Position numbers and translations under genes: made by a program
Assembly (NCBI GenBank): GCA_951406725.2
Contig: OX597814.1
Span: 217,930,001 to 217,994,000, forward strand
Length of the DNA: 64,000 nucleotides
Reading direction: 5' to 3'
DNA from: Octopus vulgaris
Taxonomy: Eukaryota
In this document: piece after piece, positions 1 to 64,000 of the stretch
Layout: each line of letters starts with the position of its first letter
How positions within the stretch are numbered: position 1 is the first letter of the stretch
The notes under the pieces: generated by a model
What the model was told of the DNA's origin: nothing
Databases searched by the model: none
What the model saw: only the letters and a program-made list of their open reading frames with translations

Positions 1-677
1 ATTGCTAACTTGTGGAGTTGAACAGCTGCTATTGCATGTAGGACAGATCCCCTATTGGCCGACTCCATCAATAACGATCATTCCACTGCCGTTGTTTGGC
101 TGCTAAGAAGGTGACTATGGTGAAAGAGGTTGTGTGGTGGGTGAGCCGAAAGCCTCTTCAGTTAAACCCTTATCAACTTTTTTTAAAGTTCCACTTGAAA
201 AGGAAGACTGAAAGATGGGTAAATGTAGTGGGAATGGTTCAAATGAGCAGGCCTCCTCTGAGCTTGCACTTGCAGCTAGAGAGAACAGATGGGAGAGGCG
301 CATGTCCCCGTGGTGTTCTAGGTGGTCAGGATGATCTAGGATCAGTAGAGTTTCTGGGTTGCATCTGAGTGGTACACTCCTCTAGTGGATGAATTTTGCC
401 GTTATCAATTTTCTCATTATTGCTTTATTGTATACATGTGTAAATAAATAGCTCCCCTGTCCTTTGTTTTCATATTGTTTTAAACATTAGTTTTTGGTCT
501 TTGAAGTCAACCAGGATGTGTGTGGTTCCTCAGTCATTATTATTTCTTTTATTTGCCACCAGGGCGATGGATGAGGGGGACTATAGAAAAAGAGACATAA
601 TGGGTGGGGTGCACATATAATGAAATAAAATTATTCGGCCCTTGTGGCCAGGACAAAAATCATTGTTATTCTTATTA

Positions 678-997
678 TTCAGTTCTATATTTAAGAGATG
701 AGGAATTTTGTACATTATTTACATTTGACGGATAATTGTCCTCATCTTGTTTGTTATTAACACATTTCAGCTGATATACCCTCCAGCCTTCATCAGGTGT
801 CTTGGGGAAATTTCAAACCTGGGTTTTCATTCCTAAGGTATTTTTTTATGTTGTTATTATTATTATAATTATTCAGGTCACTGCTTGGAATCGAACTCAG
901 AATCTTGGAGTTAGTAGCTACTAACTCCAAGATTCTGAGTTCGATTCCAAGCAGTGACATGAATAATAATAATAATAATTATTATTATTATTATTAC
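678..997. mobile_element. Fold-back tRNA-head/hammerhead element, copy 1 (right arm truncated)
   Basis: Matches copies at 7866-8378 and 48631-48950. Perfect loop-less palindrome at 877-958 (centre 917/918). Decayed HHR on the minus strand at 759-801. Confidence 0.85.
759..801 (-). ncRNA. Degenerate minimal type I hammerhead motif
   Basis: Minus strand reads GACAC CTGATGA A GGCTG-GAGGGTATAT-CAGCT GAAA T GTGTT. Helix III/cleavage triplet is shortened by 3 nt relative to the 48.7 kb copy. Confidence 0.55.
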
Positions 998-1004
998 AAT
1001 ATGA

Positions 1005-1650
1005 ATTGAGGGAACCTGTGGAAGAGGCAGACCCAGGAAAACCTGGGATGAGGTGGTGAAGCACGACCTTCGAACTTTAGGTCTCACTGAGGGAATGACT
1101 AGAGACCGAGTCCTCTGGAAGTGTGCTGTGCGCGAGAAGACCCGGCAGGACAAGTGAGTCCATAACCCGTGGCCTTCTACATGGGATGGAGCCAGCCTAC
1201 GTATGCATACCTTCCCTTCTTGGGACACAAAACTCTACTTGTGAAGACCTGTTGAGGCAAGTGAGGATCAGAATCGAAATCGATCAATGGAAATTGCAGA
1301 TGTGTTACCAGTGCCGGTGGCATGTAAGAGAACCTTCCGTTTCGCGACCGTTGCCAGCACCGCCCCGTTTCGTGTCCGTTGCCAGCCTCGCCTGGCCCTC
1401 GTGCCGGTGGCACATAAAAAGCACCATCCGTTCGTGGCTGTTTGCCAACTCTGTCTGGCACCTGTGCGGGTGGCACGTAAAAAGCACCCACTACACTCTC
1501 GGAGTGGTTGGCGTTAGGAAGGGCATCCAGCCGTAGAAACACTGCCAGATTTGACTGGGCCTGATGAAGCCTTCTGGCTTCACAGACCCCAGTAGAACCG
1601 TCCAACCCATGCTAGCATGGAAAACGGACGCTAAACGATGATGATGATGA
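1005..1650 (+). mobile_element. RTE-clade LINE 3' end (ORF C-terminus, 3' UTR with internal repeats, (ATG)n tail)
   Basis: Translates EGTCGRGRPRKTWDEVVKHDLRTLGL..., a typical RTE C-terminus. Same family as 59780-60671. Ends with the CCATGCTAGCATGG hairpin and (GAT)n. Confidence 0.9.
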
Positions 1651-2490
1651 ATGACTTTATGAAAAATGATTTTGATATCTGGTGTTTATCTTTTGTTTTC
1701 TAAAATAAATTCAAAAGTGTAAATAGAGTATTTTGTCTTTTCATTAAGTATTTTAATGTGAAAATAGAACAGCATAAAGTAGAAGTGGTCCCTAGAAAGT
1801 TTTTCAAGTAAAAAAATGGTCCCTGGGCTGAAAAAGGTTGGGAACCACTGATCTAATGTGGTTTAATATTGCCCCCCACCCAATATCTATAACTATCTCC
1901 CTCCCTGTATATAAAACAGTAAACTTTTCTCTTATAGCCACACACACACACACACACGCACACACACGTATGCACCTCACAGAGTCTTTCTCTCTTTCTC
2001 TCCTGGGCCCACATACAATAAAACCACTCTTTATTGGAAGTGGCAGAGTAAAGCTGCTACTTTCGATGGTTCTCCTATTACCATACAAGTCAGCCATTAC
2101 TAGTACAATTGACTGATAATGCTAGGTCAGATCTATTACCAAGTTTAACAACAACAACAACAACAACAACTACTACAACTACTACTATTACAAAAATTCC
2201 ATCACAATACACTGAACAAGATAAATATAAAGAGAAAAAGGAAGAAAAAAGGGATAAAAGTAAATAAAATGAAAGCACCAGAAAACAGAAAGTAACATGT
2301 GGAGTGGAGTGGAGTGGGTGGGAGGGTCATGATGTGGTGATGGTGATATTATACCCCATCCCCCTTTACACACACACACACACATACACCCAGCTAATAC
2401 CCAGGATCTGGGATAATATTTTCAGATGTTAACTTTGATATGAGAAATATACTAAGACAGATATGTGTGCATGAGAGTGTGTGAATGCAT

Positions 2491-2531
<41 letters not shown>

Positions 2532-2847
2532 TAGCTAATTATAAATAGAGGATAGATCAGTAATGAGATCCCAGATGTTTGGCCCATTGTAATGGGTGGG
2601 AGGGCAGGGGGGTGGGGTGTATGGGGGAGATTGCTTAACAACAAAAAGAAAACTAGTAGCTTAAAAGGCAATTGTATTTTGTTTCTGTTTCATTTTCTTT
2701 TTCCCCTCCTGGGGTGGGGGCAACTGGAAACAGGGCTCTCCACTAATTTTATTATTACTACTATTGCCTTTAATTCTAATTGCTTGGAAGGGTAAAAGTA
2801 ACAATGACTAATTACTTAGGTGGTTGCTTCACATACATACACACACA

Positions 2848-2903
<56 letters not shown>

Positions 2904-2919
2904 TGTGTGTGTCTCTCTC

Positions 2920-3260
2920 TCTCTCTTTTACTTGTTCCATTCAATAGACTGCAGTCATGCCAGGGCAATGTCTTGAAGGGTTTTAGTTAAACAGATTGTC
3001 CCCCAGTACTTATTTTTTAAAGTCTGGTACTCACTCTGCCAAACTTCTAAGTTACAAGGATGTAAACAAACCAACATTGGTTGTCAAGCAGTGGGGAAGG
3101 ACACGTATGCGTACACACGCACACACACATACATACACACACACATCGACGGCTTCCAGTTTCCGTCTACTGCCAAATTCACTCACATGGCATCGATCGG
3201 CCCACAGCTAGAGTAGAAGATGCCTGCCCAAGGTGCTGCACAGTAACACTAAGCTTGGAA
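2920..3260 (-). mobile_element. Decayed tRNA-derived SINE, family A
   Basis: Diverged reverse-complement match to the family A body and tail. Confidence 0.75.
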
Positions 3261-3699
3261 ATTACCTGTCTGTTATGGAAGGCTGTGCTATCACCTTCAA
3301 AAGTTAAGTTGTTTATATCTTAATTACAATACTTGAAATGCAAAGTTGACCAGAGAACTCAGAATGTAAGGATACATAAGGAAATACCGTAAAGTATTTT
3401 ATTCAAGTCTATTATAATCATTTTAACATCGGCTTTTCCATGCTTACACGTATCAGATGTAATGTCACTGTGATATTCTCAACAAATGCGACTGAATTTT
3501 TTTATTCTCTCTGTACTCACAAAAATGAAAGAAATTAACCTGACAGTATCCTCCGAGATGGTCATGACATTGAGGAGAGCAGAGTGACATAGGAGACAAC
3601 AGTAAGAGTAGGAAACCAGGTGAGTTTATGAAACAGTTGCTAAAATAGAAGCACAGGGGTTACCCAATCCGTTCCAAAGGTGAAATCAATATTCACTTC

Positions 3700-4795
3700 A
3701 GAACCACCTTCAGTGGTGACTCCAGGAACCAAAACCAAGCATACTTCAATTCCTTGATTGTGCATATGCATCAATTCTAGGATTTAATGGGAAGGAGCAC
3801 AGCTGGAAATAAAATTAAGGTGGTAAAGAAGGCAAGGGTAGGTTCAGCCCCAAGACCAAGTGGTGTACCTTTTAAGAACTACCCAAGGGTGCTCTACAAA
3901 TTCTGGTGGATCCAGAGGGTTATTTCAAAGAGAGAAAAAATGGCTTAGCATTGGAGGTATATAAGAACATGGATTCCAAAGATTGGAAAGGTCAAAAACC
4001 ATCAGGTAGTTTAGAATAATTTCATTACTTTGTATTGTGACAAAGGTATCTTCCAGCATTGTTGCTAGGCTCTTAACAGATTAGCTTCTGAGAAATCCCT
4101 ACATTGATACCTTAGTTTAGAAAGATGTTAAGAAGGTGCTAGTATGTCTGAAGCACTACCTACAACCTCAGAGTGGCACAAGCTCTGAGAAGAACAATGT
4201 CCCTTAATATGCCATTTCAGTGACCCTTTCCATACTTGCAGGGAACATGCTAATAAAGTCAGCTGAAGTGCACTGAAGAGGGTCATTCATTTTGTCTGGG
4301 GTTTTGGTCCAACGTTATTAGAGCCTTTATAAATGACCTAACTGTAACAAGTGCAGTCGTGAAGGACAGGAGAATCCTGCCAAGTTCAGATTTCTTGTGC
4401 AGAAGAAAGGTAGGTTAAGTTTGGTTCCTTAGCTGGTTGCCTAGATACCATCTATCACTGAGAAACCTGTGAAAAACTTGAGAAAAGTGTTTAATTGCAG
4501 TCTGAAAGGCAACATCCATCCATGAAACTAATCCCAAATTGGAAACTTGAATATCCATAATGGACAAGTCAAGTCTACCTGTCATGTTTCATGCCTGGAC
4601 TTAGCAGCAAAGCATTCTCCCATGGATTCTTTGTTCACCCTTAGTGTATGAAGTCCCAATAACCACACTAGAAGGCTTGCAGAAGAGAGTCAGCAGGTTC
4701 CTATAGAAATACCTGAGCAGCATTGCCCTGTATAGAAAGAATAACAAACTGAAGCTCCCATCAGCAACCTGCAAGAAGAATTTGTGATGACTTGT
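3700..4795 (+). mobile_element. Decayed non-LTR retrotransposon RT fragment, HERO/R2-superfamily-like
   Basis: Broken translation VVKKARVGSAPRPSGVP...WIPK...FRIISLL...SIVARLLTD*LLRNPYIDT...EKPVK.L.KVFNCSLK...VYEVPITTLEGL...SSIALY...KLKLP. Resembles HERO-clade RT, with many stops and frameshifts. Confidence 0.75.
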
Positions 4796-4805
4796 ACTGG
4801 GGAGA

Positions 4806-5040
4806 GTTTAACGTCCGTTTTCCATGCTGGCATGGGTTGGACGGTTCAACTGGAGTCTAGGAAGCCAGGAGGCAGCACCAAGCTCCAATCTGATCTGTCA
4901 GTGTTTCTACAGCTGGATGCCCTTCCTAACACCAACCACTCCTAGAGTGTAGTGGGTGCTTTTTACATTCCACTGGCACAGGGGCCAGAGGGGGGGTGGC
5001 ATTGACCATGTTTGGATGGTGCCATTGGTACAGGAGCCAG
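4806..5040 (-). mobile_element. RTE 3' UTR fragment
   Basis: TTTAACGTCCGTTTTCCATGCTGGCATGGGTTGGACGG...CTGGATGCCCTTCCTAAC motif shared with the other copies. Confidence 0.8.
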
Positions 5041-5136
5041 AGGACAGAAATAGAAAAAGATCACAAATTCATTTATTTTTATATTGAAATTTTTCAGATA
5101 GGAAAAGTAAACTTCAATAATTTAGAATTTTATGTA

Positions 5137-5553
5137 TCCCGTTGCCAGCCTCGCCTGGCCCCCGTGCCGGTGACTCGTAAAAGCACCATCCGTTCGTGGC
5201 CGTTTGCCAGCTCTGTCTGGCCCCCGTGTCAGTGGCACGTAAAAGCACCATCCGTTCGTGTCCGTTGCCAGCATCGCCTGGCCCCGTGCCGGTGACACGT
5301 AAAAGCACCATCCGTCCGTGGCCGTTCGCCAGCTCCGTCTGGCACCTGTGCGAGTGGCACGTAAAAAGCACCCACTACACTCACGGAGTGGTTGGCGTTA
5401 GGAAGGGCATCCAGCCGTAGAAACACTGCCAGATCAGACTGGGCCTGACGAAGCCTTCCAGCTTCAGAGACCCCAGTTGAACCATCCAACCCATGCTAGC
5501 ATGGAAAGCGGACGCTAAATGATGATGATGATGATGATGATGATAATGATGAT
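5137..5553 (+). mobile_element. RTE 3' UTR fragment with about 4 internal ~55-65 bp repeat units
   Basis: Repeated GTAAAAGCACCATCCGTTCGTG units, terminal hairpin and (GAT)n tail. Confidence 0.85.
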
Positions 5554-5889
5554 GCATCACAAAAAAGTAATCTTTATGTGAGTTTACATCATAAACTAGC
5601 TTTGATTTCAGTTCAAAGTCAGTTTACCAGATACACAAATATAAAGATTTTTTATTTTACCCTTATCTTGACTTACATATTGACATTTTTTTTATTACAT
5701 GTCATCCAATTGACTAAATAAATATTTTGCATGATTAAGCAAGTAATTTAAATTACATTTAAGAATCAAAAATGTCTGCATGTATGTGTGTATGTATTTG
5801 TGTATGTATTTGTGTGTGTGTGTGTGTATGTGTGTGTATTTGTGCGTGTGTGTGTGTATGTGTATGTATTTGTGTGTGTGTGTGTGTGT

Positions 5890-6360
5890 ATCATCATCAT
5901 GATGACTGCTTTCCATGCTGGAATGTGTTGGACACTGACAGGATCTGGCAAGCCACACGGCTGCATTGAACCCCAATGTCAGCTTTGGCACAGTTTCTAT
6001 GGCTGGATGTCCTTCCAAACACCGACCACTCTGCAGTGTGCACTGGGTGCCTTTTTCCATGTCACTGGCACTAGTGAGGCTGCTAACTTGCAAGCCAGAA
6101 AAGAGACAGGTTAAAAAACACAGAAAAGGGAGAAAAAGAACAAACCCCCTCCCACTAAGTAGGGAGTATTTGAAAGGAAAAGGTGGCTTTATGCCAGGTA
6201 ACGAAGAAAGGCTGAAGAATGAGAGAGAGGCAAGCACGTGCGTGTTGCTACAGAGGAAATACATGGCTACCCCCACATTGTGGGGGGGGGGGAGTGGTTG
6301 GGAAAGAAATAAAAAGAAGTCAGTGATGATGAAGTACCAGAGCTAAGTCTCAAGGTAGAA
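5890..6360 (-). mobile_element. Diverged RTE-tailed repeat
   Basis: (CAT)n followed by a decayed TTTCCATGCTGG...GGATG.CCTTCC motif, continuing into a different body. Confidence 0.55.
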
Positions 6361-6372
6361 GAGGGTGAGGGT

Positions 6373-6474
6373 GAGAGGAGGATAGGAGAGTGGGTCGTGG
6401 GAAGAGAGGAGGATAGAAGAGTGGGTCCTGGGAAGAGAGGAGGATAGAAGAGTGGGTCGTGGGAAGAGAGGAGA
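6373..6474. repeat. 31-bp purine-rich minisatellite, about 3.3 units
   Basis: Unit GAGAGGAGGATAGAAGAGTGGGTCGTGGGAA starts at 6373, 6404 and 6435. Confidence 0.9.
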
Positions 6475-7042
6475 GAGAGTGAATACTGGGGAATAACAGA
6501 TAGGGGTACTTTGAAGAAATTTGTCTCACTATAAAATCAACAATATCAGTCCAATTTCTGCATGCAAATTAGATATACATAGAATGAACTTTAAGCTTTG
6601 ATACAGTAATCTTAAGGTTGCTGAGCAAATATGCTACAAGTTAGCCAACACTCACCAAATGAAACTGTCTGCCTGTTTAGCATCATTGTACCCTTTGTCT
6701 TGGGTGTATGTACGTGTGCTATGTGTGGGTGCATGCAAGCATGCTTATCAGCAACTCAGACATAATTCTCTACATTCATTTGCTAAAGGGTAAGGTGTCA
6801 TAGAGAACAGGATTTAGTTAAAACCCATTAGGGACAACATTCAATGAAGGTCAAATTGCATCACTCTCAAACAATTACAAATAGCTGATGCATTTTGAAA
6901 CAAGAGCACTTCTTAACAACATAAAGAGATAGGCAACTGTTTACAATAGTATCATCCATCAAGGATAATTATCCTTATTGTCTTAAAACAAAAGGTGGGG
7001 GAAAGAAAACCAAGACAAGGGAAAGAGAATTGAAGCACTCAC

Positions 7043-7111
7043 GTCTTCCTCGGGGGCATTAAATACAATTGGGACTTGAAATGAATTGCAGACTTGACTT
7101 GATGGAAGCAT
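7043..7111 (-). CDS. Possible short coding exon, MLPSSQVCNSFQVPIVFNAPEED (unknown gene)
   Basis: Non-repetitive sequence. ATG-led 23-codon frame ends exactly at a consensus donor GAC|GTGAGT. No homology recognised. Confidence 0.22.
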
Positions 7112-7865
7112 ACCTACTCTAAGGCACTTTCCAGATATATGTACACAGGTTATTTAAAACATAAAGACACCGAGTCATGAAGAATTTGAAATAGCAATAT
7201 CTCTGGCTTTATTAATAAGCCCAAAGTCCTTATAGGAAATATACTCTTAGTAAAACATCTCTCTCTCTCTCACACACACACACATTATCATCATCATAAT
7301 TTAATGCCCATTTTCTATGCTGGCATGGTTTCTGTGGTTGGATGCCCTTCCTAATGCTAACCACTTTACAGAGTGTACTGGGTACTTTTTATGTGGTACC
7401 AGCACCACTGTTTTTTTTTGTTTTTTTTGTGGTACAATTCCACTTGTCACAGTGATGTTCCACTGACATGCAGAGTGCACTGGGAAGACTTTCTAGAGAG
7501 GACCAATGTCTTGGTTTCCGCAATACCAATTCTCATCCCTGCTCTTTGCAGCAATCCACAGCAAACCCATTAATTCTATGCTGGAGGTACCTCCTAATGA
7601 GCCAAGTTCAGGACAGAAGCCATACTGTTCTTCAGCTAGCTTGGGGTCAAAGAAATGTCTTTTGATTTTTCTAAGGACTTTAATAAAAGAAGAGCAGTTA
7701 ATTAAGAGGAATAATTGAAATATATATAGAATGGGGGGAGGGGGTAGAATACAGTAATCCCTCGACTATTGCGGGTGTTATGTTCCAAAACCCCTTACGA
7801 TAGATGAAAATTTGTGAAGTAGAAACAGTACTGTACTGTATATTTTTTTATTACTTTTATAATTT

Positions 7866-8378
7866 ATTTCTATATTTAAGAGATGAGGAATTATGTACAT
7901 TATTTACATTTGATGGATATTTGTCCTCATCTTGTTTGTTGTTAACACGTTTTGGTAGATATACCCTCCAGCCTTCATCAGCTGTCTTGGGGAAATTTTG
8001 AACCTGGGTTCTCATTCCTAAGGTATTTTTCTGATGTTGTTATTATTATTATTATTATTATTATTAAAGTCACTGCCGGGAATTGAACTTGGAATCTTGG
8101 GGTTAGTTGCCCATGTTCTTAACCACTATGCCATATGCCTGTGGGCATATGGCATAGTGGTTAAGAACATGGGCAACTAACCCCAAGATTCTGAGTTCGA
8201 TTTCAGGCAGTGACCTTGATAATAATAATAACAACATTAAAAAAACCTTAGGAATGAGAACCCAGGTTCAAAATTTCCCCAAGGCACCTGATGAAGGCTG
8301 GAGGGTATATCTGCCAAAATGCTGTGTTAACAACAAACAAGATGAGGACAAATATCCATCAAATGTAAATAATGTACT
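7866..8378. mobile_element. Fold-back tRNA-head/hammerhead element, copy 2 (both arms)
   Basis: Inverted arms of about 240 bp centred at 8141/8142. Each arm has A-box TGGCATAGTGG, a B-box-like motif (GAGTTCGATTTC in the right arm), (AAT)n and an HHR-like motif. Flanked by direct repeat TACTTTTATAATTT (7852-7865, 8375-8388). Confidence 0.9.
8283..8328 (+). ncRNA. Degenerate minimal type I hammerhead motif (G12A); mirror copy on minus strand at 7944-7986
   Basis: GGCAC CTGATGA A GGCTG-GAGGGTATAT-CTGCC AAAA TGCT GTGTT. The GAAA box is changed to AAAA, consistent with CpG decay. Confidence 0.55.
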
Positions 8379-8940
8379 TTTATAATTTGTATATATTTAT
8401 TTTATTATAAATGCAAAACATCATCACAGAGGAATCTATATAAGCATAAATGATAAACCGCAATTGGTGAACCATAGTATGGCAAGGAATTACCATATAT
8501 CCAAAATACTATCAGCAGGAGAAGAAATTTGGTTCAATGTTTACCATTAAATACATATTAATTTAGATGATACCAGTTTATAATTTATAAACATTAAGAG
8601 AAGCACAATAACAGTGAAGCTAAGGTGATAGATCACAGAAATTACAGAATCAAGAAGAAAATATAAAACATCAAACACAAAAAAACAAAAATTTGAAGCA
8701 GATATTAAACAAATATAGATAAATAAAGAATACTATAAAGCCCCTTAAATAAAATAAGCAAATACTGTTATTTAGACAGAAGTATGGCTGTGTGGTTGAA
8801 AATTTAGTTTCCCAAGCATGTGGTTTTGGGTTCAGCTCTCAGTGCAACACCTTGGGTGAGTGTCAAGTATAACTGCAAGATAGTTCAGCCATTATATATG
8901 AGGAGCATTAGCACAATTCTTAAGAACAATTGGAAATGAA

Positions 8941-9320
8941 AACCACATGGTTCCGGGTTCAGTCCCACTGCGTGGCATCTTGGGCAAGTGTCTTCTGCTA
9001 TAGCCCCGGGCCGACCAATGCCTTGTGAGTGGATTTAGTAGACGGAAACTGAAAGAAGCCTGTCGTATATATGTATATATATATATGTATGTGTGTGTGT
9101 TTGTGTCCGTGTTTGTTCCCCTAGCATTGCTTGACAACCGATGCTGGTGTGTTTACGTCCCCGTCACTTAGCGGTTCGGCAAAAAGAAACCGATAGAATA
9201 AGTACTGGGCTTACAAAGAATAAGTCCCGGGTCAAGTTGCTCGACTAAAGGCGGTGCTCCAGCATGGCCGCAGTCAAATGACTGAAACAAGTAAAAGAGT
9301 AAAAGAGAGAGAGTAAAGAG
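8941..9320 (+). mobile_element. tRNA-derived SINE family A (5'-truncated)
   Basis: B-box-like GGTTCAGTCC, internal (TA)/(TG) tract, GTAAAAGA-repeat tail. Many copies in the window. Confidence 0.9.
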
Positions 9321-9600
9321 TATGTGTTAACAGTATTCAATTAAGTTTATTTCATCAGCTAAAGGTTGACTAATTAAAGAAAGAAAGTAAATGAGCAAAC
9401 GTAAGTTCATCTATGAAAACTGAAATGGTTTTGAGTGAAGTACTTATTTCCTTCTGGCGCTGCTCTTTCCTAAAGAACTGAAGCAATTGCCTGTTATTAA
9501 CAGCATTTCTATATATTTCATCTTCATCACTGTTGGCTCCATGTTCACCAATGTGATGGAGAGAATTTCAAGCTGAAGAAAAATTCCGAAACTACACAAG

Positions 9601-9642
<42 letters not shown>

Positions 9643-10149
9643 AAGAGACCACTTACTGTACTACTCACATGCTAAGTAGGCAGAACCAAAATTTGAACAA
9701 CAGACATTTGCTTCAAATTTGAGTGATAAGCAAATGAGCTAACAGCTTGTATTGTCAGACTAATTGACTCTATGGAACTAAGTCATGCTGATAAAAGAAA
9801 AACAAAATATTACTTCAACCAAAGAAATAGTTCAGAAAGTAATAAGATTAAAAATAGAAAAAAAACCAAAAAACACTTTAAAATTGTCCCAGATCTACGG
9901 AAGTATCAAAACCGTATGTGTGTGTATGTGTATTTTTCTTTGTCTCACACACACACACACACACACACTGAATATGTTGATTACTTCTAATAAATTTCCA
10001 ACTGTTTCAATCTTTAACATCAGTTTCATGGAGGTTGCTAACTTAGCGTTATTTTCAAGGACTTTGCACAGTAATATTCCTCAAAATGATGTGTTATCTA
10101 ATATGGAAAGACTACTAATAAACCATGGGGAATAAGTGTCAATCACTTT

Positions 10150-10590
10150 AAGTGGAGGGAAGCTGTATAAGAGGGAGATCTAGGAAGACATGGGACAAAG
10201 TACTGAAGGCCAGTCTCAAAATGCTGAGGCTTACGAAGGAGATGACAAAGGAGCAAGAAAATTGAACCCCTTGCTGTACCTGAGAAGACCCATGTATCCT
10301 AAAACCAAGGTGATATGTAAAAAGGATTGGTGTGGGTGCTGGTGCCATGTAAAAAGCACTGGTGTTGGTGCCATGTAAAAAATACTGGTGGCGATACCAC
10401 ATAAAAAGCACCCAGTACACTCTGTGGAGTGGTTGGCATTAGGAAGGACATCCAGCCATAGAAACCAAACCAAAACAGTCTATGGAACCTGGTGCCAACC
10501 CTGGCTTTGTCCATCCCTGTCAAGCCGTCCAACCTATGCCAACCAACACGGAGAACAGACATTGAATGTTGATGATGATGGCGATGATTA
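10150..10590 (+). mobile_element. Decayed RTE 3' end
   Basis: VEGSCIRGRSRKTWDKVLK remnant, GTAAAAAGCAC repeats and (GAT)n tail. Confidence 0.75.
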
Positions 10591-10845
10591 AATGGTGAAT
10601 AATTTTCTTTAAATCTGCGATAGTATACACACATAATTAAAATATTCAAAAACCAATTTTGAATAAAACACTGTAAATGTACTGAAATCAAATAATAAAG
10701 TATGAATAAAATGTATTAGCAAATATGCTGAGCAAAGGAATGATTTGATGTGAATAGTTTAAGATGAGTTTGTTTCAAATTTAAACATTGATGAAACAGA
10801 AATTAAGAGAATTTTCAGATTTCCTTAATTAATCAATGGCACATA

Positions 10846-11225
10846 CACTTGCGTCAGAAATTAATTAGCACTTCTCAAATTTCTACATTAAATAGGTTAA
10901 ATCAATTAACCTATGAGCTGTTCAAAACATCTTACGCGATGAGAAAACTTAGTATGGTGTGATTTCGGTCCTTGCGAGGCGCTACCTATATCTATTAAAC
11001 AAAGGAAGATTTGTCTGCATCCGCACTCCAAGTTGTTGTTGCACTGCTATGTCAACATCATAAGGCTGTAGACTCTCAAACTGCTCTGCAAACAAAGTTA
11101 CGTCATCGTTCTGCGCAACAGTGAACTCGCAACAAAGCAATAGTTCGAGATATGGCCACTAGGTGACAGCACATACCTTGAGTGAAGAGCAAATCAAGGG
11201 TGCTAATTAATTTCTGACGGTAGTG
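10846..11225. mobile_element. Tc1/mariner-type MITE
   Basis: TIRs of about 25 bp (CACTTGCGTCAGAAATTAATTAGCAC / GTGCTAATTAATTTCTGACGGTAGTG), each flanked by TA. Confidence 0.85.
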
Positions 11226-13285
11226 TATGCTATGAAGTTTATATTTATCTATCACTTTTATTGTCTAATATTCAATAATTTTAGAAATTTTCCTATTTGC
11301 AAGAATGATAGCTGGAAAGAAAATCATACAAGTTAACCCAGCAATTGGTTTTTAGAATTGTAAATTACTTAAATTATTAGAAAAACTAAAAAAAAAAAAA
11401 CTAAAAACAAAAAGCTAAAAATAAGTAAAGCAGTCTGCTTTAGCTTCTGGTATGTGTAGAACCTATAACCTGCCTCGTCACAGAGTCATACTACCATTCC
11501 ATCAGTCAACAGCCATGTTTAGAATGTTTACTTTCTTGTCTTATGTAATCTCAGCCCACAATGATCTGCTAGAGCTGCTAATCACACAGCAATAATGAAG
11601 AACACATGCAAAGAAAGGAAACCTTTTATGAAATCAAGATGCTGTTATAGTATATACATTATCTTTCACAAGAATATTGCTTTTAGGTGAAATACTGTCA
11701 AAAGTAGGCTTCAAATTCTATAAATCTTGCACCTAATTATCTATAGTCATTTTTAGCAAAACTTTTTAGTGAAACTTATCAGAATCCTACACAGCCTCAA
11801 CTTATTTATTTGGTGATCATGTTCTTTGTGATTATTAAACCTGAAGGTTCAGTTACTACTAACACCACTACTATGGCTGTTGCTGTTGTTGTTACTACTA
11901 CTACTACTACTACCTTAACTATAGCAATCGTTTTGTAAATTCCAATCCTTCACTCTACTAATGGGTTTTTCTGTTGAATGCTTTTCCAAATGTTACCCTT
12001 TCGTGTGTAACATGGAAGAAGTAACTACTTTTAGCATAACTCTAGACTGAAGTACATAACCCAATATCTTTTGCCTGGTTTAAACAACTCATAGTTATCT
12101 CTTCCATGTCACAGTTGTTTGATTAGCACTTGGAATAGAAACGCATCTACTTCTCTTCATATCACCCCTACTGTGCCTATCCTCTTAAAGTCAGTATATA
12201 ACAATTTGTCTAACATTTTCCCCAAGAAACACACCCAGAACCCACACCTTCTTCCTGGCCGTATTTCCTCCCTGGTACTAAACTGAAACAATTTGAATTG
12301 AACATTAATTACACTAACTACAATCCAATTATCTTTATCCTGCAATTGAGGGTAGTTTAAAAACATTATGTTCATTACAATCCCTTTTAGACTAATAATG
12401 TAAACACAAAATTGTCATCATTCTGTCAACATAATCACAAGACATGCCATCAAACAGTACTATTTAGCAAGCCTTTTATTCTATCATTATTGTAATTGCT
12501 TTGTAACATATTATCTCCCCCACCTCATCAGGTTGTTTTCTTTCCCCCATATCACCAACAATTTAAGCCTGAGATCAATAATTTATATTCACTTCAGTTA
12601 TTTTTCTCTAGAGACCATTATTTTATGAGCTTAGACGAACTAACAAAAGAAAATGAATACAAAACAAAAGCAAAAATTAATTATTTAGTCTCTCATAAAT
12701 GAGAGCATTTTGTTCTTTTTCAGTATTTCAAATTCTTGAGTGTGTGTGTGTGTGGGAGGAGGTTAAAGAAGAGGGGGCAGTCTACTTCCCTTCAGATTAT
12801 TATTGCTAAGTCATATCTGTATTGAGCTCAGTCTTTTATAAAGCCATATGAAAAATTATAATAAACTACTAAAACACAAATAAGAATAACAATGTTAGCG
12901 TCATTGAAACTGAGGGTCAGTAGAACTGAAATAAAGAATATTTGCAATTAAAATTTACTGGTGGTAAAAAAAAAAAAATGATGATATTCTATTAAGGATT
13001 ATGTTTGCTTTTTGTGACAAAAAGCTGTTATAAAATCTGCCAAAACTGTGCAGCAAGTATGGGAATTCTGAATTTATATATACCTCATTAACTGTACTAT
13101 TATTTTCCACAGGAGAGGAAAGCAACATATGGTATTAATTTGGCAGTGTGAGTGAACAAAAGAGTGTAGACAACCCAGTTTCTTTTGGGGCTGCACTCTG
13201 CATTTCCTTTTGGAGTTAATTTCATTTTTCTTAACCGTTTTAGCATATTGAAGGCACAGTACAATTCAGTTTGTGAATAACAAGA

Positions 13286-13334
<49 letters not shown>

Positions 13335-13408
13335 ATATATATATATCAATCAGCCATACAGAGTTTCCAAACTACTAAGGTGTTTGAACATTAAATAAAA
13401 ACCTTATA

Positions 13409-13815
13409 GGCGCAGGAGTGGCTGTGTGGTAAGAAGCTTGCTTACCAACCACATGGTTCCGGGTTCAGTCCCACTGCGTGACACCTTGAGCAAGTGTCTT
13501 CTACTACAGCCTCGGGCCGACCAGAGCCTTGTGAGTAGATTTGGTAGATGGAAACTAAAAGAAGCCCGTCGTATGTATGTATATGTATATATGTGTGTGT
13601 GTTTGTGTGTCTGTGTTTGTCCCCCCCACCCAACATCGTTTGACAACCGATGCTGGTGCATTTACGTCCCTGTAACTTAGCGGTTCAGCAAAGAGACCGA
13701 TAGGATAAGTACTAGGCTTACAAAGGATAAGTCCTGGGGTCGATTTGCTCGACTAAAGGCGGTGCTCCAGCATGGCCGCAGTCAAATGACTGAAACAAGT
13801 AACAGAATAACAGAA
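13409..13815 (+). mobile_element. tRNA-derived SINE family A, full length
   Basis: Head GGCGCAGGAGTGGCTGTGTGGTAAG with A/B-box-like motifs, body, microsatellite and tail. Followed by a decayed RTE tail at about 13842-13992. Confidence 0.92.
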
Positions 13816-14397
13816 AGTGTGCAGTTTACATGTTAACAAAGTCACACTACACTCTGGGAGTGATTGGCATCAGGAAGGGCATCAAGTTGTATAAACCCAG
13901 GCCAAAATCCGATTGGAGCCTGGTACAGCTCTCTAGCTTACAAGTTCCAGTTGAACCGTCTAACCCATGTCAGCATAGAAAATGGGTGCTAAACCACTGC
14001 CACTGATAAGCAATTTACTCCAGAAAAGACTCATACACCTAGTTCTCTTCTTTGTAGTAGCTTTGAATATCTTCAGAAGTGCAAAACAAAGATGATAAAC
14101 ACTTGTCCACTACCAATACACTGCAGATGCTGTTTGATAATAAGTCCTACTTAGCAACACAGCACCAATTCAGCTGAGCTAACATATGCCTGTAACATTT
14201 CACTATGACATCTTCTGTGATGCCATTAACTACTAAAATTGTTTCACTCACCAGTTACTTGATGCCAGATATTTTTCATTTTGACATCCTCAATGTGGCT
14301 CTGCATCACAATTTACTGCAACAACTCAGATTTAAGGAAAGGAAAAAGTTCCTTACTTTTCCATCATAGAAAAAGTTTCAACCTATCTACTCAAATG

Positions 14398-14602
14398 TAC
14401 GAGGCAGTGCTGAGAAGTTTCTGGTTTTAAGGATATCGTGAAAGGCCTGGTTGGAGGTCCAACCTTCTGAGTTCTTTTACAGGGCTTAAAAAAACTGCAG
14501 GACCACTGCAATAGGTGCGTGAATCTGAGAGGGGAATATGTTGAATGAAATCGTAATTAACTGATCCACCCAAAGTTAGGAACTTTTCAGCCCCCCTTTG
14601 TA
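14398..14602 (+). mobile_element. Mariner-derived deletion element
   Basis: Ends TACGAGGCAGTGCTGAGAAGTT / AACTTTTCAGCCCCCCTTTGTA. Internal GLKKLQDHCNRCVNLRGEYVE* resembles a mariner transposase C-terminus. Second copy at 50966-51178. Confidence 0.8.
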
Positions 14603-15898
14603 CATGCAGTGACCAATTCTCGTGACACACCACTCCAGTCTCCAATCTGTATTCCTCATTTACCACTAATATTCAGAACCACTTTATCAATACATCTATT
14701 CTGTGATTTTGTATTTTTGTTATGAAGGTAACAGTGAAATATCCAATCACTCAACAATCATCTCCTATTCAACTAAATAGAGTTTATGTCAAGTAAACTA
14801 TCACAGACCTTTACAGCACACTGTTGCGACATTGCACTTAGTACCCCTGTAATTGCATATTTGCTGACAGTTTCCATGGAATGCTTATTACATATATCCA
14901 ATCTAATCATCGATTGTACTGCTAAGTAGTGGCTGAACTTATAGTGAGAAGTGTGGCTAAAAACTTTCCTCCCAAGTAATGAGCTTAACACATAACCTAT
15001 TACTGCTATTGTCGCCCACCCATTCCATCTCCAAACTTCACTTGGTTGCTCTTTAATTATATCTGCAATAGTATACATATAATTTACATAGAGGAAGTTC
15101 CAATACTGAACTCATATTTAGAGGAGACCCAATTCTCTTCACAGATTTTAGAACTTGTAAACAAACACAAAAAAGAAACAAAAAAAAAAAGCAATTGAGA
15201 ACCTGATCCCAGTTACATCTCCAGTTAAATGTCAAACTCCTTATGGAATTATGTAGAAACACTTTGAATCTAGTTGTAGCACCATTAATGGAATGTTTTT
15301 TCTAGCAAGCATACTCAAGATTATATAACATTTTACATTGTGTGTAAGCTTGGATGAAAAATTAAATAGAAAGTAGAAAAAGAAAATTCTATTCAAAATA
15401 AGCAAAATATAGAAGGAACACAAATGACTGAAACTTAATTTTTGTGAGGTCAATACTTTTCTAAGGGTCAATAATGACAAAAATGTAGAGAAATCTAAGC
15501 CTGGTCACAGTTCTTGCCAGCTTTCAAGTCTTCATGTAGTTTATTCTTAAGATAAGTCTTTTCTAAGATAAGTCTTTTCTAAGATAAGTCTTTTCTTGCT
15601 TTTTTTTTTAAAAAAAAAAAAGAGAAGAAAATTCTATTTGTAAGCTTATTAAAAGTAAATTTAGCATCACCTAAACCTATTTTCACACTGAAGTCTTCCA
15701 GGACTTGCAAAAAGTTGTGGGCATAAATCATTATAGATTATATTTGCTGACACTTCAGTAGTTATGAGAACTAAACTTGCAAATTCCTCACATGATTCAT
15801 ATCAGCTAATCTCCCTTGAGACAGTAGCAAACTGTAGGGCTCTACTTAAATGGCCAAAGGTACACTCATCTTTGTCATCAAACGAAGACAAACTTTAA

Positions 15899-16119
15899 CC
15901 CTTTAGTGTTTGCATTATTCTGCCACAATTAATGCTTCTTCATCCACATTGTTTTGAACTAATCATGCATCATCTTGTAGCTATGAGATTTTGATGAGGT
16001 AGCTGTTAATTTTTAAAACGATATTGTAGGGTTGGTGTGAGAAACCAGATCTGGCCAGTTTGAACATATAACAGGCAGAATACTTTTGGCCGGATATGGC
16101 CGGTTTAAATGCTAAAGGG
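15899..16119. mobile_element. piggyBac-type MITE, family 1
   Basis: TTAA|CCCTTTAG...CTAAAGGG|TTAA. Further copies at 18628, 40813 and 53802. Confidence 0.88.
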
Positions 16120-16149
16120 TTAAGCAATAGTTTTGTAAATTTCTACTTG

Positions 16150-16545
16150 GAAGATAGTGGTATGGCCAGCAAGTAACAAATTGGACAATTGATAAAGTCA
16201 ATTTTTTAAAATCAATATCACATGGAACTAATTTTATTATATAGCTCAGAGATATGGTTGTTATTTGTGGAAGACACATCCAACATTAAAACAAATTCAT
16301 GGGACTTTATCAGTCATTTCCACAAACAATGAGACAACAAAGCACAACCTGCTGGTCACTACTTTTGAGCAAAAGATGAGCAAATGATGTAATCGTCCTC
16401 TGAAGACTTCAGTCAGCTGGTGGGAAATTTCACAACCAGCCCTCCTAACCAGATGTCATTGCTAAAGATTTGAGATATAAAGTGTGAAACCTTACTGTAG
16501 TAATACAGGACCGTAAACTCTGGAGAGAAGTAATGCCCGTCTCAA
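16150..16545 (+). mobile_element. Highly decayed RTE-like LINE 3' ORF remnant
   Basis: Broken frames ILLYSSEIW...AGH.F.AKDE...PDVIAKD...QDRKLWRE. Confidence 0.55.
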
Positions 16546-16560
16546 CTGGAGAGGCTATAC

Positions 16561-16706
16561 CAGTCATGGGCAAACAGTGGCCCAAAGGAATTTCTGATTG
16601 ACACACCTAATGAAAGATCATTCTGAATTTTTTATATAGTGCAGCCTGCCAGAGGATGAGTGGTATTTCACATGGCCTGCTTCCTGATGAGGCTGCCCTT
16701 AGCTGG
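16561..16706. mobile_element. Possible hAT-type MITE
   Basis: Imperfect inverted ends CAGTCATGGGCAAAC / GGCTGCCCTTAGCTG. Confidence 0.4.
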
Positions 16707-16748
16707 ACTAAATGATGATGGCACAACAAGGACTAATAGTTTCAAAGA

Positions 16749-17072
16749 GTGAAGGTGCATGGTGTGGTGGTTAGGGTATTCAGTTCACAATCGCAAAGTC
16801 GTGAGTTCAATTCCCGGCGATGTGCTGCGTCCTTGAGCAAGACACTTTATTTCATGTTGCTCAAGTCCACTCAGCTGGCAAAAACGAGTAGTACCTGTAT
16901 TTCAAAGGGTCAGCCTTGTCACACTCTGTGTCACGCTGAATCTCCCTGAGAAGTACGTTAGGGGTACACATGTCTGTGGAGTGCTCAACCACTTGGGCAC
17001 TAATTTCATGAGTAGGCTGTTCCATTGACTGGATCAACTGGAACCCTTGTCATCATAACTGATGGAGGGCCG
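16749..17072 (+). mobile_element. tRNA-derived SINE family C, alternative tail
   Basis: Head GTGAAGGTGCATGG..GTGGTTAG...GAGTTCAATTCCC and body CTTGAGCAAGACACTTTATTTC are shared with 23634 and 43666, but the 3' half differs. Confidence 0.8.
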
Positions 17073-18164
17073 GTGCAGTTCCAAAGAAATTAACACAGAT
17101 TTTTTTTTTAAACAAATGTAAAGTACAAGTAAATTCAAAAACGAAGTGTTATTATTGCCTATTCAGAGTCCAGTCCAGTTCTTCCATTTGGTGGAACAAC
17201 GAAAGTGAAACTGCTATAAAAATATGAATTCAAATTAATGATCTCGTTTGCATACACAAACTTAGAAAGGAATTTTTGTTATCTGTGTAATCATATATAA
17301 AAATGTAAGTTCATTGACTATCTTAATTGTTTCCTTTGGTGGTGTCATATCAAACCAAAATTGTTCCCAACAGTAGTTTGACTCATTTTTACATCATATG
17401 AGAGGGAGTGGGAAGGTGGAGAGAGAGGTGTGGGGGGAGGGGATGGGGAGGGGGAGGGGAAGGGTGATACAAAATGGGTGATGGGGGATGCTTAGGATGG
17501 GTGATATATTATGGAATTTGATAGGGTAGCTGATTGCTATTATTATTCTTACATAGTGATATTATGAAGGAAGCAGGAATGTGGGGAGTGGTTTATCATG
17601 CTATGAAGTAATTATAAACACACATTGTTATATCTTTGGTAAATATCTCTATCACATAAAGCAAGCTGTTTACTTAAAAAAGATTGCACACACACACACA
17701 CACACACACACCATAAACTAGTTTTGAAAAAGTAGTGACACAGTCTCAAAGAACTACACATTCCTTTTTTGGCAGTCTCACTGACATCATACAGCATCAT
17801 GATAATCTCAGTGTTGATATTAATGACAAAGAAAGTTATAATACTGTAATGGGGGGGGGGGGGTTAGTTAATTACTTCACCTATTATAACTATTTGTCAT
17901 AAATGCCCAAAAACAGGGGCCCCTCTGCAGAGTTTCTTAAAGCAACCAAATCTCTCTCAAACAATACTTTGACACTTTAGTGTTTTATGAAAAGAAGGGC
18001 ATGTTGAATACTATGCTTGAAAGACATTAAAAAAAGGAAACAAGTTTGATTGGAACATCACATCATTGATAATTGGTCTGCTCAACAAGGGCTAGCCTGG
18101 GGCTAAACAATGACATTTATTTGTCAATGTTAAAAAAAAAGAACCCAAATAGCTAATAATACAG

Positions 18165-18500
18165 GTATGGCTGTCACTATGTGGTACCTAGGGCAAGTGT
18201 CTTCTATTATAGCCCTGGGCTGACCAATGCTTTGTGAGTGACTCTGGTAGATGGAAACTGTGTGGAAGCCCATCACATACATATGCATGTGTAAGTGTAT
18301 GTCTTTGTGTTTGTCACCCACCACAAAACAATGGTGCTGTTGAGCTGATGTCTCCATAATTTAGCAGTTCAGCAAAAGGGACCGACAGAATAAGTACCAG
18401 ATTTAAAGGGTAAGTACTGGGGCTGGTTTGTTCAAGTAAACCCTTTCAAGTAGTGCTCCAGTATGGTCACAGTTCAATAACTGAAACAAGTTAAAGATAA
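18165..18500 (+). mobile_element. Decayed SINE family A
   Basis: Diverged match to family A. Confidence 0.75.
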
Positions 18501-18627
18501 ATACAGTGATAGAAACTGACAGGCTCAATGATAATCTCAATGATAATCTCAATGATAATCTCTTCTCCAATATTTCCTCCCCATCTATATAACCAATGAT
18601 AAATCCATTCTGTTTATTTAGCTTTAA

Positions 18628-18849
18628 CCCTTTAGCAATTAAACCGGCCATATCCGGCCAAAAGTATTCTGCCTATTCTATGCTCAAACTGGCCAGATCT
18701 GGTCTCTCACACCAACCCTACAATATCGTTTTAAAAATTAACAGCTACCTCATCAAAATCTCATAGCATCAAGATTAATGCCTGATTAGTTCAAGGCAAT
18801 GTGGATAGAAAAGGATTAATTTGGGCAGAATAATGTGAACACTAAAGGG
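18628..18849. mobile_element. piggyBac-type MITE, family 1 (opposite orientation)
   Basis: TTAA target-site duplication (TSD) and CCCTTTAG TIRs. Reverse complement of 15899-16119. Confidence 0.88.
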
Positions 18850-19243
18850 TTAAAGACAGGTAGGGAATGATGCAAGTAGGTACAGTAACAGAATGTTCAG
18901 TCAGAGCAAAAACTACTAATAGTTCTTGAGTTCAAATTCACTGAGACCTTTTACTATGTAAGTGGACACTACATTAAATTCTACATGCTTCATTTCACCA
19001 GCAACAGTGATATCCAGTCCAATAAACCTCATTGTAGGCCACTCGGATTCAATTCATCAGCAACAAAATACAAGAGGCAAGAACAAATACTAAATAGACA
19101 CCTTCAGAGCTTCTGTCTTTTGTTTTTTCTTCTTTGTTATTCACTTGCTATTTTCCCGTTACTTTTGTATGGTAACTAGAGCATTGACTATGGATAACTT
19201 GAAAACTACAGAGCTAAAAAGATCAAGCCCTGTTAGTCCTTAA

Positions 19244-19464
19244 CCCTTTCGTTACCAACCCGGCTGAAACTGGCTCTGGCTCTTTAGTACAAATGTCTGG
19301 TTTTCAAAAGTTCTGAATTAAAACCTTCCACCAAACCTTAGTCACAATTTATGTCCCTAACTCTACCTTAATGATAACGATGTTATTTTACTTAATTCTT
19401 TGTTATATTTAACATAATTGGAAGAAACACTGAGCATCTCAAAATAAATTCAGTAACGAAAGGG
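19244..19464. mobile_element. piggyBac-type MITE, family 2
   Basis: TTAA|CCCTTTCGTTAC...GTAACGAAAGGG|TTAA, perfect 12-bp TIR. Confidence 0.85.
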
Positions 19465-20334
19465 TTAAATTAAGACACATTTTCTACATTAATCTCAACC
19501 TAATTTACAGTTAAGGAAGTACTGCAGCTACATCAGTGCTTTCTGGTTAACTTATCAGGAGCTTGCCTCTTGCCTTTTGCTAAACAATTTCAGAACAAAG
19601 AGTTGACAAGACAGCTTTTCTATATCTGTTTATCTGGTTCAATGTGTTAATCAGATTTCCTTGGACTCCACATCAATCTTAAAACCACAAAAACCACAAA
19701 GCTGTAGTTTTAAGTCTTTAAACAACACTCCTACCGCCATCATCATTACTATAATTAAAATAACCGAAGCTATAAATGCTGAGTAAATGCTTCATTTGGT
19801 TAGTTATTTCCACACCAAAACTAACCGGAGAACACAATAACAAATTTTAGAACCAAAAAAAAAAAAAAAATTTCATTTTTAAATATCTCTCGAAAACTAT
19901 GATTGTAGGTGGGATACTGATAAGAAGGGGGAAAAAAATAGAAGAAGGTGAGATAAATGTGACAATTATGAAACTTAATTTGGCATGCAAAAGTAATCAG
20001 TTGAAGCAAATACCATTACATTCAGAAAAGAAAATGTCATCTAAAAGAAGAAAGAAGAAGAAAAAGTCATCCTTCAATAAGCTGGTGGGCTGAGGCAAAC
20101 GATTTGCTTGAAAACATATTATCCATCAGAGCAAAGGCATTGAAGGAATAACGGTAAATAAAACACTTGACTAAATATTATTGAATAATATGTATCAAAG
20201 CTATCATCAGAATGGTTTTTAACTAAATATCACTGATCTGCTCTGTTCTCCAATCAATTATTAAATGTTATCACTTTGAAGATCACCAAAGAATGTATTA
20301 TGAAAATGCCTTCATTATTTTAAGGAAATTCATG

Positions 20335-20545
20335 ATCCGACAGAATTGTAAGTGCATTGGACAAAATGCTTAGTGGCATTTCTTGCAGATCTTTAGGTTC
20401 TGAGTTCAAATCCGGCTGAAGTCATCTTTGCCTTTCATTCCTTTCAAATCAGTAAAATAAAGCACTGGTCATGTACTGAGCTTGTCAATGTAATCAACTA
20501 ACCTACTCTCACTAAAATTGTCATCCTTATACCAAAAGTTTAAAC
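20335..20545 (+). mobile_element. Decayed SINE family B
   Basis: TTCTGAGTTCAAATCC...TTTGCCTTTCAT motif as at 29065. Confidence 0.65.
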
Positions 20546-20703
20546 TATTACATTTAAGAAAGCAACTGCATATTTCACACACACACACACACACACACAT
20601 CCACTCTCTCTCTCTCTCTCTCTCACTCACTCACAAAAGAAAGGGTTACCACACAAAATCACCCACATCTTTTGCTTGACAAGCAATAGGACTCAACTCA
20701 ACT

Positions 20704-21047
20704 TATGTATGTATGTATGTATGTATGTATGTATGTATGTATGTGTGTATGTATGTGTGTATGTATGTATGTATGTATGTATGTATGTGTGTATGTATGT
20801 ATGTATGTATGTATGTATGTGTGTATGTATGTGTGTATGTATGTGTGTATGTGTGTATGTATGTATGTGTGTATGTGTGTATGTATGTACGTATGTATGT
20901 GTGTATGTATGTGTGTATGTGTGTATGTATGTATGTATGTATGTATGTATGTATGTATGTATGTATGTATGTATGTATGTGTGTATGTATGTGTGTATGT
21001 ATGTATGTATGTATGTGTGTATGTATGTATCCATGTATGTATGTATG
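20704..21047. repeat. Compound (TATG)n/(TG)n microsatellite, about 345 bp
   Basis: Directly visible. Source of the MYVC and HTYI pseudo-ORFs. Confidence 0.97.
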
Positions 21048-21222
21048 TAACAATGCAGGCGTGAATGTGTGGTTAAGAAGTTCCCATTGCAACAATGTAG
21101 AGAGAGAGTCAAGTTCAGTCCCACAATGCAGCAAATGTCCTTCCACTATAACCCTGGGCCAATCAATGCAGAAAATATGAGAAATCCTACCATATGTGTT
21201 TGCATGCCTGCACATGGGGGAG

Positions 21223-21288
<66 letters not shown>

Positions 21289-21524
21289 GGAGGGGAGGAG
21301 TGAAGGAGGCAGAGAGCATAAATGCTATTTCAGTGGTCATCATTAGCACCACTGAAGCAAAAGACTGACATTTACTTTCCCCAGTAAACAGAGCTGAATA
21401 GTTCAGCAGTCATACGATGACCACTGAATTGGAACAAAAAACAAAAAAAACAAGAGCATTCAGTGATAGATAATCTGCCTCAATATAGTCCATACACACA
21501 CATCATCATATATATATATATATA

Positions 21525-21922
21525 TCACCATCATCATCATCATCATCGTTTAGCGTCCGCTTTCCATGCTGGTATGGGTTGGACGGTGCAACTGAGGTCT
21601 GGGAAGCCAGAAGGCTGCACCAGTCTCCAGTCTGATCTGGCAGTGTTTCTACAGCTGGATGCCCTTCCTAACGCCAACCACTCCATGAGTGTTGTGGGTG
21701 CTTTTTACGTGCCGCCGGCACAGGTGCCAGATGAGGCTGGCAAATGGCCACGGTCGGATGGTGCTTTTTACGTGCCACGGGCACAGAAGCCAGTTGGGGG
21801 TGTCACTGGCAACGTCCATGTTCGGATGGCTCTCTTATGTGCCACCGGCACTGGTATCACAGCTACAATTTCCATTGATGTTGATCGATTTAGCTTTTGA
21901 TTTCACTTGCCTCAACAGGTCT
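21525..21922 (-). mobile_element. RTE 3' UTR fragment
   Basis: (CAT)n, terminal hairpin and GGTGCTTTTTACGTGCC repeat units. Confidence 0.85.
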
Positions 21923-21923
21923 T

Positions 21924-21957
<34 letters not shown>

Positions 21958-21981
21958 CACACACACACACATGCATATATA

Positions 21982-22260
21982 TCATCATCACCAACATCAT
22001 CATCACCAACATCATCATCGTTTAACGTCAGCTTTCCATGCTGGCATAGGTTGGACGGTTTGACTGAGGGCTGGCAAGCCAGAAGGCTGCACCAGTCTCC
22101 AATCTGGTCTGGCAAAGTTTCTAACAGCTGGATGCTCTTCCTAACGCCAACCACTTTGAGAGTGTAGCAGATACTTTTTACATGCCACCGGCATGAGGGC
22201 CAATCAGGCAGTACTGGCATCGACCACACTCGAATGATGCTTTTTACGTGCCACCAGCAC
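21982..22260 (-). mobile_element. RTE 3' UTR fragment
   Basis: Same motifs as 21525-21922, more diverged. Confidence 0.75.
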
Positions 22261-22399
22261 ATATGCATATATATATATATGCACACACACACACACACAC
22301 ACACACACGCATACACACACAAGTAAGCACATAAATGCAAAACAAGGTGGAAAAAATAGTACTCGAATATTGTGGGTAGATGAAGAGTCCTGATCACGA

Positions 22400-22437
22400 C
22401 TGTCTGGGGAACAGGAATGTGAAACTCTGGATGAGTT
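22400..22437 (+). ncRNA. Strongly degenerate hammerhead-like motif
   Basis: CTGGGGA ACA-GGAA-TGT GAA ACTC-TGGAT-GAGT T. Helices II and III can form, but core A6 is mutated and the helix I partner is absent. Confidence 0.3.
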
Positions 22438-22477
22438 TTTGTGATGTTTTTGCAGTTTTAATTAAAAAATTATACAT

Positions 22478-22510
<33 letters not shown>

Positions 22511-23633
22511 TACATATATTCACACATACACAAGCCAATATAAATACGAACATTAAGTTATGATGATACATCTTACATATATAAACATGCACACATACAC
22601 AAACAACATTATCATTGTCATCATTTTACACCCAAGTAGAGACAACTGTTTCAATGTAAAGATCTAAGGTGAATGTATAAACTTTTACCTGAAATATTTG
22701 TGGCTAGCAACACATATTTTGACAACATAATTAAATGCTTAAAACCAACTTAACTTTTGCATACATAAAGCATAAACAAAGCACTATTGTACTTCAAGAG
22801 ATCACTTTTCTATTCATGACATTATCCATTGATGTCATTCTGATATTACAACATTTAAATAAAAAGCACTGGAAAAGCAATGCAAACACTCTTTATAGAT
22901 GTAAGAATAAGTACACATCTCTATACATTTACTATTGAAAATATAAGCCATTTTATACACAAATACTCTAATATATACATGTTATGCATTAGCACTTGCA
23001 TCTATGCACTCAAACACACACACACTCTCTTTGTCTCTTTGAAATGCAACATTTCAGATGTAGTGATATTTTTCTATCTTATATCATAGAAAGTATATTG
23101 CTGATGCAAATTTATGATAAATTTAGTTTTCAATCTATACATGTCATTCTACATTTAACTTTTCTATGCCAGCAGTAAATGAAGTGAATTGAGCAACAGG
23201 AGAAGAACACCAAGAAAACTCTGACAGAACTATGAACATAGAAGTAGATTTTAAAGAAGATCTAAAACAGTATGGAAGCACACAAAAATAGAAAGACAAT
23301 AGAAACTAAATACAACATATATTATTGAAAATTATTGGATAGGACTTTAAATATAAAGAGCATCCAGCAATGGGACCCTAGTTCAAGAGTCTCAGGGTTT
23401 TCAGGAGTGTGGAACCATCTCTGATTAGTGTTCCCAAGTCTGCTCTGACCTGGGGACAATAGTGGATAAGAGATGTAACACCTAACAGGATCCTAGTTAG
23501 GGGTTAGTTAGTATGTCACAGTGTTATCATTCAATTTCATATATACCTCCCAAGAGAGGTCACTCACAGATATCCCTATGGACTCAGGGGTGATGAAACT
23601 TTTCAGCTCTTAGCTGTTCATCTAAGAAATGTA

Positions 23634-23900
23634 GTGAAGGTGCATGGCTCGGTGGTTTTAGAGTGTAGGGCTCACAATCGTGAGGTAGTGAGTTCGATTC
23701 CCAGACCGGGTTGTGAGTTGTGTTCTTGAGCAAGACACTTTATTTCATGTTGCTCCAGTTCACTCATCTGTAAAAATGAATAGCAACATCACTGGTGCCA
23801 AGCTGTATCAGCCTTTGCCCTTTTCTTGGACAACATTAGTGTCATGGAGAGGGGAGGAGGTGGAATCCCATGATCATTCATGACCAAAGAGGGTCTTTGT
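23634..23900 (+). mobile_element. tRNA-derived SINE family C (internally deleted)
   Basis: Matches 43666-44002. A-box TGGCTCGGTGG, B-box GAGTTCGATTCCC. Confidence 0.85.
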
Positions 23901-23904
23901 CCTT

Positions 23905-24310
23905 TATAAGAAAAGGTAACTCCACACAAATCCTGCATCCTGATGACTACCAAGCACTAATTGCACCAGAGCTATACAAGTCTGAAGGATGAGAGAGTGG
24001 AAACTGGCTCTACATAAACCATCCCCTCTACAACAATATTCATCATGAAGCTGTCCGGCAAACCAAGACACCAATGCCAACACCATCGGACTTTCTTCAC
24101 AAGTCCAATGGTGATAGGGAAAGAGGTGATATGGACAGGTAGAGTATGCAACTGGAAGTCCTCACCTTTGACACTGCACACAGGCAAACATAAGGTGATG
24201 GTCAGTTTTCTACAGATCTGGGACAGATGTGGATTTCATATCCTCTTAAAGAGATGACAAAACATTGAACTAGGAACACTATGAAGTTATATTTAGCTGA
24301 ACCTTCATTC
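23905..24310 (+). mobile_element. Possible decayed LINE 5' region or start of AP endonuclease
   Basis: GC-richer segment with an RVCNW.VLTL-like remnant resembling the APE N-terminal (W)NV motif. Confidence 0.35.
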
Positions 24311-24438
24311 ATGGAAGTAACAAGAGAGTACACACCACAAGAAAATTTAAATCAAAATAGCACTGGGAAAAAATATTTTCACCAGTGCAAACTAATGAGT
24401 GAGTCAAAGGATTTTGGAAACAGTATATCAGTAGTTAA

Positions 24439-24833
24439 TCTTTATATATAAAAAGTGAGGTTGTGTGTCTGTCTCCTACGATTTAGATTCCTAACTACTC
24501 CCACATTTTGCGGTGCAGTTTAACCAAAACCGGGTATCTTATAGTTGTGATTCATATCGAGCCCTTCTGGGTATTAGTGCGTGTCTACGATGAGTCTACA
24601 ATTTAAAAAAAAATTTACCATCAATTTTTCCCCATTTTTAATGCATTTTTTGCTATTATATAAGGGAAGTAACTCTCTAAAAATTTATTATTAAATCTCA
24701 GAACGTAAAAAGCTACAGTAACACCCCCTTTGTGGTTAGCCATATTGAGATGGCTATTATACTTTACATCTCTAAAAGTGCTTATATAGTTATTTCCCTT
24801 ACAAACCCGAGCAACGCCGGGCGATACTGCTAG
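24439..24833 (+). mobile_element. Non-autonomous Helitron
   Basis: A|TC 5' end, subterminal hairpin CCCGAGC-AAC-GCCGGG, CTAG|T 3' end, no TSD. Second copy at 54183-54580. Confidence 0.88.
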
Positions 24834-25103
24834 TCTTACATATAATAAAACGCAATGTGTGTCCGGTTGGTCATGCTGGTAGGAGAAAACTAAAACAACA
24901 AACGGAGGGGCGGGGTGAGAATAGGAAATGCTAAATACAAGTGAACTGCAGTAAAAGGTTTTTACTTTGCTGTAAGTAGGTGGTATTTTAATCAAAATAA
25001 AACTGCAAATTTTTATAAATTATATGTATGAACTTCACACGCACAAACATATAAATGAAATGGAATGATAACACTCTCTGCATAATATTACCAATCACGT
25101 AAC

Positions 25104-25145
<42 letters not shown>

Positions 25146-25151
<6 letters not shown>

Positions 25152-25616
25152 AATATAAGAGAGTGGTCACTATATGGCTCACTCTAGCACCAGTTAATCC
25201 AAAAGGTTTCAACCACGAAAATACATGTTTCCCATGAAAGTCAGTACGATTGTTAGCTCACACGGACAGGGCAAATAAAAAATAACAAAAATAACGTCGG
25301 ATGTAATCAATTGAACCACACGCGTATTTATCGTTATGGTAAAATCTGGCGTGTGATTGAGTGGATTTCATCCAGATAGTTTTGGCTGACGAGCTACAAG
25401 TGGATTTTTTTGTAAGTAAAATTACATTTAATTCATTAATAGCGAAACAATTGTCCCAAAATAATCTGTATTTTTGTTATTTTTTATTTGCCCTGTCCGT
25501 GTGAGCTAACAATCGTACTGACTTTCATGGGAAACATGTATTTTTGTGGTTGAAACCTTTTGGATTAACTGGTGCTAGAGTGAGCCATATAGTGACCACT
25601 CTCTTATATTTATTTT
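25146..25616. repeat. 148-bp inverted repeat (25146-25293 / 25469-25616) with a 175-bp loop, between (TA)n tracts
   Basis: Arms are reverse complements with one visible mismatch. Confidence 0.95.
25373..25468 (+). ncRNA. Intact type I hammerhead ribozyme motif
   Basis: Helix I CAGATAGTTTTGG/CCAAAATAATCTG; core CTGACGA (25386-92); helix II GCTA...TAGC; GAAA (25444-47); palindromic helix III ACAATTGT; GUC triplet with predicted cleavage after C25455. Confidence 0.88.
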
Positions 25617-25737
25617 GTAAAAATATTATAATATATTATAAAATATTATAATAATCCAGGTTTCTCGGAGCACTAGGCCACTTGGTGTTGAATAGATATA
25701 CTATTAAATTAGTATCTAATTCTCTCACCCTTATTAA

Positions 25738-25777
<40 letters not shown>

Positions 25778-26037
25778 GAAATATGTTACGAAAAGAAAAT
25801 ATAAAATACACGTGGAAATGTAAGGGTAAAATATGAAAAATCAACGAAAATGCACATTGCAAATAAAAAAAACCTATTTATGACAGGTAACGACAAATAT
25901 ATACATTTAGATTGACTGAGGTAGTAATACGAGTCATAAAAGTCATTATTATGAGATGATTATAAGATGATAATAAAGTAAGAGAACAAAACGAACCATG
26001 GTTTACGCAAAACTATTCATCGTTTGAACAACACCGG

Positions 26038-26080
<43 letters not shown>

Positions 26081-26116
26081 GAAAGAATGGAGTCGAACGA
26101 AGATTTTTAACAAAAT

Positions 26117-26213
26117 TCCTTTACTCTCGACACATGTTTCGAAGATGGCATACTTTTAATTCCGAAGGAATAAAGGGTGCATTATGCCATCTTCTCATTA
26201 GGAAAGATAAGGA
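26117..26213 (-). ncRNA. Type I hammerhead motif with G5A core mutation
   Basis: Minus strand reads TCCTT AT CTTTC CTAATGA GAAGATGGCATA-loop-TATGCCATCTTC GAAA CATGT GTC GAGAG TA AAGGA. It has a perfect 12-bp helix II, a GUC site and a two-part helix I. Confidence 0.75.
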
Positions 26214-26686
26214 GCCTCTTTCAGCCACAAGACGAACAAAAGTTTTTGATGACTGCCTACATGGTGACCATTATCACTGTCAAGAAACTCAAATATTCTG
26301 AAGCTAAGTTATTAATAAAGTCTCAAGTGTTCACAGTCTAACAATAAGTATAAAATTTATAGAAAGAAAAGGCACTGAAAAGAATTTAATGTATAAAGAA
26401 TAGAACAACTGAGAAGAAAAACAAAGGAGAATATTTGAGACGACAAGAAGAGGATGAATAGTTTGAATTTCCATTCTTTGTTTTTTGCACTACAGCAAGT
26501 GCATATAGATAAGGTATATATAAACATGGTTTAAGGATAGTCCTCTTGAAATATAATGCCTAGATGACTAATAAAGTTGATTTGGTGGAAAATAAAAGAA
26601 CACGTAAAAATCTGCAACACCTTTATAGAAAACTTCTAGGAAAAAACAAAGACAAGACAGAAAAAAAAATGTAGGAAACACACATA

Positions 26687-27100
26687 GGTGCAGGAGTGGC
26701 TGTGTGGTAAGTAGCTTGCTAACCAACCACATGGTTCCGGGTTCAGTCCCACTGCATGGCATCTTGGGCAAGTGTCTTCTGCTATAGCCCCGGGCCGACC
26801 AATGCCTTGTGAGTGGATTTGGTAGACGGAAACTGAAAGAAGCCTGTCGTATATATGTATATATATATGCATGTATGTGTGTTTGTGTGTGTGTGTCTGT
26901 GTTTGTCCCCCTTAGCATTGCTTGACAACCGATGCTGGTGTGTTTATATCCCCGTTACTTAGCGGTTTGGCAAAAGAGACTGATAGAATAAGTACTGGGC
27001 TTACAAGAGAATAAGTCCCGGGGTCGAGTTGCTCGATTAAAGGTGGTGCTCCAGCATGGCCGCAGTCAAATGACTGAAACAAGTAAAAGAGTTAAGAGTA
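26687..27100 (+). mobile_element. SINE family A, full length
   Basis: Close match to 13409 and 35156. Confidence 0.92.
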
Positions 27101-27219
27101 TCTTATTCTTTGTTAGCCACCATAATACAGATCACCAGAAAACTTAATCCACCCGTGCTAATATCAATTCATTATTGTGCACAAATTTAATGGCTTCAAA
27201 TATACCTCAAATAATAATT

Positions 27220-27456
27220 CTTTCAAATTTTGGTACAAAGCCTGCAATTTTAGGGGTAGAAGGGGTTAGTCAATTACGTTGACGCCCCCTCCCCCGCCCC
27301 CACACACACACACCAGGTATATGATTAGTACTTTGCCTTTCATCCTCTTGGGGCTGATAAAATAAAGTTGACTCAGTAGTATTTGAACTCAGAATGTAAA
27401 GAGCCAGAAGAAATGTTGCAAAGCAGTTTGTCTGGTGTGCTAATGATTCTGCCAGC
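27220..27456 (-). mobile_element. Decayed SINE family B
   Basis: TTTGAACTCAGAATGTAAAG...GATTCTGCCAGCT, the reverse-strand head. Confidence 0.65.
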
Positions 27457-27551
27457 TAAATATCAAAGATGAGGATAACATGCAATAATACAAAACAACA
27501 CAATGAATATAGTAGTAGTAATAAAATCACGACAATAAGAGGACTTTGTTG

Positions 27552-27682
27552 GTGGTAGTGTGGTAAAAAGCTTGCTTTCCAACCACACGGTTCCGAGTTC
27601 AGTCCCACTGCATGGTACCTTGGGCAAGTGTCTTCTTTAGCCTCAGGCTGACCAAAGCCTTGTAAATGGATTTGGTAGACGG

Positions 27683-27748
<66 letters not shown>

Positions 27749-27982
27749 AAATAAATATATATGTATGTATATGTTTGTGTCTGTGTTTGTCCCCCCACCC
27801 ACCATCCCTCGACAACTGATGTTGGTGTATTTATCGTCCCATAACTTAGCAATTCAGCAAAAGAAACTGATAGAATAAATACTAGGCTTACAAAGAATAA
27901 GTCCTGCAGTTGATTTGTTCTACTAAAGGTGGTGCTCCGGCATGGCTGCAGTTAAATGACCGAAACAAAATAAAAGAATAAA
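27552..27982 (+). mobile_element. SINE family A with expanded internal (CT)n(AT)n
   Basis: Family A head and tail. Confidence 0.88.
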
Positions 27983-29064
27983 TGTAATCGCAAACAGATG
28001 TCCATCAACAGACATCTATGGCAGGCAGCAGGACACAACTACATGGAAACTCTGAGAAAGAAACTGTCTCTGAACTTTTGTTATGAAGGCCTGAATTAAC
28101 CTATTGCATTTAGCAAATCAACAGTTTAAGGTGAAGATAAATGGAAAAGTTGTTTGGTGTAAAACCTCAGCAATAAATCTCATCCCAGATTAAGTACCAG
28201 TCTATCTGAAATGATCCGAAATGATCCAGTATATATTCCTGAGTATAGTGTGAACTAAAAGATATATAACTGTATGTACTAGTTGCATATGTAGCAAAAC
28301 AATTTTGGGAGAGATGTATTCAACACCAATATAACACTAGTACAACACTGATTTTCTGGAGCCTTTGCTTCCAAAGCCTTTCCAGATTATTGATCTTTCC
28401 GAACAAGGTGTGGTCACCTCTAAATTAAATAAATATTAAATTCATTTGAGTAATTAAATGAAATACAGGTATCTGCACATTGGTATAAATGTTACAATTT
28501 TATCAATACTCTATTATGCAAGGTACTGTAAAAAGAAAACCACCAAGTAAACTAGTCTGGTGGCCATGGTAACCTGAAGTTCCTACTTGTAAGTTAGTGT
28601 GAATAATAAGAGTTTCAAAATTATAGAGAAAAGAACTTCGTGCACCTTGGCAAAATTAATGAAGTAAAAAAAAAAACCAATCTGCATATAAATGGCGGTG
28701 CCCCAGCATGGCCACAGCTCATGAGCTGAAACTAGAATCAATCAATCAATCATATAAATGTAAATGTTTTAAATATAGTTTTTCCAAGGTTTTAGGTTTT
28801 TTGTTCTTACTTATAAAGGAACACAATGATTATGATTCTAGGTTAAATCTTCCAAATGATGCATGGTTCATCTCATGTACAATATGTTAACTGTTTTTTT
28901 TAACAATATATTGTATATTGTTTATTATCCAAACATTTATTTAACTATGCATATCTAGAAGAGAAATTAATACTGTAATGAATTAATGCTTGTTCACATG
29001 CAAAACATGAATATATCTAGTCATCATGCATTCATACATTATATATTTTAAATATTTTAAATAA

Positions 29065-29294
29065 GGCGGCGAGCTGGCAGAATCGTTAGCACGTCGGGTG
29101 AAATGCTTAACGGTATTTCGTCTGCCGCTACGTTCTGAGTTCAAATCCCGCCGAGGTCGACTTTGCCTTTCATCCTTTCGGGGTCGATAAATAAAGTACC
29201 AGTTTCGCACTGGGGTCGTTTTAATCGACTTAATCCCTTTGTCTGTCCTTGTTTATCCCCTCTGTGTTTAGCCCCTTGTGGGCAATAAAGAAAT
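29065..29294 (+). mobile_element. tRNA-derived SINE family B (Nin/Deu-domain-like core)
   Basis: Head GGCGGCGAGCTGGCAGAATCG...GAGTTCAAATCCC. Core GCCTTTCATCCTTTCGGGGTCGATAAA..AGTACCAG resembles the Nin/Deu SINE domain. Probable TSD ATATTTTAAAT. Confidence 0.85.
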
Positions 29295-29362
29295 ATATAT
29301 ATTTTAAATGGACACATATTACATAGTCACACACACATTCTCTCTCTCATTCTGTGTGTGTG

Positions 29363-29515
29363 CCATCACCATCGTTTAATGTCCGTTTTCCATGCTGGCA
29401 TGGGTTGGACAGTTCGAATGGGGTCTAGGAAGCCAGGAGGATGCACCAGGCTCCAGTCTGATCTGGCAGTGTTTCTACAGCTGGATGCCCTTCCTAATGC
29501 CAACCACTCCATGTG
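29363..29515 (-). mobile_element. RTE 3' tail fragment
   Basis: Shared terminal hairpin motif. Confidence 0.8.
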
Positions 29516-29592
29516 TGTAAAGAAATATAAGAACATTGAAATATGAAATAAAGTAAATACATATTAAGAAGAATTATGTATGTGTACATGTC

Positions 29593-29634
<42 letters not shown>

Positions 29635-29706
29635 CATACATACCTACATACATGCATGTTTGTGTTTTAATGTTCATTCATTTTCACACACACACAAAGA
29701 TAGATA

Positions 29707-29751
<45 letters not shown>

Positions 29752-30166
29752 CTAACATTAAAGATGTTTATTGATAACAAGAAACCTGGCCACCAGTGGC
29801 CCACTAATGTTATTGTTTGCTACTAAAAGCTAGCTATTTCTCGCAAGAACCACATCAATGAACTAGATTGGTCAGTAATTAAGGCACCAATTTCCTGACT
29901 TCTCTTCCCTCATTAGTTCTCATACTTTGCTTTAATAGGTCTTTATATATATATTGAACATCAAATGTAGCAATTTAACTGCCCAATTAATTCATCTTCA
30001 TTTCAAAATGGCTCTCGTTAATGATCTCTGAAATAATTCAGAATTCCAACTTGCTGCCCATATTATTCTGGAGAATAATCAAAACAAGGCTAATCCATTC
30101 AATGATTTTTCAATCAAATGATGGTGACTCAATTCCAAAGTTAAAACAATTATATTGTTATGAAAA

Positions 30167-30578
30167 CAGGAGTGGCTGTGTGGTAAGTAGCTTGCTAACC
30201 AACCACATGGTTCCGGGTTCAGTCCCACTGCATGGCATCTTGGGCAAGTGTCTTCTGCTATAGCCCCGGGCCGCCAATGCCTTGTGAGTGGATTTGGTAG
30301 ACGGAAACTGAAAGAAGCCCGTCGTATATATATATATATATATATGCGTGTGTGTATATGTTTGTGTGTCTGTGTTTGTCCCCCTTAGCATTGCTTGACA
30401 ACCGATGCTGGTGTGTTTACGTCCCCGTCACTTAGCGGTTCGGCAAAAGAGACCTATAGAATAAGTACTGGGCTTACAAAGAATAAGTCCCGGGGTCGAT
30501 TTGCTTGACTAAAAGGCGGTGCTCCAGCATGGCCGCAGTCAAATGACTGAAACAAGTAAAAGAGTAGAGTAAAGAGTA
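30167..30578 (+). mobile_element. SINE family A
   Basis: Close match to the other copies. Confidence 0.92.
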
Positions 30579-30754
30579 TCCAAAAAATAACTAGAAGGGC
30601 TCCAATCAAGCTTAGATGACAATACTCACTTTCTTAACCCAGAACATAAATTAGGTTGGTTCTTTTTTAATATTATTTTGTCTTTCCAAAGAGCCAAATA
30701 AAACCAATTCTATCTCTAAGCCTAAACTGTTTAGTTGTCTTTGATAAGTTATCT

Positions 30755-30803
<49 letters not shown>

Positions 30804-31256
30804 TATGAAGAGAGAGAGAGAGAGAGAAATGTTATCCACTGTATTCAACTTAACACAGGTTTGTTTATCCTGTTACCATGGCAATTTCATGTTTATTTGT
30901 TTGTTTTTTATTTATTTTTTTTTTTATAAAGGTAACTTATCTTCAGCTGCTAGTTTGCGTATGTGCATGCGTGCATGAAAAATCCTCCCTCTAAGACACA
31001 AAACAATAAACCCTCTCATGAATGAGTGTGTGTGTGTGTGTGTGCATATAAATATATATATATAGGAAGATAGATAAAGACAGACAGGCAGGCAGGCAGA
31101 CAGACAGATCATCATCATTTATCATTTGCGTACCATGCTGAAATGGGTCGGACAGTTTGAAAGGATCCAATAGGTCAGAAGACAATGTCAAGTTTCAATG
31201 TTTGTTTTGTATGGTTTGTGTGGTTGGATGCCCTTTCTAATATCAACTATGCCCTT

Positions 31257-31290
<34 letters not shown>

Positions 31291-31543
31291 TTTTTTGCAA
31301 TATGAATTCCTTCTTCAATTTCAAATTCTTTTCCTTTTAATTTTTGGACACATCTGGCAAATGAGGACGGATCATAAAGAATCAAAAAGAGAATCCACCA
31401 AGTACATTCCATAAAGTGATTGCATCCAACCACAGAAAATAAAGCAAAAATGTATCCCGTCCGGGAAAGCATTAACACTGAATAAGAATTGACTCAAATT
31501 ATGACAAACCAACCAACATGGAAAATGGATGTAAATCACACAC

Positions 31544-31585
<42 letters not shown>

Positions 31586-31632
31586 CCATTTTTGGGATTG
31601 CTCTTGTTATAGATGGATACATATGGACAGTA

Positions 31633-32051
31633 TACTCTTTTACTCTTTTCTCTTTTACTTGTTTCAGTCATTTGACTGTGGCCATGCTGGAGCACCGCCT
31701 TTTAGTCGAGCAACTCGATCCTGGGACTTATTCTTTGTAAGCCCAGTACTTATTCTATCCGTCTCTTTTGCCGAACTGCTATGTGATGGGGACATAAACA
31801 CACCAGCATCGGTTATCAAGCAATGCTAGGGGGACAAACACAGACACACAAACACACACACATACCTATGTGTATATACATATATACGACGGGCTTCTTT
31901 CAGTTTCCATCTACCAAGTCCACTCACAAGGCTTTGGTCGGCCCTGGAGGCTATAGTAGAAGACACTTGCCCAAGGTGCCACACAGTGGGACTGAACCCG
32001 GAACCATGTGGTTGGTAAGCAAGCTACTTACCACACAGCCGCTCCTGCGCC
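31633..32051 (-). mobile_element. SINE family A, full length
   Basis: Reverse-complement match. Confidence 0.92.
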
Positions 32052-32121
32052 TATGTGCAAAAGCATAAAATTTCAATTAATTAAAATTATTATAAACTAA
32101 TCATAAAATGTCATGGAAAAT

Positions 32122-32521
32122 AGGAGCAGGTGTGGCTGTGTAAATAAGAAGCTTGCTTCCCAACGCATGGTTTCAGGTTCAGTTCCACAGCAAGGCATCT
32201 TGGGCAAGTGCCTTCTAGTATAGCTCTGAGCTAACCAAAAGCTTGTGAGTGGATTTGGTAGATGAAAACTGAAAGAAGCCTGTTGTGTGTGTTACTATCT
32301 CCTTGCTTTGACTTCATGTAATGTAAACAAATGACACTCTTATGCATTCATTGTCCTTCATTTCTGTGAAAACATATCCAGTCATTGGGAAATATTACTT
32401 TGCCTGGAAACATGTGAGGGTTGGCAACAGGAAGAGCATTTGGTCAAGAAAATCTGCCTCAATACATTCCATTTGACCCATGTGAGTATGTAAAACTGAA
32501 CGATAAATGATGATAATGATG
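32122..32521 (+). mobile_element. SINE with family A head and RTE-like 3' tail
   Basis: Family A head followed by GTTGGCAACAGGAAGAGCAT...GACCCATG...(GAT)n, similar to the RTE tail. Same layout at 56462-57232. Confidence 0.7.
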
Positions 32522-32943
32522 AATAATAATTGTACAAGACATTTTTTATTGTTATAATTTCCTGTAGATATTACAATTAAGAGTTAAAAAACAAAACATT
32601 TTTTGGATAACAAAATATTAAAAGCTTTTGATATTGAAAAAGAAGAAAAGAAAACGTCCCAAATAATAAAAGTCAAATATTATTTAAGCTAAAGGGTGAA
32701 TAATGAAAATTATCAAAAGCAGAAATAAAATATTCAGCCACTCATCAAAAAGAATAAAAAATTAAGTTAAAATTTATCTGCCCAGTACAAAATACTAAGG
32801 ATTATTCATGGATGTTATGCAATCTCTGATGATTTGATAATGCAATAAACTTTGATTTATTTTGATTCATTACTAATGAAATGTATGTAAGAAGACAACT
32901 AAATGTGTGACAAACTCTTCTGTTTTGTTTTACTTCATTCAAA

Positions 32944-33006
<63 letters not shown>

Positions 33007-33737
33007 GCATATCTGTTTAGATTAAATAGATTAGACAGACTGAAACTTGTTCCCTAACATAATAGTAAAATAAACACTAGTAAGACTCGAAAATACTAAT
33101 ACTATCTAACTGACATTGTTTCCCCATACATATAATATGAAGTATATCTCAGAATGACATACACAAAGCGATTAAACAGATAGCTTAAAAATAGAGATTA
33201 GCAAGAAGACATCTGTATTTTAGTTTGGTTTTTGTTAATGAATGAATCTGACATAAACTGCTGAATTAGTGATTTCTCAGATGAACAAAATCCCGCCTCC
33301 CACCACAAATGTATAGAAGATAGAGGAAGGCGATTAGGTGATATTCATACTTTACTCAAATGATTGAAGTGAAATGATTTACAACTGAGAATGGAAACCA
33401 GGTCAACGATTTGATTCACTGGATTCTTTGTATATCTAATCAATAGACTTGATTCATGTGAAGCTTTTCCATTTCATATTAGTCCCAGCACAACAATACA
33501 TAACAGCTGGAAAAGTTCTAACAACATTGAAAAAAAAATAAATAAAATGAAATTAAGGAATTGCTACAGAAGATGGAAAAGAAAGAAAGAAAGAAAGAGG
33601 AAGATCAGCTGCTTTGAATGTACCAAAATTATCAAAATCCCACTCAATGACTTTCCTTCAAAGTTATTCAATGATTAGTTATATACTACTAAGGTTATTT
33701 TTATATCTTGTTTAAAATATTTTTAAAAATTCAATAT

Positions 33738-34092
33738 TAGGTGCAGGTGTAGTGTGGTAAGAAGTTTGCTTCTCAATTACATGGTTCTAGGTTCAGTCCC
33801 ACCGCAAGGCAACTTTGGCAAGTGTTTACTATAATCCAAGTCTGGTCAAAGCTTTGTGAAACTGAAAGAAGCCTGTCATGTATTTGTGTGTATGTCATTG
33901 TCTCCCACCACTGCTAGACAACCACTGTTGGTTTGTTTATGTCCCTATAACTTAACGGTTTGGCAAAAAAAAGAGAGCAATAGAATAAGTACCAGGCTTT
34001 AAAAAAAAATTATTACTGATTTATTTAACTAAAACCCTTTGAAATGGTGCCCCAGCATGGCCACGGCCTAATGATTGAAATAAGTATAAGAT
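33738..34092 (+). mobile_element. Decayed SINE family A
   Basis: Diverged match. Confidence 0.8.
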
Positions 34093-34893
34093 CAAAGTTA
34101 GTAAAAGATTATAAAGCAATAAAGAAAACCACATTAACTTTTTATTTAATAAGCATTTTGTAGTTGCAGCTTTAATTTTTTAATTTCTCACCTACTACAT
34201 TAGTTAAAAACATATTTGTTACCCAAAATGTTTAAACGAATTAAAGTACCCCTCCACTATGTAATTGTTGATAAATAAGTAATTATTTCAAATAAAAAAA
34301 AAAAATGAACAAAATTACTTCCCACCTGTATAACATCACACATGTGAGAATAAACTGGAAAATTAAGACTTTGTACTAACATGACTGTACACTAAATGTA
34401 ACCAAGGTAACGGCTTTTTAAAGACATGATTCAATAGCTGAAACAGTGTGTGGGGCATAATAATAAAGTAAACCTATAAAGTTCCTTTTGAATTCTGTAG
34501 AAACTGAAACAGGTTTAAACATACTAAAGAAAGAAATTCAATCATAAACACCAATTATGAGAGAAAGCGACTTCTATATAGTTGATTGCCACCCCGCACA
34601 AAGTAGCAATCAACTCTCCCTCAAATCACAACTGGTTTTGAAAAGATATATTGGATAATGTAGTTCTAGATATACTATATCTGAAAACAAGCGGAGATGG
34701 TCACAGCTGAAATGCTCTTGGATCAGAGGTCTGCTTGATCAAAGTTGTCAACAAAACACACTGGAGAGCAATTTGATAACGTTAACATGACAGAAACAAT
34801 TTTCCTATCAAGAAGTCCAGATAAAATTCAAATAATACAAGATAAATTAAGTGTTAGTAATGATAGCAGGCTAAAGATAAATTTGGTAAGAAT

Positions 34894-34945
<52 letters not shown>

Positions 34946-35155
34946 TGAATTTATGCATTTAATGAAAATATAGAAATTTCAGCTTTTCCACATAGTTGAC
35001 TCTCACATGATGGCCAAACATTTATCAAGTAAATGAATCAGAAACTTGTATATGAATTAACCAGCATTTGGGTACAAAGCCATCATTAGCAGCAAATAAC
35101 TAGATTTGAAATATCAAATTAGAAAGAATTCATCAATCCAAAAAGAAAATACATA

Positions 35156-35580
35156 GGCGCAGGAGTGGCTGTGTGGTAAGTAGCTTGCTAACCAGCCACA
35201 TGGTTCCGGGTTCAGTCCCACTGCGTGGCATCTTGGGCAAGTGTCTTCTGCTATAGCCCCGGGTCGACCAATGCCTTGTGAGTGGATTTGGTAGACGGAA
35301 ACTGAAAGAAGCCTGTCATATATATGTATATATATATATATAAGTGTGCGTGTATATGTTTGTGTGCCTGTGTTTGTCCCCCTAGCATTGCTTGACAACC
35401 GATGCTGGTGTGTTTACGTCCCCATCACTTAGCGGTTCGGCAAAAGAGACCGATTGAATAAGTACTTTGCTTACAAAGAATAAGTCCCGGGGTCGATTTG
35501 CTCGACTAAAGGCGGTACTCCAGCATGGCCGCAGTCAAATGACTGAAACAAGTAAAAGAGAGAGAGAGAGTAAAAAGAGA
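35156..35580 (+). mobile_element. SINE family A, full length
   Basis: Close match to the other copies. Confidence 0.92.
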
Positions 35581-35954
35581 TCAGAAACATAAACGAGCAA
35601 ATAAAATGATAGCAAAAGGGTTCTAATTTGCATGAGTTTGAAAAGAACTATGAAGGCCGTGGGACATGAAATGGATATAAAAGAAAGGGTAAAAAAAAAA
35701 AACCAAAACATTACGATGCAGCACGGATTTTTGTCAGTGAACAGGTCGCGGATTTTAGCGACGAAAATATTTTGACAAATTAAACTTAAATGTTGAAGTG
35801 AATCGAATGGTTTTTGTGTGTTTCTTAAATGGCTTACAGACACCTTCCACGCTGCAATTGTTTTCGTTCCAGCACACGATCTCAGATCAAATCACTTGCT
35901 ATGCGAGTACATCTCCGTAAATATAAAATAGATAGAGACAAAACATGTAATCTT

Positions 35955-36600
35955 TTATCTTTTCCCTCGTTTCAGTCATTAGGCTGCAGCTATTCTGGGC
36001 CACTTCCTTCAATGGTTAAATCAAACAAATTCACCCCAGGACTTATTTTTAAGCCTGGTACTAACTCTATTGGTTTCTTTTTGCCAAACCACTAAGTTAT
36101 AGGGACAAACCAACAGCAGTTGTCAAAAAGTGGTGGGAGACAAACATACACACATCTATATATATATATATCATCATCATCATCATTGTTTAACGTCCGT
36201 TTTCCGCGCTAGCACGGGTTGGACGGTTTGACCAGGGTCTGGGAAGCCAGGGACTGCACCAGGCTCCAGTCTGATCTGGCAGTGTTTCTACAGCTGGATG
36301 CCCTTCCTAACGCCAACCACTCCGCGAATGTAGTGGGTGCTTTTTACGTGCCACTGGCACAGGTGCCAGAGGAGTCTGGCATCGGCCACGATCAGTTGGT
36401 GCTGCGCTGGCATATATATGCAGCGCTGGCATATATATATATATATATATATATGATGGACTTTTTTGCCAAATCCACCAACAACATTTTAGTTGGCCTG
36501 GAGATACAATAGAAGACACTTGCCCAAGGTACCACACAGTGGGACTGAACCTTAAACCACATGGTAGGGAAGCATCTTCCTAAACATAGCCATGCCCCTG
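35955..36600 (-). mobile_element. Decayed SINE family A interrupted by an RTE tail (about 36172-36400) in its internal (TA)n
   Basis: SINE tail at 35955-36150 and head at 36455-36600 flank the RTE tail. Confidence 0.75.
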
Positions 36601-36852
36601 TCTATGTAATGAAAATAAATAACCACTAGATACTTCTTGAAATAAAGAACCCTGCAGCAAACACAGGACACAACGATGAATAAGTTGCATTCGTTGAAAT
36701 AAGATGGCTTCCATCCTCTCTGGATCTCAAAGTGTAGAGCAAAGAGGCAATGGGGAAAGATAAGTTTGTTTTAGAACTTGTATGAATTACAGTAAACCAG
36801 ATTGATAAAGAGGACACAGCAAAACAGATAGAAATCATGCAGAGGTAAAGGG

Positions 36853-36904
<52 letters not shown>

Positions 36905-37639
36905 TGTGTGTGTGTGTGTGAACATTTACAGCTACTTTTGTCTCAATAAGTGGTTGAAAAACACATCAACTTTCATTCAAGGTTTCATGTTTAAAGTTAA
37001 AGAGGCTTTATTAGCAAAAAAAACACAAACAAAATGTATTACGTACAACACAATATTTAAAGAAAATATCCAAACTTTTAATTAAAACCCTCCAGTTTAA
37101 AGGTCAACATATGTAAGTAAAAGTGAGTCTAAAGAGTAAAAATATAGCTAACACAATTTTGCTAACTTCATTCCTAGTTAGATAACATATCAGTATAAAC
37201 AGAGTGACTCCATTCAGCTAGTAGGAAGAAGCAGATAACAGGACTCCATAGTGTTACACGGAATAGAATGGTGACTTATCCAAATGCAGAAATATTTCTC
37301 ATTGAACACTTTTCATACAAACCCATTTCAGACCACGCTTGGTTCTATGATACAAACATTTTGTTTTAAAAAGATTTAAATTTAAAGCTTCATTCAAAAC
37401 TATGTCCCAAACACCAAATTAGTAACCAGTTCTACTACTACTACAGGTACTTATTTCATCAACCCTGAAAAGTTGAAAGGCAAAGCACTGTGCTAACCGA
37501 TTTTGCCAGCGCTGCCTTCCACCAAATGAATAATTACAAATATACTTTACTAAATTTTTCATTATTACCAAAATATTTTGTCGAACTGTCAAACTTATGC
37601 CAACAGAGAAGATGGATGCTAAATGACAAAGATACATAT

Positions 37640-39405
37640 AATGTCAGCTCCAGCTCGTATCTGAGCATTGGATGTGTCAGTTTCTATCCAGTCTCCTCAG
37701 CAGATGTTTATGCAGAATGTGACTTTGGAGTCCAAATCGGTGGTGAAAGAGTCGTGGGAAGAATTCACACAAGATGGTCGGTGCAGGTTGAGGATGTTGA
37801 AGAGGAGACAAGAAGGCCCCATTCGCTGGACGTGACCTGCCCAGCAGAGACGATGGCGAAGAATGGTGGCTTCAACACTTGGTAAGGAGGTGCAGCAAAG
37901 AGCCGCCGTGTTGTTGGTAATGTGATTTTCCCATTGAATATTGAGGATCTGTCATAACTGAGATTGCTGGAAGCATTCCAGGTGCTTAAAATCATGGTGG
38001 TACAGCGTCCAAGTCTCACAAGCAGAGAGAAGAGTTGGGAGGACAATGGTACGGAAGACCATGATCTTTGTCTGGAGGTTCAGCACATGATTAAAGAATA
38101 GACATTGGCTGAGTCTACTGAGGGCAGAGTGGGCCGCCCTGATCTGGTTCTCCATGTCCTTTTCACATGTGGGGGTTTTCAAACGAATACTTCCAAGGTA
38201 TGAGAAGTGTTCAACTTCTAGGGGTTGGCCAGTGATGCTAATGTTTGTGCATGAGTGGACTGTTCTAGCCTGGTGCAGGTGGGATCAGGGTCTTGGCCTT
38301 TAATATGTTTACCTGCAACCCAAAACATTCATAAGCCACATTTTAAAGATCAGCTGTCCTTTGTAGGCCATCTACAGTCTGGCTTGGGGGGTCATCGTCA
38401 CAGGCACACTGCATCTCACAGACTGAGATGGTGGAGATCTTTGTCTTTGCGCAGAGACATGGGAGATTGAAGAGTCTGTCATCCAAGCGATAATGCATGT
38501 TCATGGAAGGTGAGTCCAGTGGGATTTCATTGAACATGGCAGCCATGTACAAAGAGAAACAGGTTGGTGCCAGGACACATCCTTGCTTAAGACCCCTAGT
38601 GATAGGAAATGGGTTTGTAAAGGAATTTTGATGGTATAACCTACCCATGATGCCATTATGAAGGGAACGGACCAGGGCAATGAAGTCCTCCAAACATCCA
38701 AACCGAGTAAGGACAGCCCACACTGCAGGATGGGAGACCATGTCAAAGGCTTGCTTTAGGTCCCAGAACATGAACAATGCAGGTGGTTGTTGTTGTTCTT
38801 GACACTTCTCCTGAAGTTGGCAGGCACAAAAAATCATATCAGTTGTGCCTCAAGAGGGTCGAAAGCCACACAGGGATTCAGGGAGGACGTCTTCCGCAAG
38901 GATGAGGAGGCAACTGAGTAGGATACAGGCAATGATGATCTTGCTTGCAATACTCAAGAGTGAGATGCCCCGATAGTTGTTGCAATCCCCTCAGTCTTCC
39001 TTCTTGTAGATGGGGATGATAGTTGCATTGCAGAAATTATTCGGGAGGATCTTGCTTTCCCAGATCTTGAGGATAAGGAGCATCAGATGACTTCTCAGCT
39101 CAGGACCTCCATGCATGAAAAACTCAAATGGGATGTTGGCTAGTCCTGGAGATTTTCCTGGCTTTGTGCACTCAAATGCCTTGCTGAACTCGTGGGGCAA
39201 AGGCAGCAGAGACAGCTGTGGGGTGTTTTGGAGGAGGTCGTCAGAAGTGCATGAGTAGTCATTAAGTAGGCTCTCGAAATGAGACTTCCAGTGATTGAGA
39301 ATTCCTTGGGTGTCAGTTATTGTAAAGCCAGCTGCTTTCTTCAGGCTACCCACTGATGACCTTATGGGGGCCGAAGATCTCCTTGGTTGTGACGGAAAAG
39401 TGGCA
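37640..39405 (-). mobile_element. RTE/BovB-like LINE reverse transcriptase, decayed and 5'-truncated
   Basis: KPGKSPG..NIP.E, IIPIYKK, QLQEKCQEQ, DLKQAFDMV, GLKQGCVLAPTCFSLY, VLPTLLSACETWTLY across several frameshifted ORFs. Confidence 0.93.
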
Positions 39406-40180
39406 CAATATATACAGACACATACACACACATACAAGTAGATGTACATGCATACATATACATATATACACATGGATCACCCTGATTACTGCTTTCTATG
39501 AATCATTGCAATCACAGAGATGTCTTAATTAATATCACTATTTCTACAACCAACACTACTATTTGTATTTATTCAGTAAACAGAAGAAAATTGAACATTG
39601 TGTGAGAAAACTTTTGAGCCATGTTGTAAATTTATTTTAAAAGTGAAAGGTTAAAAATTTCAACAAAATTTTTATGAGCGAACAGTGAAGTAACCCACAA
39701 TGAATATAACTGAAAAACTCGGTGTAGATAATATGCATACGAACAGTGCAGTAGAGGCATTCCAAAGATAACAGGTTAACATGAAAGATGAGAATAACAT
39801 TTAGAAATGACCTTAGCAGTACTAAAATTTTAATTATATCTCCTTTGACTATAACATCCTTTTCTTCCTATTATTATTTTATGCTTGCTTTGATCTTATT
39901 CTTTTTCAGAATCAGCACCAAAAAAGGCCGCTGTCAGCTACAAAGGTGGTGGTCGCCTCAAGTGAAAATATGAGTGAAAATTTTGAAACATTTTGGAAAA
40001 TACTAAATTAGTTCATTTAAGGTCATTTTCTTGCCATTTAGTTTCAGAAGATGATTTAGTATTTCTAGTGACTGAGATACAATTATTAAAGGAAGTATAA
40101 CATGAATTACAACTAGAAATCAGAATCAGTTTTAGAATCTAATACTTTACTAAACTGATTCCTGCAAAATGTCTAATGAA

Positions 40181-40580
40181 CTCTCTCTTTTACCTGTTTC
40201 AGTCATTTGACTGCGGCCATGCTGGAGCACTGCCTTTAATCGAGCAACTCGACCCCAGGACTTATTCTTTTTGTTAGCCCAGTACTTATTCTATCAGTCT
40301 CTTTTTGCCGAACCGCTAAGTGACAGGGACATAAACACACCAGCATCGGTTGTCAAGCAATTCTAGGGGGACAAACACAGACACACACACACACACACGC
40401 ATACATCTATATATATACATATGTACAACGGGCTTCTTTCAGTTTCCGTCTACCAAATCCACTCACAAGGCTTTGGTCGGCCCGAGGCTATAGCAGAAGA
40501 CACTTGCCCAAGATGCCACGCAGTGGGACTGAACCCGGAACCGTGTGGTTGGTAAACAAGCTATTTACCACAAGCCAACT
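40181..40580 (-). mobile_element. SINE family A
   Basis: Reverse-complement match. Confidence 0.9.
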
Positions 40581-40812
40581 GTTCAACTACACTAATAAAA
40601 CATAATCCTAGAACTATTATCTCGAACTTCTGATCTAGAAAAACTCAAAATATATCATTGGCAACAAACCTAGATGTAACAACAACTGCTTTGCTAAAGT
40701 AGTGCCATTGATGAACGAAAGAACTACTTGCGTTGCCGACAGTATTAACTAATAACAACTATGAGGGTTGCTTATGACAAGTAACAATAAAAAGAATCCT
40801 GTTCGGCTTTAA

Positions 40813-41033
40813 CCCTTTAGTGTTCACATTATTCTGCCCAAATTTATGCTTTTTAATCCACATTGTTTTGAACTAATCATGCATTATCTTGTAGCTATGA
40901 GATTTTGATGAGGTAGCTGTTAATTTTGAAAACGATATTGTAGGGCTGGTGTGAGAGACCAGATCTGACCAGTTTGAACATAAAACAGGCAGAATACTTT
41001 TGGCCGGATATGGCCGGTTTAAATGCTAAAGGA
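40813..41033. mobile_element. piggyBac-type MITE, family 1
   Basis: TTAA TSD and close match to 15899-16119. Confidence 0.88.
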
Positions 41034-41433
41034 TTAAATGAAAAACACAACAGTGATGTCAGTGTTATGCAAATTGCAGTAGTATTGCACATGAGCTGAT
41101 CAAAGCTGATTTAAGGACAGTAAGTAACTACAGAACCACCTTTTGGTTAGTACAGTACATGACACCTGAGTTTCAATTTTATGGTCGATGATGATGCACC
41201 AAATATTCCAACTGTTAGACAGGGCCTAAGTCCTTCTTACCCACATTCATCAACAGAACCTTCAATCACACAGGAAAATGAACTGTTAAAACATGCATCA
41301 CACACATTCAACCAATGTGTATAATCATCCTCAATCAGTATGGAGCTTAATGAATAACCAGTGAGTTTCTCCTGAGTATTCAACCATCCACTTCTATGCT
41401 ATAAGATCTACCAAGTAAATCTCATCAGCCTTA

Positions 41434-41845
41434 CATCATCATCGTTTAACGTCCGTTCTCCATGCTAGCATGGGTTGGACGTTTCGACCGGGGATCTGGG
41501 AAGCCAGAAGGCTGCACCAGGCTCCAGTCTTATCTGGCAATGTTTCTACAGCTGGATGCCCTTCCTAACGCCAACCACTCCGTGAGTGTAGTGGGTGCTT
41601 TTTATGTGCCACCTGCACTGGTGCCAGGCGAGGCTGGCATCGGCCACAGTCGGATTGGTGCATTTCACGTGCCACCTGCATGGAAGCCAGTCGAGGCGGC
41701 ACTGGTTTCGGCCACGATTCAGATAGCGCTTTTTACGTATCTCCAGTCCAGGGGTCCTGGTATCTGCCGGGTGCCAGTCATAGGATTAGTTCAATTTCGA
41801 TTCCGATTTCACTTGCCCCAACAGGTCTTCGCAAGCAAAGGGGGG
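41434..41845 (-). mobile_element. RTE 3' UTR fragment, young subfamily
   Basis: Nearly identical to the 3' part of 59780-60671. Confidence 0.9.
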
Positions 41846-43184
41846 TTAACAATAATCTGTTCTCTGTTTTAAAACTATAATAATCTTACTGAACATTAGA
41901 AAATGCTTTCCAAGCCCATGTTAGTACAGATGAGATACTTTCACAAATCATTTATAGCAAGTTGGAAGTTGTAACTCACAATATTTAAAATCAAAAATAC
42001 CTGGCACCAGTAATGATTGCAATTAATGTTTTTACCTTGCTAAAGTAAATAGCAACAATACCCTTAACTTACAATGTTCAGGTTGAGAGTTCAGAACTCA
42101 CTCTTTGGCTCTTGTAACTTTTTTAACCCTTTCCAAGCCAGGAAATGCTTCTAATTATGGAACATATAAGTGTTACAAAAACAAATTTGGCAACAATTAA
42201 TAGACATTTTTGTAGTTATATATATTGTATATAATAGGAGCTCAGGCAAAACACAAGCATTCTATCTAGCAGATAAATAATTAGAACTGCAGTGGCTCTC
42301 ATGATTGAACAGAATGTCATCAGAGAGAGGGGGAGAAGAGAGAAAGGAGAGGAAGGGGACAGAAGAGAGAGAGAGAAGGAGAAGAAAGATAGAGTGTTAA
42401 AAATGAAAAGGAGAAACAGAAAAATAGTGACAGAGAAAACAAAAGAAAAAGAGAGAATAACAAAGAAAAGGAAAAAGAAAAGAGAAAGAAAAATGAAAGA
42501 AATTAATAAGGTTTTTTTTTTTTTTTTTTGCTTTTTCGTTTTCTTGCTACTCTGAATAACTACTCAAAAATTAATATGGATGTAACTGAGTCAACTTTAT
42601 TGTTTCAAAATCCAATGTACGTCATCACTTTTGTCACTAGATCATTAATCAGTTTTAAAAATATAACGATTATTATCATCATTATCATTATTATTAATAA
42701 TAATAATAATCTAAAGAAGGGTGAGGGGAGAAATTTTTTAATTATAAAGAGTTCTAATACCTTACAGCCTAAAAATATAATCAGCTAAAAATAGTTATGG
42801 AGATGCTTGAATTTCAAATTATGTTTATTTTTCCAGAAGTATTTTAACATGTTTATAGATTATTTCACACACCATACACTGGACCTTCTATCTAAACCAC
42901 CCACAGAAATGTCTCTAGTTTGGGTGCAACTTTTACTGTCTAGTTCAATTTTATTTTATGTCAATTTCTCAAATTTCTCTCTTCATCTTCCTTCTTTCTC
43001 AAACACATTTCAAGATGATCCTTTATGTTGAATTACAGTTTCGATTCTTCCTTCCTCAATAAATTTTAATTTTCAATTAATAATTTTTTTGCAAATAATA
43101 TTGCCTGTTTTGAGCAAAATGAAAAGATAGTGTCATTATTAGTATTAACGTAATTGTTATTTAAGAAAATGCTACTTAATACAT

Positions 43185-43625
43185 CGGTTTCAAATTTTGG
43201 CACAAGGCCAGTATGTTCAGAGGAGGGGGCTAGTTGATTAATTACATTGACCCTAATGCTCAACTGGCACTTAGTTTATCAACTCTGAAAAGATGAAAGG
43301 CATAGTCAACTTTGGCAGAATTTGAACTCAGGATGTAAAGACAGATGAATGCTGCACCCCATTTTGCCCCACATGCTAATGATCCTACCAGCTTGCTGCC
43401 TAACTGTTATTTAATATATTGGTTTCAAATTTTGGAACAAAGCTAGCAAGTTTGGGGGAAGAGTAAGTTGTTTACATCAATCCCCGTGCTCAATTGGTAC
43501 TTATTTTTTCAACCCTGAAAGGATGAAAGACAAAGTCAACCGTGGTAGAATTTGAACTCAGAATATAAAGACAGATGCAATACTGCTGAGCATTTTGCCC
43601 GGTGTGCTAATGATTCTGCCAGCTT
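43185..43625 (-). mobile_element. Two tandem decayed family B SINEs
   Basis: Two units (about 43185-43400 and 43420-43625), each GGTTTCAAATTTTGG...TTTGAACTCAG...CCAGCTT. Confidence 0.8.
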
Positions 43626-43665
43626 ACTGTTATTTAAAATATTGAAAACGATTTATTATTGTTGG

Positions 43666-44002
43666 TGAAGGCGCATGGCTCAGTGGTTAGAGCGTCGAGC
43701 TTACGACCGTGAGGTTGTGAGCTCGAATCCCGGACCGGGCTGCGTGTTGTGTTCTTGAGCAAGACACTTTATTTCATGTTGCTCCAGTTCACTCAGCTGT
43801 AGAAATGAGTTGCGACGTCACAGGTGCCAAGCTGTATCGACCTTTGTCTTTCCCTTGGATAACACTGGTGGCGTGGAGAGGGGAGGCTGGTATGCATGGG
43901 TGACTACTGGTCTTCCATAAACAACCTCGCCTGGACTTGTGTCTAGGAGGGTAACTTTCTGGGTGCAATCCCATGGTCTGTGTCGTGACCGAAGGGGGTC
44001 TC
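43666..44002 (+). mobile_element. tRNA-derived SINE family C, full length
   Basis: A-box TGGCTCAGTGG and B-box-like GAGCTCGAATCCC. Body shared with 23634 and 16749. Confidence 0.88.
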
Positions 44003-44892
44003 CGAATTGTTGGAGAATGATGGTTAGCAAGATTACAAAAACACTGGACAAATTGTCTTAGAGCATGTAGTTGTTCCCATTATGTTCCAAGTTCAAATCC
44101 CACTGGTATCGACTTTGTCTTGGGATCAATAAAAAACAGTAGTGGTCAAGTGCTGCAACCAATATTACTGACTATAACCCATCTCAAAATGTGTTACCTT
44201 GTACTGACATTAAAAATACCAGTAGCCAAAGACAAGCTAAGTAGCATAATACTGTTGTTGGATTTTCATCCTTGGTCTAAATAATGAGAGAGAGAGAGGA
44301 GAGGGATAAGGAGAGAGAGAGAGAGAAAAAAAGCTTTCAAAATATGGATTACGAGGACAAGAACTTATGTAGAGTGTGGGCTGTATTGTGTAATACTATT
44401 TTCTGGATTTTTGTGTATTTATTATTGAGTGAGAGAGCAGTGCATGCCATCAAAATGACACTGGGGAAAAATATACAAAGCCGAGTATACCCATCATGTC
44501 TACCCATCTGATAAGGGTACACTAGGCACATGCATGACAACTATGTGTGCGCGACATGGTGATCTCATATCAAGGTAAACAGTGCATGACTTTGCAGTTA
44601 GAATTTTCTTCAGGTTGAGTAGCCCATCCCACTCAAAAGGTCCTTGAATAAGGGTTGTTTAAGGATGTTGAACGAAACACCCATGTTTCCAGAGGTGAAT
44701 TATTCAAACCCCAAAGAATCCCTCTCAACACACGGCTATGATGCTCCCCGACAACTTTTGCTCGTGATCAGAGATGCACATATCGTCAGCCACTAAGGGA
44801 CATGCTCAACTGGTTATGGTCAAACAACTGACAAGCAAATCTGTGGTATTGAGCAGAATATTTGCTGTAGCCCTACTATCATTATTATTAAG

Positions 44893-45090
44893 GTATCAAG
44901 CTGGCAGAATTATTAGCATTCCAGACAAAATGTTTAGCGGTATTTTTCATCTGTCTTTACAGTCCGAGTCCAAATTATACCAGGGTGGACTCTGCCTTTC
45001 ATCCTTTCGGGGGTTGATAAAATAAGTACCAGTAGTGTTAATGTAATCAAATAGATCCTACTCCAGGTCTTGCACCTAACGTAGAAAGGC
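44893..45090 (+). mobile_element. Decayed SINE family B
   Basis: GCTGGCAGAAT...GCCTTTCATCCTTTCGGGGTTGATAAAATAAGTACCAG. Confidence 0.75.
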
Positions 45091-45546
45091 TAATTATTCT
45101 CATTAATATTATAGAAGTGCTGTGAATCATAAAATTAGAAGAAGTCTGACCAAAGAACTTTTGCATTATTTATATCCTTTTATATCTGTGTTCAGATACT
45201 GCCAAGGTCAACTTTTAACCTTCTGGAACCAATAAATAAGAACTGGAGTTGATTTAATTGCCTACACTTCCTTCAAATTTTAAACCTTGTGTCAAAGTTA
45301 ATTATTGCTTTCATCAAACTTGTGTTGACAGAAAAGAAAACATTTTAATCCATCTAGTAGCCATATTAAATGCTTGAAATTTCATGCATTACTGATATAG
45401 ACTAACTTCATCAAAAGTATTTTGAATTAGAGCCAGTTCAATAATTAAAAAAACAGGAACCATTAAAATAAAAATCTATTGAATGGAGTTAGCTTCCAAT
45501 TTTCAATCAATTTAGATTACACTAATTGCAGAGAATAAAATAAAAG

Positions 45547-45643
45547 TGTTGTGTGGTAAGAAGCTTGCTTCCCAACCATATAATTCCAGGTTCAGCCTTG
45601 TGAGTGGATTTGGTAGACGAAAACTGAAAGAAGCCTGTTGTGC

Positions 45644-45699
<56 letters not shown>

Positions 45700-45897
45700 A
45701 TGCATGCATGTGTGTTTGTGTCTGTGTTTGTCACCCCATCACTGCTTGACAACCAATGTTTGTGTGTTTATATCCCTGTAACTTAGCAGTTCAGTAATAG
45801 AGATGGATAGAATAAGTACTAGGCTTAAAAAATAAGTTCTGGTGTTGATTTGTTCCAGCATGGCCACAATCAAATGACTGAAAGAGTAAGAGAGTAA
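45547..45897 (+). mobile_element. SINE family A with internal deletions
   Basis: Family A motifs with two gaps. Confidence 0.8.
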
Positions 45898-46031
45898 ACA
45901 AAAACCTATTTTATTAGGAATATACACTAGTTTCATGATAACCAGCTGTGGTTTTGTACACTAAGTAGATAGCGTATCTTTCAGCTAAGAGGACCAACAG
46001 ATTGTCACAGGTAGTCTGCTGTTCACCAGGT

Positions 46032-46333
46032 CAGTGGTTTCCAAATTTATTTTCTTGTGAAATCATTAGATGATTTTCCAGAAAAATCTCATGACCCATA
46101 TCTATACTTCATAGGCAACTATCCCACCTTCACCTGCCACTCTATTCTAATAAAACATTAAATAAAACAAATAGCTTTAGATAGAGAATTTATTAATTTA
46201 AAAATAATAAAAAACAACTTATTTCAACTAACATTTACTTTAATAATAAAATAAAATTTTCGTAAGTTTAATCCAAATCCCTTATCTTGTAAAGCTCTAG
46301 TATTTTTCATGGAACCCGCATTGAGAAGCACGG
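46032..46333. mobile_element. Possible hAT/Charlie-like MITE
   Basis: Imperfect TIRs CAGTGGTTTCCAA / TTGAGAAGCACGG. Confidence 0.45.
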
Positions 46334-46569
46334 TACTAGGTAATGACTTCACTTTCAATAATAGGTACACATACTTGAATATGTTTAGCCACTGAAAAAA
46401 CACGGAGCAAGTAAGTAACAGACAACTTAAAATCATACCTGTGTCAACTGTTTGTAGATGTAAGGAAACTGATGTTACTAATGCTTTCAAGAAAGCCATG
46501 AACATGCAATATCCTATTTCTCATTTATTCTAAAATACAGGGTTTATAACAAGTCAAAACAGAATATAT

Positions 46570-47152
46570 AGGAGTTGCTGTGTGGTAAGTAGCTTGATTA
46601 CCAACCGCATGGTTCCGGGTTCAGTTCCACTGCGTGGCATCTTGGCAAGTGTCTTCTGCTATAGCCCCGGGCCGACCAATGCCTTGTGAGTGGATTTGGT
46701 AGACGGAAACTGAAAGAAGCCTGTCGTATATATGTATATATATGTATGTATATGTTTGTGTGTCTGTGTTTGTCCCCCTAGCATTACTTGACAACCGATG
46801 CTGGTGTGTTTACGTCCCCGTCACTTAGCGGTTCGGCAAAAGAGACCAATAGAATAAGTACTGGGCTTACAAAGAATAAGTCCCGGGGTCGATTTGCTTG
46901 ACTAAAGGCAGTGCTCCAGCATGGCCACAGTCAAATGACTGAAACAAGTAAAAGAGAGAGAGAGAAAGAGATATAAAGAGAGAGAGAGAGAGATGCAGGC
47001 ATAGCTGTGTGGTAAGAAGTTTGCAACCCAACCATATGGTAATGGGTTCAGTCCTACTTCATGGCTCCTTGGGCAAGTGTTCTCTACTATAGCCTTGGGC
47101 TGACCAGAGCCTTATGAATGGAGTTGGTAAATGAAGACTGAAAGAGGCCCAT

Positions 47153-47185
<33 letters not shown>

Positions 47186-47400
47186 ATGTCTTTGTGTTTG
47201 TTCCCTATTGCGGCTTGACATCTGGTGTTGCTGTGACTACATCCTTGTAACTTAGCAGTTCGGCAAAAGAGACTGACTGAATATGTACCAGGCTTTAAAA
47301 AAAATAGTACTGGGGTTAAATCACTCAACTAAAAAATTCTTCAAGGCGGTACCCCGCCATGGCCGCAATCCAATGATTGAAACCAGTAAAAGACAAAAGA
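46570..47400 (+). mobile_element. Two adjacent family A SINEs (young 46570-46990, older 46993-47400)
   Basis: Two complete head-body-tail units. Confidence 0.88.
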
Positions 47401-47767
47401 TGTGTGTGTGTGTGTGTGTGTGTGAGACATGTTTTAACTGAAGAAGGTTATGTAAACGATGCATTTCCTATTGTATATTACGCAAACCAGTAACGTACAT
47501 ATTAAATGATTTCAAAATATCACTTTATGCCTTGACTTCATTGTTACAACTTATATATGACTCGATGCCAAAACAAACCAGCTAGTCTAGACTCTGCTTA
47601 TGTGGATACTCTAACAACGATTTACAGTAGTTTGTAATATTTAACTCAGGTCAAAAGTTCAGGTACCGTGCACCACCTCTTTGTGTGAGACAAAATTGTT
47701 TGTGTGTGTTATGTATGTGTGTATGCATGCAAACACAGGATATTAAAAACACAAATATAATGTAAAG

Positions 47768-48174
47768 GGCTGTGTGGTAAGTAGCTTGTTTACCAACCAC
47801 ATGGTTCCGGGTTCAGTCCCACTGCGTGGCATCTTGGGCAAGTGTCTTCTGCTATAGCCTTGGGCCGACCAAAGCCTTGTGAGTGGATTTGGTAGACGGA
47901 AACTGAAAGAAGCCCGTCGTATATATGTATATATATATATATATATGCATGTGTGTTTGTGTGTCTGTGTTTGTCCCCCTAGCATTGCTTGACAACCGAT
48001 GCTGGTGCGTTTATGTCTCCGTTACTTAGCGGTTCGGCAAAAGAGACCGATAGAATAAGTACTGGGCTTACAAAAGAATAAGTCCCGGGGTCGAGTTGCT
48101 CGATTAAAGGCGGTGCTCCAGCATGGCCGCAGTCAAATGACTGAAACAAGTAAGTGAGTAAAAAAAAAGAGAGA
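47768..48174 (+). mobile_element. SINE family A
   Basis: Close match to the other copies. Confidence 0.92.
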
Positions 48175-48226
48175 GCATTGTAGTCAGTGCTCTACAAATT
48201 TTAACATTCATAGCCTTACTATCATC

Positions 48227-48269
<43 letters not shown>

Positions 48270-48630
48270 TGATGATTAGCAGGACCCATGAATATTTCAC
48301 AGAATTAATGGTAAACTTATTGGGTTATTTTTGAAAACTTATCCAAAAAAGCTGAAAGTGCAACCTGTGTTGTGTCTGTATCAAAAGATAGTTGCTCATC
48401 TACTAATCAGCGAAAAGCGAAGGAAGTTGGAATACAATGATTACTTAATATACTTTATATACTTAATGCACAATTTTATAGAATTAATACACAGCACTCT
48501 CCCTCTTTCTCCTCCATTCTTTGCCTTACCCTCTTTTTTTCTCTCCTTTTTTTTTTCACTCTTCACCTCTCCCTTCAACTAATCATGTGAAGTGTTACAG
48601 ATGGGCTAAGTAACGGAGGAAAAAAACATA

Positions 48631-48950
48631 TACATTATTTACATTTGACGGATATTTGTCCTCATCTTGTTTGTTGTTGACACGATGTTTCGGCTGATAT
48701 ACCCTCCAGCCTTCATCAGGTGTCTTGGGGAAATTTCGAACCTGGGTTCTCATTCCTAAGCTATTTTTCGATATTATTATTATTATTATTACTATTATTT
48801 AGGTCACTGCTTAGAATCAAACTTGGAATCTTGGGGTTAGTAGCCTGTGCTCTTAACCACTATGCCATATGCCCATGGGCATATGAGGACAAATATCTGT
48901 TAAATGTAAATAATGTACATAATTCCTCGTCTCTTAAATATAGAACTGAA
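48631..48950. mobile_element. Fold-back tRNA-head/hammerhead element, copy 3 (right arm internally deleted)
   Basis: Left arm essentially complete. Centre CATATGCCCA|TGGGCATATG at 48875/6, then a jump via ATG microhomology to the distal right arm. Confidence 0.88.
48679..48724 (-). ncRNA. Minimal type I hammerhead motif, best-preserved copy of the fold-back family
   Basis: Minus strand reads GACAC CTGATGA A GGCTG-GAGGGTATAT-CAGCC GAAA CATC GTGTC. Helices I and II are perfect 5-bp stems and all core residues are present. Loop-less helix III is ACAT, probably ancestral ACGT. Confidence 0.75.
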
Positions 48951-49099
48951 AAAAACAGTTAAAAAAAATTAAACATTTCACTCACTACCACCTCTTCTTC
49001 CCCATCTCTCTTCTCTTCCTCTTCTCCCCTCCTTCAACTAATCCTGTGGAAGCATTACAGACAGGCTAAGTAATGGAGAAACCAGTAGAATTATTAGAA

Positions 49100-49470
49100 G
49101 ATCCTTTCTACTATAGGCACAAGGCCTGAAATTTGGGAAAGGAGAATTGTCGATTACATCAACCCCAGTGTTCAACTGGTATTTATTATACTGACTCTGG
49201 AAGGATGAAAGGCAAAGTCGGCCCCAGCGGCATAATAATAATAATAATAATAATAATCCTTTCTATTATAGGCACAAGGCCTGAAATTTGGGGGAAAGGG
49301 ATAGTCGATTAGATTGACCCCAGTACTCAACTGGTACTTAATTTATCAACTCCAAAAGGATGAAAGCTAAAGTTGACCTCAGTGCAATTTGGACTCAGAA
49401 TGTAGTGACAGGCGAAATACTGCTAAGCATTTTGCCCAGCATGCTAACAATTCTGCCAGCTTGCCCCCCT
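49100..49470 (-). mobile_element. Family B SINE fragments (two units separated by (AAT)n)
   Basis: CCTTTCTA.TATAGGCACAAGGCCTGAAATTTGGG occurs twice, with the GGATGAAAG.CAAAGT core. Confidence 0.8.
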
Positions 49471-49545
49471 TATATAATAATAATAATAATAATAAATAAT
49501 AATAATAATAATAATAATAATGATAATAATAATAATAATAATAAT

Positions 49546-49669
49546 GAACGAACTAGTGAGTTAAGTTTAATGGCCTACCAATGTATACTATGAGTTTCTT
49601 TGCCCTAGGAGTCGGGAAGACACTCGGCAAGAAATGGAAGCAAATTTGAAAGAAGAAGAAAAATCCATA

Positions 49670-49707
<38 letters not shown>

Positions 49708-49829
49708 ATGAACTAGTGAGTTAAGTTTAATGGCCTACCAATGTATACTATGAGTTTCTTTGCCCTAGGAGTCGGGAAGACACTCGGCAAGAAATGGAAG
49801 CAAATTTGAAAGACGAAGAAAAATCCATA

Positions 49830-49870
<41 letters not shown>

Positions 49871-50027
49871 TGAACGAACTAGTGAGTTAAGTTTAATGAC
49901 CTACCAATGTATACTATGAGTTTCTGTGCCCTAGGAGTCGGGAAGACACTCCGCAAGAAATGGAAGCAAATTTGAAAGACGAAGAAAAATCCATAAATAA
50001 TAATAATAATAGTAATAATAATAATAA
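49546..50027. repeat. Three tandem ~125-bp units each embedded in (AAT)n, period 160-166 bp
   Basis: Unit GAACGAACTAGTGAG...AAAAATCCATAAAT starts at 49546, 49706 and 49872, with few differences between copies. Confidence 0.95.
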
Positions 50028-50446
50028 ATCAAATTTTGGAGAAGTAAGGGAACATGCAATTAAGCTGACCAACCCTTCCACCCAACTATACTTCACTGCA
50101 ACTTATTTTATTGACCTTGGAATTATAAAAGGCAAAGTCAATTCTTGTGGGATTTAAACTCAGAATAAAAACAAAATATAATTATAAACATTTTGTAATT
50201 TTGCCATTTATCACCACTAATTAATTTCAGGATCTTAAATAAGGTATAATTGTACTAGTAATGATACAACCATTTCATTTTGTTCAGAATTAATTTTGCT
50301 TAAAGCAAGTTTTATTATTTGCAACAAATGAATTCCAATTATAAAGAAACATTTTAAAGAAAAAAAAAAATGTAATTAATAATAGAAAATTTGAAAAGAA
50401 AGTTGAAATCTGGTTAGGGTGTATACTTAAAACAAGAAATACATTT

Positions 50447-51325
50447 ATCTTTTACTTATTTCAGTCATTTGATTGTGACCATGCTGGGGCACTGCCTTGA
50501 AATGTTTTAGTGGAATGAATCAACCGAAGTAATAATTTCTTTAAAGCCTGGTACTTATTGGATCAGTCCCTTGTTTTTTAGCTGAACCACTAAGTAACGG
50601 GGACATTAACAAACCAACATCAGTAGTCAAGCAGTGGTTGGGGACAAACACAAATACAAACACACACACGTGTGTGTGTATATATATAATATATTAATAA
50701 ATAAAAAACATATGCATATATATAAACATATATGTACGTACCTACCTCTACATGTACATATACACGCATATATGAGTACAGGACACCAAAGGGACGTCGA
50801 ACACAATGAGAAACGATAACATAGACACAAACCAAAGGAACTGGACATTTATTTAAAAACAGCAAAAAAAGGAGTACAGGACAATTAACACAAAGAAAAA
50901 AACCCTTCTTCAGTCGCTAAAGGTTTCATCTACTCTACGTTTCGAAGGATATATATATATATATATGGGAGGGTGGGCACTGAAAAGTACTGGGGTACCA
51001 TGAAAGGTCTGGTTGGAGGCCCAACCTTCCGACTTCTTTTACAGGGCTTAGAAAAACTGACAGACCACTGCAATAAGTGCGTGAATCTGAGAGGGGAAAT
51101 GTGTTGAATAAAATCCTTAACTGATCCTCCTGTATTTTCTAGTCCCCAAAGCAAAGAACCTTTCAGCACCCCCTTGTAATTACGATGGGTTTCTTTCAGT
51201 TTCTATCTCTACCAAATCCATTCACAAGACTTTGGTCAGCCCAGGCCTAGAGTAGAAGACACTTGCTGTAAGACTGAACCTGAAACAATATGGTTGAGAA
51301 GCAAGCTTCTTACCACACAGCCACA
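50447..51325 (-). mobile_element. Family A SINE with nested insertions in its internal microsatellite
   Basis: Tail 50447-50670, unknown repeat about 50765-50950, mariner element 50966-51178, head 51181-51325. Confidence 0.78.
50966..51178 (+). mobile_element. Mariner-derived deletion element
   Basis: Matches 14398-14602 and is inserted in (TA)n. Confidence 0.8.
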
Positions 51326-51903
51326 CTTATTTACAGAATTTTGTTGTGGAGCTTTAAAAGTTACTGAAATGAATGTTCGGCCCATTTCACAGTGACCAGA
51401 AAGTATTAAGGAGCTATTGTCATAAAATATAGGACACCACATTTACAGTTAGTATGTACTGTACAAGTTGAACACCTGAGACCATCCAACATACACACAT
51501 ATATGCACACACACACATGTATGCATACCCCCTCCACACACCCACACAAATAAACAATGGGAAATATCTATGAAAGAAATCTATATATACCAGAATATTT
51601 ATATGGAATTAAAGAAAAACCTGACAGACTTAAAAAGAAACAAAAAAATCACTTAAAAATAGAAAAAGATTGTGTCACACAGGAAAAATGTAAAGTGTAA
51701 TAAAAAGAATAATAACCATATTAAAAATATAAGTGTAAAAAGTAGAAATATTAGATTAATATCACAAACGTTATTAATACAGTTTATGTGTCAATATAGA
51801 TTCATGATTGAAAGCCAGGTTAACTACCCAATATATTTACTTAATAGAAACAATAGGAATAATTCTGCTGCTCTTTCACCTGTTTTAGTTATTTATTTAC
51901 TTA

Positions 51904-52288
51904 CTAGCAGTATCGCCCGGCGTTGCTCAGGTTTGTAAGGGAAATAACTATATAAGCATTTTTAGAGAGTTATAGCCAAAAAATAGCAAAAAAATGGAAA
52001 AAAAATTATGGTAAATTTTTTTTGAGAGTTAAAAAAGGTGGAGTCGCGTCCCCTAGACGGTCTGTGGTTTGGGTTTCTGATTCTTGACCCCATGTCGAAT
52101 TTATCGATTTTTTTCAGAACTGGGGGAACTTTTCAAAATTTTCGCTGCGTTAGTTTTGAATTATGACATTGGGCTATGTGTGTGTCAAGTTTCATCAGAA
52201 TTGGTTGAAAGCCGTGGTCAGAGTGAGGGTACGAGAAAACAGACACACAGAAAACGCACAGACAAACTGCCGTTTATATAGAGAGAGA
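51904..52288 (-). mobile_element. Non-autonomous Helitron, second subfamily
   Basis: Same CTAG/hairpin terminal ~65 bp as 24439-24833 but a different body. TC 5' end at 52288. Confidence 0.8.
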
Positions 52289-52789
52289 TTTATGCTTTTC
52301 ATAGATATTTGACCTTGAAATATTAGCTACAAAACCTATAACAGCAGAGAAGGACATCTAAACAATAACGAAAACAAGATCATTATCACCACCACCAAAT
52401 GTGCTTTCCATGCTGGCATGGGTTAGACAGGATCTGGTGTAAGGCAACTACTTAACAGAGTGTACTGGGTGCTTTTCTGATGTCACCAGCACTAGGTGGC
52501 TTTATGCCAGGTGTTGATAGGCAAAAGTATGATAGAGATAAGTACAGTTGTCTTACTATAGAGGAGATACACACCTACGCCATATTATATAAAATAAATC
52601 ATTTCATAGACATTATTAATGTATCCAGTGTATAGTTTGCAGTTTCAATGACTTTATTTAATGCTTAGATGTAGTTAGGTTGCTTGTAATTGAGATAGAT
52701 TCATCAGTCAAATACTACTTTTTTTATTCACAGTATCAGCTCAAGGGGCCACAGTATCAGAGGCATTTTGCTGTACCTTCAGCATACAG

Positions 52790-53225
52790 TTGCAGACATG
52801 GCTGTGTGGTAAGAAGCTTACTTCCCAACCACAGGGTTCCGGTTTCAGTCCCACTGCATGGTATCTTGGGCAAGTGTCTTCTACTATAGCCACAGATCAA
52901 TCAAAGTGGATTTGATAGAGTGGATTTGTTAGACAGAAACTGAAAGAAGCCTGTCATGTGTGTGTGTGTGTGTGTGTGTATTTAAATATGTATATATTTA
53001 TGTGTGTCTGTATTTGTCCCCCCTCCCCCCACCGTCACTTGACAACCAATGCTGGCGTTTTTATGTCCCCCATAATTTAGCAGTTCAGCAAAAGAGACCA
53101 AAAGTATAACTACTAGTTTTACATAGAACAAGTTCTGGGATCGATTTCTTCAACTAAAACCCTTTAAGGTGGTGCTCCAGTATGGCCATAGTCAAATGAC
53201 TGAAACAAGTTAAAGAATAAAAGAA
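52790..53225 (+). mobile_element. SINE family A, older copy
   Basis: Diverged full-length match. Confidence 0.85.
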
Positions 53226-53679
53226 CGCCGCAATTTCCAATATCCAACACACTGGTGTAAAATATAAAAAGTAGGGTTCAGCTATTTGGCTGAGGACACA
53301 GCCAACAACTGAGCCTCTATAAGGTCAAAATACCCTTCGGACTACAAAAAAATATGGGATCACTATGGGTAGAGTGCTTTTCCTCAAGTTCTACATGATC
53401 AGCGCTGAGGCTAAATAACATGAAGAGACAGTATAGATAAGAGTGAAATAGCACATAAAATGCCCTCACCAGCCCCGCTTTGTAAAATACTATGATAATA
53501 GGAAAATGCTGAAGATTCTACCAAAACTATTCTTACTTTTAGTAGACATTCAAATAAAATTATTTACTGGCACAGATTCATCACAAAAATTGGTTTTAGA
53601 GAGGTCGTTAAGTCAAAGAGCAAATTCAAAAATACACTTGATGTGAAGAGTTGATATGGGAAGATAGCGAAAACATTCT

Positions 53680-54106
53680 ATTTTAATGCCAACCCACTTA
53701 AGACCATCCCTACTTCTAGGATATAAAATTCCTGTTTTAAAGTGATTCCAAAGCCTTCCATCAATATTCCATGTTGACTTATGTTCCAAACATTAGTCTA
53801 ACCCTTTAGCATTCATATTATTCAGTTAAATGTAATACTTACTTATTCACATTGTTTTGAATTAATCAAGCACTATCTTATGGCTTCAAGATCTTGATGT
53901 AATTATTTTTAGAATGGCATTATAGGATAAGTACAAGATGTTGGATCAGGCCAGTTGGAACATAAAAGTGACAGAATATTTTGGCCACATATGGCCAATT
54001 TAAATGCTAAAAGGTTAATGATGACAAAGCTATTTTGTTAAATTCATTATTTTTCAAAATTAATCGAAAGGCAGTGTATTTCAACAGAAATATGGTAACA
54101 AAAGGG
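53680..54106. mobile_element. Family 2-like piggyBac MITE carrying a nested family 1 MITE (53802-54014)
   Basis: Right end GTAACAAAAGGG|TTAA. The inner element sits at the position of the internal TTAA seen in 19244-19464. Confidence 0.72.
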
Positions 54107-54182
54107 TTAAAGTAGTCTTTGAATACATACAAAGAGTGAAATACAAAGATTTGTGTTTGTCAGTTGTAAAATCTATAAAGAA

Positions 54183-54580
54183 CTAGCAGCATCGCCCGGC
54201 GTTGCTCGGGTTTGTAAGGGAAATAACTATATAAGCATTTTTAGAGATGTAAAGTATAATAGCCATCTCAATATGGCTAACCACAAAGGGGGGTGTTACT
54301 GTAGCTTTTTACTTTCTGAGATTTAATAATACATTTTTAGAGAGTTACTTCCCTTATATAATAGCAAAAAAATGCATTAAAAATGGGAAAAAATGATGGT
54401 AAATTTTTTCTTAAATTGTAGACTCATCGTAGACGCGCGCTAATACCCAGAAGGGCTCGATATGAATCACGACTATAAGATACCCGCTTTTGGTTACACT
54501 GCACCACAAAATGTGGGAGTAGTTAGGAATCTAAATCGTAGGAGACAGACAGCACACAACCTCACTTTTATATATAAAGA
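54183..54580 (-). mobile_element. Non-autonomous Helitron
   Basis: Reverse complement of 24439-24833, with TC...CTAG ends in an A|T site. Confidence 0.88.
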
Positions 54581-55460
54581 TTTCTACTGAACCAATTGAT
54601 GTATTTCTACCGAAAGAATGATAACATGTCAAAGACGTAAAAAACAAGATTTACTTAAAACTCAAAGAGAATCCTTAGAAAAACAAATGTTGTAATTACA
54701 TTAATGTAGCAATTTACTATTTAGTAAATTTTAATCATTTCAATAATTTTGTCTTTTCTTTTTCCTTAATATTGTTTCCTTTTCTTTTGTTTTTGGCATC
54801 TTTTGCCTATGTGGGTGTACTGGATATTGAAAGTTAAGCCATTGCCTAAGTAACAGCAGAATGCTTGTGACACTGTGACCCTTTGAACTGATGAAAAACA
54901 AGGAAGAAAAATTGAACAAAGAAATTAAAAGTTTGCATGTGTGTGTGTGTGTGTGTGTGCGAGGGTGCACATGTATGTGTGCACACACCTGTGGTTTCTA
55001 CTTAGTAACAAATGACAAAGCAAATAACAGAAGTGAAACAATAGAGAAAATTATATGGCAATGTACATATACTGTGCAAATGAAGCCATCCTTTGTCTGT
55101 GAGGATCAAATGAGTTCTTGTAAACAGAGATAGCAAATGAAAAGAAAGGAATCTATCATTGTTTCAACTGCTTTGAATTGATGACCTTTCAAAGACAAAA
55201 CTGAAAAAAAAAAACAAAAAACAGACAATGAGACTCAAATAAGGTCAGCAGGGCCTGACTAACTACAGCAGCAAATATTTTAGTAACCATCAGAAGAGAA
55301 GATCTCAGATATGTTGCAAACCAATGCACATACAGATAGAAAAAAAAAAAAAAAAAAAAAAAAAACACAGTCCTACATTCTGTTGGCTTATATAATAGTA
55401 TCATCAGAATGTCCAGGTCTCTCAGTTCAAATCCAGCTGCAGTCAACTTTATATTTCACT

Positions 55461-55863
55461 TACTCTTTTTTACTCTTTTACTTGTTTCAGTCATTTGACT
55501 GCGGCCATGCTGGAGCACCACCTTTAGTCAAGCAAATCGACCCCGGGACTTATTCTTTGTAAGCCCAGTACTTATTCTATCGGTCTCTTTTGCCGAACCG
55601 CTAAGTGACGGGGACGTAAACACACCAGCATCGGTTGTCAAGCAATGCTAGGGGGACAAACACAGACACACAAACATACATATGTATATATACATATATA
55701 CGACAGGCTTCTTTCAGTTTCCGTCTACCAAATCCACTCACAAAGCATTGGTCCGCCCGGGGCTATAGTAGAAAACACTTGCCCAAGGTGCCACACAGTG
55801 GGACTGAACCCGGAACCATGTGGTTGGTTAGCAAGCTACTTACCACACAACCACTCCTGTGCC
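55461..55863 (-). mobile_element. SINE family A, full length
   Basis: Reverse-complement match. A further partial head lies at about 56150-56298. Confidence 0.92.
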
Positions 55864-56461
55864 TACTTCTCTAGGATAATTAAAAAAAAAATACTGTTAA
55901 TGGATCAATTTGACTGATTATATGCTGTTTTCTACCAAAATTAGTGTCATGTCTAAATAAGAACAATGGAAGACTGAAAGGAATCCTTTAGCAATTCTCA
56001 GTTTCATCCCTCTTCTAAGTCTCAATCTTACTTTTTGCTTCATGACAGTCAGATGGAAAAAGCAATGCTGAATTCATAAGACATCATTACCATTCCTCTC
56101 TCTCTCTTTCGGAGAGGCACTGAGCAGCTATACGCACACATACACACACGGCAGTAACTTCCACCTACTGAATTCAATCACAAAGCTCCGGTCGGCTCGG
56201 GGCTATAGTGGAAGACACTTACCCAAAGTGCCACGCAGTGGGACTGAATCCGAAACCATGTAGCTAGGAAGCAAGCTCCCTAACCACACAGCCATGCCCA
56301 TTACCATTATTATGGTGGCAAAGAAACTGAAATGATAGAATACAAGATAACATTCCATTGTTGTTTGGCATTTAATGTTCAAACATGGTCAAAGCCAAAT
56401 TACACCATTTCTCTAGAGATGATGAAATACTGGCAACATACTAAACTGAATTCAGAAGAGT

Positions 56462-57232
56462 AGGGATGGCTATGTGATTAAGAAGTTCATTTCCCAACCA
56501 TGTGGTTTCAGGTTCAGTCCCATTGTATGACACCTTAGGAAAGTGTCTTCTACTATAGCCCTGGGTCAGTCAAAGCTTTGTGAGTGAATATGATAGACAG
56601 AAACTGACAGAAGCCTGTTGTGCATATGTGTCTGTGTGTGTGCATGTGTGTCACCTCGTCCACTATCCGAATCGTGGCCGATGCCAGCGCTGCCTCGACT
56701 GGCTTCCGTGTCGGTGGCACGTAAAAAGCACCATCCGAATTGTGGGCCGAAGCCAGTGCCACCTCGACTGGCTTCCGTGCAGGTGGCACGTAAAATGCAC
56801 CAATCCGACCGTGGCCGATGCCAGCCTTGCCTGGCACCAGTGCAGGTGGCACGTAGAAAGCACCCACTACACTCACGGAGTGGTAGGCGTTAGGAAGGGC
56901 ATCCAGCTGTAGAAACATTGCCAGATAAGACTGGAGCCTGGTGCAGCCTTCTGGCTTCCCAGATCCCCGGTCGAACCGTCCAACCCATGCTAGCATGGAG
57001 AACGGACGTTAAACGATGATGATGATGATGATGATGACCTTCACTGTCATACAGGTGATGTCCCTTGTTTCCAGTAGTCTGTATAAACATACCCAACCAT
57101 AAGAAAATATAACTTTGCCTGGAAACAGGTAAGTGTTGATGGCAAGAATGGCATCCAGCCATAGAAAATGTGCTTCAGTGAATTCCATCTAATTCGTGAA
57201 AGCATGGTAAAGTGGACATTAAACTAATGATG
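56462..57232 (+). mobile_element. Old A-head/RTE-tail SINE interrupted by a young RTE 3' fragment (56660-57037)
   Basis: Head 56462-56650, young RTE UTR with (GAT)n, then the old tail 57040-57232. Confidence 0.78.
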
Positions 57233-58070
57233 AAAGCACTCCTCTGACAAAAGAGAAAAAGAACTTGGTCTTATACTTAAGAAACCATTACAATGCAAAG
57301 GTAATAAAAAAAAAAATACAGCCTGAGGAAACTGGTGGTTGTTTATCAGTAAAATTATAGAGTGAAGTACATGAGTTTGCATAAATTTGAATATATTACT
57401 TCCTGTTTAAGTGTGCTCTTACAAAATAGTACTTATTTATGCATTAGAATGCGCAGTTCGTGACTTGGGATAGAATCCAATGTTTTGAATGTGCACCTCC
57501 CTTGTAGAGAGCAATTTTCTCCCTCAGACCAAAGTCTACAATCAACAGATTTCTATTCTCCCCAGGGAATATAAAATTTATCAAAACTCATGAACTTCAC
57601 ATCATAATGGCTGCGTTAAACAGGAAGCAATGAATTAATTTTTGTTTTTATGTTTCTTTCTTAATTTAGCAAATAATACAACAAAAGAGGTTTTACAAAA
57701 TGAAATTTTATTTACTTTGACCACGAGTTTTAGGCAACCCGGAATGAAATTACCACTCTTTAAACATGATCAGATTATTCATTTCCTAGTGTGATATAAA
57801 ATGAGTGCTAAATATTTTCAACACTATACAGATTTTTGTGTCTACAAATAAGTGTCTGTGTGTGTGTATGTATGTTTATATATATATATATATATTCATC
57901 TCATCATCATTTAGCATTTGTCTTCCTGGTGGATGGCATGGGTCGTGCAGTTTGACCTGGTCTCTAGGGCTGGATGCCCTTCGTAATGCCAACTGCTTTA
58001 CAAAGTGTATTTTGTTGTGGCACTGGTACTAGTGAGTTCATCAAGTAACATGTAACACCACTTGACTGAG

Positions 58071-58123
<53 letters not shown>

Positions 58124-58299
58124 GTTTTTGCAGAATGGAGAGTGGTTAAGAAGTTTGTTTTGCAATCAAAAGGCCCCAGGTTCAATAACATAGCAAGGCA
58201 TCGTGGGTAAATGCCTTTTATCAAAGCTTCAGGGAAAACTGAGCTATTTGAATGAAATAAGGAAGATAGAAACTGTTGAGATAGAAACTGAGATGGACA

Positions 58300-58920
58300 C
58301 TAACTGTAACTTGGTGAAAACAAGTGTAGGTACTCTCAGTATTAGTAAAGCTTTCAACTTTGTCTGGCAGAGAAATCTAATGAAAAACTGTCTGTCACTT
58401 GACTTCTGTCAGATCACTGCATTACAATATGTGCAAATGGAACTGTCACTGACCCATACTATCAACTCTGGTATGCTCCAGACTTTGGTTTTTGTCTTCA
58501 ATAATCTTCCACACAAACATCAACAAACCTTCATTATTCAATAAACTTCCACATCCAAGTACCATCTTTATCAAGAAATCTCATCAAATTTGCACAATAC
58601 TCCAGGAAGAAGAAACACCTTGAAAATATCATCCAATGGGTGGCTCATGTTAATTTGTCTTCATCAAAAGCACAATCACTGTACATATCAAGAAAACATT
58701 ATTTCACTTTACACCACCCTAAACAAAACACTACACAACTACATGCCGCATGGCTGCTACATGGTTGCTAGGGCGCAACATCACTGAAGACCTTACTTGG
58801 CAAATACATCCTCATCATAGCTGAAATGATATCATAAATACTGGCTTTCCTTGTCAGAAACAGAAAACACTTCACCTCCAACTGCTACTCACTCTCTGCA
58901 AAACCCAAGCATACCTGTGA
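58300..58920 (+). mobile_element. Decayed CR1/Jockey-group LINE RT fragment
   Basis: LSISKAFNFVWQRNLM resembles LDISKAFDRVWH, and INSGMLQ resembles INSGVPQ. Confidence 0.65.
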
Positions 58921-59779
58921 TATTTAGACAGGGGAGTAAAAATTAAATCTTGCCATTTACCATAATCTCTAAGTCAACTCCAACATGTATGTCATGGTTG
59001 CAGCTAGAGTCCTAATTAAACAGCAAATATTGATTTTTAAAAAAATATTATAAGTAGTATCAATACTATGGTACTCTTCATTCATTTTTTGCAGTCATCT
59101 CACTGAAATGGCTTCAACTTTTACCCAACACCAATTAGCAAAGATAGTAACAGATATAGCAAAAAAGAAACAACAAATCATGCCCCACCCCTACCATATG
59201 GTAAGCACAATCAATCACCTTTAGTAACACTCCAAAGATCTCCAATAATGACAAGGAAAATACTTTATAACGACTCTAGTTATGCCCCAGATAAATTCTC
59301 TTGATACCTCTTACAATTACTTAAAATCCTTTTGAGACAGACACAAAAACCAGTACCTGCAATCTAGAAATATTTCAATGTCAAAGTTTGGTTAGCTTTA
59401 ACAAAGTGAACTTAATAAGTGTTGGGGAGCTTAGTTAGGCTGAATAACTGATACGGGATATCGAAATATAAAGGTTAATTTGGTATCATATAGTTACCAG
59501 TTTTTATGAGACTTCTAAAATGATTTGTAAGAAGAGCTGGGTACAAATGAATTGAGGTCTAAAAGGTTCTAGTGATCAATACCTATAAAGGTAGAAGAAT
59601 ACGGGAAGGCTGCAGCAAATAAATAAAGTGTAAAAGAATTCTTGTGCAAACCTTTTGTTCTTAGAATCAAGACTATCTGAAACCTGTTTACTAAGATGTA
59701 ATACTAGATTAGTATGGAAAAGGTTTTAAATATATCTTTAAAGTTGCACATAAAGTTGTGCATACTCGACAGAGCATTA

Positions 59780-60671
59780 GTGCATACTCGACAGAGTGTT
59801 AGTACCCTGAGAGAAATGTTGGACCTAAGAAGCATCAGTTGTGGTGTGCAAGAAAGACGATTGCGCTGGTATGGTCATGTGGCGAGAATGGATGAAGATA
59901 GGTGTGTGAAAAAGTGCCAATCCCTAGCAGTGGAGGGAACCCGTGGAAGAGGTAGACCCAGGAAAACCTGGGACGAGGTGGTGAAGCATGACCTTCGAAC
60001 TTTAGGTCTTACTGAGGAAATGACCAGCGACCGAGACCCTTGGAAATATGCTGTGCGTGAGAAGACCAGGCAGGACAAGTGAGTCCAGCCCACTTATGCA
60101 TGCCTTTCCTCCCTTGGACACACAAAGACCTGTTGAGGCAAGCGAAGTCGATATCGAACCTCATCCGATGACAGGCACCTATGCCAACCCCCCCTTTGCT
60201 TGCGAAGACCTGTTGGGGCAAGTGAAATCGGAATCGAAATTGAACCAATCCTATGACTGGCACCCGGCAGATGCCAGGACCCCTGGACTGGAGATACGTA
60301 AAAAGCACTATCCGAATCGTGGCCGATGCCAGTGCCGCCTCGACTGGCTTCCGTGTCGGTGGCACGTAAAAAGCACCATCCAAATCGTGGCCAAAGCCAG
60401 TGCCGACTCGACTGGCTTCCGTGCAGGTGGCACGTAAAATGCACCAATCCGACCGTGGCCGATGCCAGCCTCGCCTGGCACCAGTGCAGGTGGCATGTAA
60501 AAAGCACCCATTACACTCACGGAGTGGTTGGTGTTAGGAAGGGCATCCAGCTGTAGAAACATTGCCAGATAAGACTGGAGCCTGGTGCAGCCTTCTGGCT
60601 TCCCAGATCCCCTGTCGAACTGTCCAACCCATGCTAGCATGGAGAACGGACGTTAAACGATGATGATGATG
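59780..60671 (+). mobile_element. RTE LINE 3' end, young, 5'-truncated
   Basis: Open C-terminus RRLRWYGHVARMDEDR...GRGRPRKTWDEVV...EKTRQDK* (stop at 60082), then the 3' UTR repeat array and (GAT)n tail. Confidence 0.93.
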
Positions 60672-60841
60672 AAAGTTATACTCAAGCAACTTTAAGTAAA
60701 CATCCAACAACCAAGAATAAAGGGAATAATTACCAACGAATATTAAAATTGTAAGATGAAAGTAAATGATACGGCTTTATTCATTAGCTAGATCAATGTC
60801 TGCCAAATATTTTTTTTAATTCATTATACTTTGGCTCTTAA

Positions 60842-61239
60842 GGTGGCAAGCTGGCAGAAACGTTAGCATGCTGGGTGAAATGCTGAGCGGTATTTTGTCT
60901 GTCACTATGTTCTGAGTTCAAATTCCACTGAGGTTGACTTTGCCTTTCATCCTTTCGAGGTCGATAAATTAAGTACCAATTACGCACTGGGGTCGATGTA
61001 ATCGACTTAATACCTATGTCTGTCCTTGTTTGTCCCCTCTATGTTTAGCCCCTTGTGGGTAATAAAGAAATAGGTATTTTGTCTGTCACTATGTTCTGAG
61101 TTCAAATTCCACTGAGGTTGATTTTGCCTTTCATCCTTTCGGGGTTGATAAATTTAGTACCAGTTGCATACTGTGGTCAATCTAATTGACTGGCCCCACC
61201 TCCCCAAAAATTTCAGGCCTCGTGCCTAGAGTAGAAAAG
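60842..61239 (+). mobile_element. Dimeric family B SINE with 15-bp TSD
   Basis: Core repeated from about 61073. ATTATACTTTGGCTC at 60823-60837 and 61240-61254. Confidence 0.88.
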
Positions 61240-64000
61240 ATTATACTTTGGCTCCTGAAATGATAATCAAAAGGCCCCAAGTTCAATAACATAGCAAGGC
61301 ATCATGGGTAAAATGCCTTTTACCATAGCTTCAGGGAAAACTGAGCTATTTGTAGTATTTGGCTACAACCTGTTCATTTAACACCTGTTTTCCATTCTGG
61401 TATGGGTCATTAAAATTTTGCCAGGGTTGTCTTTGCCTTTTATCATTCCAATTTTAATAAAATAAGTACAAACATCCAGCCATATTATCCAATCATTGAG
61501 TCCTTGAAAATTTTACTGTAATGTCAAATTCCATAACATGAAACCTGTTTTCTTATTGGCTTCTTTGTTATGCAAAATAAAGTAGTCAATGGGAAAAAAA
61601 TAGGTTATATTACAGGATTTTACATTATGGCAAAATTGTCAAAACAATATTTCCATAATGTGAAAGATGCCTGTACTAGTCATGTGCTTTAGACAATAAA
61701 ATGGATTACATTCCCCACTTCTAAAATTCAGCTGTATCAAAGTTAGAATGTATTATTAATATATTTGTTACCACCGTTACACTACCTAAAACTTGGACTT
61801 CAGATTTGATTGTGCCCATTCTGACCATAAAACTTATGAAACCCTTCAAAGCCCCACTTTTATAGCAGTTAGGCCTTAAAAGATAAGAGTTTTGTTTTCT
61901 TTTTATACTAATAAAATGTAAAACTAATGCAGTCAGACTGTACCAACAACACTAAAAAATTCTAACAAGAATCGAAATTTGAATTATTCTGCTGTAAATA
62001 AATCTACATCTGCTGAATTTATGTATTCATAAGTTTTGTGAGCCTTCAACCACTTGTGAGCCCTTGGTGCACTGGGAAAAGAAAAGGCTGGAGAAGTCAA
62101 CCTCAACGGCAATTCAAGGAGTCAGTCAGGCAGTCTGGTGTGCTCTTTGACACCCTTCCAGGAACTCAAGAGTTGGTGGAGCTCTCAAGCCCTGTCAATC
62201 AACTCAGCTAGAAGAATACCACTCTAGTGTAAAACTTACAGCTTGCTGGACATTGCAGCTGTCTTAGACTACCAATCAACTGTGGCTAAAGAGAACTACT
62301 ATACTACTATACTAGACTGTGACTAAAGAGAACTACTATACTAAGCACAGGCAAGAAGAAAAAGCCCTGTAACACCAAGGATCAGTTCACATAGCCACTG
62401 GAGAGCTTTCCTCTCTTCTGCATGATCTTCAGAAATAAAGAAACTGCTCTCATATAATTAACAGCCAAATGAGCAATGTTTTAATGACAACATTTAAACA
62501 ACAATATCAAAATGGCTGTCTTCTCTTATTTAATATATTCCCAGAGATAATGGTAAGAAATACATGTGCTCAAACTTTGTTCAAGTAGAAATACTGACAT
62601 GTATTTTAACAATCCCAAAGAAATGAAGGATTAAGTTAAGCTTAATACAATGTGAGTCTGACAGGTTTTAAGATCAAATCATTATAAATATTTCAAACTG
62701 AGTTGACACATACAATAATGTGAGTAAATATTATGAAAAAACTGCATGAAGTATACACACATGTAAAATGAAATTAGGTTTCTCAGTGCAAAGTGTGAGT
62801 AGCTCTTAATAAGTATATGAAAGTCAGCATGAATTTGTTGTAGAGAAACAATGTTAAAAATCATGCATTTTATTGAATTAAGTCCCATACATCTCAAAGG
62901 ATGCAAATGATGGATCTTGATAACAGAAATATTGTAGAAAATTCACTTATTATAAAAGTCAATCTTTCCCTCCTCTAGAAAGTGCCATTAAATAAATTAC
63001 AGCAGTGTTTTTGTGATAAGAATAAAGCCTACAACTTACTTCTTATATAAATATATTTGATGACAATTTTATTTTTTTTTACTTTATAAATATGAAAAGT
63101 TAAAAAGAAAAAAAAGCTAGCTATCAAAGATATGTAAATCGAAATCTTTAGTAGTTTCAATAAAAGAAGCATTGACAACCTCTGCTTTAAGATAAAGAGT
63201 AACAAAAAGAAAAATGTAAAAAAAAACCCAAAACTTTGAAAACCAAAGTCAACCGAGCAATTCAGAATATTAACAAATAAAAGTAAATGCTACGTAGCAT
63301 TTTTAGCACCAACATGCTACTGCTTCTGCCATCACAGATAATATCAAATATATCCGATTTCAAAACACCATCAAACATATAATAAAATACTTTTCTATAA
63401 ATTCTTGTTTTATTAACAAGATTGGCTGCTAGTAAATTATCAAGGATTTGTGAATTATTCTGGGCCAGCTGGACAAGATATTAGCCAACAAATACTTGAA
63501 TCAAGAATTCATATATGCACTGCAGGTATTTCATTGTCTCAGACTAAGATAATTAATTCTACATCATCTCAGTTCATCTAGTTGTGAGGAATATGTAGTA
63601 GGCTGTTTAGGAAAGCTATCTAACTCTGTATTCAGGAAAATATTTGACTTATCTACTAAAAGCTATAGTAACTAGCATTGCATGTCATGTCCTTTCTTAT
63701 TTTATTAGATTAATGGCTATAATCTGACATAACATTGCATTGATAATTCTGCAACTATTACTAATCTGCTACCAGGATTGCAATAGCAATGTCGTACAAA
63801 CTAAGAATTTACATCCTGCGTAAGAAATGTAACAAAAACACCATAAGTAGGTCAAATTATAGAAATGATATTCTTTGATTTTTTACTGAAATAAAGGTTT
63901 AAGCTTTTGTTGTCTCCTTTTTATAAAGGTTTATAACATCAATTTTTTTTCTTTAATTGAATATTTTCCAGGTGATTTACTTTTTAAAAAATAATAATAA

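Follow-up and report, generated by a model that had tools for sequence, protein, structure and literature searches.

The window analyzed here, a stretch of 64,000 nucleotides from Octopus vulgaris, contains a type I hammerhead ribozyme motif within a short fold-back insertion that is flanked by (TA)n tracts. The insertion (locus L016) is one copy of a repeat family with a unit of 535 nt, in which position 1 is defined as the base after the predicted cut. The features, in window coordinates, are as follows.

25108 to 25145, no strand: left (TA)n target tract, from the sequence
25146 to 25293, minus strand: inverted arm, unit positions 161 to 14, with its 3' end at the short fixed end (161)
25291 to 25746, plus strand: forward arm, unit positions 371-535 followed by 1-291, with its 3' end at the long fixed end (291)
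25373 to 25468, plus strand: type I hammerhead motif, helix I formed by 25373-25385 with 25456-25468
25386 to 25392, plus strand: catalytic core CUGA-C-GA (CTGACGA in DNA letters)
25393 to 25443, plus strand: long, multi-segment helix II of 51 nt, from the fold and from segments that covary across 12 relatives
25444 to 25455, plus strand: GAAA box, palindromic helix III (25447-25454) and predicted cut after C25455, from the sequence
25617 to 25746, plus strand: 130-nt tail that separates the two fixed 3' ends, in the forward arm only
25743 to 25774, no strand: right (TA)n target tract, from the sequence

The two arms, 148 nt from site 161 and 456 nt from site 291, overlap by 3 nt at their junction. 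The first-pass annotation had placed the motif inside a fold-back element, and the arms of approximately 150 nt are indeed 98.7% complementary; the fold-back is the 5' inversion of a Penelope-like element (PLE) insertion and not a part of the ribozyme. All traits of a PLE-type insertion (an inverted 5'-truncated arm, a one-sided tail and a (TA)n target) are present in the window copy, and an inverted copy with a tail that is often found at one end only is described for PLEs in the text of PMC8557442. Compared with a copy on another chromosome, the window copy shows one difference in the 456 bases of the forward arm and one in the 148 bases of the inverted arm, and its core is intact because the copy is young. 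It carries one ribozyme and lacks unit positions 292-370 (79 nt), so that no full unit can be released from it, and it does not contain the two consecutive units with complete ribozymes by which Li et al. (2026) define an active locus. For the formation of circles, this ordinary insertion is a dead end.

At 26079-26215 on the minus strand lies the decayed hammerhead of a different long-helix-II family that is also abundant (core at 26201, G5 changed); it ends in a (TA)n tract at about 26041-26078. The window further contains several copies of what we take to be a SINE-like dispersed repeat (26690-27080, 27547-27970, and 30167-30560; repeat families D11 and D13-D15), and two broken frames (38343-39476 and 59708-60082) that resemble LINE reverse-transcriptase fragments.

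The motif displays the CUGANGA core, the GAAA box and the NUH cleavage site of a type I hammerhead, and its complete CUGACGA, GAAA and GUC (GTC at 25453-25455) were found exactly where the first-pass annotation had placed them. Its description of the helices holds as well: helix I consists of 13 positions with a single mismatch (A-A) and one G-U pair, helix II is long and multi-segment, and helix III is the palindrome ACAATTGT at 25447-25454. The proximal strands of helix II are GCTA (at 25393) and TAGC (at 25440), with an internal loop after 4 bp. Three helices surround the core with helix I open, an arrangement that is backed by covariation, and we infer a tertiary docking of helix I with loop II. 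An Rfam hammerhead search, which had been proposed as a check, returned no match at the gathering score in the window and no hammerhead at E ≤ 10 within 25000-25800, probably because of the long helix II; a match to Rfam is a database proxy and not a defining feature of the hammerhead class. A splice-donor-like GTRAGT at the tip of helix II (25412-25417) is kept in related families; its use as a splice donor was rejected on the weak evidence that no such joint occurs in four runs.

The 96-mer of the window has a folding energy of −27.3 kcal/mol (z = −5.0), which none of 200 shuffles equaled. The minimum-energy fold is predicted to be inactive, with the core GAC paired to the cut-site GUC, and the constrained active single hammerhead lies 5.6 kcal/mol above this minimum, both alone and within the whole insertion. 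For two neighboring units, a double-hammerhead fold gains 8.7 kcal/mol over a pair of single hammerheads and still lies 3.8 kcal/mol above the minimum.

Homologous copies with neither a conserved core nor covarying helices had been named at the outset as evidence against the ribozyme; the helices do covary. Among 12 aligned copies from related families, the 25 named pairs show 87.2% pairing, against no more than 49.3% in slid controls; double changes occur at 15 of the 25 pairs and none of 500 shuffles reaches the paired fraction. The long helix II segments covary in these 12 relatives too. Across 27 clusters, 152 of 216 positions are paired in helix I versus 108 ± 6, and 89 of 108 in the proximal helix II versus 50 ± 5; at helix I positions 7 and 8, pairing falls to 10 and 8 of the 27 clusters. 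These alignments indicate that the fold is selected across the relatives.

The architecture extends well beyond a single family. A pattern with the same helix III and a spacer of 45-62 nt matches 5,802 times in the genome (control: 3), and a pattern with a free loop 3 and a spacer of 36-66 nt matches 40,072 times (control: 1,681). By hand count, the loop-3 tetramer is self-complementary in 88 of the first 100 matches listed, consisting of 64 strict palindromes (11 different ones) and 24 tetramers with G-U pairs, while 11 are mismatched and one is incomplete. The innermost bases of loop 3 cannot pair in a hairpin and the complementarity therefore points to pairing between ribozymes, which would mean cleavage as a dimer. 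The dimer model of hammerhead cleavage, as presented in PMC4209133, fits both the loop-3 sequences and the predicted double fold, and these also agree with the axolotl data of PMC7229834.

From 1,047 candidates returned by a DNA search of the 2.8 Gb genome, 40 were scored, and nearly all of these 40 were ~100% identical over 325 nt. The first-pass annotation had called for a genome search for copy number, and an exact pattern of the 20-nt core yields 218 copies (0 for the reversed control). A total of 85 loci were mapped and 84 were kept after one near-duplicate was dropped; a few of them are incomplete at the sequence edge. In these copies, units of 533-535 nt follow one another head to tail and contain one ribozyme each. 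Thirty-three of the 84 loci carry at least two intact ribozymes on a single strand, with a maximum of 13, and are active loci as defined by Li et al. (2026); 49 loci carry one and two carry none. Non-LTR retrozymes are defined by the absence of coding capacity and a GC content below 45%; the unit has a GC content of 32% and a longest stop-free frame of 87 amino acids. The circular unit is highly self-paired (68% paired, fold z = −11.3 based on 40 shuffles). Core variation is low (5/2,180 versus 1,670/95,779 elsewhere), a value that is biased because the loci were picked by core-containing queries. Sister non-coding families that are ~75% identical share the architecture, with ends at approximately +161 and +271 (L075 399-680, L131 2745-4285, L115, L122, L124, L125, L128, and L168).

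The analysis of the 84 family loci revealed the insertion signature of PLEs. A TA tract adjoins 126 of 130 resolved 3' ends, and the 3' ends concentrate at unit positions 161 (50 ends) and 291 (54 ends), 130 nt apart, and their close neighbors. Fifty head-to-head junctions were identified, of which two at a locus edge and two in a near-duplicate pair with an arm that breaks off early were left out. All 46 remaining insertions have one arm near 161 (156-164) and the other near 291 (278-291), where an independent choice of ends would give about half; seven of the 46 were scored from the outermost of several indel-split segments. The same rule applies to coding PLEs, with 10 of 11 fold-backs of an 811-amino-acid Neptune-like family and all three clearly resolved Hydra-type fold-backs plus L120 (L120, L206, L208, and L209). 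Furthermore, minor alleles agree between the arms of one locus in 107 of 117 cases, compared with 750 of 10,306 (7%) between loci.

One arm per site together with shared alleles suggests that priming is paired and uses a single, probably circular, RNA. Alleles would also be shared between the arms if two RNAs came from the same source locus, and we infer paired priming in which each DNA end uses its own site, on a single RNA or on several from a common source. Run-off of the reverse transcriptase at a cleaved 5' end is not supported: none of the 98 5' junctions is located exactly at the cut site and seven lie within positions 531-14 (p = 0.06). For a Poseidon PLE of the anole, the text of PMC11167929 (Frangieh et al. 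2024) describes two internal start sites of reverse transcription that bound the tail; both DNA strands are cut and extended there, and the protein is predicted to form a dimer. The two bounding start sites are common to the anole element and the octopus family, whereas the tail is 30-40 nt in the anole element and 130 nt in the octopus, and the octopus rule of one site per arm in two-armed insertions is not stated for the anole element in that text. A literature search, with supplements and most subscription papers outside its range, likewise returned no statement of the arm rule.

The first-pass annotation had also proposed linkage to an ORF encoding a reverse transcriptase and a GIY-YIG endonuclease as a check, and the element is not attached to such an ORF. 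Young intact PLEs are present in the genome: Neptune-like elements of 781 and 811 amino acids, assigned to this clade from the cysteine linker and the DKG motif, and Hydra-type elements of ~980-1,090, 717, and 727 amino acids. The 980-amino-acid Hydra-type element shows RWK, DKT, and CxCX5C, which are diagnostic of the Hydra clade in the text of PMC8557442 (Craig et al. 2021), and long-helix-II ribozymes are present in the pLTRs of its relatives. The coding Hydra-clade members in the octopus genome share with the 535-nt family the long-helix-II ribozyme, the ACAATTGT-type helix III and the (TA)n insertion, and differ from it by their ORF, by ends at +35-37 and +104-155 (versus +161 and +291) and by the absence of significant end homology. 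In all four Hydra-type families, 3' ends occur 35-37 nt after the cut, compared with 161 nt in the 535-nt family, and the tails are 130 nt long in the 535-nt family, 110 nt in a sister family, 67-120 nt in the Hydra types and ~40 nt in the Neptune-like elements. One Hydra-type pLTR aligns with the 535-nt family at 82% over 44 nt (E = 1e-4); this alignment includes the conserved core and the remainder alone is not significant. A Hydra-type origin of the ribozyme is plausible from these similarities.

The 3'-end sequences gave no match to five coding PLE families beyond that of shuffles (best p = 0.018 in 45 tests), and no partner that might mobilize the family was found among the two Neptune-like families and three Hydra-type groups compared. 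Several candidates were rejected: the resemblance of the long end of the 535-nt family to an older copy of the 811-amino-acid element (p = 0.23), a motif downstream of helix I compared with Hydra-type copies (p = 0.16-0.58), and a link between the related family in L131 and a PLE ORF, which is a neighbor in a shared TA tract.

The coding elements themselves contain further hammerhead-like sequences. The 811-amino-acid Neptune-like element carries a minimal hammerhead with a U3-A8 core variant in its pLTR (L168, reverse strand, 3681 and 7676) and is organized in tandem 4-kb units in which an upstream ORF of ~495 amino acids overlaps the reverse transcriptase ORF. The 781-amino-acid Neptune-like element, recently active as judged by its many near-identical intact copies, has a 503-nt pLTR with a possible U3-A8 hammerhead and a weak helix I (L064, 1244-1747 and 5957-6460). 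The 717-amino-acid Hydra-type element, with a tandem unit of 2,590 bp, belongs to a very young family and contains a hammerhead-like sequence with C instead of U at core position 4 (L304, 1236-1300). The intact 980-amino-acid Hydra-type ORF (L206, 3326-6265) has a long Asn-rich insert between the reverse transcriptase and the endonuclease and gave no Pfam match at E ≤ 0.1. One PLE protein of the genome matches a named Octopus sinensis protein at 68% over 41% of the query, in keeping with an octopus source.

Contigs of four presumed-RNA runs cover 17-30 of 30 bins of a natural dimer, a type of data that cannot show ends or circles. On the ribozyme strand, A>G changes outnumber T>C in two presumed-RNA runs (15 versus 2, and 7 versus 2). 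The A>G changes cluster in unit positions 5-134 (reads placed on L013 1661-2730), and at positions 85, 99, 100, and 134 no genomic locus that covers them has a G. This hints at sense transcription and A-to-I editing, possibly by ADAR, but does not amount to evidence: the runs carry an organism code other than that of the best DNA match and have no matched DNA. The A>G share of locus-specific variants is higher among those found in all units (7/18) than among those found in a single unit (5/104, p = 0.0002). Inheritance of editing by new copies was not established: A>G does not exceed T>C per base (p = 0.24).

Retrozymes have already been described in print and a PLE origin has been proposed for them; circles and dimer cleavage, including data from the axolotl, are covered in the text of PMC7229834 (Cervera and de la Pena 2020). 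Metazoan non-LTR retrozymes of coral, mussel, and axolotl, as portrayed there and in bioRxiv 10.64898/2026.07.22.740005 (Li, Clavereau and Pollet 2026; a sample of vertebrates, insects, and a coral), resemble the octopus family in having ORF-less units in tandem, each with one type I hammerhead, as well as low GC content, high self-pairing and co-existing PLEs. The axolotl HHR_Amex2 of PMC7229834 also shares the 2-bp helix III with a tetraloop. The octopus unit of 535 nt compares with 150-450 bp in PMC7229834 and 51-972 bp in the bioRxiv study. The octopus family differs by a helix II of ~50 nt instead of ~4 bp and by a ribozyme that is predicted to be blocked by self-pairing in the circle. 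Unlike in the retrozymes of these accounts, the PLE geometry of an inversion and two fixed ends is seen directly on the non-coding octopus family, and PLE mobilization is therefore supported by mechanism and not by co-occurrence. Known dimer-type hammerheads share the palindromic positions 15.2-16.2 and loop 3, the dimer-type design, many consensus families per genome and an enlarged helix II; however, their helix II is 6-8 bp and their helix I is short, compared with ~20 bp in three segments and 13 positions in the octopus motif, which in contrast to them resides in a non-coding tandem repeat. The text of PMC7229834 contains no mention of octopus or cephalopod, and that of a 2026 octopus repeat annotation (PMC13282606) has no word starting with "ribozyme" or "satellite". 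In a literature search to which supplements and Repbase-type descriptions were external, neither a cephalopod retrozyme nor a helix II this long came up, nor any account of the 535-nt family.

The first-pass annotation had suggested a non-autonomous PLE or retrozyme family, and the tandem ORF-less units, the PLE-type inversions and tails, the covariation and the palindromic loop 3 support a young, non-autonomous, ORF-less tandem non-LTR retrozyme of PLE type. The motif in the window is the hammerhead of this non-coding family, whose RNA is likely to self-cleave as a dimer of two ribozymes, to form circles and to be copied by a PLE reverse transcriptase-endonuclease into (TA)n. At loci with at least two units, read-through transcripts would pair the palindromes of neighboring helices III and release monomers, which would ligate into circles where the lone ribozyme would adopt the inactive fold. 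A PLE protein would then break a TA tract and prime both DNA ends on the RNA, with site 161 serving one end and site 291 the other. The two cDNAs would run around the circle for variable lengths before their far ends are joined head to head, and the window copy, with an arm of 148 nt from 161 and one of 456 nt from 291, would be such a product. The predicted folds count against this explanation, with the inactive form as the minimum and the double form still above it, as do the absence of 5' junctions exactly at the cut site among the 98 scored, the negative comparison of 3' ends with five coding PLE families and the cleavage of only one of nine predicted Xenopus retrozyme dimers reported in the text of bioRxiv 10.64898/2026.07.22.740005. 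The same holds for the ribozyme of the anole PLE, which according to the text of PMC11167929 depended on protein and could be dispensed with when the element inserted in vitro.

It is unlikely that the template is instead an uncleaved linear multimer of a PLE-mobilized non-coding element, with a weak, protein-gated or passenger ribozyme and no circles. Such a template would account for cDNAs that routinely cross the cut site without any ending exactly there and for the inactive predicted minimum, and the anole PLE inserts from unprocessed RNA (text of PMC11167929). However, arrays of 5-13 units occur even though no more than one ribozyme per strand is present at 51 of the 84 loci, and since arrays of up to 13 units cross every cut site, a circular template is the best explanation. 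The distribution of locus-specific variants also speaks against a linear multimer: at sites covered by at least two units, 18 of these variants are present in every unit of their locus and five in only some (104 are present in one unit). A passenger ribozyme is hard to reconcile with helices and loop-3 palindromes that covary in many families, a pattern that argues for selection on the fold.

Far less probable is that the copies are 5'-truncated pLTRs of an undiscovered autonomous PLE. The long-helix-II ribozymes and related helix III of the coding Hydra-clade elements, including the one with 82% identity over 44 nt, agree with this reading, and 5' truncation is usual among PLE copies. However, the units are arranged head to tail without a coding spacer. 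A search of the 84 loci with five PLE proteins identified no ORF for a reverse transcriptase and GIY-YIG endonuclease inside an element, as expected of an autonomous PLE; the proteins match near six loci and always outside the element span. Furthermore, the first 100 of 2,010 tail matches listed continue into the unit or into TA, except for one chance match and a few diverged ones. A satellite-like repeat amplified at the DNA level, or a fold-back transposon of the MITE kind, in either case carrying a fossil ribozyme, which would fit the tandem arrays, the inverted arms and near-identical copies that look intact without selection, is hardly credible and largely refuted by sequence comparison: the arms are unequal, the junctions vary while the asymmetric 3' ends are fixed, the copies lie scattered over many chromosomes in TA tracts, and PLEs that encode a reverse transcriptase show the same geometry.

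A broader form of the paired-priming model, in which a dimeric PLE protein, two fixed sites, one RNA circle and two cDNAs are obligate for every two-armed PLE-type insertion, is tentative; it is possible, with the balance tilted somewhat against it. If true, it would explain tandem arrays, 5' inversion and one-sided tail together, and the strict rule of one short and one long arm provides a sharp prediction for PLE reverse transcription. The octopus genome, with ~38,000 Rfam-invisible long-helix-II hammerheads of the dimer type, would be a direct test bed that includes a still-spreading 535-nt circle which may be A-to-I edited. The long-helix-II architecture reveals a large hammerhead class that standard models miss, and the 535-nt family is a useful model that bears on how retrozymes move and on what the hammerhead does for PLEs.
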